From Somniosus microcephalus (taxonomy: Eukaryota): a stretch of DNA of 64,000 nt. The stretch is from positions 57,846,001-57,910,000 of the forward strand of contig CM126222.1 of NCBI GenBank assembly GCA_052327205.1, given 5' to 3'. Below, piece after piece: positions 1 to 64,000 of this stretch (position 1 is the first letter of the stretch; each line of letters starts with the position of its first letter). The notes beneath the pieces were generated by a model. The model saw nothing but the letters and a program-made list of their open reading frames with translations. It did not search any database and was not told where the DNA came from. The translations under genes were made by a program, and so were the position numbers.

Positions 1-1130
1 GGCCTTCACATCCTTCCTAAAGTGCGGTGCCCAGAATTGAACACAGTACTCCAGTTGAGGCCAAACCAGTGTTTTATAAAGGTTCATTATAATTTCCTTG
101 CATTTGTACTCTATGGGCTCGAATTTCCAAGCCCCGAGGAGGCGGGTTTGGAGGTGGGAGTGGCGGGAAAATTGCAGAGTCGGGGGGCAGGAACCCATCC
201 CGCCCCCAACCCGCCTCCGTGCCAATGTCCCAGGAGGTGGGTACCCGACCTGTGCTGGGAGCCGCCTCTCCGAGGCGGGAAGGGGATTAGTGCCAGTTAA
301 CAGGTAGTTAACAGGCAGTTTTTTGCCTAATCCCTATTTTTAGCCCTGAAGTGTGGGCTGTCCGACGGCTCTGAACCACGCTAAGTTAGCGAGGTGGACC
401 GTCGATCTGCAGGGGTTGGAGGGGTCGAGATGTCCGTTGTGCAGGTGAGTGATGGGTGTATGTGTGTAGAGGTAAGTGTGTGAGGTAAGTGTAAAGTGTT
501 TTAATAAGTTTTACTTACCTTTACTTTCTCCTGCAGGCTTCCTCCCTTCAGTTCTCGGGAGTCCCTGAGCTCACCGGCACAGAAAGCAGAATGGCCGCTG
601 AACTGTCAAAAGCTGCAGCCTCTGCTTTCTGGTCTGGAGAGATCTCTAACTGAGTCTGAGTACAAGGACTCAAGTTAGAAGACAGATTGTCAGTGTTTGA
701 CAGCTTCACAGAGCTGTCAAACGCTGATTTTTCATCTGTCAAAAGCTCTTGACATGAAATGTCAATCGCTGATGTCATCAGTAACCAGGTGTCCCTTAAT
801 TGGCCTGCTGAGCCTGCTGGGCGGACTTAACAAGGTCAATCAAGGGAAAATAGCGTGGGTTAGCCACAAGTCGATGGAGGCGGGACTACAACCCAAAAAG
901 TGGGAGTCCCGCCTCCATCATGTCCCCATTGATAAATTCGAGCCCTATGCCTCTATTTATGAAGCCCAGGATCCCGTATGCTTTTTTAACTACTTTCTCA
1001 ACCTGCCCTGCCACCTTCAACAATGTATGCACATATGCCCCCAGGTCTCTCTGTTCATGCACCCCCTTTAGAATTGTACCCTTTAGGTTATATTGCCGCT
1101 CCTCATTCTTCCTACCAAAATGTACCACTT
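1..1130 (-). mobile_element. CR1-type LINE ORF2 fragment, interrupted by a MITE at 115..945
   Basis: Minus ORF VHFGRKNEERQY...QRDLG...KAYGILGFINRGI; 1..114 continues it and is collinear with the CR1 copy near 37500..37800. Confidence 0.88.
115..945. mobile_element. Non-autonomous DNA transposon, PIF/Harbinger-like
   Basis: Perfect 12-bp TIR GGGCTCGAATTT/AAATTCGAGCCC; 3-bp TSD TAT (112-114, 946-948), confirmed by restoring the host CR1. Confidence 0.85.
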
Positions 1131-1625
1131 AGCACTGAAGTTTGTCGGCCATTGAATGGAAAACTTAAACGAGTAGGGATTTACTAGTGAGTATAACGAT
1201 GGTTAACTGAAAGGCTACTTCATGTTATATTTCTAAAAGAAAATTGCTTCAGCCCACATCCGACAAGAAATCCAGTGTGGTGATAATTCCCTCTAAATTA
1301 ACAGTTACTTTTATCTGGGAGCGTATGTGGGAAAGTGGTGCATGATTTTATGATTGCTGATTTAAATTTCCATTACGCGCATCCAGCGGGCGAGGTTCCC
1401 TGTCAGGAGCACAGATTCGGAATAATTATTTTTTACTCTGTTCTGGTTGTTGTATTTTTTTTTAACTCCAAGCGTTGATTTTCTTTTACCAGAAAAGGCC
1501 TGTCGCCACTGGAATATAACAGTAATTTCCACGATTGGGTGTTAACATGGCGAAATTGTGTTTCCGTGGTTCTCAGGTCAAGAAAGCAGAGCTCACAGCC
1601 TGTCATTTTAAGCATTTTTTAAAAT

Positions 1626-4010
1626 CATTCCTGGGATGTGGGCATCGCTGGCAAGGCCTGTATTTATTGCCCATCCCTAATTGCCCTTGAGAAGGTGGTG
1701 GTGAGCCGCCTTCTTGAACCGCTGCAGTCCGTGTGGTGAAGGTACTCCCACAGAGCTGTTAGGGAGGGAGTTCCAGGATTTTGATCCAGCGACAATGAAG
1801 GATCGGCGATATATTTCCAAATCAGGATGGTGTGTAACTTGGAGGGGCACTTGCAATGGTGGTGTTCCCATGCACCTGCTGCCCTTGTCCTTCTAGGTGG
1901 TAGAAGTCGCGGGTTTGGGAGATGCTGCTGAAGAAGCCTTGGTGAGTTGCTGCGTGCATCTTGTAGATGGTACACACTGCAGCCACGGTACGCCAGTGGT
2001 GGAGGGAGTGAATGTTTAAGGTGGTGGATGGGGTGCCAATCAAGCGGGCTGCTTTGTCCTGGATGGTGTCGAGCTTCTTGAGTGTTGTTGGAGTTGCACT
2101 CATCCAGGCAAATGGAGCGTATTCCATCACACTCCTGACTTGTGCCTTGTAGATGGTGGAAATGATTTGGGGCGTCAGGAGGTGAGACACTTGCCGCAGA
2201 ATACCCAGCCTCTGACCTGCTCTTGTAGCCACAGTACTTATGTGGCTGGTCCAGTTAAGTTTCTGGTCAATGGTGACTCCCCAAGATGTTGATGGTGGGG
2301 GATTTGGCAATGATAATGCCGTTGAATGCCATGGGGCTTGTGTGGTGCGAATGTTACTTGCCTCTTATCAGTCCAAGCCTGAATGCCATTCAGGTTTTGC
2401 TGCATTCGGGCATGGACTGCTTCATTATCTGAGGAGTTGTGAATGGAACTGAACACTGTGCAACCATCAGCGAACATCCCCACTTCTGACCTTATGATGG
2501 AGGGAAGGTCATTGATGAAGTAGCTGAAGATGGTTGGGCCTAGGACACTGCCCTGAGAAAGTCCTGCAGCAATGCTCTGGGGCGGAGATGATTGACCTCC
2601 AACAACTACAACCATCTTCCTTTGTGCTAGGTATGATCCAGCCAGTGGAGAGTTTTCCCCCTGATTCCCATTGACTTCAGTTTTACTAGGGCTCCTTGAT
2701 GCCACACTCGGTCAAATGCTGCCTTGATGCCAAGGGCAGTCACTTTCACCTCACCTCTGGAATTCAGCTCTTTTGTCCGTGTTTGGACCAAGGCTGTAAT
2801 GAGGTCTGGAGCCGAGTGGTCCTGGCGGAACCCAAAACTGAGCATCAGTGAGCAGGTTATTGGTGAGTAAATGCCGCTTGATAGCACTGTCAACGACATC
2901 TTCCATCACTTTGCTGATGATTGAGAGTAGACTTATGGGGCGGTTATTGGCCGGATTGGATTTGACCTGCTTTTTGTGGACAGGACATACCTGGGCAGTT
3001 TTCCACATTGTCGGGTAGATGCCAGTGTTGTAGTTGTGCTGGAACATCTTGGTTAGAGGTGCGGCTAGTTCTGGAGCACAAGTCTCCAGCACGACAGCCG
3101 GGATGTTGTCGGGGCCCATAGCCTTTGCTGTATCCAGTGTGTGCTCAGCCGTTTCTTGATATCACATGGAGTCAATCAAATTGGCTGAAGAATGGCTTCT
3201 GTGATGGTGGGGACCTCAGATGGTGGCTGATATGAATCATCCACTCGGCACTTCTGGCTGAAGATGGTTGCAAATGCGTCTTGTCTTTGGCACTTGCGTG
3301 CTGGACTCCGCCATCAGAGTCACAGGGTCACAGAAACGCCACAGTGCAGATAGAGGCCATTTCGGCCCATCGAGCCTGCACCGACACATATCCCACCCGA
3401 TCCCCGTAACCCCTACACCGACACATATCCCACCCTATCCCCGTAACCCCACGTATTTAATCCCCCTAACACTAAGGGTCAATTTATGATAGCCAATCAA
3501 CCTAACCCGCACATCTTTGGACTGTGGGAGGAAACCGGAGCACCCGGAGGAAACCCACGCAAACACGGGGAGAATGTGCAAACTCCACACAGACAGTCGC
3601 CCGAGGCCGGATTTGAACCTGGGTCCCTGGCGCTGTGAGGCAACAGTGCTAACCACTATGCCATCATTGAGGATGGGGAAATTCATGGAGCCTTCTTCTC
3701 CGATTAGTTGTTTAATCATCCACCACCATTCACGACTGGATGTGGCAGGACTGCAGAGCTTTGATCTGATGTGTTGATTGTGGAATCGCTTAGCTCTGTC
3801 TATAGCATGCTGCTTCCGCTGTTTAACATGCATGGAGTCCCGTGTTGCAGCTTCCCCAGGCTTTTTCCCACTGGCAAGACAGACCCAGGAGTGGCGGCAC
3901 AGTGGTATACAGTCGGGAGGGAGTGGCCCTGGGAGTCCTCAACATTGACTCCGCACCCCATGAAGTCTCATGGCTTCAGGTCAAGCACGGTCAAGGAAAC
4001 CCCCTGCTGA
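1626..4010 (-). mobile_element. Decayed CR1/L2-group LINE (RT and C-terminus on minus strand; inverted endonuclease piece ~3865..4010)
   Basis: Frameshifted RT peptides GPDNIP...ELAAPL, RPISLLSIISKVME, QGSVLGPTIF...INDL...MFAD, IYKAQVRSVMEY; flanking TTAAAAT repeat. Confidence 0.9.
3317..3664 (-). mobile_element. HE1-like V-SINE inserted in the LINE
   Basis: tRNA-like head, V-domain GGGTTTCCTCCGGGTGCTCCGGTTTCCTCCCACA, CR1-type tail; GCCATCA on both flanks. Confidence 0.88.
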
Positions 4011-4857
4011 TTAAAATTAATGGATGGACAGCCATGGCTGCGGACAAGGACGGTGTTTGCTGTGGAAAGATTCAGTTTGGGGCCCCTACATTTTACTAGA
4101 CAACGATACTAACTATATCGGCTTAATCTGGTGTCACATCAACAAATGAGAAGAGAAAAAGATTCTCTCGAAGGGTCTCGACCCAAAACATTAATCTGCC
4201 TCTTCAAATACTAACCAAGTCACTGCACAAATTCCAGCATTCGTTGGTTGGACTGCAAAGAGTTGAATTCTACCCAGCCGAGGGAGGGGGAAAATTCCTC
4301 ACAGCTTGTGGGCTACTCCCTACCCATAACTCTCCTCACACTTGCAGGAATGAATCTCATTCCATGTTAGTGATTGCAAATTATGAATGAGAGGAGAAGG
4401 ATGGGAGAGCAGTGCACTGATAACTCAGCACCTGCATCCCTCCAGCGCGGAGCCAGGATGTGAGCAGCATGTCCAATTTGGAATGCAGTATGTTTACATT
4501 TCATACGCGGATTGATGGCGGCTCCTACTCACAGGTGAGTCTGTCGGCGGAGGCGAAGAGTTACCGGGTGGCGAGCCAGTCGATCCTCAGCACTTAACCC
4601 GGTGTCTCCGCTGATCGGAAGCCGCAGATCCGCATGGGACCCCGTCCAATTGCATGGGTTGCATGGCTACTGGCCTGAGATTTCCTGACCTGTGTTCCCT
4701 GGCAGCAGCTGATCTTGGAAACTATCCTACAGTGCGCAAAGGATAACCAGCATAAACCTGGAATTCTTCTTTAAAAATCCAGCATGCTTATAACTCTTTC
4801 GAATGATACTGTGGTACATTTTTAACCAATTAATAAATAATTCCATTTACTTTGCAG

Positions 4858-4956
4858 ATGTGGCAGTGCCACTTCACCGTGGAGTGTGGAGTTGACGACT
4901 GGACTGCTGAGTGGAGAGATGTTACAAGAAATGACCTCATGAAAAGAATACAGGAG
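4858..4956 (+). CDS. RNF213: RNF213 exon (window exon 1) MWQCHFTVECGVDDWTAEWRDVTRNDLMKRIQE
   Basis: tttgcag acceptor, GAG|gtat donor, phase 0/0; only open frame. Confidence 0.8.
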
Positions 4957-5399
4957 GTATATACATATATAACGAGACCAGCCCTTTTGGGTATTTTGAT
5001 TTAATGGTTTTGGGCAGAGTTTTTGTCACATATTTACATAAATTAACCACTGACTTGCCAACACATAATAGCCAGCAAAACTACAGATTAGCAGCTTACC
5101 TTTATGAAATCTGCATCCGAATGAGCCGATACCCTCAGAAGCCGCCACAACCCTGATTTAAAATCTATTTGTAAAAGGGACATTAAGTGTAAAATGAGCG
5201 TAAGACCCCCCTCCTGAACTGCAGCGTCACATCACGGACTGAGAGTACGGCCTGTGGCAGGGGGATAGTTTTTGAAGGGCCTCTTTGAAGGCGGACAGAG
5301 CGTTTTCACTATTTCAGGTGCGAGCTTCCATCAGCTCTGTGCAGTTACCAAGAGAAACTAAAACAGTAACTACCCCTTCAGCTCACAAACAATGATATT

Positions 5400-5500
5400 T
5401 CAGAAATAGAAACAGGAAATGATGGAAACCCTCAGCAGGCCAGGGCAGCATCTGTGGAGAGAGAAAGAGTCAATGTTTCAGGTCGATGACCTTTCATTAT
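5400..5500 (-). mobile_element. Penelope-like terminal repeat fragment (degenerate hammerhead)
   Basis: Same sequence family as 8396..8535 and 49394..49492. Confidence 0.7.
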
Positions 5501-5586
5501 ATTTCAGGTTGTGTTCATAAAGATACCAGCATTTTATAAATGTGGTTATACATTTCATTTATTTTTTTGTTGTATTTCATTTATAG

Positions 5587-5709
5587 GAAAACCCCTCTGA
5601 CCAAATAGTGATCTACTGGAATGAGATGGAAAATTTAACTGCCTTAAATCCCATTCTTCTGGATTGTTTTGAGACCTGTGCACTTAATGCTGTAGAGGAA
5701 GTTTGCCAG
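5587..5709 (+). CDS. RNF213: RNF213 exon 2 ENPSDQIVIY...CFETCALNAVEEVCQ
   Basis: ttatag acceptor, CAG|gtaaga donor, phase 0/0. Confidence 0.88.
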
Positions 5710-6001
5710 GTAAGAGAAAATACCAAAAGAAAGCATTTATCCCCGAATGGCCATACTTGATAATGTACACTTTGGGGTATTAAAGCTATTGTCCAGGTAA
5801 CTGTATATCCATATATCTGGGAGTTTCCCACACAGTGCAATAGTCAGCAAACCCTTGGTTTCATTGACATTTTCTGGTGTTTGTTGCCAATAGCCAACTC
5901 TTGTTTGATGTGGAGGTAAAAAAAGAAAAGCCAGGAATCTGAATTAAATAATGACAATTCTGAGACTGCACAGCAGATTGACCAGCTCTAGAAAAAGATA
6001 A

Positions 6002-6679
6002 GGGGGGAAAAACTCGGTGGCGCCCCCTTTGGGGCGCTAACATCGCCAGGGTGCTAACTTTAGCGCCCCGAAAAAGTTATTACCCCTTGCGCCATAAACT
6101 CAGTAGTAGCGTCCCAAGCAGGGGGCGCGGCGCTACTGGAGGCGCTCCCCCTCCTTCTTGGGGCGCTACCAGTGAATTTCATGGTGTTACGTGCAACAAC
6201 GCCACGCGCGTCAGCACGTAGCACCGCATCATTGCAGGCCTCCCTCCCCTGCGCGTACCGGGCCCTGCTAGACCACCGGGGAGCGGGGTGCTGTGAAAAC
6301 AGCCTGGCACTCAAGAGGTGTGCCGGGCTGAGCGATCGCGGCCGGCACCCCGAAGAACAAATGGGAAGGGGGCAGGTGCTGGCAGCCGACCAAAATAAAA
6401 ATGGCCGCCCGACACCTGCCCTTTAAGTAGCGCCGCCGCGGCTGCAAAAACGCCACCCTGACCCTGTCGGGCATATCGCCGGCGATAGGTCAGGGGGGCG
6501 CAACGTCATCGATGACGTCATTGCCGGCGGCGCCACGGGGCGCTACTGGCTTATGCCGCCGCTAACCTCCCACTGAATTTCGCGGGAGGCATTAGCGCCG
6601 CCGCACCCGGGCGCAAGGGGATTTGTGCCCCCACGGGGGGCGCTAACAAGAGGTGCAAATCAACCTAATTTTTCCCCCC
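6002..6679. mobile_element. GC-rich MITE, PIF/Harbinger-like (family shared with 26604 and 46585)
   Basis: TIR GGGGGAAAAA...TTTTTCCCCC; internal TAGCGCCCC repeats; homologous to the 46585..47181 copy. Confidence 0.82.
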
Positions 6680-6834
6680 AAGTTAATATTTCAAGTGGGA
6701 CCTTTCATCAGAACTGCTACTGTTAGGCTGGAGAAACCTCTTTGAAAGGACTGGTACGGTGGCAGATGTAGTTCACCCCTCAAAGCTAACACCCCAAAAT
6801 GACGGACGAGTTCTTTAATAACAAGCAAAAGGGC

Positions 6835-7022
6835 TTCTGCTGTAGTCGCATGTGTATTGTAAGTGGACTTGCGTCGGCTATGTTATTGGGTACATTCTGC
6901 TGTAATAGAGCGTGTAACATGAATGGACTTGTAGATGGCTAAGTTATAGCGTTCATTCTGCTGTAAGAGTGCATATATTGTAGATGGACATGTACATGGC
7001 TATATTATAGAGTTAATTCTGC
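6835..7022. repeat. Degenerate tandem repeat, about 3 x 60-61 bp
   Basis: ttctgc recurs at 6835, 6895, 6956 and 7017 with shared tggac..g...ggcta motifs. Confidence 0.8.
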
Positions 7023-7411
7023 AAATCTGTGCACTCAGTGAGGAAGCCTCACTGACACGGAGCCTGGGTTGAAAATGCAGCTACAACATTACAGCCCTGA
7101 TTCTTCACCTCCGCCCCCGCCCCAACGCTCACTGCTCCTCGCTGAGAGTGTGAGATTGCAGAATTTACCCTTGTGTATATTTATATATATAAGCGAAAGA
7201 AGTGAATATGGGAAAATGAAGGTACAGATAGGTGCAGTGATGACCTTTAATTAGTTGGCAGTAGTCATAATTTTACACACACATACTAAAAAGGGAGCAT
7301 GTGGTTTAGATTTGGGTGTGAATTATATTTGTGAAATAACTAGACTTGCTGTGTTCAGGTGCACTGTGAAAATTGATCTTTTTAAATGTCTTACTTTCTG
7401 CTAAATTTTAG

Positions 7412-7586
7412 AGTAAAAAGGAAGCAGAACTGCTTACAAAGTTACGCGCATGGGAGAACCAAAAACCTGCAAAGGTTTTATCAAAACTGATCGAAGAATC
7501 CTGGAAAAGAATGCAGGGGAGCAATATCAGCAGTGTCGGCTGTGTACTGAGTTCAGATTGTGCCATACACTATTGTCTTCTGCAAG
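7412..7586 (+). CDS. RNF213: RNF213 exon 3 SKKEAELL...LSKLIEESW...HYCLLQ
   Basis: ttttag acceptor, AAG|gtaacc donor, phase 0/1. Confidence 0.85.
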
Positions 7587-7684
7587 GTAACCAGCTGGTG
7601 TAAATTTGGTTTACTTGTAACTGGTATGAGTACAAGACTCTATATAGAGCTGGGGGGTGGTGGGACTGACTGGATTGCTGTGCA

Positions 7685-7970
7685 TAGAAACATAGAAGAT
7701 AGGAGCAGGAGTAGGCCATTCGGCCCCTCGAGCCTGTTCTGCCATTTAATGAGATCATGGCTGATCATCCAAATTCAGTACCCTGTCCCTGCTTTCTCCC
7801 CATATCCCCTGATCCCTTTAGTCTTAAGAAATCTATCTAACTCCTTCTTGAATATATTTAATAAGCCGGCCTCAACGGCCTTCTGTGGTAGAGAATTCCA
7901 CAGGTTTACCACTCTCTGGGTAAAGAAATTCCTCCTCACCTCTGTCCTAAACGGCTTACCCCTTATCCTT
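7685..7970 (-). mobile_element. CR1 (HER1-like) 3' fragment nested in an opposite-strand CR1 tail (~7655..8035)
   Basis: Near-identical reverse complement of 40390..40672. Confidence 0.85.
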
Positions 7971-8395
7971 AGAGGAGCCGGCGTGGACTTGATGGGCCGA
8001 ATGGCTTCCTTCTGTGCCGTTATGACTTTATGACTTCGTTAATATGTGGATTGGGTTCACAAATTAGCCGTAGTTCTTGGACTGTAGTTCAGCTCCATTG
8101 TCGACCTTGGTCAACCCTCAGTTCGGTGAAGTTTGAAAATGAATCTGAGCGAAGTTACCACTCTGCCCTCTAGTGATTTTTCCCCCCCAAATATCACTTC
8201 TCTGAATCCCAGAACATTCCCTTGGATTTCCGTCCAATGCTACATGTTGCTACAGCATTGAGTAAATTTCAACAAGTTGTGTTCTCATGTTTTTTTGAAT
8301 GATTCTGGTGTAATTATTTACTCATGAATGCGTCAAATTGTAGTTGTGTGTCACTTCAGTCAGGAAATAACTGTGGCCAACGTAAAGTTTTTGTA

Positions 8396-9519
8396 CAAAA
8401 GCAAAATACTGCGGATGCTGGAAATCTGAAACAAAAACGGAAAATGCTGGAAACATTCAACAGGTCAGGCAACATCTGTGGAGAGAGAAACAGAGTTAAC
8501 GTTTCAGGTCAATGACCCTTCGTTAGAACTGGAAAAAGCTGGAGATGGAACAGGTTTTTAAGCAGGTGTGGGGGCAGGGAAAGGGGGGAGGGGAGGAAAG
8601 AACAAAAGGGAAGGTCTGTGATAGGGTGGAAGGCAGGAGAGATTAAATGACAAAAGGGATGATGGTGCAAGGCAAAAGGAGATGGTAATGGGACAGGTTA
8701 AGAAACATAGAAGATAGGAGCAGGAGTAGGCCATTCGGCCCTTCGAGCCTGCTCCGCCATTCAACGAGATCATGGCTGATCATCCAAACCCTAGCACCCG
8801 GTCCCTATACCGACAGCCATCCCACCCAAGCCCTATCCCCGTAACCCCGTAACCCCACGTATTTAATCCCCCCAACACTAAGGGCCAATTTTTTTATCAT
8901 GGCCAATCAACCTAACCCGCACATCTTTGGACTGTGGGAGGAAACCGGAGCACCCGGAGGAAACCCACGCAAACACGGGGAGAATGTGCAAACTCCACAC
9001 AGACAGTCACCCGAGGCCGGATTCGAACCCGGGTCCCTGGCGCTGTGAGGCATGAGATCATGGCTGACCATCCAAATTCAGTACCCGGTCCCTGCTTTCT
9101 CCCCATATCCCTTGATCCCTTTAGCCTTAAGAAATATATCTAACTCCTTCTTGAATATATTTAATGAATTGGCCTCAACTGCCTTCTGTGGTAGAGAATT
9201 CCACAGATTCACCACTCTCTGGGTGAAGAAAAGATGAGTCTAGATGAGGTGTAAATGGCAATGGCAGAATCATCAACAGCTGCCATGTGAGAGAGAAAAG
9301 AAAATATAGGGGTCAGGATTATAGTCTGAAATTGTTGAACTCGATGTTGAGTCCAGAAGGTTGTAAAGTGCCTAATCGAAAGATAAGGTGCTGTTCCTCG
9401 AGCTTACATTGAGCTTCGTTGGAACAGTGTAAAAGGCCGAGGATGGTGAGTTCAGAGTGGGAGTGGAGCGGAGAATTAAAGTCACTGCTGAGTGTTGCCA
9501 GCATTTTCTGTTTTTGTTA
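8396..9519 (-). mobile_element. Penelope-like element 3' part with nested SINE/CR1 insert (8703..9230) and an inverted terminal piece (9485..9519)
   Basis: C-terminal peptide KLEEQHLIFRLGTLQPSGLNIEFNNF; hammerhead-like motif 8494..8531; 12-bp TSD AAAGTTTTTGTA (8384, 9520). Confidence 0.8.
8703..9052 (-). mobile_element. HE1-like V-SINE, 5'-truncated, fused to a CR1 3' fragment (9053..9230)
   Basis: V-domain and CR1-derived tail as in the other copies. Confidence 0.85.
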
Positions 9520-10111
9520 AAAGTTTTTGTATTTGCTCTTCGGGATGTGGGCGACACTAGCATTGCAATTTTTATTGTCCACCTCTAGTTGCCCTGATGG
9601 CATAGCGCCGGCTGGTTTCCTCCTCTGAAGTGATCCGGATGGGTTTTCACAGCACTCCGGCAGCTTTCATGGTCATTTTTTTCTGGTGCAAGCCCGCAGC
9701 TTACCAGATGTATTGAATTCAATTTCACCTCTGGGTCGCTAGCCCAGTACCAAAACTGCTAGGTTACTCCACTGTGCTCCACTCCTACTTTAAGTAGTGA
9801 CTCTTGTATATGTAAGGCCGAGAGCGAGAGGGGATATCTCTTGAAGAGAGTGGAAATGTACGTGGCAGCATGTCTAGGAGAAGGCAGGAGCATGCCTGTT
9901 GGCTCATGAGGGACAGGGAGAGGTTTTGTTCGTCTGAGATGGGTAGCGAGCCCAGAAGGAAGTGGAAATTGGCCGACAGGCTTACGCAAAGCACAAAATA
10001 CATCAGCCAAAAGGAAGTGTGCCAAACAGCCTCTGAAGAACAGTTGGTGCATAAAGTTTGGAGAAGTATGGATGAGACGCTATGGTCATTCAGTATTAGT
10101 TACACCCGAGT

Positions 10112-10680
10112 ACTTGACTATTCCAACGCACTCCCGGCTGGCCTCCCACATTCCACCCTACATAAACTTGAGGTCATCCAAAACTTGGCTGCCCATGTCC
10201 TAACTCGCATCAAGTCCCGTTCGCCCATCACCCCCTGTGCTCACTGACCTACATTGGCTCCTGGTTAAACAACGCCTCGATTTCAAAATTCTCATCCTTG
10301 TTTTCAGATCCCTCCATGGCCCCGCCCCGTCCTATCTCTGTAATCTCCTTCAGCCCCACAACCCCCCCGAGATATCTGCGCTCCTCTAATTCTGCCCTCT
10401 TGAGGATCCCTGATTCCTTTGGTGGCTGTGCCTTCTGCTGCCTAGGCCCTAAGCTCTGGAATTCCCTGCTTAAACCTCTCCACCTCACTGCCTCTCTTTC
10501 CTCCTTTAAGACGCTCCTTAAAACCTACCTCTTTGACCAAGCTTTTGGTCATCTGCCCTAATTTATCCTTATGTGGATCGGTGTCAAATTTTTTGTCTTA
10601 AAATACTCCTGTGCAGCACCTTGGGACAAATTACAACGTTAAAGGTGCTATATAAATACAAGTTGTTGTTGTTGTTGTTG
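10112..10680 (+). mobile_element. L2-type LINE 3' fragment
   Basis: LDYSNAL...KLEVIQN.AA...PITP...LHWL; GGCAF...PKLWNSL; FKTLLKTYLF; (GTT)n tail. Confidence 0.85.
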
Positions 10681-11115
10681 AGCAAACAGTACAGTAATAT
10701 AAACCTTGCTGCCCACAACGTACAGGTTGCTGGAGGGTATGTGTGAACCCCTGATGTTCCACTGCTGGAGTATGCACCTTTGCTGTTTACATTTTATTAA
10801 TGCTAGTGGTTTAAATGGGGAGGGATTATCAGGCTGTTGTCGTAGTCTGGAGAAGTAGTTGGGGTTGACAGTGGACAGGAGATGCATTCAGCTACCTGAA
10901 ATTTAGAGCTTTCAAAGTGAGAATCTAGCAAAACGAAACACAACCGATCCCCAGCAGGTACTGTGCTGGATTCCAAAAGAGTAGAGTTGGATGGTACGAT
11001 AGAATCTTTGAAGCCCTACTGTATGGGTTTATTCCAATGAAAAATTAATCGTATTTTTGCTATTATATTCGTTACATTAATATAATTTATATCTAATATA
11101 TATGGTGATCTCCAG

Positions 11116-11283
11116 GTGACTGCAGTAAACTTGATGTCTCACAAGAAGCAAGAGGTTTACTAAAAGATGCTGAGAACAGTTTTCACATGCTGGTTGAATG
11201 CCTCTATAATGGCACTGTGAAGGTTGCTGATCTGCAGTTGCTCCTCAGGAAAAGAAAGGAATACACCGCTTTACTTCAAGCAC
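11116..11283 (+). CDS. RNF213: RNF213 exon 4 DCSKLDVSQEARGLL...YTALLQA
   Basis: ctccag acceptor, CAC|gtaagt donor, phase 1/1. Confidence 0.85.
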
Positions 11284-11882
11284 GTAAGTGTGATATAATA
11301 CAAGATTGCACGATTAACTCTGTCACAACACTGGCTTTATTAATATATACGCACACAGCATCGATCCATGCCCTTAGCGGTTACAGTGCAGTACAGCTTT
11401 CGATCTGCGTATTCTCCTGACTCACATACAGAAAATGTGGTGGAAGAATCACTTACACAGAAAAAGTGGCACTCCTGCTCCTCCGGGCCCCACAAAGAGA
11501 AATGTATTTGCTTACCATTTGGGTGTTGGGAAGGTAGTCACTCCAGCTAATAGGCCATTAGAATTGCCTCAGGGTCCTATCAGAGCGACAGGACCCCGAT
11601 TCGCATATGGCAGACACCTCGACTGCCCCGCGCTAAAATTGCCGCAGGCCAGTATCAGAATGGGAAAAGGAGCTGCTTGATTGTAGCACCCATTCCGTCT
11701 GGTTTCTGCTGGGTGGAGGGAGTTGAAATCCTTCCCTTTGTGTGTCTTTCAAACTAAGAAGTTGCTACTTCAAGATGTCCTTTGCAAACTACAGCCAATA
11801 CATTCCAACATTCTGATTCAACGCAGGGTAACTTAATCTTAGTCTAGTCTGAGGCTGCTGCTGGCCAACAATGTATTACAAT

Positions 11883-12369
11883 ACGATAGCAAAAGCTCGA
11901 GGAACAGCACCTCATCTTCCGATTAGGCACTTTACAGTCTTCCGGACTCAATATCGAGTTCAACAATTTCAGATCATAACCTCGGCCCCTATTATATTTT
12001 TATATATTTTTTATTCACACCTTTGGTTTGTGCCTTTTCCCTTTTTTTCTCTCCCACATGGCAGCTGTCTCTCTGCCAGCACATTTTGCACTTCATCTAG
12101 AGCCGTCTTTTGTCTCTTTACCTGTCCTATTACCACCTCGTCTCGTCTTGAATATCTCGTAATGTCTCTTCACCTCTCAGACTTTCCCCTTTGTTCTTTC
12201 ATCCCCTCCCCCATTTCCCAGCCCCCAAACCAGCCTTTTTATCTGTTTCATTTCCTGCTTTTTTTTCTCAGTTCTGAAGAAGGGTTTCGACCTGAAACGT
12301 TGACTCTGTTTCTCTCTCCACGGATGTTGCCTGACCTGCTGAGTTTTTCCAGCGTCTTCTGTTGCTATC
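11883..12369 (+). mobile_element. Penelope-like element 3' part with hammerhead-containing terminal repeat
   Basis: KLEEQHLIFRLGTLQSSGLNIEFNNFR coding remnant; 12-bp TSD ATGTATTACAAT (11871, 12370). Confidence 0.8.
12270..12305 (+). ncRNA. Minimal type I hammerhead ribozyme motif, intact core, sense to the RNF213 pre-mRNA
   Basis: AGTT-CTGAAGA-A-GGGT-TTCG-ACCT-GAAA-CGTT-GACT: CUGANGA and GAAA cores, helix II with UUCG loop, palindromic ACGU helix III, helix I AGUU/GACU. Confidence 0.75.
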
Positions 12370-12544
12370 ATGTATTACAATTATCAGCAACACTGTGTTT
12401 ATTAGCTATAGTGTCGATGCAGCAATGTGCCTGCCCAACTGCACGCTTCACTCATTCCAATCCAGCTTCAACCCCTTTTTGCCCTGTAGAAGGGGCCTGA
12501 ATTCTATTGCAGTGATAAACTGATGGCGTGTGCTTGATTTACAG

Positions 12545-12703
12545 AACAGAAACACCCAGCCCATCAGAAGACGAGATCCTTTCAAGTTCATGCTGAAAAT
12601 CTGCTGTCAAGGAGAGAAGAAGAACTTAAAGCCTTTCTGAATGAGAAAAGTGCCATCGGAACACTAATAAATATGATTAAGAAAATTCATGAAACTATTA
12701 CAG
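12545..12703 (+). CDS. RNF213: RNF213 exon 5 QKHPAH...LLSRREEELKAF...IHETIT
   Basis: ttacag acceptor, CAG|gtacag donor, phase 1/1. Confidence 0.85.
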
Positions 12704-13009
12704 GTACAGTATTGATCAAACTTCCCTTTCTGAAGATGGTGCACGTGTTATTTGAGAAGCTGATCGACAAAGGAGAGACTACAGATCAGGGAATTCTCAG
12801 TAATTGTTTATTTATTTAACGTAACGTGAATCTTTCAAACAAAAGGTTTTTTTTAACCTAAACTTGTAAGCACGTTTGGACACAATATGGGAATAATTAC
12901 CACAGTTTGAAGCAGGAATAATCTGCATTGCCACTCACTATAATACCTTCTCACACGCCACAAACTCTGATATATACACATATTGTTTTGAATGAATAAA
13001 GAAAATATT

Positions 13010-13638
13010 GGCCCGTATTTTCCGATTGCAGGCCTCCCACGGGCAGAGGCCTGTGATCTGGAAAAATCTGTCCCCTTTACCTGAGGGCTCCCGGGACGCA
13101 CACGCTTCCACTCCTGGGCCTCACCAAACTCCAAGTGCGCAGGGCCCAGGAAGACCTGTCAAATATATGAATGGAGATCAATGAAAAAACATAGTAAAAC
13201 TTTAAATACATTTTTTTTTTTAAATCACATTTTTAAAATGACTTGAAATTACAATAAATTAAGTATTTTAAACAAAAATTTAACTTTTTGAAAAAAATAA
13301 TTATAGTTTTTTACAGGGCTAAAAATAAACTTACCTTTTTTAAAGTATTTTTTAAATGATAAATCAGTGAAAAAATTTTTTTTCACTTCTTTTCAACTCT
13401 TATCCTGGTAAAAGCAGGCCGTACGCTTTTACCAGGCGTAAAAATTGTAAGTGTTTTCTGCAAGCAGAGGGTCTGCAAAAAGTGGAACTATTCGACCAGG
13501 GCAGCCGGAGGTTCTGTCAAGATCGGAAATGCCGGTTTTCAGCACATGCGCTGTGCATGCCTGAAACCGGCATTTCCGATGTCCCTACGGGTGGGTACAC
13601 AGCGCGTACACACCAGCAGGGATCGGAATATATGGACC
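13010..13638. mobile_element. MITE, PIF/Harbinger-like
   Basis: Imperfect TIR GGCCCGTATTTTCCG/CGGAATATATGGACC; 3-bp TSD ATT on both sides. Confidence 0.7.
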
Positions 13639-13962
13639 ATTGACACATTTACTGGGTCTAACATTTCACCTCGAGAAATGATCATTATGGAGGCCAAATA
13701 CTTCTGTTCTTTTATGACCTTGTAGATGTCTTTTTCTGGCACAGGCACAATGGGCCAAATGGCTTCCTTCCATGCTGTATCATTCGATGATTCTATGTGG
13801 GAATGTGATCGTTATTTGTGCATTTAGTTGCAAAATTCCAATTCATTATTTGGAACCTTCTCTTCATAGTAACTCCAATCATCTATATTCTATGAATGTA
13901 ATCGTTGTTACTTTTCGATCATAATAGAGTTCCTGAGTGCATGGTCTGTTCAGAAAGATGTA

Positions 13963-14663
13963 GGGCACGAAATTAGGTAGCGCTAACTTTTAACTTTTTG
14001 AAAAGTCTGCGCCCAGTGAAATCCATTGAAAAATTGTTGCAAAATTGGACGTTTTGGCCCCGGGAGTGAAGTGGGACGGTAAATGAGGCACTAATGGTCT
14101 CAGTGGAGTGCTGCAGGGGCGCTATTGCCAGAGCACTACGCAGTTTCAGCTGATTTGCGTCCAGCTATCAGCCTTCAAGCCTTGACTCTGGCTTATTCCA
14201 GCTCTTAAAGGGGAGGTCATTTCAAGCTGCAGCTGCTCATTGTCAGCATTGCTGCTCTTGAGTGCGACCTCTCAGCGACTGAGACAGCTTTGTGCCATGG
14301 CTGCTGAGAGGGAGAGGGCTACTCGATTCAGCGATGAGGAATTGGATATGTTCAGCAGAGTTATGGCCGACAAAAAAGTTTCCCCAATATGGCGCCTTTA
14401 AATAGCGTACGCGGAGCCCACTCCTGACTGCAACTCGACAGCTGATGCTGTCGTCGTTAGCGCCAGGCGGTAAGTGCGGGGGCGCAGACGAATTTTGCAC
14501 CAGGGCACTGTGCACAGCGATGACGTCATCATCGCCGGGCGCGGCTGAGCAGGGCGGTACCTACAGGAGCGGGCGCTAACTCTTAGCACCTCCGCAAAAA
14601 CCCGGCCCAATTTAGCCCATGGAGGCGCTAACGGCAGGCGCAAAGCAGCCAAATTTCGCACCC
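13963..14663. mobile_element. GC-rich MITE, PIF/Harbinger-like
   Basis: TIR GGGCACGAAATT/AATTTCGCACCC; internal motifs similar to the 6002 family. Confidence 0.7.
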
Positions 14664-15104
14664 ATAAGTTTTCATAAAAAGGAATATTTTTCCAATTTTA
14701 GCTCATATTCTGATTAAAACAATAATTATTGGCCAGGGTTTATAAGATGAAAATGAAGCTGTTAAATTATTTTATTCTGGATGGCCAAATGACAATGTTT
14801 TTAATCATCAACTAAGTGAGCACAGGGCAATCGATCTAACAACTGGGGTTGGCATTTTCCCTCAAGTCACAAGTTAATGGGCACAATTTTGCTCAGAAAG
14901 ACTTGTACCACAGCCTGGATGTGCACAGTTCGAGTAACTCAATACCTTGTTAATAAATTCAAGAGGAGTGCTGCTGGATATCAAAATGTTTTAAAACAAA
15001 ATATCAGCCATAAAACTGTACAGCCGCTAGAAAAGTTTAAAAACCTCAAACACAGCAGTACTAGCAACCAAAATGTCCTTTAATTTAAGAAATTAGCTTT
15101 ATTG

Positions 15105-15440
15105 TTAAGGTGTTCAAAATCATGAGGGGTCTGGACAGAGTAACTGTTCCCATTGGCAGAAGGGTCACGAACCAAAGGACACAGATTTAAGGGGATTGGC
15201 AGAAGAACCAAAGGCGACATGAGGAAAAACTTTTTTACTCAGCGAGTGGTTAGGATCTGGAATGCACTGCCTGAGAGGGTGGTGGAATCAGACTCAATCA
15301 TGGCTTTCAAAATAAGTACCTGAAAGAAAATTTGCAGGGATACGGGGAAAGGGCGGGGGAGTGGGACCAGCTGAGGTGCTCTTGCAGAGAGCTGGCACAG
15401 GCTCGATGGGCCTTCTTCTGTGCTGTAACCATTCTAGGAT
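15105..15440 (+). mobile_element. CR1 LINE 3' fragment
   Basis: TKGHRFK...RKNFFTQRVVRIWNALP remnant and CR1 tail. Confidence 0.8.
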
Positions 15441-15505
15441 TGTTAAAATGTTTTATAAGTTAGTGGGTCACTCTTCTATTTTTATGGCTGTATTTGCCGT
15501 TAATA

Positions 15506-15964
15506 CAGGAAACTCTTTTTTATCCGGCACCGACGGGACCGGCGTGGTGCCGGTTGATCAAAAAGTCCGGATTACAGAGAGGCATACTTACTAAGGTATG
15601 AGAGCCCCGTACACGGCCACAGATCCAGGCATCCCTAGGTGCGGGAACCCCGGTTACATGGCCACAGATCCGGGCGTCCTTGTTGCATGGCAACAGGTGC
15701 GGGAACCCCGGTTACACGGCCACAGATCCAGGCATCCCTGTTGCATGGCAACAGGTGCGGGAACCCCGGTTACATGGCCACAGATCCAGGCGTCCTTGCT
15801 GCATGGCAACAGGTGCAGGAACCCCGGTTACACGGCCACAGATCCAGGAACCCCGGTTACACGGCCACTAATATGAAGTAAAACTTACCTGAACCTACTC
15901 CTGAATTTTGCCGGTTAAGAGAGATTTCCGGTTATTTAGGTGCCGGTAAAAAGAGAGTTTCCTG
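15506..15964 (+). mobile_element. Tc1/mariner (pogo/Tigger-like) MITE with internal 58-bp tandem array
   Basis: TA|CAGGAAACTCT...AGAGTTTCCTG|TA; GCCACAGATCC at 15661, 15719, 15777, 15835. Confidence 0.88.
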
Positions 15965-16214
15965 TAAATATTGAGGTGAATACTGCACATGACACTTGTA
16001 TAATTTTAATCTGGTAGTACCTGTCTGTTTGAAGATCTGCTCATTAATTGTAAATTCTAATCTAAAGTTCTCAATTTTATTGTCTGAACTGAAACTTAAA
16101 CTGATTAAAAACTTAGTTTGTCAAATCTAAATATTTTCAATGTCCTTCAAATCTACGCATAATTGACGGTGAATGATGCTGCTTAAGAAATACCTGTGCC
16201 TGCTTGCTTTGCAG

Positions 16215-16792
16215 TCACTGACATAACTTCCCTCGAAGAAAAGCACGGTGCCAGTATCCAATCCATGAGACTCAATGAACTCGTCGAAACAAGATGCTGG
16301 ACAGATGAAAAATCTAAAAATCAGTCTGCTCCCGATGTTAAATATTATAACCTGAGGGGTGATGTTAACCGTATGGCAGTTACAATGCATGAACTCACAG
16401 ACAGCAGCGTTCTTCTGAACTGCTGGCTGCAAGCCACAGAAGCGTCCAACTACGATGAAGAAACTTTGGAAGACCTCTGCACCGGGATCTGGGACCTTTC
16501 CTGGACTGATTACAAAAACCTGTGCAGGAAAACTAAACAGGGTACCATAACATTCCAGGAGATTGACAGGATGTTTTTCGATCTTAGAGAACGCTCGGAT
16601 GATATAAAGAATGAGTTATCCATCATGTTCAAAGTGGTAAACCGAGAAGCTTTCCCTCAGGAGAGGCTTAATCAGATCAAAGAGTATTATAAACTTCACT
16701 TCGCTGTCAATTCTGCACGAGCAATTCAAGACGTAGTGAAGGAGTTAGAACTGCAGGGTGACTTCAGTAAAATTCAGAGCTTATCTAAAATA
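16215..16792 (+). CDS. RNF213: RNF213 exon 6 TDITSLEEK...ERLNQIKEYY...LQGDFSKIQSLSKI
   Basis: Inside ORF 16196..16846; ttgcag acceptor, ATA|gtaagt donor, phase 1/0. Confidence 0.92.
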
Positions 16793-17333
16793 GTAAGTAT
16801 AATTGCTTGTAGATTAGTAACTTTATTGTCATGCAGTTATTGGTAAATGGACCTTTAAGCCCCACTTTCCAAAATAGAACAAATCTTGGACTAGCTGTTG
16901 GCTTTATTATTTACTTGTTATTAGTGTTGGCTTTTGGCTTGGGGGGATGTTATATTCTGTTTCTTGGATTAATGGTAGTTGATGAAGTTGCATGATATCT
17001 CTGAATTATATAAATATTAACCACATTATCATGGCTGAAATGTAATAGCTGGAGAAGGATTAACTATAAAACATGGCAGGTCACAGTAGTAATAACTTCC
17101 AGATAGCGTAGTGGAGGTGAAAACTCATAACAAGAAAATAAAAAGAATTGTCTATTATTTACTGATAGTAAAATGAGGAGAATTATCAGCAATAAATAGT
17201 CTGCTACATTCCACAGTTTTAATGATTCATTTACATGAACAATTCAGTACTGACCACATAATTAGATCACAGGTACAATTTGCCAGTGTCATTTTGCCCT
17301 ACAGCCAATATCTTTTTTTTCATTGTTATTCAG

Positions 17334-17493
17334 AAGGAAGACTCTTTCAAAAAACAACCTCTAGATTACATTGACAAAGACTTAATTAATACCAAACAAC
17401 TATTAGTGAAAATTACTCCGAAATGCACAGAGTGCTTAGAGGAATTTGTTCGAAAGCAGACATTTGTAAAGTGGGTGAAAGAAGCTCTGACAA
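17334..17493 (+). CDS. RNF213: RNF213 exon 7 KEDSFKKQPL...FVKWVKEALT
   Basis: ttcag acceptor (tandem cag/aag), CAA|gtaagt donor, phase 0/1. Confidence 0.9.
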
Positions 17494-17632
17494 GTAAGTA
17501 GAAATATCATTATTTGATTTTTGGATTTAATTCTGGCTTTCCTTTTGCCGCTGTTGCTAGAATTGAAAACATTTTTGCCGGTTCTATTTTATTGACACTT
17601 TTTCTTTCTCTCTCTCTTTCTCTGTCACTCAG

Positions 17633-17850
17633 ATTTAAGGGAAGTAAAAGTCTTTGTGGACCTCGCTTCCATATCAGCTGGAGAAAATGACATGGAAATT
17701 GATCGTGTCGCCTGCTTCCATGACGCAGTGATGGGATATTCTCCCTTCATTTACGAACTGCAACAGGACACAAATTTTGAAGAGTTGATGACTTCTGTAG
17801 GCAAAATCCAGAAGGCTCTTCAAAGTGATCCACAGCTTCCAGATAAACTG
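17633..17850 (+). CDS. RNF213: RNF213 exon 8 LREVKVFVDLASISAGEND...LPDKL
   Basis: Polypyrimidine tract plus ag, CTG|gtaata donor, phase 1/0; conserved RNF213 peptide. Confidence 0.95.
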
Positions 17851-17993
17851 GTAATAACCTGAACATATTTTAATTCTGGCCCACTCAGTCGCCGGGAGTC
17901 TGCAAATTTACTTTAGTTTGATGCTTCAACTCTGGAACTGACCGAGACTACTGAAGCTGTGAACTCCAAATTTTAATTTCTTTCTTCCTTTAG

Positions 17994-18140
17994 AGAGATT
18001 CAGCTCGTTATTTGGAGTGGCTGAAAACCTTGAGGGAAAGTCATGGATCTGTAGAAACTTCCGCCCTGTCTCTCGCAGCAGCCATCAATAACAAAGGAAT
18101 GTATACAGTGGGCAACTTTGAACAACTGCATGAAGAAAAG
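17994..18140 (+). CDS. RNF213: RNF213 exon 9 RDSARYLEWLK...HGSVE...LHEEK
   Basis: ctttag acceptor, AAG|gtactt donor, phase 0/0. Confidence 0.92.
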
Positions 18141-18212
18141 GTACTTGCATCTGAACAGAGGGTTAGTAAAACCAGGTGTAAGAAGGAAGCTGTGGTGATG
18201 CTTCAACTGTGG

Positions 18213-20671
18213 TAGGGTGAGGTTGGTTAGGTGGTCCTAGGGTGGGGTTGGGTTAGGTGGTTCGAGGGTGAGGTTGGGTTAGGTGGTTCGAGGGTGAGGT
18301 TGGGTTAGGTGGTTCTAGGGTGAGGTTGGGTTAGGTGGTTCGAGGGTGAGGTTGGGTTAGGTGGTTCGAGGGTGAGGTTGGTTAGGTGGTCCTAGGGTGA
18401 GGTTGGGTTAGGTGGTTCGAGGGTGAGGTTGGTTAGGTGGTTCGAGGGTGAGGTTGGGTTAGGTGGTTCGAGGGTGAGGTTGGGTTAGGTGGTTCGAGGG
18501 TGAGGTTGGTTAGGTGGTCCTAGTGTGAGGTTGGTTAGGTGGTTCGAGGGTGAGGTTGGGTTAGGTGGTTCGAGGGTGAGGTTGGGTTAGGTGGTCCTAG
18601 GGTGAGGTTGGTTAGGTGGTTCTAGGGTGAGGTTGGGTTACGTGGTTCTAGGGTGAGGTTGGGTTAGGTGGTTCTAGGGTGAGGTTGGGTTAGGTGGTTC
18701 GAGGGTGAGGTTGGGTTAGGTGGTTCTAGGGTGAGGTTGGTTAGGTGGTCCTAGGGTGAGGTTGGGTTAGGTGGTTCTAGGGTGAGGTTGGGTTAGGTGG
18801 TTCGAGGGTGAGGTTGGGTTAGGTGGTTCTAGGGTGAGGTTGGTTAGGTGGTTCGAGGGTGAGGTTGGGTTAGGTGGTTCTAGGGTGAGGTTGGGTTAGG
18901 TGGTCCTAGGGTGAGGTTGGGTTAGGTGGTTCGAGGGTGAGGTTGGGTTAGGTGGTTCGAGGGTGAGGTTGGGTTAGGTGGTTCGAGGGTGAGGTTGGGT
19001 TAGGTGGTTCTAGGGTGAGGTTGGATTAGGTGGTTCGAGGGTGAGGTTGGGTTAGGTGGTTCGAGGGTGAGGTTGGGTTAGGTGGTTCTAGGGTGAGGTT
19101 GGGTTAGGTGGTCCTAGGGTGAGGTTGGGTTTGGTGGTTCTAGGGTGAGGTTGGGTTAGGTGGTTCTAGGGTGAGGTTGGGTTAGGTGGTCCTAGGGTGA
19201 GGTTGGGTTTGGTGGTTCTAGGGTGAGGTTGGGTTAGGTGGTTCTAGGGTGAGGTTCGGCTTTGTGGTTCTAGGGTGAGGTTGGGTTAGGTGGTTCTAGG
19301 TTGAGGTTGGGTTAGGTGGTTCGAGGGTGAGGTTGGGTTAGGTGGTTCGAGGGTGAGGTTGGGTTAGGTGGTCCTAGGGTGAGGTTGGGTTAGGTGGTTC
19401 GAGGGTGAGGTTGGGTTAGGTGGTTCTAGGGTGAGGTTGGGTTAGGTGGTCCTAGGGTGAGGTTGGGTTTGGTGGTTCTAGGGTGAGGTTGGGTTAGGTG
19501 GTTCTAGGGTGAGGTTGGGTTAGGTGGTCCTAGGGTGAGGTTGGGTTTGGTGGTTCTAGGGTGAGGTTGGGTTAGGTGGTTCTAGGGTGAGGTTCGGCTT
19601 TGTGGTTCTAGGGTGAGGTTGGGTTAGGTGGTTCTAGGTTGAGGTTGGGTTAGGTGGTTCGAGGGTGAGGTTGGGTTAGGTGGTTCGAGGGTGAGGTTGG
19701 GTTAGGTGGTCCTAGGGTGAGGTTGGGTTAGGTGGTTCGAGGGTGAGGTTGGGTTAGGTGGCTCGAGGGTGAGGTTGGGTTAGGTGGTCCTAGGGTGAGG
19801 TTGGGTTAGGTGGGTCTAGGGTGAGGTTGGGTTAGGTGGTTCGAGGGTGAGGTTGGGTTAGGTGGTTCGAGGGTGAGGTTGGGTTAGGTGGTTCTAGGGT
19901 GAGGTTGGGTTAGGTGGTTCGAGGGTGAGGTTGGGTTAGGTGGTCCTAGGGTGAGGTTGGGTTGGGTGGTTCTAGGGTGAGGTTGGGTTAGGTGGTTCTA
20001 GGGTGAGGTTGGGTTAGGTGGTTCGATGGTGAGGTTGGGTTAGGTGGTTCGAGGGTGAGGTTGGGTTAGGTGGTTCGAGGGTGAGGTTCGGTTAGGTGGT
20101 TCGAGGGTGAGGTTGGGTTAGGTGGTTCTAGGGTGAGGTTGGATTAGGTGGTTCGAGGGTGAGGTTGGGTTAGGTGGTTCGAGGGTGAGGTTGGGTTAGG
20201 TGGTTCGAGGGTGAGGTTGGGTTAGGTGGTTCGAGGGTGAGGTTGGGTTAGGTGGTTCTAGGGTGAGGTTGGGTTAGGTGGTTCGAGGGTGAGGTTGGGT
20301 TACGTGGTTCGAGGGTGAGGTTGGGTTAGGTGGTTCTAGGTTGAGGTTGGGTTAGGTGGTTCGAGGGTGAGGTTGGGTTACGTGGTTCGAGGGTGAGGTT
20401 GGGTTAGGTGGTTCTAGGTTGAGGTTGGGTTAGGTGGTTCGAGGGTGAGGTTGGGTTAGTTGGTTCTAGGGTGAGATTGGGTTAGGTGGTTCGAGGGTGA
20501 GGTTGGGTTAGGTGGTTCTAGGGTGAGGTTGGGTTAGGTGGTTCGAGGGTGAGGTTGGGTTAGGTGGTTCGAGGGTGAGGTTGGGTTAGGTGGTTCGAGG
20601 GTGAGGTTGGGTTAGGTGGTTCGAGGGTGAGGTTGGGTTAGGTGGTTCGAGGGTGAGGTTGGGTTTGGTGG
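18213..20671 (+). repeat. G-rich minisatellite, 26-bp unit (G/T)AGGGTGAGGTTGGGTTAGGTGGT(T/C)C, about 95 copies
   Basis: Directly visible; some 25-bp variant units. Confidence 0.97.
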
Positions 20672-21394
20672 GCCAGGGCAATGCTGGAAATAGAACCCTT
20701 ATTGACAAGACTGAGCACTCTCAGGTCAGATATACCATAGGTCAAATTCAAAGCAAAGGCTGCCACTACTTTGCCCCAACACTGTGCTTTAACTCCAAAC
20801 TCATAAAACCTCACCCTTTTACACCTGTGTGAATTTCTTCCATTTCTCACATCAGTTATATACAGAGGTAAATGTCACGCACGCAAATTCCTGATATAGA
20901 CTCTCACCACACAAAGCTCTGTGCCAGTAGCGCTAAAGATGACAACTTAGCTCATGGTTTCTCAAATTGATATCCAGTAGGGATTATGTTGCGACACCAC
21001 ATAGTCATTTCACATACATAAAGGGAACTTCTATCCTGGGTTCACTTAGTGGTGAAAAGACAGTCCGCTAAAGCAGTTCCATCACACTCCCCATCAATGA
21101 CTAGTTTAGCCCTGAAATAATAGAAGTAGAACAGGAGTTGGACCAGAATCTGTATTTTATCGAGTTTGTGTGAATCTTTCCCTTTCCGTCAGCACTGATT
21201 TAGTTGATAGATTTCTTAGTTTCCCCATGAGTGGCTTAGACTATGTTGGTTCAGGCCCTGGTCACAAGATAGTCGCCTCTCACACCACCACCCCAAGTGA
21301 CAGAAACAGATTGCCTCAAACTGATGAAAGCACACAATAGTAGCAGCTGACCAAGTTAAGTGTTGCATGGCACAGAGACTCTGATACTTAGGGA

Positions 21395-21864
21395 AAAAAA
21401 GAAAGACTTGCATTTATATAGCGCCTTTCACGACCACCGGACGTCTCAAAGCGCTTTACAGCCAATGAAATATTTTTGAAGTGGAGTCACTGTTGTAATG
21501 TGGAAAACGCGGCAGCCAATTTGCGCACGGCAAGCTCCCACAAACAGCAATGTGATAATGACCAGATAATCTGTTTTTGTTATGTTGGTTGAGGGATAAA
21601 TATTGGCCAGGACACCGGGGATAACTCCCCTGCTCTTCTCCGAAATAGTGCCATGGGATCTTTTACGTCCACCTGAGAGAGCAGACGGGGCCTCGGTTTA
21701 ACGTCTCATCCAAAAGATGGCACCTTCGACAGTGCAGCGTTCCCTCAGCACTGCACCGGAGTGTCAGCCTAGCTTTAATGTGCTCAAGTCCCCTGGAATG
21801 GGACTTTGAACCCACAACCTTCTGACTCAGAGGCGAGTGTGCTACCAACTGAGCCACTGGCTGA
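21395..21864 (-). mobile_element. tRNA-derived Deu-domain SINE (SacSINE1-like) with L2-type tail
   Basis: Minus-strand A-box TGGCTCAGTTGG and B-box GGTTCAAAGTCC; tail GCGCTATATAAATGCAAG. Confidence 0.8.
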
Positions 21865-22489
21865 CACTGTGTGATGATGCAGACATGTCCAACTAAAACA
21901 CAACCAACAGCTGACCACTGATACAGCCTCAACAACCTGACAACTCAAAAACATAGTATTACATAGAAATGTTAACATGGAAGAATGCCATTCAGCCCAA
22001 CCAGCCTGTTTTGGTATTCATCCCCCACACGAGCAGTAGTCCTAATTCCCATATGCCCACCTTGTTCCCATATTCCTTTATTTCCCTTTCCTTCAACCAC
22101 TGCTCTAACCTAATCTTAAATGTTGAATTGGTCTCTGCAGGTGAGTATACTCGTCAGGAACTCACAAGTATTTTATATACCCTCACTTGTTCACCATAAT
22201 GAAGGGGACTCACAGCGAATAATTGAAATTGGCAGTTAATTCAGAGTCTCCCGTTTTGCCATTTAAATAAAAAAGATAATTTGTCTGACTGCTGACAGCC
22301 TTGATTCCTGCTGCTGCTTATGGAAAATACTTGTGTTACTTTTCCCCCACAATGACATCATTAGAGGAATTAATGGCTCAGAATAGGGCTGACTAGAGGC
22401 AGCATTCACTATCAGTGGACTTACTTTTGTGGGTGATTTCAATATTTTGAAGTCTCCTGCTCTGCATCACATAAAAGGAGGTAGATAAC

Positions 22490-23255
22490 TTAAGGTGATC
22501 GGCAAAAGAACCAGAGACGACGTGAGGGAAAACTTTTTTATGCAACGAGTGGTTAGGATTTGGAATGCACTGCCTTGTGCCTGGGGTGGTGGAAAAAGAT
22601 TCAATACAGGTAGACTATCCTTTATCCGAAAACCTCGGGACCAGCCGTGTTTCGGTTTTCAGAGAATTCCGGATTTCGGAAGGTGGGTCGGCGGGGGGTC
22701 GTGTGCACGAATTACGCTGACGCTCAGCGTAAGTCGGCGGGGGTCGGGGTCGGCGGGGGTCGGGGCCGGCGGGGGTCGGCGGGGGTCGGGGCCGGTGGGG
22801 GTCCGCGGGGGGGTCGTGCGCACGACTTACGCTGACGCTCAGCGTAAGTCGGCGGGGGTCAGGGTCGGCGGGGGTCGGGGCCGGCGGGGGGGTCGGCGGG
22901 GGTCGGGGCCGGCGGGGGTCCGCGGGGGTCGGGGCTGGCGGGGGTCCGCGGGGGGGTCCGCGGGGGTCGGGGCCGGCGGGGGATCGTGCGCACGACTTAC
23001 ACTGGACTTACGCTGAACGAAAAAACCTTCGGTTTTTAGAGGGTTTCGGTTTTCGGAAGTTCGGATAAAGGGTAGTCTACCTGTAGTAGTTTTCAAAAGG
23101 GAATCGGATAAATACTTGAAGAAGAAAAAATTGCAGGGATATGGGGAAAGAGCAGGAGAAGTGGGACTAACTGGATTGCTCTTCGAAAGCCAGTGCAGAC
23201 TCGATGGGCCAAATGGCCTCCTTCTGTGCTGTACTGTTCTATGATTCTATGATGA
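22490..23255 (+). mobile_element. CR1 3' fragment interrupted by a MITE
   Basis: RENFFMQRVVRIWNALP; resumes at 23084; ATTCTATG tail. Confidence 0.8.
22607..23083. mobile_element. Tigger-like MITE with G-rich CpG-dense core
   Basis: TA|CAGGTAGACTATCCTTTATCCGAA...TTCGGATAAAGGGTAGTCTACCTG|TA. Confidence 0.88.
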
Positions 23256-23491
23256 TATGAATGGAAAGCATTCACCACTAGACCACCATGCCCAGAGGCG
23301 TATTTACTATCAGCTTCTGATTATATAGAAAAACATACACTTTCAATAAAGCGTACACAGTACATCCCTACCCTTCACATAAAACCAGAAGCTTGTTCTC
23401 TGCTAATTAATTTTCTGTGAGTTGTATGCAACCCATAGTGTTGGATCGAAGTCGTGCTGTTTGATCTGAATTTATTTATAATCTTGTTTAG

Positions 23492-23650
23492 CTGTCATTA
23501 GGAAGTGTCCTCCGGCTGAGTCTTTATGATGAGAGCACTAAAGAATGGAAGGAATACACATTGGAAGAACTGAAGGAACTGCAGAACAAATTAATGCTGA
23601 TGTCGGGAAGAAGAGAACGTGGGAAAGAGGAAGTCGCCAGATTCATGGAG
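23492..23650 (+). CDS. RNF213: RNF213 exon 10 LSLGSVLRL...YTLEELKELQNKLMLMSG...RFME
   Basis: gtttag acceptor, GAG|gtgaaa donor, phase 0/0. Confidence 0.92.
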
Positions 23651-24494
23651 GTGAAAAAAAGTATTAAATAAAAGCATTTGCAAAATAGCTTGTCTTTAAT
23701 GTCTAAATCAAACCTTAAAACTAATTTATTGAGGCAAAGAGAATTTATTTTTGCTCAATAATTCAAATAACCAGCCTAGCTTGTTGGACTAAATGAGGAA
23801 AGACAGCTCAAAGCAATTTATGCCCACCTATTTAAAGAGAGGCTCTTACCCTTTTCCTGGGCGTACTGGATCAACTGGACACAGCAAATGCAGGAAAATC
23901 AGGCTCACACTCACCCATAAGAGAGCTGACTCGATTTTCCTGTTTACTTGTCTTCATGCCACCCAGGTGATCCAGCGCGCCAAGGCGCAGGACCAGGACA
24001 ATCATCCCAACACCCGTTAACCCAGAGTGTTTCAATGATCAGACTATCCATGTGTATAAATGCAGCTCCTTCAGGCTGACTGGCATAGTAACTCAATGAA
24101 GCTTCTTCGCCAGCACTGTTCCAGCACTCAACTGTTTTTAATATATAACATTTGCAGCAGTGGACATAAGAAAGAAAAGTACAAAAAAGTGACTGGTAAT
24201 TGTTTACAATCATTTGATATTTCAAAGGAAACTGATGGCAAGACTCTTTTAGTGTGTAAAATGTCTGTATAAACAGCTTCTTCAGTTAGTAATGCACTGT
24301 TTTTTTCAAAGTAACATCACGTTAGAGCACCAATCATGATTAGAAATTTGTACAGCATTTAAATAGTTATTACATTTTTATTGCACTTCTAGCAGTGCAT
24401 TTAAATAACCTAAGCCCTAAATTCTCTGCTGCAAGTTCAGCTAAGGCAATTTATTTTAATATTTATATTCTTGAACACATTTTATTTCCCACAG

Positions 24495-26004
24495 AATTTT
24501 AACAATGTCCAGAGGCTCGGAAAGACATTCATTGAATTGTACTCATCTGGAAACATGCTTTACAGAAACTGGGAGGCACGAGTGCTCTGCAGTAAAGAGA
24601 GTGATGTCTGCCTAAAAATGGACTTTAATGTCAAAGAAATTGGACATCTAGAAATAGGTGGAGATGTCACCGAGCAGCTACAAGTATTGTGCAGAGCACT
24701 GGAGACGTGCCTTCAGGACTGGTGCGAGTTTATTGAGAAGAGACGAGCGCAGTTCTACTATCTGAATTACTATACAGCAGAACAGATTGTGTATCTGTGC
24801 TCAGAACTGGGAGGCTTTGTTGCTGGGAAGCCTTTGTGTGAGCAGGTGATGACAATGCTGTCATTCATTAAACCTGACTGCACTGCGAAGGATATCAGAA
24901 GTGCGATGCCTCAGCTATTTATATTGAATGAGAATTCCGAAGATGAGGAGCTTTTTATATTGAATGAGAATTCCAAAGATGAGGAGCTTTTTATATTGAA
25001 TGAGAATTCCGAAGATGAGGAGATAGGTGACTTCGTGCTGGGAGCTGGGGAGAGTGAAAGTGAGAGTGAAGAGGTTGATGTGGATTTGAGAGACTTTCCT
25101 CTACTTATTGCAAGTTCACTAGGGTACAGTCCAGAAAGAGCTAATATTCGGACATCTACTCAGAGCCATGATGAGGAAGGTGATAATGAATTAATAGAGT
25201 TCCAGTATGTTGAGCCTGCTGAATTCCAATGGTCAGAGCCTGCCCCGTTCCAACATATTGAGCCTGCAGAGTCAGTATGTGAGGAAATGCATGATGCTGG
25301 CATATCAAAGATGTTTTCCCAAATAGAAAATGCAAGTTTTTCTGAGCAGATTACACTCCTCTGGAACAAATTTATGCAAAACATGACTGCTTTCTTAATT
25401 GACCATTTAGATATATTCGCTTTTGGCGACTTACTTAGCTGTCTCTCGGTTAAGAATGAGACAACAGTAAGGAGACAGCTTCCTCCCTCTCTGCATCACG
25501 GAAAACCGAATCTCATAGTCTGTGCACAGCCCGAGATCTTTAGGGCTGCTTTATATGTCTACATGCAAAATCAAGAGCAGCCTCTGCCGACCTATGATGA
25601 AGTTCTCTTGTGCTCCGAGGAAACGACTTATGAAGAAGTCGAACTGTTTTTACGGCGGGCTTTGAGCAGAGGGTCTCGCGAACAGAAAATCCATACACTA
25701 ATACATGCCGATTGCCTGAGTTATGAAACGAGCGTCCGATTTGGAGAATTGTTTGAGGAATTGATGCGTCACTGTAATCCAGAATATCAGTTTGTTGTCA
25801 TCTGTGATGCTAAGCGCCAGCACTGCTACATCCCATCATATCTCAGTTATTACAAAGTACCTGTAGGGCTGAATATTAAAACAGAAGCCATTCAGCAGTA
25901 CCTGGTAGATCATTTCACTGTCCCTTTGGGGCAGGACTCTGCAGCTCAGGTGTTCCATGACCGGCTTTCTGTCAGAATTGTATCGTCAAAAAGTCCTGGC
26001 GTGG
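24495..26004 (+). CDS. RNF213: RNF213 exon 11 (1,510 bp): end of stalk, acidic insertion, start of AAA ring
   Basis: ORF 24471..26234; ccacag acceptor, TGG|gtaggt donor, phase 0/1; peptides FYYLNYYTAEQIVYL and PLPTYDEVLLC. Confidence 0.95.
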
Positions 26005-26046
26005 GTAGGTACCAAAGTCTGTACTTTTTACCTTTGTATTCTAGTA

Positions 26047-26354
26047 CAGGAAACTCTTTTTTATCCGGCACCGACGGGACCAGCGTGGTGCCGGTTTATC
26101 AAAAAGTCCGGATTACAGAGAGGTATAGTAAAAGGTACGAGAGCCCCGCACACGGCCACAGATCCAGGCATCCCTGTTGCATGGCAACAGGTGCAGGAAC
26201 CCCGGCCACAGATCCAGGCATCCCTGTTGCATAGCAACAGGTGCAGGAACCCCGGTTACACGGCCACAGATGCAGGAACGGCCACTAATATGAAGTAAAA
26301 CTTACCTGAACCTACTCCTGCATTTTGCCGGTTAACAGAGATTTCCGGCTATTT
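26047..26354 (+). mobile_element. Tigger-like MITE (15506 family), right end truncated
   Basis: TA|CAGGAAACTCT start; internal repeat units; right TIR missing. Confidence 0.85.
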
Positions 26355-26603
26355 GGGAGGGGGAACAACATTGAACAATTCTAAGATTTGGGGAGATATA
26401 ACCATTGCCAAAAAACATCTGGAAGTACATTTCTCCCTCATTTCCTATTGTGCTTATTTTATACTGTACATGAGAGGCCTTTTTGAGATCAACTTAAATT
26501 TCTGTAAACCAACACTTATAAGCCTCATGCATGGGTTACCATGACATAGGATTAATAATAATCTTTTTACTTTCAAACAGAGTTTCACATCAGCCAGAAC
26601 CTA

Positions 26604-26902
26604 GGGGGAAAAATTCGGTTGCTTTGCGCCTCCCTTTAGCGCCCTAAGAGGGCCTTTAAGAAGGGGAGGAAGGCCTGCAGTGCCACGGCGCAACGTGCAT
26701 GCGCTGTGGTGCAACATGCATGCGCTGCGGCACGTAGCGCCACGATATTCCCTCGCGGCATCCCAAGAGGGAGGCGGGGCGCTTCCAGTAGCACCCCGCT
26801 TCCCTCTTGGGGCGCTACCATTCAATTTCAGCCACGGGGGTGTAAGGTAGCACCCCGGTGAAGTTAGCGCCCCAAAGGGGGCGCGACACAATCTTTCCCC
26901 CC
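26604..26902. mobile_element. Short PIF/Harbinger-like MITE (6002/46585 family, opposite orientation)
   Basis: GGGGGAAAAA...TCTTTCCCCC TIR; reverse-complement homology to 46585..46800. Confidence 0.78.
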
Positions 26903-26954
26903 TCGTGTCCAAATACAAGCTTTCTAATAATTCTGATATTTGTTTTTCATACAG

Positions 26955-27145
26955 GAAAGTCCCTCTACGTTGACCGACTGTATGAAAAACTGTTAGAGTA
27001 CTATCCTGGAAACCGCAATGCTCTGAAGAGAATCCGATTAATTAAGCCTGCGATTGATGAAAACCGGATAGTTCAAAAGCTGCGCGATCTTCCATACATG
27101 TGCGATCTTCGACAGCCAATGATATTCCATATCGATGCAGCGCCT
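26955..27145 (+). CDS. RNF213: RNF213 exon 12 (G)KSLYVDRL...IFHIDAAP, completing the GVGKS P-loop
   Basis: atacag acceptor, CCT|gtaagt donor, phase 1/0. Confidence 0.93.
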
Positions 27146-27541
27146 GTAAGTAACCATCAAAGTTCATGGCCCCCAGCGATGAACAGGGAGGCGGGGGAGC
27201 GCGGGAAAACCTGGCAAAACCCAGGACGTGGAGGCCCTGCTGACCGTAACGGCAGGTCCTTATTTAAATAATCTGCTGCAGACTCCCGGCCAAAAGGACA
27301 GCAGCTGATGGGACCCGCTTCCTTCCTGCGGGGGTCCTGCTCGCCTGCTCAAAAGGGCAGGTTAATATCAGGACACGGCGGGAAGGAAGCGGGTTCAGAT
27401 GGGGTAACTGACTCGCATTCTTTTAACTGCCCTCCAGGCCCCACCGCCCAGTTTCCACAAGGTGAGGCAGTTGAAATCGGAAGACAGTAAGGTCTATTTT
27501 CAGCAGGTTATCTTCTCCCTGAAAATGTCATGAAAGTTGTA

Positions 27542-27866
27542 CAGGAAACTCTCGATTTACCGGCACCTAAATAAGCGGAAATCTCGGTTAACCGGCAAAA
27601 TTCAGGAGTAGGTTCAGGTAAGTTTTATTACTTGCCTTCCTCGATCTGTTGCTGTGCAAGGGTGTGGCTGCAGCTGTTGCTAAGCTACAGAGATGCTTGG
27701 AACTTGTGGCCATTGTTCTGCACCTGTTGCTAAGCAACAGGGTTTGTTGCTTTATATGGAGCTCTCAGCTCTCCGTATCTTTTACTATAGCTTTCGGTTA
27801 TCCGGAATTTTTGATGAACCGGCACCACGTCGGTCCCGTCGGTGCCGGATAAAAAAGAGTTTCCTG
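27542..27866 (-). mobile_element. Tigger-like MITE (15506 family), reverse orientation
   Basis: TA|CAGGAAACTCT...AGAGTTTCCTG|TA. Confidence 0.88.
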
Positions 27867-28086
27867 TACATGTTCTCCAGAATTCTTCTAGAATTGTGGA
27901 AGATCATCCCTTTTACAACACTGTCACTCGCTTTCTAATCTTTGTCTTAATTCAATTTACATGGGACAAAGCCTTGCATGAGACACTGTGTAGCTCGCTG
28001 ATATCAATCTCCTCCTCTCTGACATACTTCCACACCAAGAAAGATGAAATGCAATTTCTCTCATTTTTATTGGACTTGTCTCCTAT

Positions 28087-28629
28087 CTTCTTCTTCTTAG
28101 GCAGTCCCTCGGAACCGCGGATGACTTGCTTCCACACTAACAATGAGTTCTCAGGTGACTGATGAGTCCAATGCGGGACCTACAGTCTCTGTCACAGGTG
28201 GGGCAGACGGTGGTTGAAGGGGCGGGTGGGTGGGGTGCTTGGGTTGACGTGCGCTCCTTCCGCTGCCTGCGCTTGGCTTCCGCTTGCTCCCGGCGAAGAG
28301 ACTCGAGGTGTTCGGCGCCTTCCCGGATGCTTCTCCTCCACTTTGTGCGGTCTTGGGCCAGGGATTCCCAGGTGTTGGTGGGGATGTTGCACTTTTTCAA
28401 GGAGGCTTTGACGGTGTCCTTGAAGCGTTTCCTCTGCCCACCTGGGACTTTCTTGCCATGTCGGTGCTCCAAGTAGAGCGGTTGTTTTGGGAATCTCGTA
28501 TTGGGCATGCGGACGATGCGGCCCATCCATCGGAGCTGATCAAGCATGGTCAAAGCTTCGATGCTGGGGATGTTGGCCTGAGCGAGAACACCGACGTTGG
28601 TGCGCCTATCCTGCCAATGGATTTGCCAA
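28087..28629 (-). mobile_element. RTE-clade LINE, 5'-truncated
   Basis: QLRWMG...RMP..RFPKQ...GGQRKRFKD...CPTC...SRIGLISH; (GAA)n tail; 10-bp TSD TGTCTCCTAT (28077, 28630). Confidence 0.9.
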
Positions 28630-28940
28630 TGTCTCCTATGCCTGGAGTATCACAGAACCATACATGTGAGACCAAAATTTTGAAACTCTCGATTATCCAC
28701 CAATTTTCATTGTTCTTTGAGGGATCTCCATCCATTATGGAGGATAATAGAGGCTCTATGTACTGGGTGTTTTAGATACCAGAATCATTGCATAAGCACT
28801 GTTCCTCTTCTGAAAAATAATTAAATCTTAGTAAAGGTCCAGTTGTTCTTTCGAAATATGAAGTCGACCGTTTCTGGAAATGAGCGTAGATTTTGTGTCG
28901 GGGTTTATGTTAATCTTTATGGTTCTTTTCCTTTTGTAAG

Positions 28941-29096
28941 GTAAGGAAAAGGCTGGAAGAATTCCTTTTCAAGATTCTAATATTAGGATTCCTGAAGAAC
29001 AGTAAGGGAAGGATCTGGAAACGCAGCACGGCTCATCTGTACATTGTGGAACATCTGGATGCTAATGAGTTCCTTTGTAAACCGCAAACTCAGCAG
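28941..29096 (+). CDS. RNF213: RNF213 exon 13 VRKRLEEFLFKILILG...GRIWKR...QTQQ
   Basis: ttgtaag acceptor, CAG|gtggtt donor, phase 0/0. Confidence 0.88.
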
Positions 29097-29655
29097 GTGG
29101 TTCAGGCTATAGTACTTTCAAAGCAATATTTCGCAGTTAACATTTACACCTTGTGATATCTCTTAAGATCCTGAAGTGTAGGACTTCTGACTGCAGAAGT
29201 TCATGCAGAACACTTGACACGCTCAAATGATATTCCTCGGTGCACACTTTTTACACAGGTTATGTTTCTTTTAAATGGGTTAATACTTATGTAAAATAGT
29301 GTAACACACAAATGTAGTATGAGTGTGTTAAGCGTTCATATGTGAACTATACCAATTGAAAGTTCCACCCTTAAAACATAATTTAAAGGGAAACAGGAAA
29401 ATCTTAAATGTTTTCTGCAGCAATAGGCTGTTCACCTGGTTACTGTTAGCTGGAGGTTTGCCATTGAACCAACCATTTTCAAATTAAACAGGACCTGTAC
29501 CTGGATTAATCAGCCACTTGTTCACATGAACCAACTAAAAGACCAGATTATTATCAGTAAAAATTGAAACCACGAGCTGATTTAACAAAATAATGATAGT
29601 TTCTCCCATAATGTGGTTATGAATTAACGAGCATAGTATCTGTTTCTATCACTTA

Positions 29656-30418
29656 GGGGGTGATTTTCTCAATGGGGAGCTTTTGGAGACGGGGCTCCCA
29701 CTTGTCGGGTTTGAGTCCCGCCTCCATCAACTTCTGGCCAACCCACGCTATTTTCCCTTGATTGACCTTGTTAAGCCCGCCCAGCAAAATTTTTGACCGA
29801 TGAATTGTCATCGTTTGACAGCTCTGTGAAGCTGTCAAACACTGACATTCTCTGTAGTTTGATGCGGTCTTGAATTCAAGACCTCATCAAACCTCTTTCT
29901 TTTGCAAAAATGAGATGGTTGTTGCATTGGAGAATGCAACAGCCATCTGTCATCTCTACCATGGAGGTGCGAGACTCTCCGCATACACACTGATTGAAGC
30001 CTGCAGGAAGAAACAAAGGTAAGTACACTTTTTCTAACACTTTGCACTTACCTCAGATACTCACCTCTCCACACTTGCACCCATCACTTACCTCCACAGC
30101 GCACTTTTGGACCCCTCCGGCCCCCGCAGACCCTCTACTCGCCTCGGTGACCCTGGCGGGTTTCGGAGCCTTCGAGAAACCCACACTTGTGAGGGCAAAA
30201 AGGGGATAATCCTATTTTCTGCCTGTTAACTACTTGTTACCAGGCAGTTAAGTGGCTTTAATCCCTTCCCGCCTCCAAGGAGATGGGACCCGGCGCAGGA
30301 CGGCTACCTGACTCCTGGCAAGATGGCATGGAGGGTTGGGGGCCGGTTGGGCACCCGCCCCCAAATTCGGCCATTTTCCTGGCAGTCCCGCCTGCCCAGG
30401 GCTGGCAAAATCGCCCCC
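29656..30418. mobile_element. PIF/Harbinger-like element related to 115..945, opposite orientation
   Basis: TIR GGGGGTGATTTT/AAAATCGCCCCC; shared internal sequence (both give the MTASQSCQT...GGLNKVNQGKIAWV pseudo-ORF). Confidence 0.78.
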
Positions 30419-30707
30419 ATAGAGTCAACAGTTGTGGTTTAATTATATAGGTTACTATTTAGTAAAATTCAGTGTTATGAGAGCTCTCCTACTTTATATA
30501 ATTACATTATTTTCTCGCTGAAATTCTTAGGAAGTTAACCTATCTTGATTATGGAATTGAAGTATGGCCCTTTTCTGTGCTTGTTGATTTCTTTACACTA
30601 ACAAATGATAAAGCTGCTGTTTTGTCAAGTATAGTGGGTGCAACTCTAAGAAAGAGAAATTTGCACCTTAAATGATATTTCTCCTTTCCTATATGCTTTT
30701 CTTGTAG

Positions 30708-33700
30708 GTAAACGTGGGACTTCTAAGTATCCTACCAACAATTCACTGCAGACCACCAAGAGAAGTCCGCTGGCTTGAATTAAAAAAGCGCGAAGGCACC
30801 TACCATAATATTTTGGAGCCGTTAATGGATGAGGAGGAGTTTGTCAGTGAAGCCATTCAGAGACCCTACCAATATCTCCGTAGATTCAGTACAAAGAAAA
30901 ACATTGATCAATTCGTGTACAGAAATTGCATTGATAAAGGACATCCCGCTGAATGTCTAACTTTATTTCTCCAATACTGTGGACTAAGGGATCCTTCCTG
31001 GGCAGAGTTGAGAAACTTTTCTTGGTTTCTGAACATTCAGTTAAAAAACTGTGAGCAATCTATATTTTGTAATCCTTCGTTTGTTGAAGATACCCTGGTT
31101 GGTTTTAAAAACTTCATTGTTGATTTCATGATTATCATGGCTCGAGACTTTGCAACGCCATCTCTGAACATTTCAGACGAAAGCCCTGCTTTCTCAGCCT
31201 TTCAAGCAGATGAAGAGCTATTTCCATATATAATCCGGAAAAGATGGGAAACCTGCCCTCACCCATACATATTTTTCAATGCAGACGGTTTTTCCATGAC
31301 TTTCCTTGGTTTTCATTTGGAAAGAAATAATAGCAGTGGCTTTAATGCCGTGGATCATCGCACTCGCGCGATTCTGATCGGAAATGTCATGTCTGCAAAG
31401 CTTGAAAATGGACTCAGCCTGCAGAAGATAAGGTTTAACGAGGATTTTGACGATCTTCCCAGAAAAGAGAAACTCCGAAAGCTCTGCCTGGTACTTGGTG
31501 TCAGCGAGGCAGTAGATCCAGATGAGACCTATGAACTAACTGCAGACAACATGATGAAAATGTTCGCCATCCACATGCGCTTTAGATGTGAAATTCCTGT
31601 CATCATCATGGGGGAGACTGGCTGTGGGAAAACGAGACTGATTAAGTTTCTTTGCGACTTACAGAAAGGCAAGCATGAAACTGAAACTATGAAACTAGTT
31701 AAGGTACATGGAGGGACAACAGCAGAGACAATCTATGCAAAAATTGGGGAAGCAGAGGAGCTTGCCATTGAGAACAAGCATAAATATGGCTTGGAGACGG
31801 TCCTGTTCTTTGATGAAGCGAACACCACAGAGGCCATTCATGCCATCAAAGAAGTTCTCTGTGATAAAACAGTTCAAGGTAAAGCAATGAAATGCAACAC
31901 CGGTTTAAAAATAATAGCAGCCTGCAACCCTTACAGAAAGCATTCTGAAGATATGATTGAACGCCTGGAAATGGCTGGGTTGGGATACCGAGTTAAAGCG
32001 GAGGAGACCGAAGACAGACTGGGAAACGTGCCTTTGAGACAGCTGGTATATAGGGTGCAGCCTTTACCACCAAGCATGATTCCATTGGTATGGGACTTTG
32101 GGCAGCTGAGTGACAAAGCTGAATCGGCTTATACTAACCAGATTGTGCAAAGATATATCCAAAGCCACAAGCTTCCTTTTCTGCATTCTAAAACCATAAT
32201 AATGGTCCTAGCAGCCTCACAGCGATTCATGCGGCAAAAGAAAGATGAGTGCAGTTTTGTGAGCTTAAGAGATGTGGAACGATGCATGAAGGTTTTGGTG
32301 TGGTTTTATGAGCATAGAGAAATTCTATTTGTCTACCCAGACCCAAATAAGAATATCTTACAAGCTCTGATATTGGCGGTAGGAGTCTGTTACCTTCCTT
32401 CACTAGTGCACAAGGAAGCATATTTAGAAAACATATGCAGTTTTTTCCCTGAAGCTTATGATTCGCTAAATGCAATTCAGTCTCAAATTGTCCGTTGTCA
32501 AGATCTTTTGTTGAAAAGTATAAAAACAAGAGAAACAATAGCAAAAAATGAGGCCCTAAAAGAGAACGTTTTCTTAATGGTCATTTGCATTGAGCTGAGG
32601 ATCCCACTCTTCCTTGTTGGAAAACCTGGTAGTTCAAAGTCCCTGGCAAAAACAGTTGTACTGGATGCTATGCAGGGACAATCTGCTCACTGCGAGCTGT
32701 TCAAAAATCTGAAACAAGTCCACATGGTGTCATTTCAATGCAGCCCTCATTCCACCCCCGAGGGGATCATCAACACCTTCAAACAATGCGCACGCTTTCA
32801 GCAGGGCCGAAACCTGGATGAATATGCTTCCGTGGTCGTCTTAGATGAAATTGGCTTGGCTGAAGACTCTCCACAGATGCCGTTAAAAACTCTTCATCCA
32901 TTGTTGGAAGATGGTTGCGTCGACGATGACAATCCACTCCCTCACAAAAAGGTAGGCTTCATTGGAATTTCCAACTGGGCCTTGGACCCTGCCAAAATGA
33001 ACCGTGGGATTTTTGTTTCCCGATTGGATCCATGTCAGAAAGAGCTCATTGAGACGGCCAAAGGAATATGTTCATCCGATCCTGTTTTGCTACTCAAGGT
33101 GCAGCATCTCTTTCCCACCTTTGCCGAAGCATATTTAAAAATATGTCAAAATCAAAATGGGCAGTTTTTTGGACTTCGCGACTACTACAGCCTTGTAAAA
33201 ATAGTTTTTATTACAGCTAAGGAGACAAAACGTGAGCCAACAAAGGAACAGCTGGCTGTCGCCATCTTACGAAATTTCAGTGGTAAAGATGAGTTCAATC
33301 CACTTAAAATTTTTCTCCCTACTTTGGACACTTTTCCTCAAACAAGTACACTGGAGATGGTGAAAAAAAATGTCACAGCAGTTTCCAGTGATGGAGAGTG
33401 TCGCTACCTGTTGCTCCTTACCAAGAACTATGTTGCCCTTCAGATTGTACTGCAGCATGTGTTTCAAGATCTGGATGACAAGCCTGAGATTATATTTGGG
33501 TCCAGTTTCCCAAAAGATCAGGAATATACACAAATTTGTAGAAATGTAAATCGAGTGAAGACCTGCATGGAGACTGGGAGAACGGTAATACTTCTAAATT
33601 TGAAGAACTTGTACGAAAGTCTTTATGATGCTTTAAACCAGTACTACGTGAACCTTGGAGAATACCAATATGTGGATCTGGGCTTGGGAACGCATCGTGT

Positions 33701-34238
33701 CAAATGCAGAGTTGACAGGAAATTTAGACTGATTGTTATTGAAGACAAAGATGTCGTCTATGAGAAGTTTCCCATTCCTTTGATCAATAGACTTGAAAAG
33801 CACAGCCTAGACATGAGTACTGTGCTTAACCTTCAGCAGCAAGGTATCACCAAACAATTGGAGCTATGGGTCAAGGAGTTTGTGTCAGTGAAATGTGATG
33901 GCAATCAAGGCGAACTAATGTTAAAACCTTCAGAGGTGATCATCGGATTCCACGCTGATGCATGTGCAAGTGTACTCCTGCAAGTTCTGGACACGGCACA
34001 CCTGACAAATGAAGGTACCTTTGAGGATCCTAGAACAATACTAAAATCAGCAAAACACCTTCTTCTCAACTGTGTGACTCCAGATGCTGTGGTTCGCTTA
34101 AAGCACTCAAAGCTAGGGGATCATGAAGTCAAGGAGCAATGGAAAGAATATTTTGTTCAACAACACCATAGATCACTATGTGATTATATTCACCAACATC
34201 TTGGTGACACAGAGACACGACGGCACAATTTTGTTGAG
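30708..34238 (+). CDS. RNF213: RNF213 exon 14 (3,531 bp, 1,177 codons): AAA+ core with both catalytic ATPase sites
   Basis: ORF 30714..34265; Walker A GETGCGKT (~31611) with Walker B LFFDEAN; Walker A GKPGSSKS (~32619) with VVVLDEIG; ttgtag acceptor, GAG|gtaata donor. Confidence 0.98.
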
Positions 34239-34559
34239 GTAATAATGTTGAAATCTATACATTAGAAGAATTTCAGTATTGACTCCAATTTGGGGATTAG
34301 TCTATGTAACAATTTGAAATTAGATTATGGGATCTTAGTTAACTTTCAATCATGTTTTGATAAATTTTAGATTTTTGTCCACATTTTGATGCTGAAATGC
34401 TACTTCATTCAAAGGATAGGCAGAACACACCCAAATCATTTGGATCTGATTTCCATCTTCAGTTTGTACACCCTTAATGTACCTTTATAATACCGATCAA
34501 CCTCATCAAACTAAAATTAATGCCTATTCTAAAACACAAGATTGCTACTTCATAACATT

Positions 34560-34902
34560 GGCCAGAATTTTAATCTGGAGGTGGGTTGGCAGCTGTTGTG
34601 GGGGGGGGCGGCTAGAAAGCACTAGAGAATGGGTTTCCCGCATGCCCTGCCGAATTTAATGGCAGGGCCTGTTTAGCATTTGAAAGCTCTGTTTCCCACC
34701 CGCAGCCAGCCAGATGGAGTGGGTGGGTAGGCCTGCAGCACTAGGCCGCAAAGGGGAAGGAGAGAGGGATCGGAGGAGGTGGTCGGGGCTGGAGGACAAT
34801 CGGGTGGGGGGGGGGTGAGTGTAGCTGGCCAGAGGATGATTGGGGGCCGGAGGAGCATCGGGTGGGTGCATACACACCTATAGGGGTCGGAAAATCCAGC
34901 CC
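34560..34902. mobile_element. Old MITE remnant, Harbinger-like termini
   Basis: GGCCAGAATTTT...AAAATCCAGCCC imperfect TIR. Confidence 0.5.
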
Positions 34903-35315
34903 AATGTGTTATGTTTTGTGTGTAATAAGTGCCAAAGGCCTCAAATCCTTCATCTAACTTTATAAGCCATTCTGTGAGCATGAGAGATGGCAAGGAGCCT
35001 GTCTCCACTGCCTTGCATCTGTCTGTGCCACTGTGTTGCTTCTGCCTGATACCTTACCCAGCCCTAGTCTATTGTTAGAGTTCAGAGACTATAATTGTGA
35101 TGCCATCTTCTGTTTATCAGTCAGTTGGTTCCCTGGCACCATCTTCATAGCTTTCCTGGTTCAAATCGAATCCAGTTTTCACAGATGAACCAGCCACAGA
35201 ATGGGCAGAGCAGATGGATTGAAACCCAACAGAAGATTGAACTTAGTCATTGCAAGAGTGAGATTGCACCGTCGATTTATCAGTCGTCACGCTAACTCAA
35301 GTATTGCTGTTCCAG

Positions 35316-35452
35316 GTAACAACTTTTTCAAGGCTACTTACCAAGTCAGACATCAAGGTACTGGTCAAAGAGCTTGGCAACGATGTGGGAGAATTTCTCC
35401 TTCTGTTCCTGCATCAGTTCGATACAGAATATTCCTTCTGTAAAAAAATAAG
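35316..35452 (+). CDS. RNF213: RNF213 exon 15 VTTFSRLL...QFDTEYSFCKKIR
   Basis: ttccag acceptor, AAG|gtcagt donor, phase 0/2. Confidence 0.93.
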
Positions 35453-35691
35453 GTCAGTGCTCCTGAGTTCGTTGCAATCATTAATCAAGAGATACAATCG
35501 AATCTCAGATATTAGTTTCATCAGTAAGTCCGGGCAGAGGAGGAGGAGGGGGGGGGGATGAAAATCGATCCTATGCAATTTCAGAAGATGTAGAATATCT
35601 GCTTATCAATTTATTCAGAAACAATCCATAGTCAGCACCTTCATTTTGCTTTTTAGGTAGAAGGTGCTTATGTGTCTTTTTATATCCACAG

Positions 35692-35790
35692 AAAGTCATT
35701 TCAAGGCTTGAATACTGGAGCTCGAGTGTTACTGATACAGATGGACACTGAGGAGTCCTCTCAGAGCTCAGAGCTGATTGCTTCTGCCAA
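35692..35790 (+). CDS. RNF213: RNF213 exon 16 KSFQG...VLLIQMD...ELIASAK
   Basis: ccacag acceptor, CAA|gtaagt donor, phase 2/2. Confidence 0.9.
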
Positions 35791-35894
35791 GTAAGTACAA
35801 ATGGTTTCAACATTAAGCAGGAATATCTAAGTGGTTACAGTGATGCACAAGGAGTCCCGGTTCAACTAGATCCATTGAAACATTGAAACTGAGA

Positions 35895-36335
35895 GGATAT
35901 ACCTATCAGGAAAGACTGAACAGGCTGGGGCTCTTCTCTAGAAAAGAGAAGACTGAGATTTGACCTGATGAAGGTCTTCAATATAATGAAAAGGTTTGAT
36001 AGGGTAGATGTAGAGAAAATGTTTCCACTTGTGGGTGAGACCAGAACTAGGAGCCATAAATTTAAGATAGTCACTAATAAATCCAATAGGGAATTCAGGA
36101 GAAACTTCTTTACTCAGAGAGTGGTTAGAGTGTGGAACTTGCTACCACAATGAGTGATTGAGATGACTAGCATAGATACATTCAAGGGGAAGCAAGATTA
36201 GCACGTGAGGATGAAATATAGAAGGATGTGTTGATGGGGTGAGATGAAGAGGGGAGGGAGGAGGCTCGTGTGGAGCATAAACACCGGCTTAGACCTGTTG
36301 GGCCGAATGACCCATTTCCGTGCTGTAAATACTTT
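35895..36335 (+). mobile_element. CR1 3' fragment
   Basis: TRSHKFK...FRRNFFTQRVVRVWN. Confidence 0.82.
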
Positions 36336-37072
36336 GTAGTATTTGACAAGATTTTTAAGAAGTTGATTGATTTGAGTAGCAAAAGATGTTGTGATGTTTC
36401 GAAATGTTGGAAGTTTAGTTTGTAATAACAGAAATTTAGCCCCGTGTATCGTGAAACAACCTGTTCTATCCGCACTTGTGCCAGTGGCTCCAATTAGAAA
36501 ATATCAGACATTGGGGTGAACACCACAGCTGTGAGGTGATCTCAAAATTGCTGGTTTGTTGAGTGTCATCTGTGGGGTAAATTTGCTACAATTATGTATT
36601 ATTTTTGCAGTTTTGTGTGCTCAATCTGCTCATGATAATTTGAAGTCATTTTTTTTTCCACTAAGAACTTTGAATTATCCAATAATTTGAATCAAGCAAC
36701 CTAATCGATACAGTGGAGTGGAAATTTAGGGGTTAAAAAGTCGGAGGTGCCTTTTCCTGGCACAGTCGGAGAGGTACCTTTTCCTGGAGAGCGTATCGGA
36801 AAATTGCGCACTCCCAACTCACGTTTAATGGATGCAAAATCGCTGTCTCGGGATGTGCTGTTTTACCATCCGCGTTCCCAGTATGCACCATGGATTGGAC
36901 ACTTCAGAAATTTGATGCTTTAATGCCAAAAAAGATCCAATTATTAGATAATTTGCATTAAGCAACTTTGAATTGGAGGAGTGGCTTGTACCTCACAGTG
37001 CTGGTGGCTGATGTGATTTTGTTTCCGAAATTATATTCATTTGAAGTTAAGATTTTGTATTTTTCTTTCCAG

Positions 37073-37191
37073 ATACTGCACAATGAATGAAATGAATCTG
37101 ATGGACTCCAAAAAGTCCAGTTGTTATGTGTATTTTATCACAAAGCTCTCTAGAATTGCTGGCGGATCAAAATACATTGGATTTCAAGGAG
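37073..37191 (+). CDS. RNF213: RNF213 exon 17 YCTMNE...VYFITKLSRIAGGSKYIGFQGG
   Basis: ttccag acceptor, GAG|gtatgt donor, phase 2/1. Confidence 0.93.
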
Positions 37192-37289
37192 GTATGTTCG
37201 ACGGAAAAATCATTGCACTATTTTGCCCCTGGACAAAAGTGGTGCATGGTGTAAACTGGCAGAATCTGTGTTGTATTTTATGCATTAAA

Positions 37290-38255
37290 CCTAGAATCTT
37301 ACAGCACAGAAGGAGGCCGTTCAGCCCTTCGTGCCTGTACCGGCTCTTTGAAAGAGCTATCCAATTAGTCCCACTCCCCTACTCTTTCCCCAGAGCCCTG
37401 CACAATTTTCCCTTTCAAGTATTTACCCAATTCCCTTTTGAAAGTTACTATTGAATCTGCTACTACCACCCTTTTAAGGAACTGTAAAGGATGTGAAGGC
37501 CCTCTCAAGGGCCTTCACATCCTTCCTAAAGTGTGGTGACCAGAACTGGACGCAATACTCCAGTTGTGGCCTAACCAGCGCTTTATAAAGGTTCAGCATA
37601 ATTTCTCTACTTTTGTACTCAATACCTTTGTTTATGAAGCCCAAGATCCCATATGCTTTGTTAACCACACTCTCAATATGTCCTGCCACCTTCAGGGACC
37701 TACGCACATTAACTCCCAGGCTCCTCTGTCCCTGCACACTCATTAAAAATATGCCATTAAGTGTATATTGCCTCTCCCTGTTCCTTCTGCCAAAATGCAT
37801 CACCTCACACTTCTCTGTATTAAATTCCATCTGCCCATTCTGCTAGCCTTTCTATGTCTTGTTGCAGTCGATTGATATCATCATCATTGTTTGCCACACC
37901 CTCAAGTTTGGTGTCATCGGCAAATTTAGAAATTCTACTCTGTATTCCAATATCCAGGTTATTTATATATATCAAAAAAAGCAGTGGCCCCAGCACTGAC
38001 CCTTGGGGAACACCACTGTCTACCATCCTCCAGTCTGCAGCCAAGTTGCAGTGACTGACATTTACCACAACTCGCTGTTTTCTGTCCTTAAGCCAATTCC
38101 TTATCCAAGCTGCCACTGACCCACCTATTCCATGAGCCTCAATTTTGTTAACCAGCCTTCTATGTGGTACTTTGTCAAACGCCTTCCGAAAATCCATGTA
38201 GAAAACATCCATTGCATTCCCTTCATCAATCCTCTCTGTTACTTCATCAAAAAAA
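37290..38255 (-). mobile_element. CR1 LINE: RT core plus 3' tail, internally deleted
   Basis: [59 protein letters not shown]. Confidence 0.92.
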
Positions 38256-38308
38256 ATCAATGTTGTTGCAACACTTTTCAAACAGACTGTATCTTGATTA
38301 CTGTGCAG

Positions 38309-38431
38309 GCCAGTGGCTATCTGTCCACATTGACGATGTGACTGATTCAGAGGAGATGGGCTCGGATATATCTGCATTCTGTGATGTTACTGTCAGTGAG
38401 CTGTTTGCCAAGGCTTTGGGTGTACAAGCAG
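38309..38431 (+). CDS. RNF213: RNF213 exon 18 QWLSVHIDD...SELFAKALGVQA
   Basis: gtgcag acceptor, CAG|gtgatt donor, phase 1/1. Confidence 0.88.
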
Positions 38432-38758
38432 GTGATTTATCTGTTATGTCAATGTGAATTAAATTAGCACAGGCCACAAAGCAATAACACATTGCGGGGC
38501 TCAGAGTAAAGCTGAAGCAATGTGCGAATGCCTGCCTCACTGTGTTACTGTTTTGAGGCACAATCATAGTTTTTGTTATCTTCTGTAATGCACGCAGAAT
38601 TTTGTTTTTTAATTACTGGGTGTATACGGCTTTAAAAAGAAATTTGGACACGGGGGAACTATCACCTATCTGGGCACTCACTCCCCTTCAAAGCATGTTA
38701 ACATGTCACAAAGATGTACCACAGATTTCAAAGACAGTGAGGCCTGAGCTTCCTATTA

Positions 38759-39092
38759 CAGGAAACTCTTTGGTATCCGGCACCGACGGGACCGGCGTGG
38801 TGCCGGTTTATCAAAAAGTCCGGATTACAGAGAGGTATAGTTAAAAGGTACGAGAGCTCCGTACACAGCAACAAATCCAGGCTTCCCTGTTGCTTAGCAA
38901 CATGTGCAGGAACTCCGGCCACAGACCAAGCGTCCCCGTTGCTTAGCAACAAGTGTAGGAGCCCCAGTTACACAGCCACAGATCCAGGAACTGCCACTAA
39001 TATGAAGTAAAACTTACCTAAACCTACTCCTGAATTTTGCCGGTTAACAGAGATTTCCGTTATTTAGGTGCCGGTAAATCAAGAGTTTCCTG
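38759..39092 (+). mobile_element. Tigger-like MITE (15506 family)
   Basis: TA|CAGGAAACTCT...AGAGTTTCCTG|TA. Confidence 0.88.
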
Positions 39093-39606
39093 TAGACTGT
39101 TTGGAAAGTGCAGCTAAGTTGCAGTGACTGACATGCAACAAATTAAGATGTTAATTTATAGAAATATGATGGTTCTGAGAGCTTTAATATTAATATTTTC
39201 TTGCCTTGGGAGCTAATTTACTCGTCTACTTTGGGGCATTTTACTACTTTAAAGGCACTATATACATCCAAGTTGTTGTAATAAAGCACTGCAGTGTTTA
39301 ACTGACAGCCTGGGCAAAAATGTATTAGTGACCTCTGGTGCCAGGAACCAGAAGTGCAACAGTTCAGATCCATCCATCAGTTTGCAGTTGTCTGTTTTCA
39401 GATAGTTCAGGCCAGAACAGCTGCAGGCACCAAAACTTCACCAGGTTTTAATTAAATAGACGAGGAACAAAAATGTTTCGGATCCAATCTGAGAGTATTA
39501 CCGCGGGACGATGCAAATTCTGCAGTTTCTGGCATTTACAAAATTCTGCTGTACTTCTCCAAGAGAAACAAGCAAGACATGGTGACGTATCTTGTTTTTA
39601 CTTTAG

Positions 39607-39662
39607 AAATTGAGGACCAGAACACTGTTCCAGAAGATGATCGACAAGTCAAAATGCTTATG
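39607..39662 (+). CDS. RNF213: Putative 56-bp RNF213 exon 19 IEDQNTVPEDDRQVKMLM
   Basis: ctttag acceptor, ATG|gtataa donor; the 1-to-0 phase change is exactly what joins exons 18 and 20; no homology support by eye. Confidence 0.7.
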
Positions 39663-40169
39663 GTATAAATTATGTTATTAAACTGTTTTAATGTTTGCAC
39701 TACAAATTATTTTTTTATCATAGAGATTAACTAAAAAAATTATTAAAAAGGAAAATGTTTTCAGTCAGTGATCTGGTACATGTATTTGATAGAAGCATTT
39801 GCTATAGTTGAATACTGTTTCATGTGAGAGTGTCGCACCATAAACTATCTAGGGCGCATGGGAGATAGTTATCACCACTGGCATAAAATCAGCAACTGAA
39901 ATATTCTCCCAAGTCTCTCATCATTACTCAGTCCCTCTTACACTGGCCATCAGCCTCATGGCTCTTCTCGAATGTCTCCCTTAAGTCCTGCCTGCCCTGC
40001 GCTCTGGTTTTGATTCCCGAGGAACCTTGTCCCTTTGGGTTTGTTTAGTTTCTTGCTGTCAACAGACGACAGGAACAACTGCACTACACCGCAGCCTCGG
40101 TTCCCTCCCCTCCAAGGTCCAACTCTCACTGAGCTCCCATCCTCACCCAAGTGGCCCATAGTCTCGGTG

Positions 40170-41080
40170 GCAGATGTGGCTCAGTGGTAGCACGCCCGTC
40201 TCTGAGTCAGAAGGTTCTTGGTTCAAGACGTATGAGGAGAGATTGGGTCGATTGGGCTTATATTCGCTGGAGTTTAGAAGAATGAGAGGGGATCTCATTG
40301 AAGCTTATAAAATTCTAACAGGACTAGACAGACTAGATGCAGGAAGGATGTTCCCGATGGCGGGGGAGTCCAGAACCAGGGGTCACAGCCTAAGGATAAA
40401 GGGTAAGCCATTTAGGACTGAGATGAGGAGGAATTTCTTCACCCAGAGAGTGGTGAACCTGTGGAATTCTCTACCACAGAAGGCAGTTGAGGCCAATTCA
40501 TTAAATATATTCAAGAAGGAGTTAGATATATTTCTTAAGGCTAAAGGGATCAAGGGATATGGGGAGAAAGCAGGGACAGGGTACTGAATTTGGATGATCA
40601 GCCATGATCTCATTAAATGGCGGAGCAGGCTCGCGGGGCCGAATGGCCTACTCCTGCTCCTATCTTCTATGTTTCAAATCCCACTCCAGAGACTTCAGCA
40701 CATAATCTAGGCTGACACCGTAGCAAAGGAGCGCTGTACTGTTGGAGGTGCCGTCTTTCGAATGACTTGTTAAACCAAGGCCCCGTCTGCCCTTTCAGGG
40801 GGACGTAAAAGATCCAGTGGCACCATTCAAAGAAGAGCAGGGACGAGTTCTCCCCGGTGTCCTGGCCAATATTTATCCTTCAACCAACATCACTAAAACA
40901 GATTATCTGGTCATTATCTCATTGCTGTTTGTGGGATCTTGCTGTGCGCAAATTGGCTGTCGTGTTTCCCTACATCACAACCATGACTACTCTTCAAAAA
41001 ATACCTCATTTGCTGTAAAGCACTTTGGGGTGTCCCGAGGTCGTGAAAGGCGCTATATAAATGCAAGTTCTTCTTTCTTA
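40170..41080 (+). mobile_element. Deu-domain SINE split by a CR1 insertion
   Basis: Head 40170..40226, body resumes at 40673; homologous to 21395..21864. Confidence 0.8.
40227..40672 (+). mobile_element. Young CR1 (HER1-like) 3' fragment
   Basis: Intact frame YEERLGRLGLYSLEFRRMRGDLIE...TRGHSL...FFTQRVVNLWNSLP; TTCAA on both flanks. Confidence 0.9.
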
Positions 41081-41115
41081 TTCTGAGATCTATTTTTGTA
41101 ATTGTTTGTAAACAG

Positions 41116-41269
41116 AAAAGGCCGAACATTCTCAATACAACATTCCTGTTGCAAAGCTGTATACAGAGTGCAGTAAGCAAGATACGTGATGGTAAAGAGG
41201 GATCCAGTCGAAGCACTGAACGTGTCCAGATACTCCTGGATCTCATGAGAGAGGATGGGGAATGTGAGG
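41116..41269 (+). CDS. RNF213: RNF213 exon 20 KRPNILNTTFLLQSCIQSAV...RVQILLDLM
   Basis: aaacag acceptor, AGG|gtaagc donor, phase 0/1. Confidence 0.9.
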
Positions 41270-42114
41270 GTAAGCACCAGCTCCTGGGTACTGTATTATA
41301 AAAAATCTTAACATTTAGTCACAGCGCATTCCCACTGTAAGTTTAGCGTCGGTGCCAAGCAGCTTCGGTTCCGCACCCACACTAAAGTCTAAAGTTGTGT
41401 AGTGTAAATGGGGTGTTGAGTCCTCTTGACTCCATGGAGTTTCCCTGCAGTGCAAAGTCAGGCCCTGACTCTAGACTGAGGCTGTATTTACACCATAACA
41501 ACACTACAGTTGTAGTATGACTGCATCCTTAATTAAGGCTATGCAACAGATGTCAAAGAATACCTCTTAAAGGAAGAATGGTAAGTCACATTCTCAGTTG
41601 CTTAAGGCTGCGACCAATTATGGAGATCAGCGAGTGATGAAAGACTCAGCATATCAATAAATTGGAAGGTTGGTATCCATAGCAGACTGGCCCGTCGCTG
41701 TGTAGCGTGTTGCAGTAAGTGAGAATCCTTTGAACTCTGTGAGCTTTTTTTAACTCCAGCCTAGGCAAAGGATAACTTTATATTCTGTCTTTGGTGGCTG
41801 AACAAGTTTGGAAAGCTCCCATTGGAGAGGAATCTATAACTCTGTGCTGGGCCCTAAAATGTACTATTTATTTCATCGAGCAGAAATCTTTTGCTGACAC
41901 AACAGTATTTTAAGTGCCATTTGTTCACTGCTAAGATTACATACTGGTCCTTTTTAACATGTATCAAATTGGGGATTGACCAGAGTTTGGCTGTAATGGA
42001 TTTAACATTGCTGCATTGGGTCATTTTGAAGTGCCGTCGCACTGAGGTCGATTAGTGTCGACTGCAATACTTTGCTGTTATTTCTTTAATGGGCTGTGGT
42101 GGTTTTTTTTACAG

Positions 42115-42250
42115 GACAGTTTTTAAGCACGGTAACAGAAAGACTGATGTTGCAGCTGCAGGAACAAGAGGAAATATCACTAGCTCCAAAGGACTGGATG
42201 TGTAAGGAGGCCCAGAAAATCAGTGCTCTGGAGGAAGGCGGCACTTTCAG
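42115..42250 (+). CDS. RNF213: RNF213 exon 21 QFLSTVTERL...ALEEGGTFR
   Basis: ttacag acceptor, CAG|gtaacc donor, phase 1/2. Confidence 0.92.
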
Positions 42251-43051
42251 GTAACCTTGCGAGCTGTGTTGGATTCACATGCAGGTGGATCTGTTACTCT
42301 GAACTCTCGTTATTAGGGGTTTACTTTCTGAGGCTGCACTGCTGGTGCAGAACATTGGCAGCAGGGAGTGCAGGTAAGAGAGTTTTAGTCCAACTTATGA
42401 CTCATTCAGGGAGGCTCTGTGCCAACTGCTCTTGTTACGGATACCGTCTACCCACTTCATCTCATCTCTTCCTGATGATTTTGTACTGCGCCTTGTTCAT
42501 GTGAAACAGAACATTTACTGTAGGATACAAAAGCAAAATACTGCAGATGCTGGAAATCTGAAATAAGAACAGAAAATGCATTTTCTGTTTTTATTTACTG
42601 TAGGATGATGCGCTCGAGATGCTTTGAACCACAACAGCTGTGTGTGTACCATCCCAGCCCCAAAAGGTCCACTTTTCTCAGTCATCATCACAGTGAGCTG
42701 ATGGATAAACTGTTCAAATGAAGATAGATTGCCGTCAAAGTACAATTCATTCTTCGCTTTCTGAGTGCTTAATTCAGTGGTGCTTTGGATTGTTGGGGTG
42801 GGGGGGGGGCCGAGTTCCTTTCTTCTGGGAGTTCCCTTTGAGACTCAATAATGGCTTGTTAATGGTTAATCAGTGAATATTGCCCAAGTAACACTGTTTA
42901 GGATTGCTTCATGTTCTCCATTTTTGTGCTGAATTTATGGAACTATTGGTACAAATTCAAAAATTCTCGTATGGAACCACTGAATCTCGCTGCTTTCCAT
43001 TGGTAGAGTAGCATTGTGGCAACTTCTACCTGACAGCTCGACAGAGATAAT

Positions 43052-43409
43052 GGGGGAGAAATTTGACTTGTGGGTGGGCGGTGGGAGTGCAAGTCAGCAG
43101 AGAGATCGTTCCATGCCGGCCTCAGGCCCGAGCCAAATTTGACTCTGAGTGGCCTCCAGTGGTCCCTTTAAGGACCACTGGTTAAGCTGCTCGAGATGTG
43201 GTAAAACAAGCTCCGTCCATTTGTACCTGAATTTTGCATTGGGTCCTGTAGGCAGCAGGCAGGTTGTTCTCCCATTTACATGCCCGACTGAATAAAGCAT
43301 CAGGTGGGCCTCGGGCATCAATAGAGGTGCCTCACCCCATCGATTTTCATTTCCTGGCTGCCCGTTTTTCAGATGCAAAATGGACGGTTATGAGTTGAAT
43401 TTCTCCCCC
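43052..43409. mobile_element. MITE, Harbinger-like
   Basis: 12-bp TIR GGGGGAGAAATT/AATTTCTCCCCC. Confidence 0.65.
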
Positions 43410-43977
43410 CATGACCTGCAGTCCAGCGTATTGAAATGGCCCTATACCTACCAACTGATGTGAGCCTACCAGCCCAAGAGGCTCATACCAGCAGGTGGTT
43501 GGAAGCGGGGGGGGAAATAAATTGGCAATCCCCCTATATAAATGAAAAACGCACTTACACTATGTCTCTATGTATTATTTGTAGCAGGCATTAAACTGGT
43601 TAATTTAAAACCTGGTAAATTCCTGGGTAAAAAATAATACACATTGGAGTGGTAGTATGAGAACATTAAGCAATTGTAATGTATGTACCTTTAAGGGGGA
43701 GAACTACTTTTTACAGCTCATGTATACTGTAGTACCGGCAGTGACCACACCTGTATATAACGTTGAGTAGTAATCTGTACAGTTCAGTTGCAGTCTGAGC
43801 CACGTTGAGTAAACACCGTTTGTACCGTTCTCCGCAGTCTGTGTCTGATTATACACGGACGTAACAGCATCTGTATGTGAAGTTAGCTGAATGGAAAATC
43901 TACCCCACAGTGTGTGCATTGCCAGTCGCACTCCCTGCCGACAGTGGGTGCTCCAGTTCCTTGTAAGATTTAAAATT

Positions 43978-44111
43978 AAAACAGAAAATGCTGGAAATAC
44001 TCAGCAGGTCAGGCAGCCTCTGTAGAGAGAGAAACAGAGTTAACGTTAACTCTGTTTCTCTCTCCACAGAGGCTGCCTGACCTGCTGAGTATTTCCAGCA
44101 ATTTCTGTTTT
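43978..44111. repeat. 134-bp spacerless palindrome made of Penelope-like terminal repeat
   Basis: 67-bp arms with 2 mismatches, centre GTTAAC|GTTAAC. Confidence 0.92.
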
Positions 44112-44526
44112 TATTTCAGACTTCCGGCATCCGCGGTGTTTTGCTTTTGTATTAGCCTTGTACGATTTAGTTCAGTGCTGCACACGGGTAAGGACGTAGA
44201 AGGCTCATGATGCAGAAGGTGCTTTGTTACACATATATCCCTCCCTTGTGAACCAGACAGTGCACCGGATATGGTGTACGGATGAGGGCGTGTGCTCAGC
44301 TCACAAACATGCAGACAAGGAGTTGCGCTGCACTGGCTCCGGTGTGAACTGAATGGTGCTCTACCTGAATGTGAACACATTGCACAATGTGGGGACTCTT
44401 GACTCAACAGATTATGAAATATGGAACTGTGTACTTGGAAACACAACATAGAGTTGATTTCACATGAAACAGCACCAGTTTTTATATGTTACATCCACAT
44501 TATTTTTCTTTGTACTGATAATGTAG

Positions 44527-44718
44527 ACACACACTATGGAAGTGCATTCAGAAAACAGTTACTCCGAATCTGGCCCAGATGATTTCCATCCTAGACAGAG
44601 ACTACAACCTGAGTCTTTTGGTGGATCCTAAAGTGGACAAAGAGATTAAACGGCTCTGGCTCAACATCTTCAGTGATACACAGATACTGAGAGTATCTCA
44701 CCAGGCGGAAAGTTCAGG
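44527..44718 (+). CDS. RNF213: RNF213 exon 22 HTLWKCIQ...ILDRDYNLSLL...LWLNIF
   Basis: atgtag acceptor, AGG|gtaaga donor, phase 2/2. Confidence 0.92.
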
Positions 44719-45217
44719 GTAAGATGGCCTTGCCCAGGTGATGTGCATCTTTTAATGTCACTAGATTTCCAACGTGACTGAAATAACTCAAGTGTGATTT
44801 GTCATGAATCTTATCATGACTCATGAAGTAACACTGGGCGGCCAGCTGGTGGCGCCGTCCAAGGAGTATAATTACTCAGGCGTGGGCCCAGCTTGCTCAG
44901 GATGTTTCTGTAACCAGGAACTAGTGATTGTAACTAGAAATCTCATGGTTTTGAAACAGTTGATTAAAGCCTTGTTTTACACTCAAACCAAGTGCTCAGT
45001 ACAGTCGTCTTTTTACATCATGATTCATAGAATTTTAATCATGTTTTTACATGGAACTGGTAAATCGCCTCACAAGATTTCCTCATTTTCCAATTTACAA
45101 TGTTAATTCAAACTATATATCACTGATGTTTGTACCATGAGGTAAAACCATTTTTTATTAATGTAAATGAAATTTGCTTATTGTGTACAACAAATCTAAG
45201 TATAATTTGAAATTCTG

Positions 45218-45620
45218 TATTTTCCAACCAATATGTACTCGCCCTATATAGATTCAGCAAGTTTAATGGCTCTGATTTTCACCTTTGTAACTGAATTTGG
45301 ACATTGCTGATCCAAATGTATTGGTTCAAACCTCATACTTGATTGAAGTCCCTGTTGCACTATGATCTTCAGCCTAAGTGAAAGCTCTTGGCAGTGCGCG
45401 CTTTGTATGAAAGTCAGCATTTGGAAGGGCTGATGCTCACTCCACTATCAAAGCACTGTTGGCGTGTGTGTGCATATATAATGAGAAAAAAACATGCTTA
45501 AAAGTATTACGAGCAAATATATTTGGATCAGTAATGAATAAATTCAGTTACAAAGGTGAAAATCAGCGCCATTAAACTTGCTGAATCTATAAATGGCGAG
45601 TACATATTGGTTGGAAAATA
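45218..45620. repeat. Long inverted repeat (arms ~45218..45327 and 45511..45620)
   Basis: Outer 81 bp match at 78 positions; inner ~29 bp more diverged. Confidence 0.9.
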
Positions 45621-45694
45621 TGTGAGGCCCTTCTTGTCTTGTTTCTTATATAATTACAATGCGGTAATGCAAAATGGCATCTTGTTTCCATTAG

Positions 45695-45828
45695 ATCAAA
45701 CACCAAGGAAATAACAGTTGATCACAAAGTGAGTAAAGGACGTGTGGAGATTCCCTGTGCTGCACCTTTCAGCTGGCTGATCAAGGAATATATTGACCAG
45801 CTGTGGGTTGAATTTCAGTATTTGGAAG
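45695..45828 (+). CDS. RNF213: RNF213 exon 23 SNTKEI...PFSWLIKEYIDQLW
   Basis: cattag acceptor, AAG|gtacag donor, phase 2/1. Confidence 0.92.
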
Positions 45829-45889
45829 GTACAGTTTCTCATTTCAAACTACAAATTACAAGAAGACATTAATAAACTTGAAGAATGGG

Positions 45890-46500
45890 CATATAATTGA
45901 ATTGAAAAGTGGGGAAGTTATGCTAAACTTGTATCGAACCTTGGTTAGACCACACTTGGAGTACTGTGTACAATTCTGGTCGCCATATTATGAAAAGGAT
46001 ATAGACACTGGAGAGGGTGCAGAGAAGGTTTACAAGGATGATACCAGAAATGCGAGGGTATACTGACCAGGAAAGGATGAACAGGCTGGGTCTCTTTTCG
46101 CTTGAAAAAAGAAGGCTGAGGGGTGACCAAATAGAGATCTTTAAAATTATGAAAGGTTTTGATGGAGTGGATACAGAGAGAATGTTTCCACTTGTGGGGA
46201 AGAGCATAACTAGAGGCCATCAATATAAGATAGTCACCAAGAAATCCAATAGGGAATTCAGAAGAAACTTCTTTACCCAAAGAGTGGTGAGAATGTGGAA
46301 CTCGCTACCACAGGGAGTGGTTGAAGGGAATAGTATAGATACATTTAAGGGGAGGCTAGACAAGCATATGAGGGAGAAGGGAATAGAGGGTTATGCTGAT
46401 AGAGTTAGATGAGGAAAGACAGGAGGAGGCTCGAGTGGAGCATAAACGCCGGTATGGACTGGTTGGGCGAATGGCCTATTTTTGTGCCGTATATATCCTA
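45890..46500 (+). mobile_element. CR1 3' fragment
   Basis: [19 protein letters not shown]; QRRFTRMIP...RRLRGD. Confidence 0.9.
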
Positions 46501-46584
46501 TGTATGTATTCCTGTGTAAACACAATTAATTAATTTCCACTTCTTATCCATGATATCAAACCAGAGTGTGTTTTAAAATACTAA

Positions 46585-47181
46585 GGGGGAAAAATTGGCT
46601 CGCGCCCCCTTTGGGGCCCCAACTTCGCCGCGGCGCTACTTTTAGCACCCCGAAAAAGTTAGCGCCCCCACGCCTGAAATTGAATGGTAGCGCCCCAAGC
46701 AGGAGGCGAGGCATTACTGGAAGCACTCCCCCTCCCTCTTGGGGCGCTCCCATTGAATATCGCAGCGCTACGTGCAGTAGCGCCACAGCGTCGGCACGTA
46801 GCGCCACGGTACTACAGGTCTCCTCCTGCGAGGTGCCGGCAAAAGAGCCCGGCACTCCAGAGGAGTACCAGGCTGACCGATCACAGCCGGCACCCCGCAG
46901 GAGGAGGCAAGAGGGGGCAGGTGCTGGCAGGCGGCCCAGAAAAAAATGGCCGCCCGGCACCTGCCCTTTAATTTGCGCCGCCCCAGCCGCAAACACGGCA
47001 CCCTGACCCTGTCGGACATAGCGTCCGGTGGTAGGTCAGGGGGCGCAAGCCAGGTTCGCGGCCACAGTGCGAGCGGCGTGCTGCGCATGACAATGACATC
47101 GTTGCCGGATATCGCGGGAGGTGTTAGTGGCACTGTGCCCGGGCACCAACGGGAGGCGCAAAGCAATCGGATTTTTCCCCC
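46585..47181. mobile_element. PIF/Harbinger-like MITE
   Basis: TAA|GGGGGAAAAAT...ATTTTTCCCCC|TAA, canonical TAA TSD. Confidence 0.88.
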
Positions 47182-48207
47182 TAAGTGATCGAACCTGACT
47201 CTGACAATTTTTGGCCAAATAGTAAAGTATTTGACTGATAACAGGAGGCCAACAGAAATCATCTCTGAGATTATGGAAGACTCGATGTTGAGGAACTGCT
47301 GAAGGAAGAGTGTGGTCCTGCGCTATGTTGCTTTTCTGAAGTTTGATCTGGGTTACTGGGACCCATATCCAAGCATCCTTCATGTTTCAGCTTATCTCTA
47401 CATAGCTGTCGAATCAGTTTTCACTGTTGTCACCTTGCCGCGTACTTGGTGGTGCCGTACCAGCTCGAGGGCTGAGATTAGTCATCTCCTCACTGATTGT
47501 ACACAGGTTGCATTGTTTTTAGTGAAATCCAATTGGGATCATTTTTGAATTTACAGAAGGATTTATTTCACCATTTATAATTGCTTCTGAATGCATTTTC
47601 AGCAAAAAATTAAACAAATCTTAAATCATCAGGGTCCAAGTGAGATGAAGGTGAATAAAATTAACATTTAAGCAAGCTTTTGGTCATTTACTTTGGATGA
47701 ACCCCCATATATATTTGAAATCGTTTTCAAAGTAATCACAACTTTTCTTTTGCATAATAATCATAAAAATAATTTAATACTAAGCACTACATGGTATAAA
47801 CAGTGCAAAAAACATAAAGTGCTTTTTAATCTCGTATTTTTGGAACATGTAAAGAATTATATTGTAGAAAATTGATCAAGACTTAAAATAAAGTGGTGAT
47901 TTTTTTTGTGGGAGTTCTCCCCGTTTACGGGAACTTCAGCTTGTGAGCGGGAGAATCCCCATGGAAATTCACCCCCAAAGTCTTTTCACAATCTCAATAT
48001 ATCCCAAACAGACTACTCAGAATTTTCAAAGCTGTTCTGACTGTATAAGTAATGCACCTTTTCCTCTTCTTTCTACCTCCAAAAGTGTTTTACAAATGTT
48101 GATTTAATTCATAAGCCTGATTACTGCAAAGTCAATAATAATTCTCATTGGAATTTATTTGATGTTTTCAGAATCTCTGGATTAATATACCAAAGTGGTG
48201 TTTCACC

Positions 48208-48778
48208 AACCCTCATCCATGCCTTTGTTACCTCTAGTCTCGACTAATTCCAATACTCTTCTGGCCAGCTTCCCACCTTGCACTCTCCGTAAACTTGAGC
48301 TGCCCATGTCCTAACTCGCACCAAATTCCGTTCACCCATCAACCCTGTGCTCACTGACCTACGTTGGCTCCCGGTTAAGCAACGCCTTGATTTTACAATT
48401 CTCACCCTTGTTTTAAAATCCCTCCATGGCCTCGCCCCATCCTATCACTGTAACCTCCTCCAGCCCTATAACCCTCCGAGATCTTGCTGCTCCACTTTTG
48501 GCCTCTTGCAGAACCCCCTATTTTAATCGCTCCACCATTGGTGGCCGTCCCTTCAGCTGCCTAGGACTTAAGCTCTGGAATTCCCTCCCTAAACCTCTCC
48601 ACCTCTCGCCTCCTTTATGACGCTTCTTAAAACCTACCTCTGACCAAGCTTTTGGTCACCCTGTCCTAATATCTCCTTATGTGACTCGGTGTCAAATTTT
48701 GTTTGATAACGCTCCTATGAAGCGCCCTGGGACGTTTTACTACGTTAAAGGTGCTAGTTAAATACAAGTTGTTCTTGT
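48208..48778 (+). mobile_element. L2-type LINE 3' fragment
   Basis: Homologous to 10112..10680. Confidence 0.82.
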
Positions 48779-48894
48779 ATGTTTATACATCAACTTGAAT
48801 CTGTTACTAAAGAATCAGCAGGTGTTTTAGATTTTGTTTGACTGGTCCCCTGTATGATCGGAATAAAATATTATAAAATATTCACCTCATTCAG

Positions 48895-49070
48895 GTGCAG
48901 CTGACAGAGACGGACCAAAAATGCTGAAATTTGTCAACAGTTTTAACAAAAGTAAGCTCGGAGAGTATTTGGGAGGTCAGAGCAAAGAAGGAAAGTGCGA
49001 CCTTGGTCAGCGATACCTGACTGATTTTATTCTGATGACCATTAATATCTCATCGTTTGCTGAAGTTGAG
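48895..49070 (+). CDS. RNF213: RNF213 exon 24 AADRDG...RYLTDFILMT...AEVE
   Basis: attcag acceptor, GAG|gtaagt donor, phase 1/0. Confidence 0.9.
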
Positions 49071-49393
49071 GTAAGTCTGATTACAGTTGAAAAAACCTAC
49101 AATGTTTCTTTAAAACAACTTTTACTAACTAATGATTTAACTGGGCAGATAACTTGTATATTGAACTCTCTAGTTTCTCCACTATATACGTCCCTAATAT
49201 CCCACATCAACTGGGATGGAAGCAAATAACTTGTGGACCCCTCCACAATTTGTAACAGTGAGGCTGTTAGGTAACAACTGACGCAACCAACTGAATGGGA
49301 ATCTGAACTTTATCTAATCAGTGTATGATGCTGGAGTGATAACACCATTGGTACCTCACTGACATTAAAGGAACAATCTGTGCAGCAGCAATA

Positions 49394-49902
49394 AAAACAG
49401 AAAATGCTGGAGAAACTCAGCAGGTCAGGCAGCATCTGTGAAGAGAGAAGCAAAGTTAACGTTTCAGGTCGATGACCTTTCGTCAGAACTGGAAAAAAGC
49501 AGGAAATGGAACAGATTTTTAAGCAAGTGAAGGGGCTGGGAAAGGGGGGAGGGGATGAAAGAACAAAAGGGAAGGTCTGTGATAGGATAGAAGGCAGGAG
49601 AGGTTAAGAGTCATTAAGAGATATTCAAGGCAAAAGGAGATGATAATAGAATGGGTTAAGAAACAAAGGATGGCTCTAGGTGGAGTGTAAATTGTGCTGG
49701 CAGAGTGAAAGACAGCTGCCATGTGGGGGAGAAGAAAAAAAGACACAGACAAAAAGTGTGAATACAAAATATTTATATATATATGATGATAGGGGCCGAG
49801 ATTATGATCTGAAATTGTTGAACTCTATGTTGAGTCCAGAAGGCTGTAAAGTGCCTAATCGAAAGATGAGGTGCTGTTCCTCGAGCTTCCGCTGAGCTTC
49901 CG
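49394..49902 (-). mobile_element. Penelope-like element 3' part
   Basis: QRKLEEQHLIFRLGTLQPSGLNIEFNNFRS; terminal repeat with hammerhead. Confidence 0.8.
49454..49490 (-). ncRNA. Minimal type I hammerhead ribozyme motif, intact core, antisense to RNF213
   Basis: Reverse complement: AGTT-CTGACGA-A-AGGTC-ATC-GACCT-GAAA-CGTT-AACT. Confidence 0.75.
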
Positions 49903-50446
49903 TGTGCAGGAGTAATACCGCACTAGAATGAAGGAGTCTTCTATCTGGTAAAATGAGCACGGTTGCCGATGAAAATGACCGCATCATTCAACAGCTTTGA
50001 AATTAGAAAAGGACAAGGGTGTGCGAGAAATGGAAATGTTCCACTGATAAACATCACTGACATGGGAAGCAAAATGGCAACTAGCACAAGCAAAAGTGGG
50101 ACAGACAAAACATACGAATTGAACGTTAAGCTTTCAAGCCGTGTTCTGCACAAACATTAGCATCCCCAAGAATGAGCCACAACAGTGTCAGTTAAGCAGA
50201 ACGTATTAAGTGTTTCTGTTGTACACCAGCAGTTAAAATGTGTTTGGCACTGAATGTTTAACTGTGCTGAATCAACCATCAGTACTGATAAGAAGGCTGC
50301 TCCTCGCCACAGCCCCACTTAATTCAGTGAGAGCCAAAGACAAGATCCATCATGTATGTCACTAAAATGGCTGGGGCTCTAGTGGGCTGTGTTCTCATTC
50401 GCAAAGCTGAAGTTTCACCTGTTGCATAGAAACATTGTTCTATAGC

Positions 50447-50578
50447 GGCCCTGAATTTCCTCGGATTTTCTGCCAGCTACATCACCATAACTTTGCCGGA
50501 AGTGCGGCAGGTTTTCCGACACAATTCCGGCAAAGTTACGGCAACACATTGGCAGAAATGGGGAGGAAATTCAGGGGC
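50447..50578. mobile_element. About 130-bp hairpin MITE
   Basis: CCCTGAATTTCCTC/GAGGAAATTCAGGG termini and internal TAACTTTGCCGGAA/TTCCGGCAAAGTTA arms. Confidence 0.7.
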
Positions 50579-50660
50579 TGACTATTTTGAATTATTTTCG
50601 GTTGAAGGTACTCCACTTGCACTGAATGTTGTTTTCCTGTTTATTTATATTTTTAATAAG

Positions 50661-50876
50661 GTTTTCAAGGTCGCATTCATTTCCTGCCTGAACGAACTTC
50701 ACAATGATTGTGGTCTGACCCTTCAAGAGCAATCGCCTCCCTGGATACACATTGCATATAACATTTTCAAAAACCGTCTACATAATCTGTCCAAGACAAT
50801 TATGTTCTCTCCAAAAATCCTGGAACACCTTCATCGTTACATACAGGAAACATTGAGTTCTAATCCTCAGGAAATG
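50661..50876 (+). CDS. RNF213: RNF213 exon 25 VFKVAFISCLNEL...PWIHIAYNIFKNRL...PQEM
   Basis: aataag acceptor, ATG|gtgagt donor, phase 0/0. Confidence 0.9.
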
Positions 50877-51239
50877 GTGAGTCTTATGAAAATAATACAA
50901 AATGTTTAAAGCTTATGAAGAATTTGATAGTAAAATGCAAGGTTCTTCAAACTGTCATTTTACTGACAAGACAGATCCATTTTGTTTTATCCTTCAGTCA
51001 TTCAGTCTATCCTCACTTTGACAGTATAATATATATATATTTCTGTTATTCAATTAAAGACTGTCCTTGTATCATGCTTAACATGCACATTTTGCAATTC
51101 TGTGATTCTGATTCTCAGTGCTACCTGACACTCAAATCTGCTGGTTGTATTTCTGATGACGTAACTCCATTCTTGGAGAGCAGAGTGTAATGAGAGTACA
51201 ATAGCAAAATACTGCGGATGCTGGAAATCTGAAATAACA

Positions 51240-51327
51240 ACAGAAAATGCTGGAAACACTCAGCAGGCCAGGCAGCATCCGTGGAGAGATGCTGCCTGGC
51301 CTGCTGAGTGTTTCCAGCATTTTCTGT
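51240..51327. repeat. Perfect 40-bp-arm inverted repeat (8-nt spacer), Penelope terminal-repeat derived
   Basis: ACAGAAAATGCTGG...GCAGCATC and its reverse complement; flanking direct repeat TGTAATGAGAGTA. Confidence 0.9.
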
Positions 51328-52659
51328 AATGAGAGTATCTGTTCACTGGCGTTCCACGTGCAGCTTCCTCAGTAACAACCGGGAGAAAGAGCAGGATTAC
51401 GATCAGCAGTTACTTACTCCTTGCTGTGCTGCTTCCGCCAGTTGTGTTATTCAGACCATTGAATTTAAAACAATTTAAAGAAACAGTGATTTTTTAAATC
51501 CTAAGAGGTAACGTTACTATTTAGTGCCAGTGAAAAAAGGTCATCTCTTAATTTATGGGTTTTGAACAACATTGTTGAATTCAGTAACTCTCAACCATGG
51601 CCGGCTCATTAAGAGCTCGCTATTTCTTGACAAGGACTTGATGCAAATGTTTTAAAAATCAATATTTTATAAAGATTTGCCCCAGGGATAACTATGCTGA
51701 AGTCTGAAGAGACAGGACTGGTGGCATGACATCGCCCAACAGAACTCCTTCCAGTTCCATTTCCTAAGGCTATAACAAACATGCTTTCTGTTAGTTGAGT
51801 AAAGAGCAGCGTGAACATCAAAGAAAATTGACACAAAGTTCTCAGTCGCTCATGCTATGGAGGGAGAAGCAAATGCAAATCTTTGGGGAAAAAAAGTAAA
51901 TAAAAATAAATTCTCCGGGTGTGGACTGTTATACACAACTCAGTTGGGCTTCTTCCTGCAGCATTTTTGATGCCAGTGTGATTGTATTTTGGTGCTGAAG
52001 ACATGGCCGTGAAATTCTTGGATTTGGGACCGTGCTGTGGCAGGGTGAGCTGGGCAGACGAGGTCAAGTTCAGGGTGGGACCCAGTTCCACTGGGATCTC
52101 TTCCCCATTTTAGAAACATTGAAAAAATCCAGCAGAGGTTTGGGGTGGGGACTTCTTATTTCCACCTTCCTGTGCTGATGACTGAAGAGACAGGATTGGT
52201 GGCATGACATCGCCCAACAGAACTCCTGCCAGTGCCACTTCCTTTGACCCCCCCAAACGTAATGCATGCTGCAGGCGTTCTTGTGTGCCACGATAACATC
52301 CTGGCAGAAGTGGCGCCGAAAGTGGCAGTTTCCTCACGGCAGTTGATCACAGAAGAAATCTGAATTGTTCTTGGCCATAAGGCAAGGTGCCTTTCAAAAG
52401 TTCCGGGTCCCCCATGGGGTGGATGCCCAGGGCATGGCAGGAAAAGGCGGGCACTTGCCCTCTTTAAGAAATGACTCGGTCCCTGAGACTTGAGACCGGG
52501 TCAGGGCCAGGGTGGACTGGTAGTGGAGCTCCAGACATTTTGAGGCCACTCACTGTCTTGTTATACACCAGGTGTAGCTCTAGATACTGTAGAATAATAA
52601 CTACTAATTAAAGTGGTCATGACCTAGAGCAATATCATCAAGCAGACATTTTATGTTGA

Positions 52660-53075
52660 AGCAACGTCTCGATTTTAAAATTCTCATCCTTGTTTTCAAA
52701 TCCTTCCATGGCCTTGCCCCTCCCTATCTCTGTAACCTGCTCCAGCCCCACAACCCTCCGTGATATCTGCGCTCCTCTAATTCTGGCCTCTTGAGCATCC
52801 CCGATTTTAATTGCTCAACTATTGGTGGCTGTGCCTTCAGCTGCCTAGGCCCTAAGCTCTGGAAATCCCTCCCTAAACCTCTCCACCTCTCGACCTCTAT
52901 TTCCTCCTTTAAGACGCTTGTTAAAATCTACCTCTTTGACCAAGCTTTTGGTCACCTGCCCTAATATCTCCTTATGTGGCTCAGTGTCAAATTTTGTTTT
53001 ATAATGCTCCTGTGAAGTGCCTTGGGACGTTTTATTATGTTAAAAGTGCTAAATAAATGCAAGTTGTTGTTGTTT
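52660..53075 (+). mobile_element. L2-type LINE 3' fragment
   Basis: Homologous to 10265..10680; (GTT)n tail. Confidence 0.82.
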
Positions 53076-53189
53076 TATAAAACTTGACAAAGACATTGAG
53101 AAATCTTGCTGCTTCCACATTTATCAATGTTGACATTACTTAAAGAGAACTTCTCTTCAAAAAGTGTAATGTTTGTGTTTATTTTTCAG

Positions 53190-53377
53190 ACTCTTGACAT
53201 ACTTGCTGCTTACGCATGTGCTGAAAGGGCTCAAGCTTTAGATATTGTGACAATCAAAGACTGTGTAGAACTAATAGAAATAGTGGAAACCGTACAGCCA
53301 TCAGTTGAACTAGTTTATGACAAAAACTACATCAAAGCGTGCAGCCCAACATGCCAGCAAACGATTGCTCAGATCAG
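53190..53377 (+). CDS. RNF213: RNF213 exon 26 TLDILAAYACAE...QQTIAQIR with predicted GC donor
   Basis: tttcag acceptor; CAG|gcaagc donor in phase 2 matches the next exon; an alternative phase-2 GT donor lies at 53495. Confidence 0.8.
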
Positions 53378-54359
53378 GCAAGCCTCACATTCTGTTCATC
53401 TCGTGCACTACCTGCTGATAGAAGTGTTGTTTCATGTTGCAAACAGCCCCACTTTATTCCAGGTCTGTGGCTATATTTTCCTCCAGTCACTAATGTAAGT
53501 GGAGAAGTCAATGCAAGTATAAAATGTATTCCCCATTTGACACTCGCATCAATGTTTTCACTCCCGCTAGTGACTGTGAACCTGGACGAAAATATTCTTG
53601 CTGGTCTCCCCAGCTATCAGCCGATTGTTCTGACATTGTCGTCGAAACTCAAACCATCATTAAAAACTTTTAGAACACTGGATTACTACTTTGTTAACCA
53701 ACAGGGTACATTAGGTTGCTGCCTAGTATGGCCTGCACAGACCACGATCTAGCACAGCAAGGTTCAAGCATAATCTGTCCAATTTGGCCACTATAACAAA
53801 CAATTGTCTTTACAATCTATTCTATTAATATTTCCAATTCCATATGATGAATTATGTATGTAAATACATATGTTTTGGAAACTTGTTTGGAAAGCAGTTC
53901 ATTTTTTAAAATGTAAAACGGGTTTTCCGCTGTATGAGGTTTTTTTAAAACCGCTAACACAGAGCAATATATAGTTTTCCTACCCTTTGTGCTCTGAGAC
54001 TTCCATTGTTTTACTAGTTTATGTAATAAATCACTTTAGCATGTTATATGGTAGAGGAAGCAGAGGACAATACAGGTCTATGGGGAGAGAAGAGGGCAGT
54101 GGCATTAGTTTTGGATTGCAGCCAGGACAGACACGGTGTGGAAAAGCCCCTCGCTGCTGCCTGCCACGTGAGAGCGAGCACTCAGCCTGTGGGAGATTGT
54201 GGTATGAGCTGATTGCATAACCTTCTACCTACCATCACGTAAACTCTGTAGACACTTCAGTTCTGATAAAGTTCCTGTTTTTTTATTGTTACAATGAACA
54301 GTTTCAATTTTAGAATCACTGTAAAGAGTAGTAATGTTAGTTATTTTATTATCTGTTAG

Positions 54360-54480
54360 ATCACACTGGGACTGTGCACTTGTGTTGAGCGTGTTTATCG
54401 AACATGTCGTTTTCAGTGTAGCTGACACTGATCCCAGGTTACGAGACGTTGCTGTAAAACACTGCGCACAGCTTCAGAAG
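54360..54480 (+). CDS. RNF213: RNF213 exon 27 SHWDCALVLSVFIEHVV...QLQK
   Basis: tgttag acceptor, AAG|gtaaac donor, phase 2/0. Confidence 0.9.
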
Positions 54481-55387
54481 GTAAACAACATGACCAGGTT
54501 AAAAAAAAACTGTGCAATGAAAGAATTTGTCCAAATGTACACAGGGACGTGTACATGGTAATCATATATTTTAAATGATTTTGGCTTATTATAAAAAAAA
54601 TTGTTTGCATATTAAGAATGATAAGCACATGAGATTCATGGGTGTCTCTTTAACTCTCATCTTCAGTAGCGTAGACTGACAGGTAACCCTTGGGTTACAT
54701 ACATATATCTCAACAATCTGCACTGGTGAATAGCTCACTGTGTCCACACAGTATCACTGAATGAAAGGTTATATTGCTTGTCAGCTCATAGTCACACAGG
54801 GGCCATCTTCCTATTCATGTAAAGTTAACAAAAAACTCTACACGATAGCTTAGCAAAATAATTCTTCTTTAACTTTACACACAGGAAAATATATCCTGTA
54901 ATCCCTTGTTCCTAATCTGGTCAACATGAACATCCTTTTTGTACCAGTAACCACCTGCTTTAGGATTTCCACCCATTGTTTATCACCACCTATACTTTTT
55001 TGAGAAGTTCAACATTTACAGTTTCTTCCCCTGTGGTAATTTTTTTTTGCAGCAGATTTTACATAAAATCTCTACTATATCAAAACTTCCATCGAACTTT
55101 TCTCAAAATGTCAAGGCCATTATCCCCAAGCATTTGAAAGTCAAGTATAGCACAGGCCGAATTAGATTAAAACTCCCTCTACTCTGCCCCAAAATGTGCC
55201 CGAACCCAAGTCTCAGAAGAGCCCCTTACTGAAGTAGTACAAATTCTTCAATTTTCCACAACAGCCGTCCTTAATAGGCTGCCAATTTCTGCCTAATTGT
55301 AGTCATTTTATGCTGTGGTCTTGTCAAAGTTCATTTCATGTAAACCCCTCACAGCCAACACTTTCTTCCCTCCTGGTTGTGCTGCAC

Positions 55388-55740
55388 AGGAACGTAGGAA
55401 CAGGAGTAGGCCATTCAGCCCCTCGAGTCTGTTCCGCCATTCAATGAGATCATGGCTGATCTGTGACCTAACTCCATATCAGTCTCAGCTTTAAAATTAA
55501 CAATTGACCGAGCATCGACCTTTGTTCTACCACCCTTTGCATGTGGAAATGTTTCCTAACCTCGCTCCCGAAATGCCTGCCTTTAATTTTTAGTCTATGT
55601 CCCCTAGTCCTAGACTCCTCAACCAATGGAAATAGTTTCTCTCTATCTACCCTATCAGTTCCCCTTAATATCTTGAAACCTTCGATCAAATCATCCCATA
55701 ACCTCCTAAATTCCAGTGAATAAAACCCTAGTTTGTGTAT
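55388..55740 (-). mobile_element. CR1 3' fragment
   Basis: IEGFKILRG.DRVDREKLFPL...TRGHRLK. Confidence 0.82.
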
Positions 55741-56275
55741 TCAACCCCAGGTCTCAGATTAAACAAAACTGTACCGCCTGATTGACTTTTGTACAGTTCA
55801 TTTAACTGAATCCTTTGAGAGGACAAAATGTCAATAAATAATTCCTCAAGGAACTTTTTCCCAGAAAAGCTTCTGCAAGTTATTTTTCTTCAAAGGCTAA
55901 AGCTCCATCAAATGTACTGTTGATAATATGAGAGGACGAAGGCTTAATGCATTCTTATGACATTTGTCGGCTCCTTCCTCTGTCCACTGTTTCAATAGGG
56001 GCACTTAACTCATTTAATATAAATGGGCGAACTGCTCTTAAGATACCAGACAGAAGAATGTTGTATGGATGTGTTAATTGTTCTGCCATTAAAATCACTA
56101 ACAGTAATTTCTAGGCTTGGATCTCATAATGTTGCATGAGTTTTTGATGAGAGGATTTATATATTGTCATTTAGAAGTTTCCCATGCTTTTTGACTCTGC
56201 CATTATTCCATTTCCTTATGTAGAATTAGTTTTGTGGTTATGTTGAACAATAATTTATTTAATGGTTGTACACAG

Positions 56276-56376
56276 ATCCTCAGAACATCCTCTGATCTGA
56301 AAAAGAACAAAACAGTTGAAGGAGTGATTGAAGTACTGCAGTCGTGCAATGAGGAATCTAGTCACTTGGACTATAG
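56276..56376 (+). CDS. RNF213: RNF213 exon 28 ILRTSSDLK...VIEVLQSCNEE...YR
   Basis: acacag acceptor, TAG|gtaaat donor, phase 0/2. Confidence 0.9.
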
Positions 56377-57100
56377 GTAAATTTGACTCATAAGTACGCA
56401 TTTATTGCCTAATCTCATGTAGTTCTTGCAAATAATTGCGTTGCTGGGTGTTAAAGTGCCATTTTTGGCCAGCGGCTCTATCCAATTTGCCTTTGTTCTT
56501 TGAATTAGTGCTTGGCATCTGTTACACGGTGCTGTGCACTGATGCTGCAACACACAATGCCACAACACTGCCCAAACACAGAGAATGTTAATGGGCCTAA
56601 AGTGTTCATCTAAAAGAAATAGACCCTGAAGATATATTATAGCGCCTTGGCAGCCAATGCAGTAAAGTCAAACGTCAACTCAAATTTCTCTCCACGGATG
56701 TTGCCTGACCTGCTGAGTTTTTCCAGCATTTTCTGTTGTTATTGCAGTAAAGTGCTTCTCTACCAACCAGCAGATGGCGGGGTCAAATTTTGTGTTGTCT
56801 GGAACTCGAGACTGAAGGACTCAGTTGGGATGAGTTTTTGATGAGAGGATTTATATATTGTCATTTAGAAGTTTCCCATGCTTTGCTGAACCCCGAACAG
56901 AGAGAAATTCTACACTAGAAGAGAAAAAATACTAAGCGTGGCTGCTCGCTTGAATCATGCCAAACACAAAATGCCAATTCTGCAGCCTGGGCCAATCTCT
57001 CCTTTCGGAAGAGAATGCAGGATAGCAAGCGGGGGTGCAGTGAGAAAGCCATGAATATTACAATGTCTCAGTATTTTCTTGCTGTGTTGTTCTACCTCAG

Positions 57101-57280
57101 GTATGGCATCAAAGAATGTCCAGTCTGCCTTGGTGTGCTGACAGATCCAGCCAGCCTTCCCTGTCAGCATGTTTTTTGTATCAACTGTCTGGAGCGGTCG
57201 CTTAAAACGCAAAGTTGTTGCCCAAAATGTAAGACAGCCGTGCCAGATTCCTATAAAGTCCAAGTCTCCGAACAACTCAA
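57101..57280 (+). CDS. RNF213: RNF213 exon 29: C3HC4 RING finger
   Basis: CPVC-x11-CQHVFCINC-x9-CPKC; cctcag acceptor, CAA|gtaagt donor, phase 2/2. Confidence 0.96.
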
Positions 57281-57414
57281 GTAAGTTTCACCCTTCAAAA
57301 TCAAGTTTCAGAGTTTTGTCCCTTACCTAATCACTTTAACAAAAGAGTACAAGAGTTTGTGGCGAAATTGACTACTTCTTTGGGACATTGTGAACAGGAT
57401 TTTCTACTGGATTT

Positions 57415-57970
57415 ATGTCGAACTACCTAGCTTCCCATGGCCTTGATGGAAACTTGCCTCACAGGTGATGACACCTTGCCCCTTACTGTAACCTCCTCGC
57501 CTGACTATACTTTCCACCACCTGCCCTGCCCAAACGGTCGCTGTGGCAGTGTGACGCTGGTCACCAAATCTCACCTTGGTCTGTCCCTCTCCTCCTTTGG
57601 CACCTTCTCCTCCTTTAAGCACCTCACCTTGTTCCGCCCCTCTTGCCTCTCCTTTAAGATTCTTGTTCTCTACCCAAATCCCACACCAAGTTTCTCACCA
57701 AGATATCCTCACTGCTTTCCCTCCATCAGTCTCAGCACCGAGTGACTCCTTATCCCCGGTGATTTCAACCTCCATTTCCACTCACCTTGCTCTCTCTCCT
57801 CTGAGGTCACTGCCCTCATTCTCCCTTAGCCTCAGCTCCCAGATAAACTCTCCTACCCATATTCATAGCTACCCCCTTAACCTTGCCATCTCACGTGGCC
57901 TCTCTATTCCCATCGCCTGAATCAGAGACAAGGCCTTAGCTAATCACTTTCTTCGATCCCTAGCCACTCA
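57415..57970 (+). mobile_element. L2-type LINE endonuclease-region fragment
   Basis: ALMETCL, GDFNLH and xNH-like APE endonuclease motifs in shifting frames. Confidence 0.65.
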
Positions 57971-58396
57971 AATGAGTTTCAACAATGATAAGTGTAAAGT
58001 ATTGCACATAAATTGAAAAAAAATGAGACTTAATTAGCCAGTAGAGGTGAAATTGTACAAGGTGACTTAACAATGGACCTCAATGGATTTTCAATGTCTG
58101 CATAATCTGGGGAAGCAATTTAAAAAGTTCATAGACTGCCAGAACAGCAGAATATAACTCTGCAGCATGCTACAGCCTTGCACTATACAATCAGACTGCA
58201 CTTAGACTACTGTGATCAGTTCTTCTTAAGAGTCAAAACCTGTAAATTGGAACTGCCTGTGAACCAGTACCTATGTGCTCCTGTACTATCAATGCACAGG
58301 CACACATAGGTACAGTAGGAATGATCTGGTATTGATCTGGTCTAACACTACAAAATAGTTCTATCTCTAAAATATATACATTTTTTAATTTTACAG

Positions 58397-58554
58397 AAAA
58401 GCTTTGAAAAAACATAATGACTTCCGCCAGAGGTGCAATATGTTTTTCATGGAGGTTGTTTCCAGGTTTTGCTTCAGCGAAGATTCTCCACCTTGTGATG
58501 AAGTGATTACGTTGCTGCTTTCATTGCTAATCGCAGTCAGAAAATCACCTGAAG
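58397..58554 (+). CDS. RNF213: RNF213 exon 30 KALKKHNDFRQRCNMFFMEVVSRFCF...
   Basis: ttacag acceptor, AAG|gtttgt donor, phase 2/1. Confidence 0.92.
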
Positions 58555-58809
58555 GTTTGTATTGTGATGGAAGGTAACAAATCTCCACTGACCTTAACGT
58601 TGATGATTTCACTCTGTCTTCAGGCATTCAGAGGCTGGTGATACAACGACAGGCGGCCAATACATGAATCCACTGCTCGGAAAGTTGGGCGGAGGCCTAG
58701 GCCTACACTGCACCTGGGGTGTCCCATCATGGGTAGTGAACACTAAGGGGGCTGCGCACGAACTCATCAGGCACACAACTTTAAAGCAATTGAGTTAGTC
58801 ACACCCATA

Positions 58810-59155
58810 GCACGGTGGCATAGTGGTTAGCACTGTTGCCTCACAGCGCCAGGGACCCGGGTTCGAATCCGGCCTCTGGTGACTGTGTGGAGTTTGCACA
58901 TTCTCCCCGTGTTTGCATGGGTTTCCTCCGGGTGCTCCGGTTTCCTCCCACAGTCCAAAGATGTGCGGGTTAGGTTGATTGACTATGATAAATTGATCCT
59001 TAGTGTTAGGGGGATTAAATACGTGGGGTTACGGGGATAGGGTGGGATATGTGTTGGTGCAGGGGTTACGGGGATCGGGTGGGATATGTGTCGGTGCAGG
59101 CTCGATGGGCCGAAATGGCCTCTATCTGCACTGTGGGGTTTCTGTGATTCTGTGA
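58810..59155 (+). mobile_element. HE1-like V-SINE, near full length
   Basis: A-box TGGCATAGTGG, B-box GGTTCGAATCC, V-domain, CR1-type tail TTCTGTGA. Confidence 0.9.
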
Positions 59156-61065
59156 TAACGCAGCCGAAACAGCACTAGTCACATAGTGCCCATTTGGAAC
59201 AGCCACTAAAGGAGATGTTACCATAAAAATGTACGGAAAAATTTGCACCCCTTGCTCCTCCATTCCCCTCCACCCAATGCACCCACCCCTTGCTTCGTGC
59301 CCCTGTGCTCATTGCCCTTGCTCGCAACCCCAGGAAAGAACCTAGTGCACAACAGCCAGTCAGGAGTCCATCACTGTGCCATCAGTGTGCTGTTGGCAGT
59401 CCTGGCTCATCTTGGGACTTGCGCCTGGATTTACAGATAATTATTCAAATAGGCTGACTTCACTTAATCCAACGAGGGCAACTCATTTTGACAATGGCAC
59501 ACAGCACTGGTGTGGGCCACACTACAGTATCAGCCCCTGGAAATATGAAGGTAGTGTTCCAGTGTAGATGAGATGCAGTTTTGCAATGTTTTGAAAGGTT
59601 GATCATTGAAAAGTAATCGTACTTACCAACATGTGCTAAAATAATCAATAACCAATGGAAGATTTCAGTTTATTTTGTGTCTAACCCACCTCTGTAGCTT
59701 TTAGTTCAGATTAGATGAGATGCTAAAAGCGACCTTTGCATGCCTGAGCCTAGGTAACCCTCATGGACACAGTCCGTGTTCTGATGATTATCATGATATC
59801 TATGGGTGAAATTTCCAACCTCCCATTCTCTGGTCTGGAGTGCAAATCACAAATTAAGCTCTTAACCATGCACGATTTTCCATTCCTTAACATTAATGGA
59901 TGGAAATTCTTTGCCTGAAAGTCTGCTATTTTGGGATATGAATTCCCGACATGAGCCAAGGAGCAGGACAGCAGGATATTTTCAGGCCAACATTAGATGA
60001 CAACCACTTTCACTTCCATAGCTAATCAAAGCAAAGTTAGCAGAATAACTGGGGAACCCGATGGAGTGTTGTGATCCGACGCCCGACTGCACCTGCTTTG
60101 AGATAGTGGAACGAACTCCAGTAGGTGACTTCACCCTCCTTGGCTTTGCACTCATGCCGCTGTTTTTAAAGACAAATATCCAGGTGGACTGTTTATCAAC
60201 TTTTTAATCAACAGCCCTGAAATCAGTACAAACATACGAGAGGGGCTGAATGACACCGTGTGATTTTGGTCTGTGTGGTTCACACCACAGTCTACCCTTG
60301 GCAGTCTGAGAGCAGCAGATATAATATAACAGCGGCCATAATGATTTATCTTTGTGCCCATCAAGGCCACGGTGTCCACTTTGGGCACCCCAAGTCAACA
60401 TTCATAACCCCAGGTTAGAGGTAGCAAGCACAGCCAGATGTAGAGTAAAAGCTCCCTCGACTCTACCCTAAGACGGTGCTTGTACCCCAGACACAGAAGA
60501 GTACCGCCTACTGTACCAGTCAGGGATTTCTTTCCGTTAGCCACATCAACCATACGCAACTCGGAGTGAGATCTGTATTGCAGCACCATTTTGTGCTGAG
60601 CCCGCGTCCACTTGAGACTGCTCCAGCTGGCTTCCCTTTGGATCCTTCCACAAAACAGACAGGAGACTTTCAACCCATTGGTCCGAGCTGAATTGGAATT
60701 TGGGTTTCAGAGAAGAAAAAGCAGTACACTTTCCGAGAGAATACGAAAGGTTTTGATCTCAACCTTTACAATGAAGCACTTCACATCTTGCATGAATTTC
60801 CTAAGTACTATCCATTTAGTGTTGCAGGCAGCAAGTGATTTCCTCATCTTACGCATCAGACTGACGCACTGCAACACCCTGTCCTCCCAGTTGGCTGGTT
60901 TTCATTTTTATCTGTGCTAGAAATAGCTAAATTACCTGTGTGCTGACCACATTTGAATTCCTATATATAAGTTTGGTGTTGCCTTTTACACATAAGTCAG
61001 CCATAAGATTAAAATATAAGAGATCTGTAAATCTGTAATAAAAAAACATTTATTTTTAACATTAG

Positions 61066-61165
61066 GTAACCTATACCAGACGCGGACTTTAACCCCATTC
61101 TCTGAATGCGTGGACATCAACCCTGTGATACGTTCCGTTTTACTGAAACTTATGCTGCATTATAG
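61066..61165 (+). CDS. RNF213: RNF213 exon 31 NLYQTRTLTPFSECVDINPVIRSVLLKLMLHY
   Basis: cattag acceptor, TAG|gtaagg donor, phase 1/2. Confidence 0.92.
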
Positions 61166-61357
61166 GTAAGGGAAAAACAAACTCATTCAATTAAATATCT
61201 AGTTACATGAATTTGACAGAAGACGCTATGTTATGTTTTCAGAGCTTTTACCAGGTATTTCTCTCATGCTCACTGTCAAAGCCTACTCTGAAAGCAAGCC
61301 CCCACTCCCAGTGAACCAGAGTGTGACGATATCTGGTAATATCATGTTGTTACCTGC

Positions 61358-61863
61358 GGGCTGAATTTTCCAGGGCCCCCAGCTGGCCAGCTGCATCAGG
61401 ACACCCGATTGGCATCCACAACTTGCCGATTTTATGTAGATGAGGCCCACTTTGGAGCTAGCCTCGGGATAGCATCTTCGGGCGCACGTTCCAGGCGCCC
61501 TGCCCACGTCATTACGGTTTTCGGCACAAATCCAATTTCATCAGCTTTTGTCGCTCCCAACAAAAAACACAATGGCACATTGTAGATGTTCCACTCACAC
61601 TGATTTAAAGCTACTTCATTCTCATCGATTAACATCAGGAAAAAAGCAAGCAGCTCCACCGCCTCGCAGCTCCCAGGACTTGCTGTGTTGCCGCTGGCAG
61701 TGAGGCAAGCGGCCCAATAGTCATTTCTTCAAATAGGCGAGCTGCCTGTGGAGGCGTGACAAGTGCCGGCAGATTGCCCAATTAATATTCCGGGCCGGCC
61801 TCAGGCCTCTGTGAGCGGCACCCATTTCAGGCCCATTTTCAGGCCTAAAGGAATTTCAACCCC
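61358..61863. mobile_element. Old MITE remnant, Harbinger-like termini
   Basis: GGGCTGAATTTT...GAATTTCAACCC. Confidence 0.5.
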
Positions 61864-62680
61864 AGTTTCTCCCAAGGCTTTCGATAAAAATATATACGGT
61901 AAAATTCTATGACAATAAATAGGACCAATTTCTGAGCTGTCACAGGTATTTTTATCCTACATGTAGTGATTGGGCCTCGTGGCTTCCAACCAGATAGTAG
62001 CAAGCTTGCATCTCAGGACAGCTTGTCACTTAAATCTACCTACTGCAGCTGGGAGTTTAGTTTAATCTCAGCAGCTCATGTTGAGCGCTGGAATTCCTGT
62101 CCTCGCTCGTTTAGGTGAGAAAGTAGATTCTACTATAAAATGGGGGATGCCACATGATGCTCGTGTCCACCTTTTAGTTAAAAGCAGTGAGGACAAGAAT
62201 TTCAATCCCCAAGTAGTTTACATTGCCGTGTTGTCCTTTACACCCTGCGACAAGTCCAACTCCTGTCCACTGAAAGCACTGTATAGACTTGAGGGTAATG
62301 TAGCAGGATTCAAAGTGCACTCTCCAAATAGTTAAATGCAGGGTAGGTGTCTTTACAAAATACCCAAGGGGTTCCCAGGGACTTAAGACTCCCTGCAGAA
62401 TAAAAAGAAAACTGTTTTTGAGACTGCCAGATGTAGTCACTTGGCTTGACTCTGGAGTCAGGTCAGCTAGTTTAGCGTCAGTGAAAAGTGGAAATCACTT
62501 TGCACTGACACAAAATTTGCAGTGTGAATGCAATGGTGAATTGATGAAGCAATGGAAAAGGATGCTTATGTTTACTGCTATAGATTGATAATAAATGGCT
62601 CAAATATATGTAATTCCATACAATATATGAAACACAGAATAAAATGACAGGGTGCTAATGCTTTCTATGTCTCTTGATAG

Positions 62681-62792
62681 TTTTGATAAGGTAAAAGTCT
62701 TTATGCAGACGTACCTCTTAAATCTGGAAGAGAAGATATTCTTGAAAGACGATCTGAAGGAACTCTATCTTCTGTTCATCAAATGTTTTGAG
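62681..62792 (+). CDS. RNF213: RNF213 exon 32 FDKVKVFMQTYL...ELYLLFIKCFE
   Basis: tgatag acceptor, GAG|gtaatg donor, phase 2/0. Confidence 0.92.
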
Positions 62793-62884
62793 GTAATGAG
62801 GAAAGTATTCGGCTATCTCACTCCTAAAGATGGCTTAAAGATTTGGGCGTACCTCTGAATCTTTAAATGTATTTTGCTTTTAAG

Positions 62885-63092
62885 GACTCGGAGTATGGCC
62901 ACTTTGAGCAGCGTGGAGGACTCAATGATGTGGAACTCCTCAAACAGAACTGCCGCTTTGCCAGCAGGTTTGCCAGGCACCAGGTTGCCACCTGTAAAGA
63001 AAATGCTGCAGAATACCTGCAGAACATTGCCAGGCTGCGCTTCTGCTTCAGCCTGACAGCTCAGCTGATGTACGAATCACACAACGGGACAG
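62885..63092 (+). CDS. RNF213: RNF213 exon 33 DSEYG...EYLQNIARLRFCFSLTAQLM
   Basis: tttaag acceptor after a 92-bp intron, CAG|gtaaaa donor, phase 0/1. Confidence 0.92.
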
Positions 63093-63717
63093 GTAAAACA
63101 TTCGAGGTTGACTTTAAATCGTCTTATGCGCTCCATCCCACACAAGCTGTTCTCCAGCCGAAGGGACCTATAAGCCACCCTGCTTCCAGCCTCTCCCAAA
63201 AGCTGCTCTGTCGCTTCAAGCTGGCTACTTCAAGCTGTGTGAGCTTGGTCTAAGCTCACACAGCCGGGCGAGTGCCCACCCTCACTGTGGGAAAGCGCAT
63301 GAGCTGTGCTTGGATTTCTCCCAAACCCCACCCCCGCCCCAGACCCAACTGAGATTGGGAACTCACCACTGAGATGTTATGGCAACTCCGCACCTATTTT
63401 CAACGGGAAATATTACCAATCCAATCTTTTTGACAGTTTCATCTACTCCTCTTGGACAAAAAGTGGAGCTGCCGCAAGTATCAGCACTAGCGGGCATCAA
63501 CTACCTAATCTGTGGGGGATGGAAAAGCATAACTCTCCTCTCCCTGGTATAAGTTCAGTTAATATTTATATTAAGTCAGGCCTTTTTTGCCAACTAAAAT
63601 ATAGACATGTTTATGCATATACAATGTAAATAAGCATGAAATACTACTGAATGCTTTATGGTGTAAGTTATTGCTAAATCCAGTAAGAGAGATGCTGGAG
63701 CAATTGTGGGATAGAAA

Positions 63718-64000
63718 AGAAAGACTTGAAAGGCCAATTTTCAAAATGCAAGACCTCAGGATGTCCCAAAGCACTTACAGTCAATTAAGCGCTTTTGAAG
63801 TGTAATCACTGTTGTAATTTAGGAAACGTGGCAGCCAATTTGCACACACAATGTGATAATGACCAGATAATTTTTTTTTTTAGTGATGTTTGGTTCAGGG
63901 ATAATTGTTGGCTCGGACAGCAGGGACAGGTCCCCTGCTCTTCGAATAGTGCCGGGGGATCTTTTACATCCACCATCGTCTCATCTGAAAGATGGCACCT
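63718..64000 (-). mobile_element. Deu-domain SINE, cut by the window end
   Basis: Collinear with 21400..21725. Confidence 0.78.

Follow-up and report, generated by a model that had tools for sequence, protein, structure and literature searches.

The motif at positions 12270–12305 of the window (the whole 64,000-nt stretch of Somniosus microcephalus DNA analysed here) is a minimal hammerhead ribozyme at the pseudo-LTR (pLTR) end of a 5′-truncated Penelope-like element (PLE) inserted in an intron of RNF213. Our studies make it very probable, as a joint claim, that the ribozyme works in the tandem transcript of the element, that selection acts on master copies, and that splicing removes the intronic copy without its being cut. 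Taken alone, the 12270 copy matters little, since PLE stubs of this class, known since 2014, number in the tens of thousands. Its family offers a nested lineage with three natural core variants, each present in hundreds to thousands of copies, which makes the need of retrotransposition for cleavage testable in vitro. Cleavage of host pre-mRNA, if true, would represent a new way for a retrotransposon to influence host gene output.

The CUGANGA and GAAA cores and the NUH site that characterize minimal hammerheads (min-HHRs) are all present in the window sequence at 12270–12305 on the plus strand (Table 1). The preliminary description had reported the CUGAAGA and GAAA cores, a UUCG-capped helix II, the ACGU helix III and the AGUU/GACU helix I, all of which were confirmed at their positions, and its predicted cut behind GUU at 12301 agrees with the triplet at 12299–12301; its helix layout stood as well, except for the omission of the unpaired A12281. 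This A, located between A9 and 10.1, is an invariant column in a 12-row alignment of family copies, as is the ACGU palindrome (15.2–16.2; 12/12 rows). The helix II closing pair (10.1–11.1) is G·U in the 12270 copy and varies among family rows (GU in six, GC in four and AU in one of 11). Its loop reads U(UUCG)A rather than C(UUCG)G, which is the extra-stable form of this tetraloop. Across the 12 rows, 98.3% of stem cells are paired while loop II changes in both sequence and length, although a covariation test on 12 hand-picked rows was not significant against shuffles (51/500). The pattern CTGANGAN{8,25}GAAACGTH matched twice in the window (12274 on the plus strand and 49486 on the minus strand) versus 0.03 matches expected, and none of 100 shuffles gave at least two matches to the loose core pattern. 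An Rfam scan of the window at E ≤ 1 returned nine matches, none of them to a hammerhead model; these miRNA and scaRNA matches fell under their gathering scores and were rejected, and five of the nine, on the inverted tail pair at 44042, are spurious miRNA matches caused by that pair.

The hammerhead forms the end part of a 487-nt insertion (11883–12369), and its assignment as a PLE-type minimal type I motif, already made in the earlier account, is supported by its pLTR position, the ORF tail, the target-site duplication (TSD) and tandem relatives. The ORF tail is 93% identical to the ORF C-terminus of a longer relative, locus L009 (tblastn, E 9e-11), and the ATG at 12324 lies 22 nt past the predicted cut, with 46 nt of ORF kept. 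The 12270 copy ends in a short 3′ class, without the approximately 30-nt tail extension: in a set of 120 well-scoring matches, which contains some duplicates and is biased to loci chosen for intact cores, 59 stop between +95 and +114 relative to C3, and 52 reach the model end at about +124. Two other candidate explanations were rejected. Inversions do not pile up at the cut site, as only 24 junctions at the helix III palindrome of the kind found at 43973–44151 occur genome-wide and 4 of the 120 ends start at +20 or more from C3. Nor is the hammerhead conserved as coding sequence, as reading frames through it vary among subfamilies, one of them with a stop.

Table 1. Features of the PLE insertion, its hammerhead, the host intron and other family copies in the window.
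Feature	Position	Strand	Basis or remark
Left TSD, 12 bp, AT-rich	11871–11882	+	12-mer exactly twice in window
Inverted PLE tail tip, 12 nt, at 5′ junction	11883–11894	-	Reverse complement matches subfamily copies at their long-tail end
Last 28 codons and stop of PLE ORF (GIY-YIG endonuclease C-terminus)	11893–11979	+	Translation; tblastn
Non-coding pLTR body, 290 nt, pyrimidine-rich	11980–12269	+	92–96% to subfamily copies; tree
Polypyrimidine tract and CAG, splice-acceptor-like, overlapping helix I	12256–12271	+	Present in three subfamily sets
Minimal type I hammerhead	12270–12305	+	Pattern match, 12-row alignment
Helix I 5′ strand AGUU	12270–12273	+	Window sequence
Core box CUGAAGA	12274–12280	+	Window sequence
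Unpaired additional A	12281	+	Window sequence; min-HHR hallmark
Helix II GGGU / UUCG loop / ACCU	12282–12285 / UUCG / 12290–12293	+	Window sequence
Core box GAAA	12294–12297	+	Window sequence
Helix III palindrome ACGU, loopless	12297–12300	+	Window sequence
Cleavage triplet GUU	12299–12301	+	Predicted cut 12301/12302
Helix I 3′ strand GACU	12302–12305	+	Window sequence
Start of next ORF unit, 64 nt; ATG at 12324	12306–12369	+	Tandem copies L211, L223, L024
Right TSD	12370–12381	+	Second of two window occurrences of 12-mer
Predicted RNF213 intron with insertion	11284–12544	+	GT/AG, frame continuity, RNF213 matches
Flanking RNF213 exons	11116–11283 and 12545–12703	+	In-frame join
Decayed copy	~4170	+	Different variant
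Decayed copy	5470	-	Without CUGA
Copy with G5A core, split by other repeats	8394–9426	-	Antisense
Head-to-head inverted tail pair joined at helix III palindrome, coreless	43973–44151	.
Second intact-core copy	49396–49888 (core 49486–49458)	-	Antisense to RNF213; pattern match

The insertion lies in RNF213, which is encoded on the plus strand (matches with E 0 and 5e-17). Exon 11116–11283 matches RNF213 weakly (E 0.33), yet at the collinear position, and the acceptor at 12545, which lies 240 nt beyond 12305, is in frame with the donor at 11284. The RNF213 matches and the frame uphold the earlier placement of the motif on the sense strand of an RNF213 intron, 240 nt upstream of this acceptor. 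Since 11116–11283 joins 12545 in frame, we discarded a different candidate for the upstream exon, with its end at 11827, and a PDB search with exon 12547–12705 alone gave no RNF213 match. Elsewhere in the gene, the long exon 24414–26234 encodes an acidic insertion as well as a short, acidic repeat in three units (ELFILNENS...), and introns hold a strongly GT-skewed simple repeat (18001–20000) and a GC-rich tandem-like repeat (22489–23246). In one near-identical organism, contigs enter the repeat from either flank at the RNF213 site, and the insertion is therefore likely to be shared with it; a second organism compared, at the 95% identity level, gave no unique-flank coverage of the site.

The other window copies previously listed were recovered with the same states (G5A at 8494, decay at 5470 and ~4170, an intact antisense core at 49454), and the copies at 8494 and 5470 proved to be antisense as well. 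A second head-to-head inverted tail pair lies at 51197–51327, an older hammerhead-like copy with AUAU replacing ACGU lies at 6711 on the minus strand, and the sequence at 56670–56750 belongs to the lineage with the changed 3–8 pair described below. Family density is very uneven: neither pLTR ends nor ORF pieces of the family were found in the preceding 60 kb (−60000 to 0), versus about 10 in the window.

Relatives of the 12270 copy carry a single ORF that encodes KPADRGG and YIDD motifs, a CX4CX2C linker and then a GIY-YIG domain, i.e. a reverse transcriptase (RT) followed by a C-terminal endonuclease, of which the 12270 copy retains only the last 28 codons. Locus L211 has an 807-aa open stretch with YIDD and YIGET motifs, and the linker of L009 and L216 reads CKRRRCNTC, in agreement with the CX2-5CxxC form common to Neptune and Nematis. 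Because the Pfam scores of these relatives fall under the curated cut-offs (RVT_1, E 0.0035, 17.5 bits vs 29.6; GIY-YIG, E 0.0036, 18 bits vs 22.6), the PLE assignment rests on motifs and architecture. Direct partial tandems were found at 3 of the 25 long loci examined (L211, L223 and L024), and in these the upstream hammerhead leads on into the ORF; L211 has same-strand cores at C1:53705414 and 53708590, 3,176 nt apart, around an ORF for the RT, Cys linker and GIY-YIG domain. Such partial tandems (pLTRs), inverted 5′-truncated copies, a one-sided tail of 30–40 nt and a 12-bp TSD at AT-rich DNA are all traits of endonuclease-bearing (EN+) PLEs, and the element is likely to be of Neptune type, as judged from its sequence. 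At L216 (G000:C1:25329000–25338000), the PLE is flanked by a gag-like frame and a 551-codon open frame, the latter of which we take to resemble an envelope/fusion-type protein.

The earlier expectation of a large ribozyme-bearing repeat family was borne out. In the 6.45-Gb genome, a strict pattern with a 5-bp helix II matched 17,442 copies, two more patterns matched 5,085 and 1,978, and reversed-pattern controls matched none; these three non-overlapping strict patterns thus represent more than 24,000 copies. The exact 12270 variant is found 562 times, and the copy shares 92–96% identity, across as many as 473 nt, with 30 sister copies, among which it nests in the tree. The core is intact, as had been stated, but it is inherited from a subfamily with 562 exact copies, and its intactness thus reflects no more than a divergence of approximately 5% from sister copies. 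Single core changes genome-wide affect G5 in 253 cases and G12 in 141, versus 12,265 intact cores; since a tail-G control gave 616, a number inflated by slippage at the pattern edge, these changes are not commoner than in the control and there is no sign of broken cores being favoured.

Descendants of the 12270 subfamily changed the catalytic 3–8 pair in the order C-G, U-A, U·G. In a midpoint-rooted tree of 57 of 99 copies (those keeping the ORF end), with both 3–8 positions masked, all 36 U3 copies form one clade (100/100) inside the C-G subfamily of the 12270 copy, and all 18 U·G copies form one clade (100/100) within the U-A copies, a nesting that sets this order. Among the first 100 listed of the 5,085 matches, the pair is U·G in 85, U-A in 14, C-G in one and C·A in none, and among the first 100 listed of the 1,978 matches, where the pattern fixes A8, it is U-A in 99 and C·A in one; extrapolation from these listed matches yields an estimated ~2,700 U-A and ~4,300 U·G copies. 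The U-A and U·G lineages have GUC as their cleavage triplet, and the U·G lineage is the most homogeneous sampled, with 97.9% tail identity. Separately, the loci L079, L081, L140, L165 and L179 represent a distinct related repeat, in near-identical copies with a common non-canonical core (A9, GAAA box), the sequences of which suggest that their lineage may have spread without a working ribozyme.

The size of the U·G lineage makes it plausible that even the element can do without catalysis by its hammerhead, which would be a relic or a structural or protein-binding motif conserved for its fold or for binding and not for cleavage. This reading, which is independent of the host question, we consider possible, if doubtful. 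The catalytic pair is a U3·G8 wobble in the most homogeneous lineage sampled, hammerhead mutants of an Anolis PLE were not impaired in insertion in vitro (PMC11167929), and Naiad PLEs are described without hammerheads (PMC8557442). Conversely, the 3–8 positions are paired in every lineage, with the C3·A8 mismatch almost absent from the listed matches, and U3-A8 is a known active covariant (PMC3088659), a core covariation also reported for the Cercyon element of S. mansoni (PMC4209133).

We favour a role in the element's own tandem transcript. There, two motifs might pair through their ACGU palindromes, or the PLE protein might chaperone the fold, and a cut behind GUU or GUC would release one unit length of RNA that begins with a leader of 22 nt; selection would act on active masters rather than on inserted copies. 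The loopless helix III cannot close within a single monomer, and the dimer dependence proposed in the preliminary description fits this architecture. Folding predictions gave helices I and II of the isolated 36-mer a probability of 0.04, with a minimum free energy structure that is not a hammerhead (z +0.81), and in contexts of 101–487 nt the probability of the hammerhead helices was at most 0.006 (0.6%) per pair; the dimer hammerhead and help from protein lie outside what folding and cofolding programs can draw.

By comparison, it is very unlikely that host pre-mRNAs are cleaved by this copy and by thousands of similar ones, whether in cis, as trans-dimers or when PLE protein is expressed, and thereby alter splicing or yield. 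The preliminary description had proposed such cutting in cis or by trans-dimerisation, and the proposal found no support. In its favour, the 12270 copy has an intact core and intact helices I and II, an Anolis PLE motif is activated by its protein (PMC11167929), and retrozymes are reported to be under-represented in Xenopus introns (bioRxiv 10.64898/2026.07.22.740005). Against this, a structural scan that admitted C-G, U-A and U·G cores found a single sense-strand core in the 184 kb around the site, that of the 12270 copy itself, and two antisense cores, so that there is no nearby cis partner. The ACGU duplex, computed at only −1.7 kcal/mol, is a further point against it. Family transcripts are abundant in the RNA runs described below, so that trans partners exist in principle. 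Published single min-HHRs showed no detectable cleavage and dimers little (PMC4209133), and the Anolis motif, which was cleaved only with PLE protein, was dispensable for insertion and had no RNA-seq ends at its site; moreover, the Anolis protein required 172 nt of ORF on its RNA versus the 46 nt past the ATG here, albeit in a different clade (PMC11167929).

The distribution of copies in genes points the same way. Depletion of intact cores on sense strands, which had been suggested as a check, was not seen in sampled gene bodies, where intact cores were 5 sense to 3 antisense (4:2 excluding the window), a comparison of low power (95% CI of the sense share, 0.24–0.91). These gene bodies, which cover 1,154 kb and bear gene names that are our presumption, took their orientation from clusters of LDLa or Sushi exons on the same strand, with the window added, and contain 62 pLTR ends divided equally between sense and antisense (31:31), including 16:14 with broken cores and 10:14 without cores; insertions without an inverted partner were 16:17. 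A further 110 kb at C1:96.84–97.10 Mb (three matches, all sense, one intact) may be intergenic and was excluded from the strand count. Two raw RNA runs, of which ~24% and ~31% were read and whose species label is the same as the best DNA match, contained thousands of family reads in both orientations, a point in favour of host cleavage insofar as family RNA is plentiful. RNF213 depth was 0 at the upstream exon and <1x at the downstream exon, and near-zero coverage means that these runs say nothing on this locus; none of the five begin/end pile-ups listed falls at the cut, which in standard RNA-seq is a weak test. Exons can remain tethered across an intronic cleavage.

Any host effect might instead arise through a built-in acceptor at 12271/12272, which would give a premature stop rather than cleavage, although we regard this as improbable. 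The polypyrimidine tract and CAG are kept across subfamily sets, their position equals the end of the Penelope intron of D. virilis (PMC4209133), and in-silico splicing from RNF213 into this acceptor gives a stop after 10 codons. However, copies with the acceptor show no depletion in the sense orientation (9 sense to 7 antisense), and no read joint into 12272 was found among the joints listed (12 others stand outside the list, and RNF213 coverage is near zero). The acceptor-like signal at 12256–12271 overlaps helix I, as at the D. virilis intron end, and a matching donor was not located.

We propose that the lone copy, which lacks a partner in cis and keeps little of the start of the ORF, would leave the host pre-mRNA by splicing and without being cut, and that it is likely a silent passenger. 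A bolder extension, in which PLE protein would activate thousands of intronic minimal hammerheads, that of RNF213 included, as a retrotransposon-gated cutter of host pre-mRNA, and the C-G to U-A to U·G series would record a ribozyme turned down in the active element, is to our minds highly improbable.

Among known systems, the domesticated intronic hammerheads of amniotes (RECK, HH9/HH10; PMC6155905) are similarly of type I, intronic or PLE-derived. In contrast to their monomer-competent folds with canonical helices and tertiary loops and their deep orthologous conservation, the 12270 copy is a young single PLE fragment with ORF sequence, and an assignment to the RECK/HH9 type was rejected in view of its loopless helix III, its unfavoured fold, the ~5% distance from sister copies and an orthologous site in one near-identical organism only. 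Non-LTR retrozymes form non-coding tandem arrays, each unit of which has a hammerhead (bioRxiv 10.64898/2026.07.22.740005), unlike the single unit with ORF sequence found here, and were likewise rejected, there being no second sense core in 184 kb. A literature search, beyond which lay the supplements of PMC4209133 and of this 2026 preprint (one chondrichthyan), found no paper on shark PLE hammerheads and no U3·G8 PLE lineage.

Poseidon_Ac (PAc) of Anolis carolinensis (Frangieh et al. 2024, PMC11167929) resembles the present element in having its hammerhead at the pLTR-ORF junction, a tail overlapping the ORF start, two 3′ end classes ~30 nt apart and an AT-rich target with ATT. Its start codon lies inside the hammerhead, 26 nt before the cut, whereas the ATG here is 22 nt after the predicted cut, and the CX4CX2C linker of Neptune/Nematis distinguishes our element from PAc. 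The Neptune clade, EN+ PLEs described with an RT then a C-terminal GIY-YIG domain, a CX2-5CxxC linker and a hammerhead in the pLTR (Craig et al. 2021, PMC8557442), shares all of these features and also the partial tandems, inverted 5′-truncated copies and one-sided tail, the placement here being by linker and architecture. The min-HHRs of metazoan PLEs, those of the fish elements Xena, Poseidon and Neptune among them (Cervera and de la Pena 2014, PMC4209133), are likewise of type I, with a loopless helix III, a palindromic 15.2–16.2, an extra nucleotide between A9 and 10.1, a 4-bp helix I and a pLTR location, and occur mostly as single truncated copies in many subfamilies. Helix II is 4–5 bp here versus 7–8 bp in S. 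mansoni, and in the 12270 copy it is closed by G10.1·U11.1 rather than the "highly conserved" G10.1-C11.1; a U3·G8 lineage of large size is not known to be described in that paper, and copy number here exceeds 24,000, versus 4,000–9,000 for coelacanth and Xenopus. The 12270 hammerhead is a further member of the class described in 2014.
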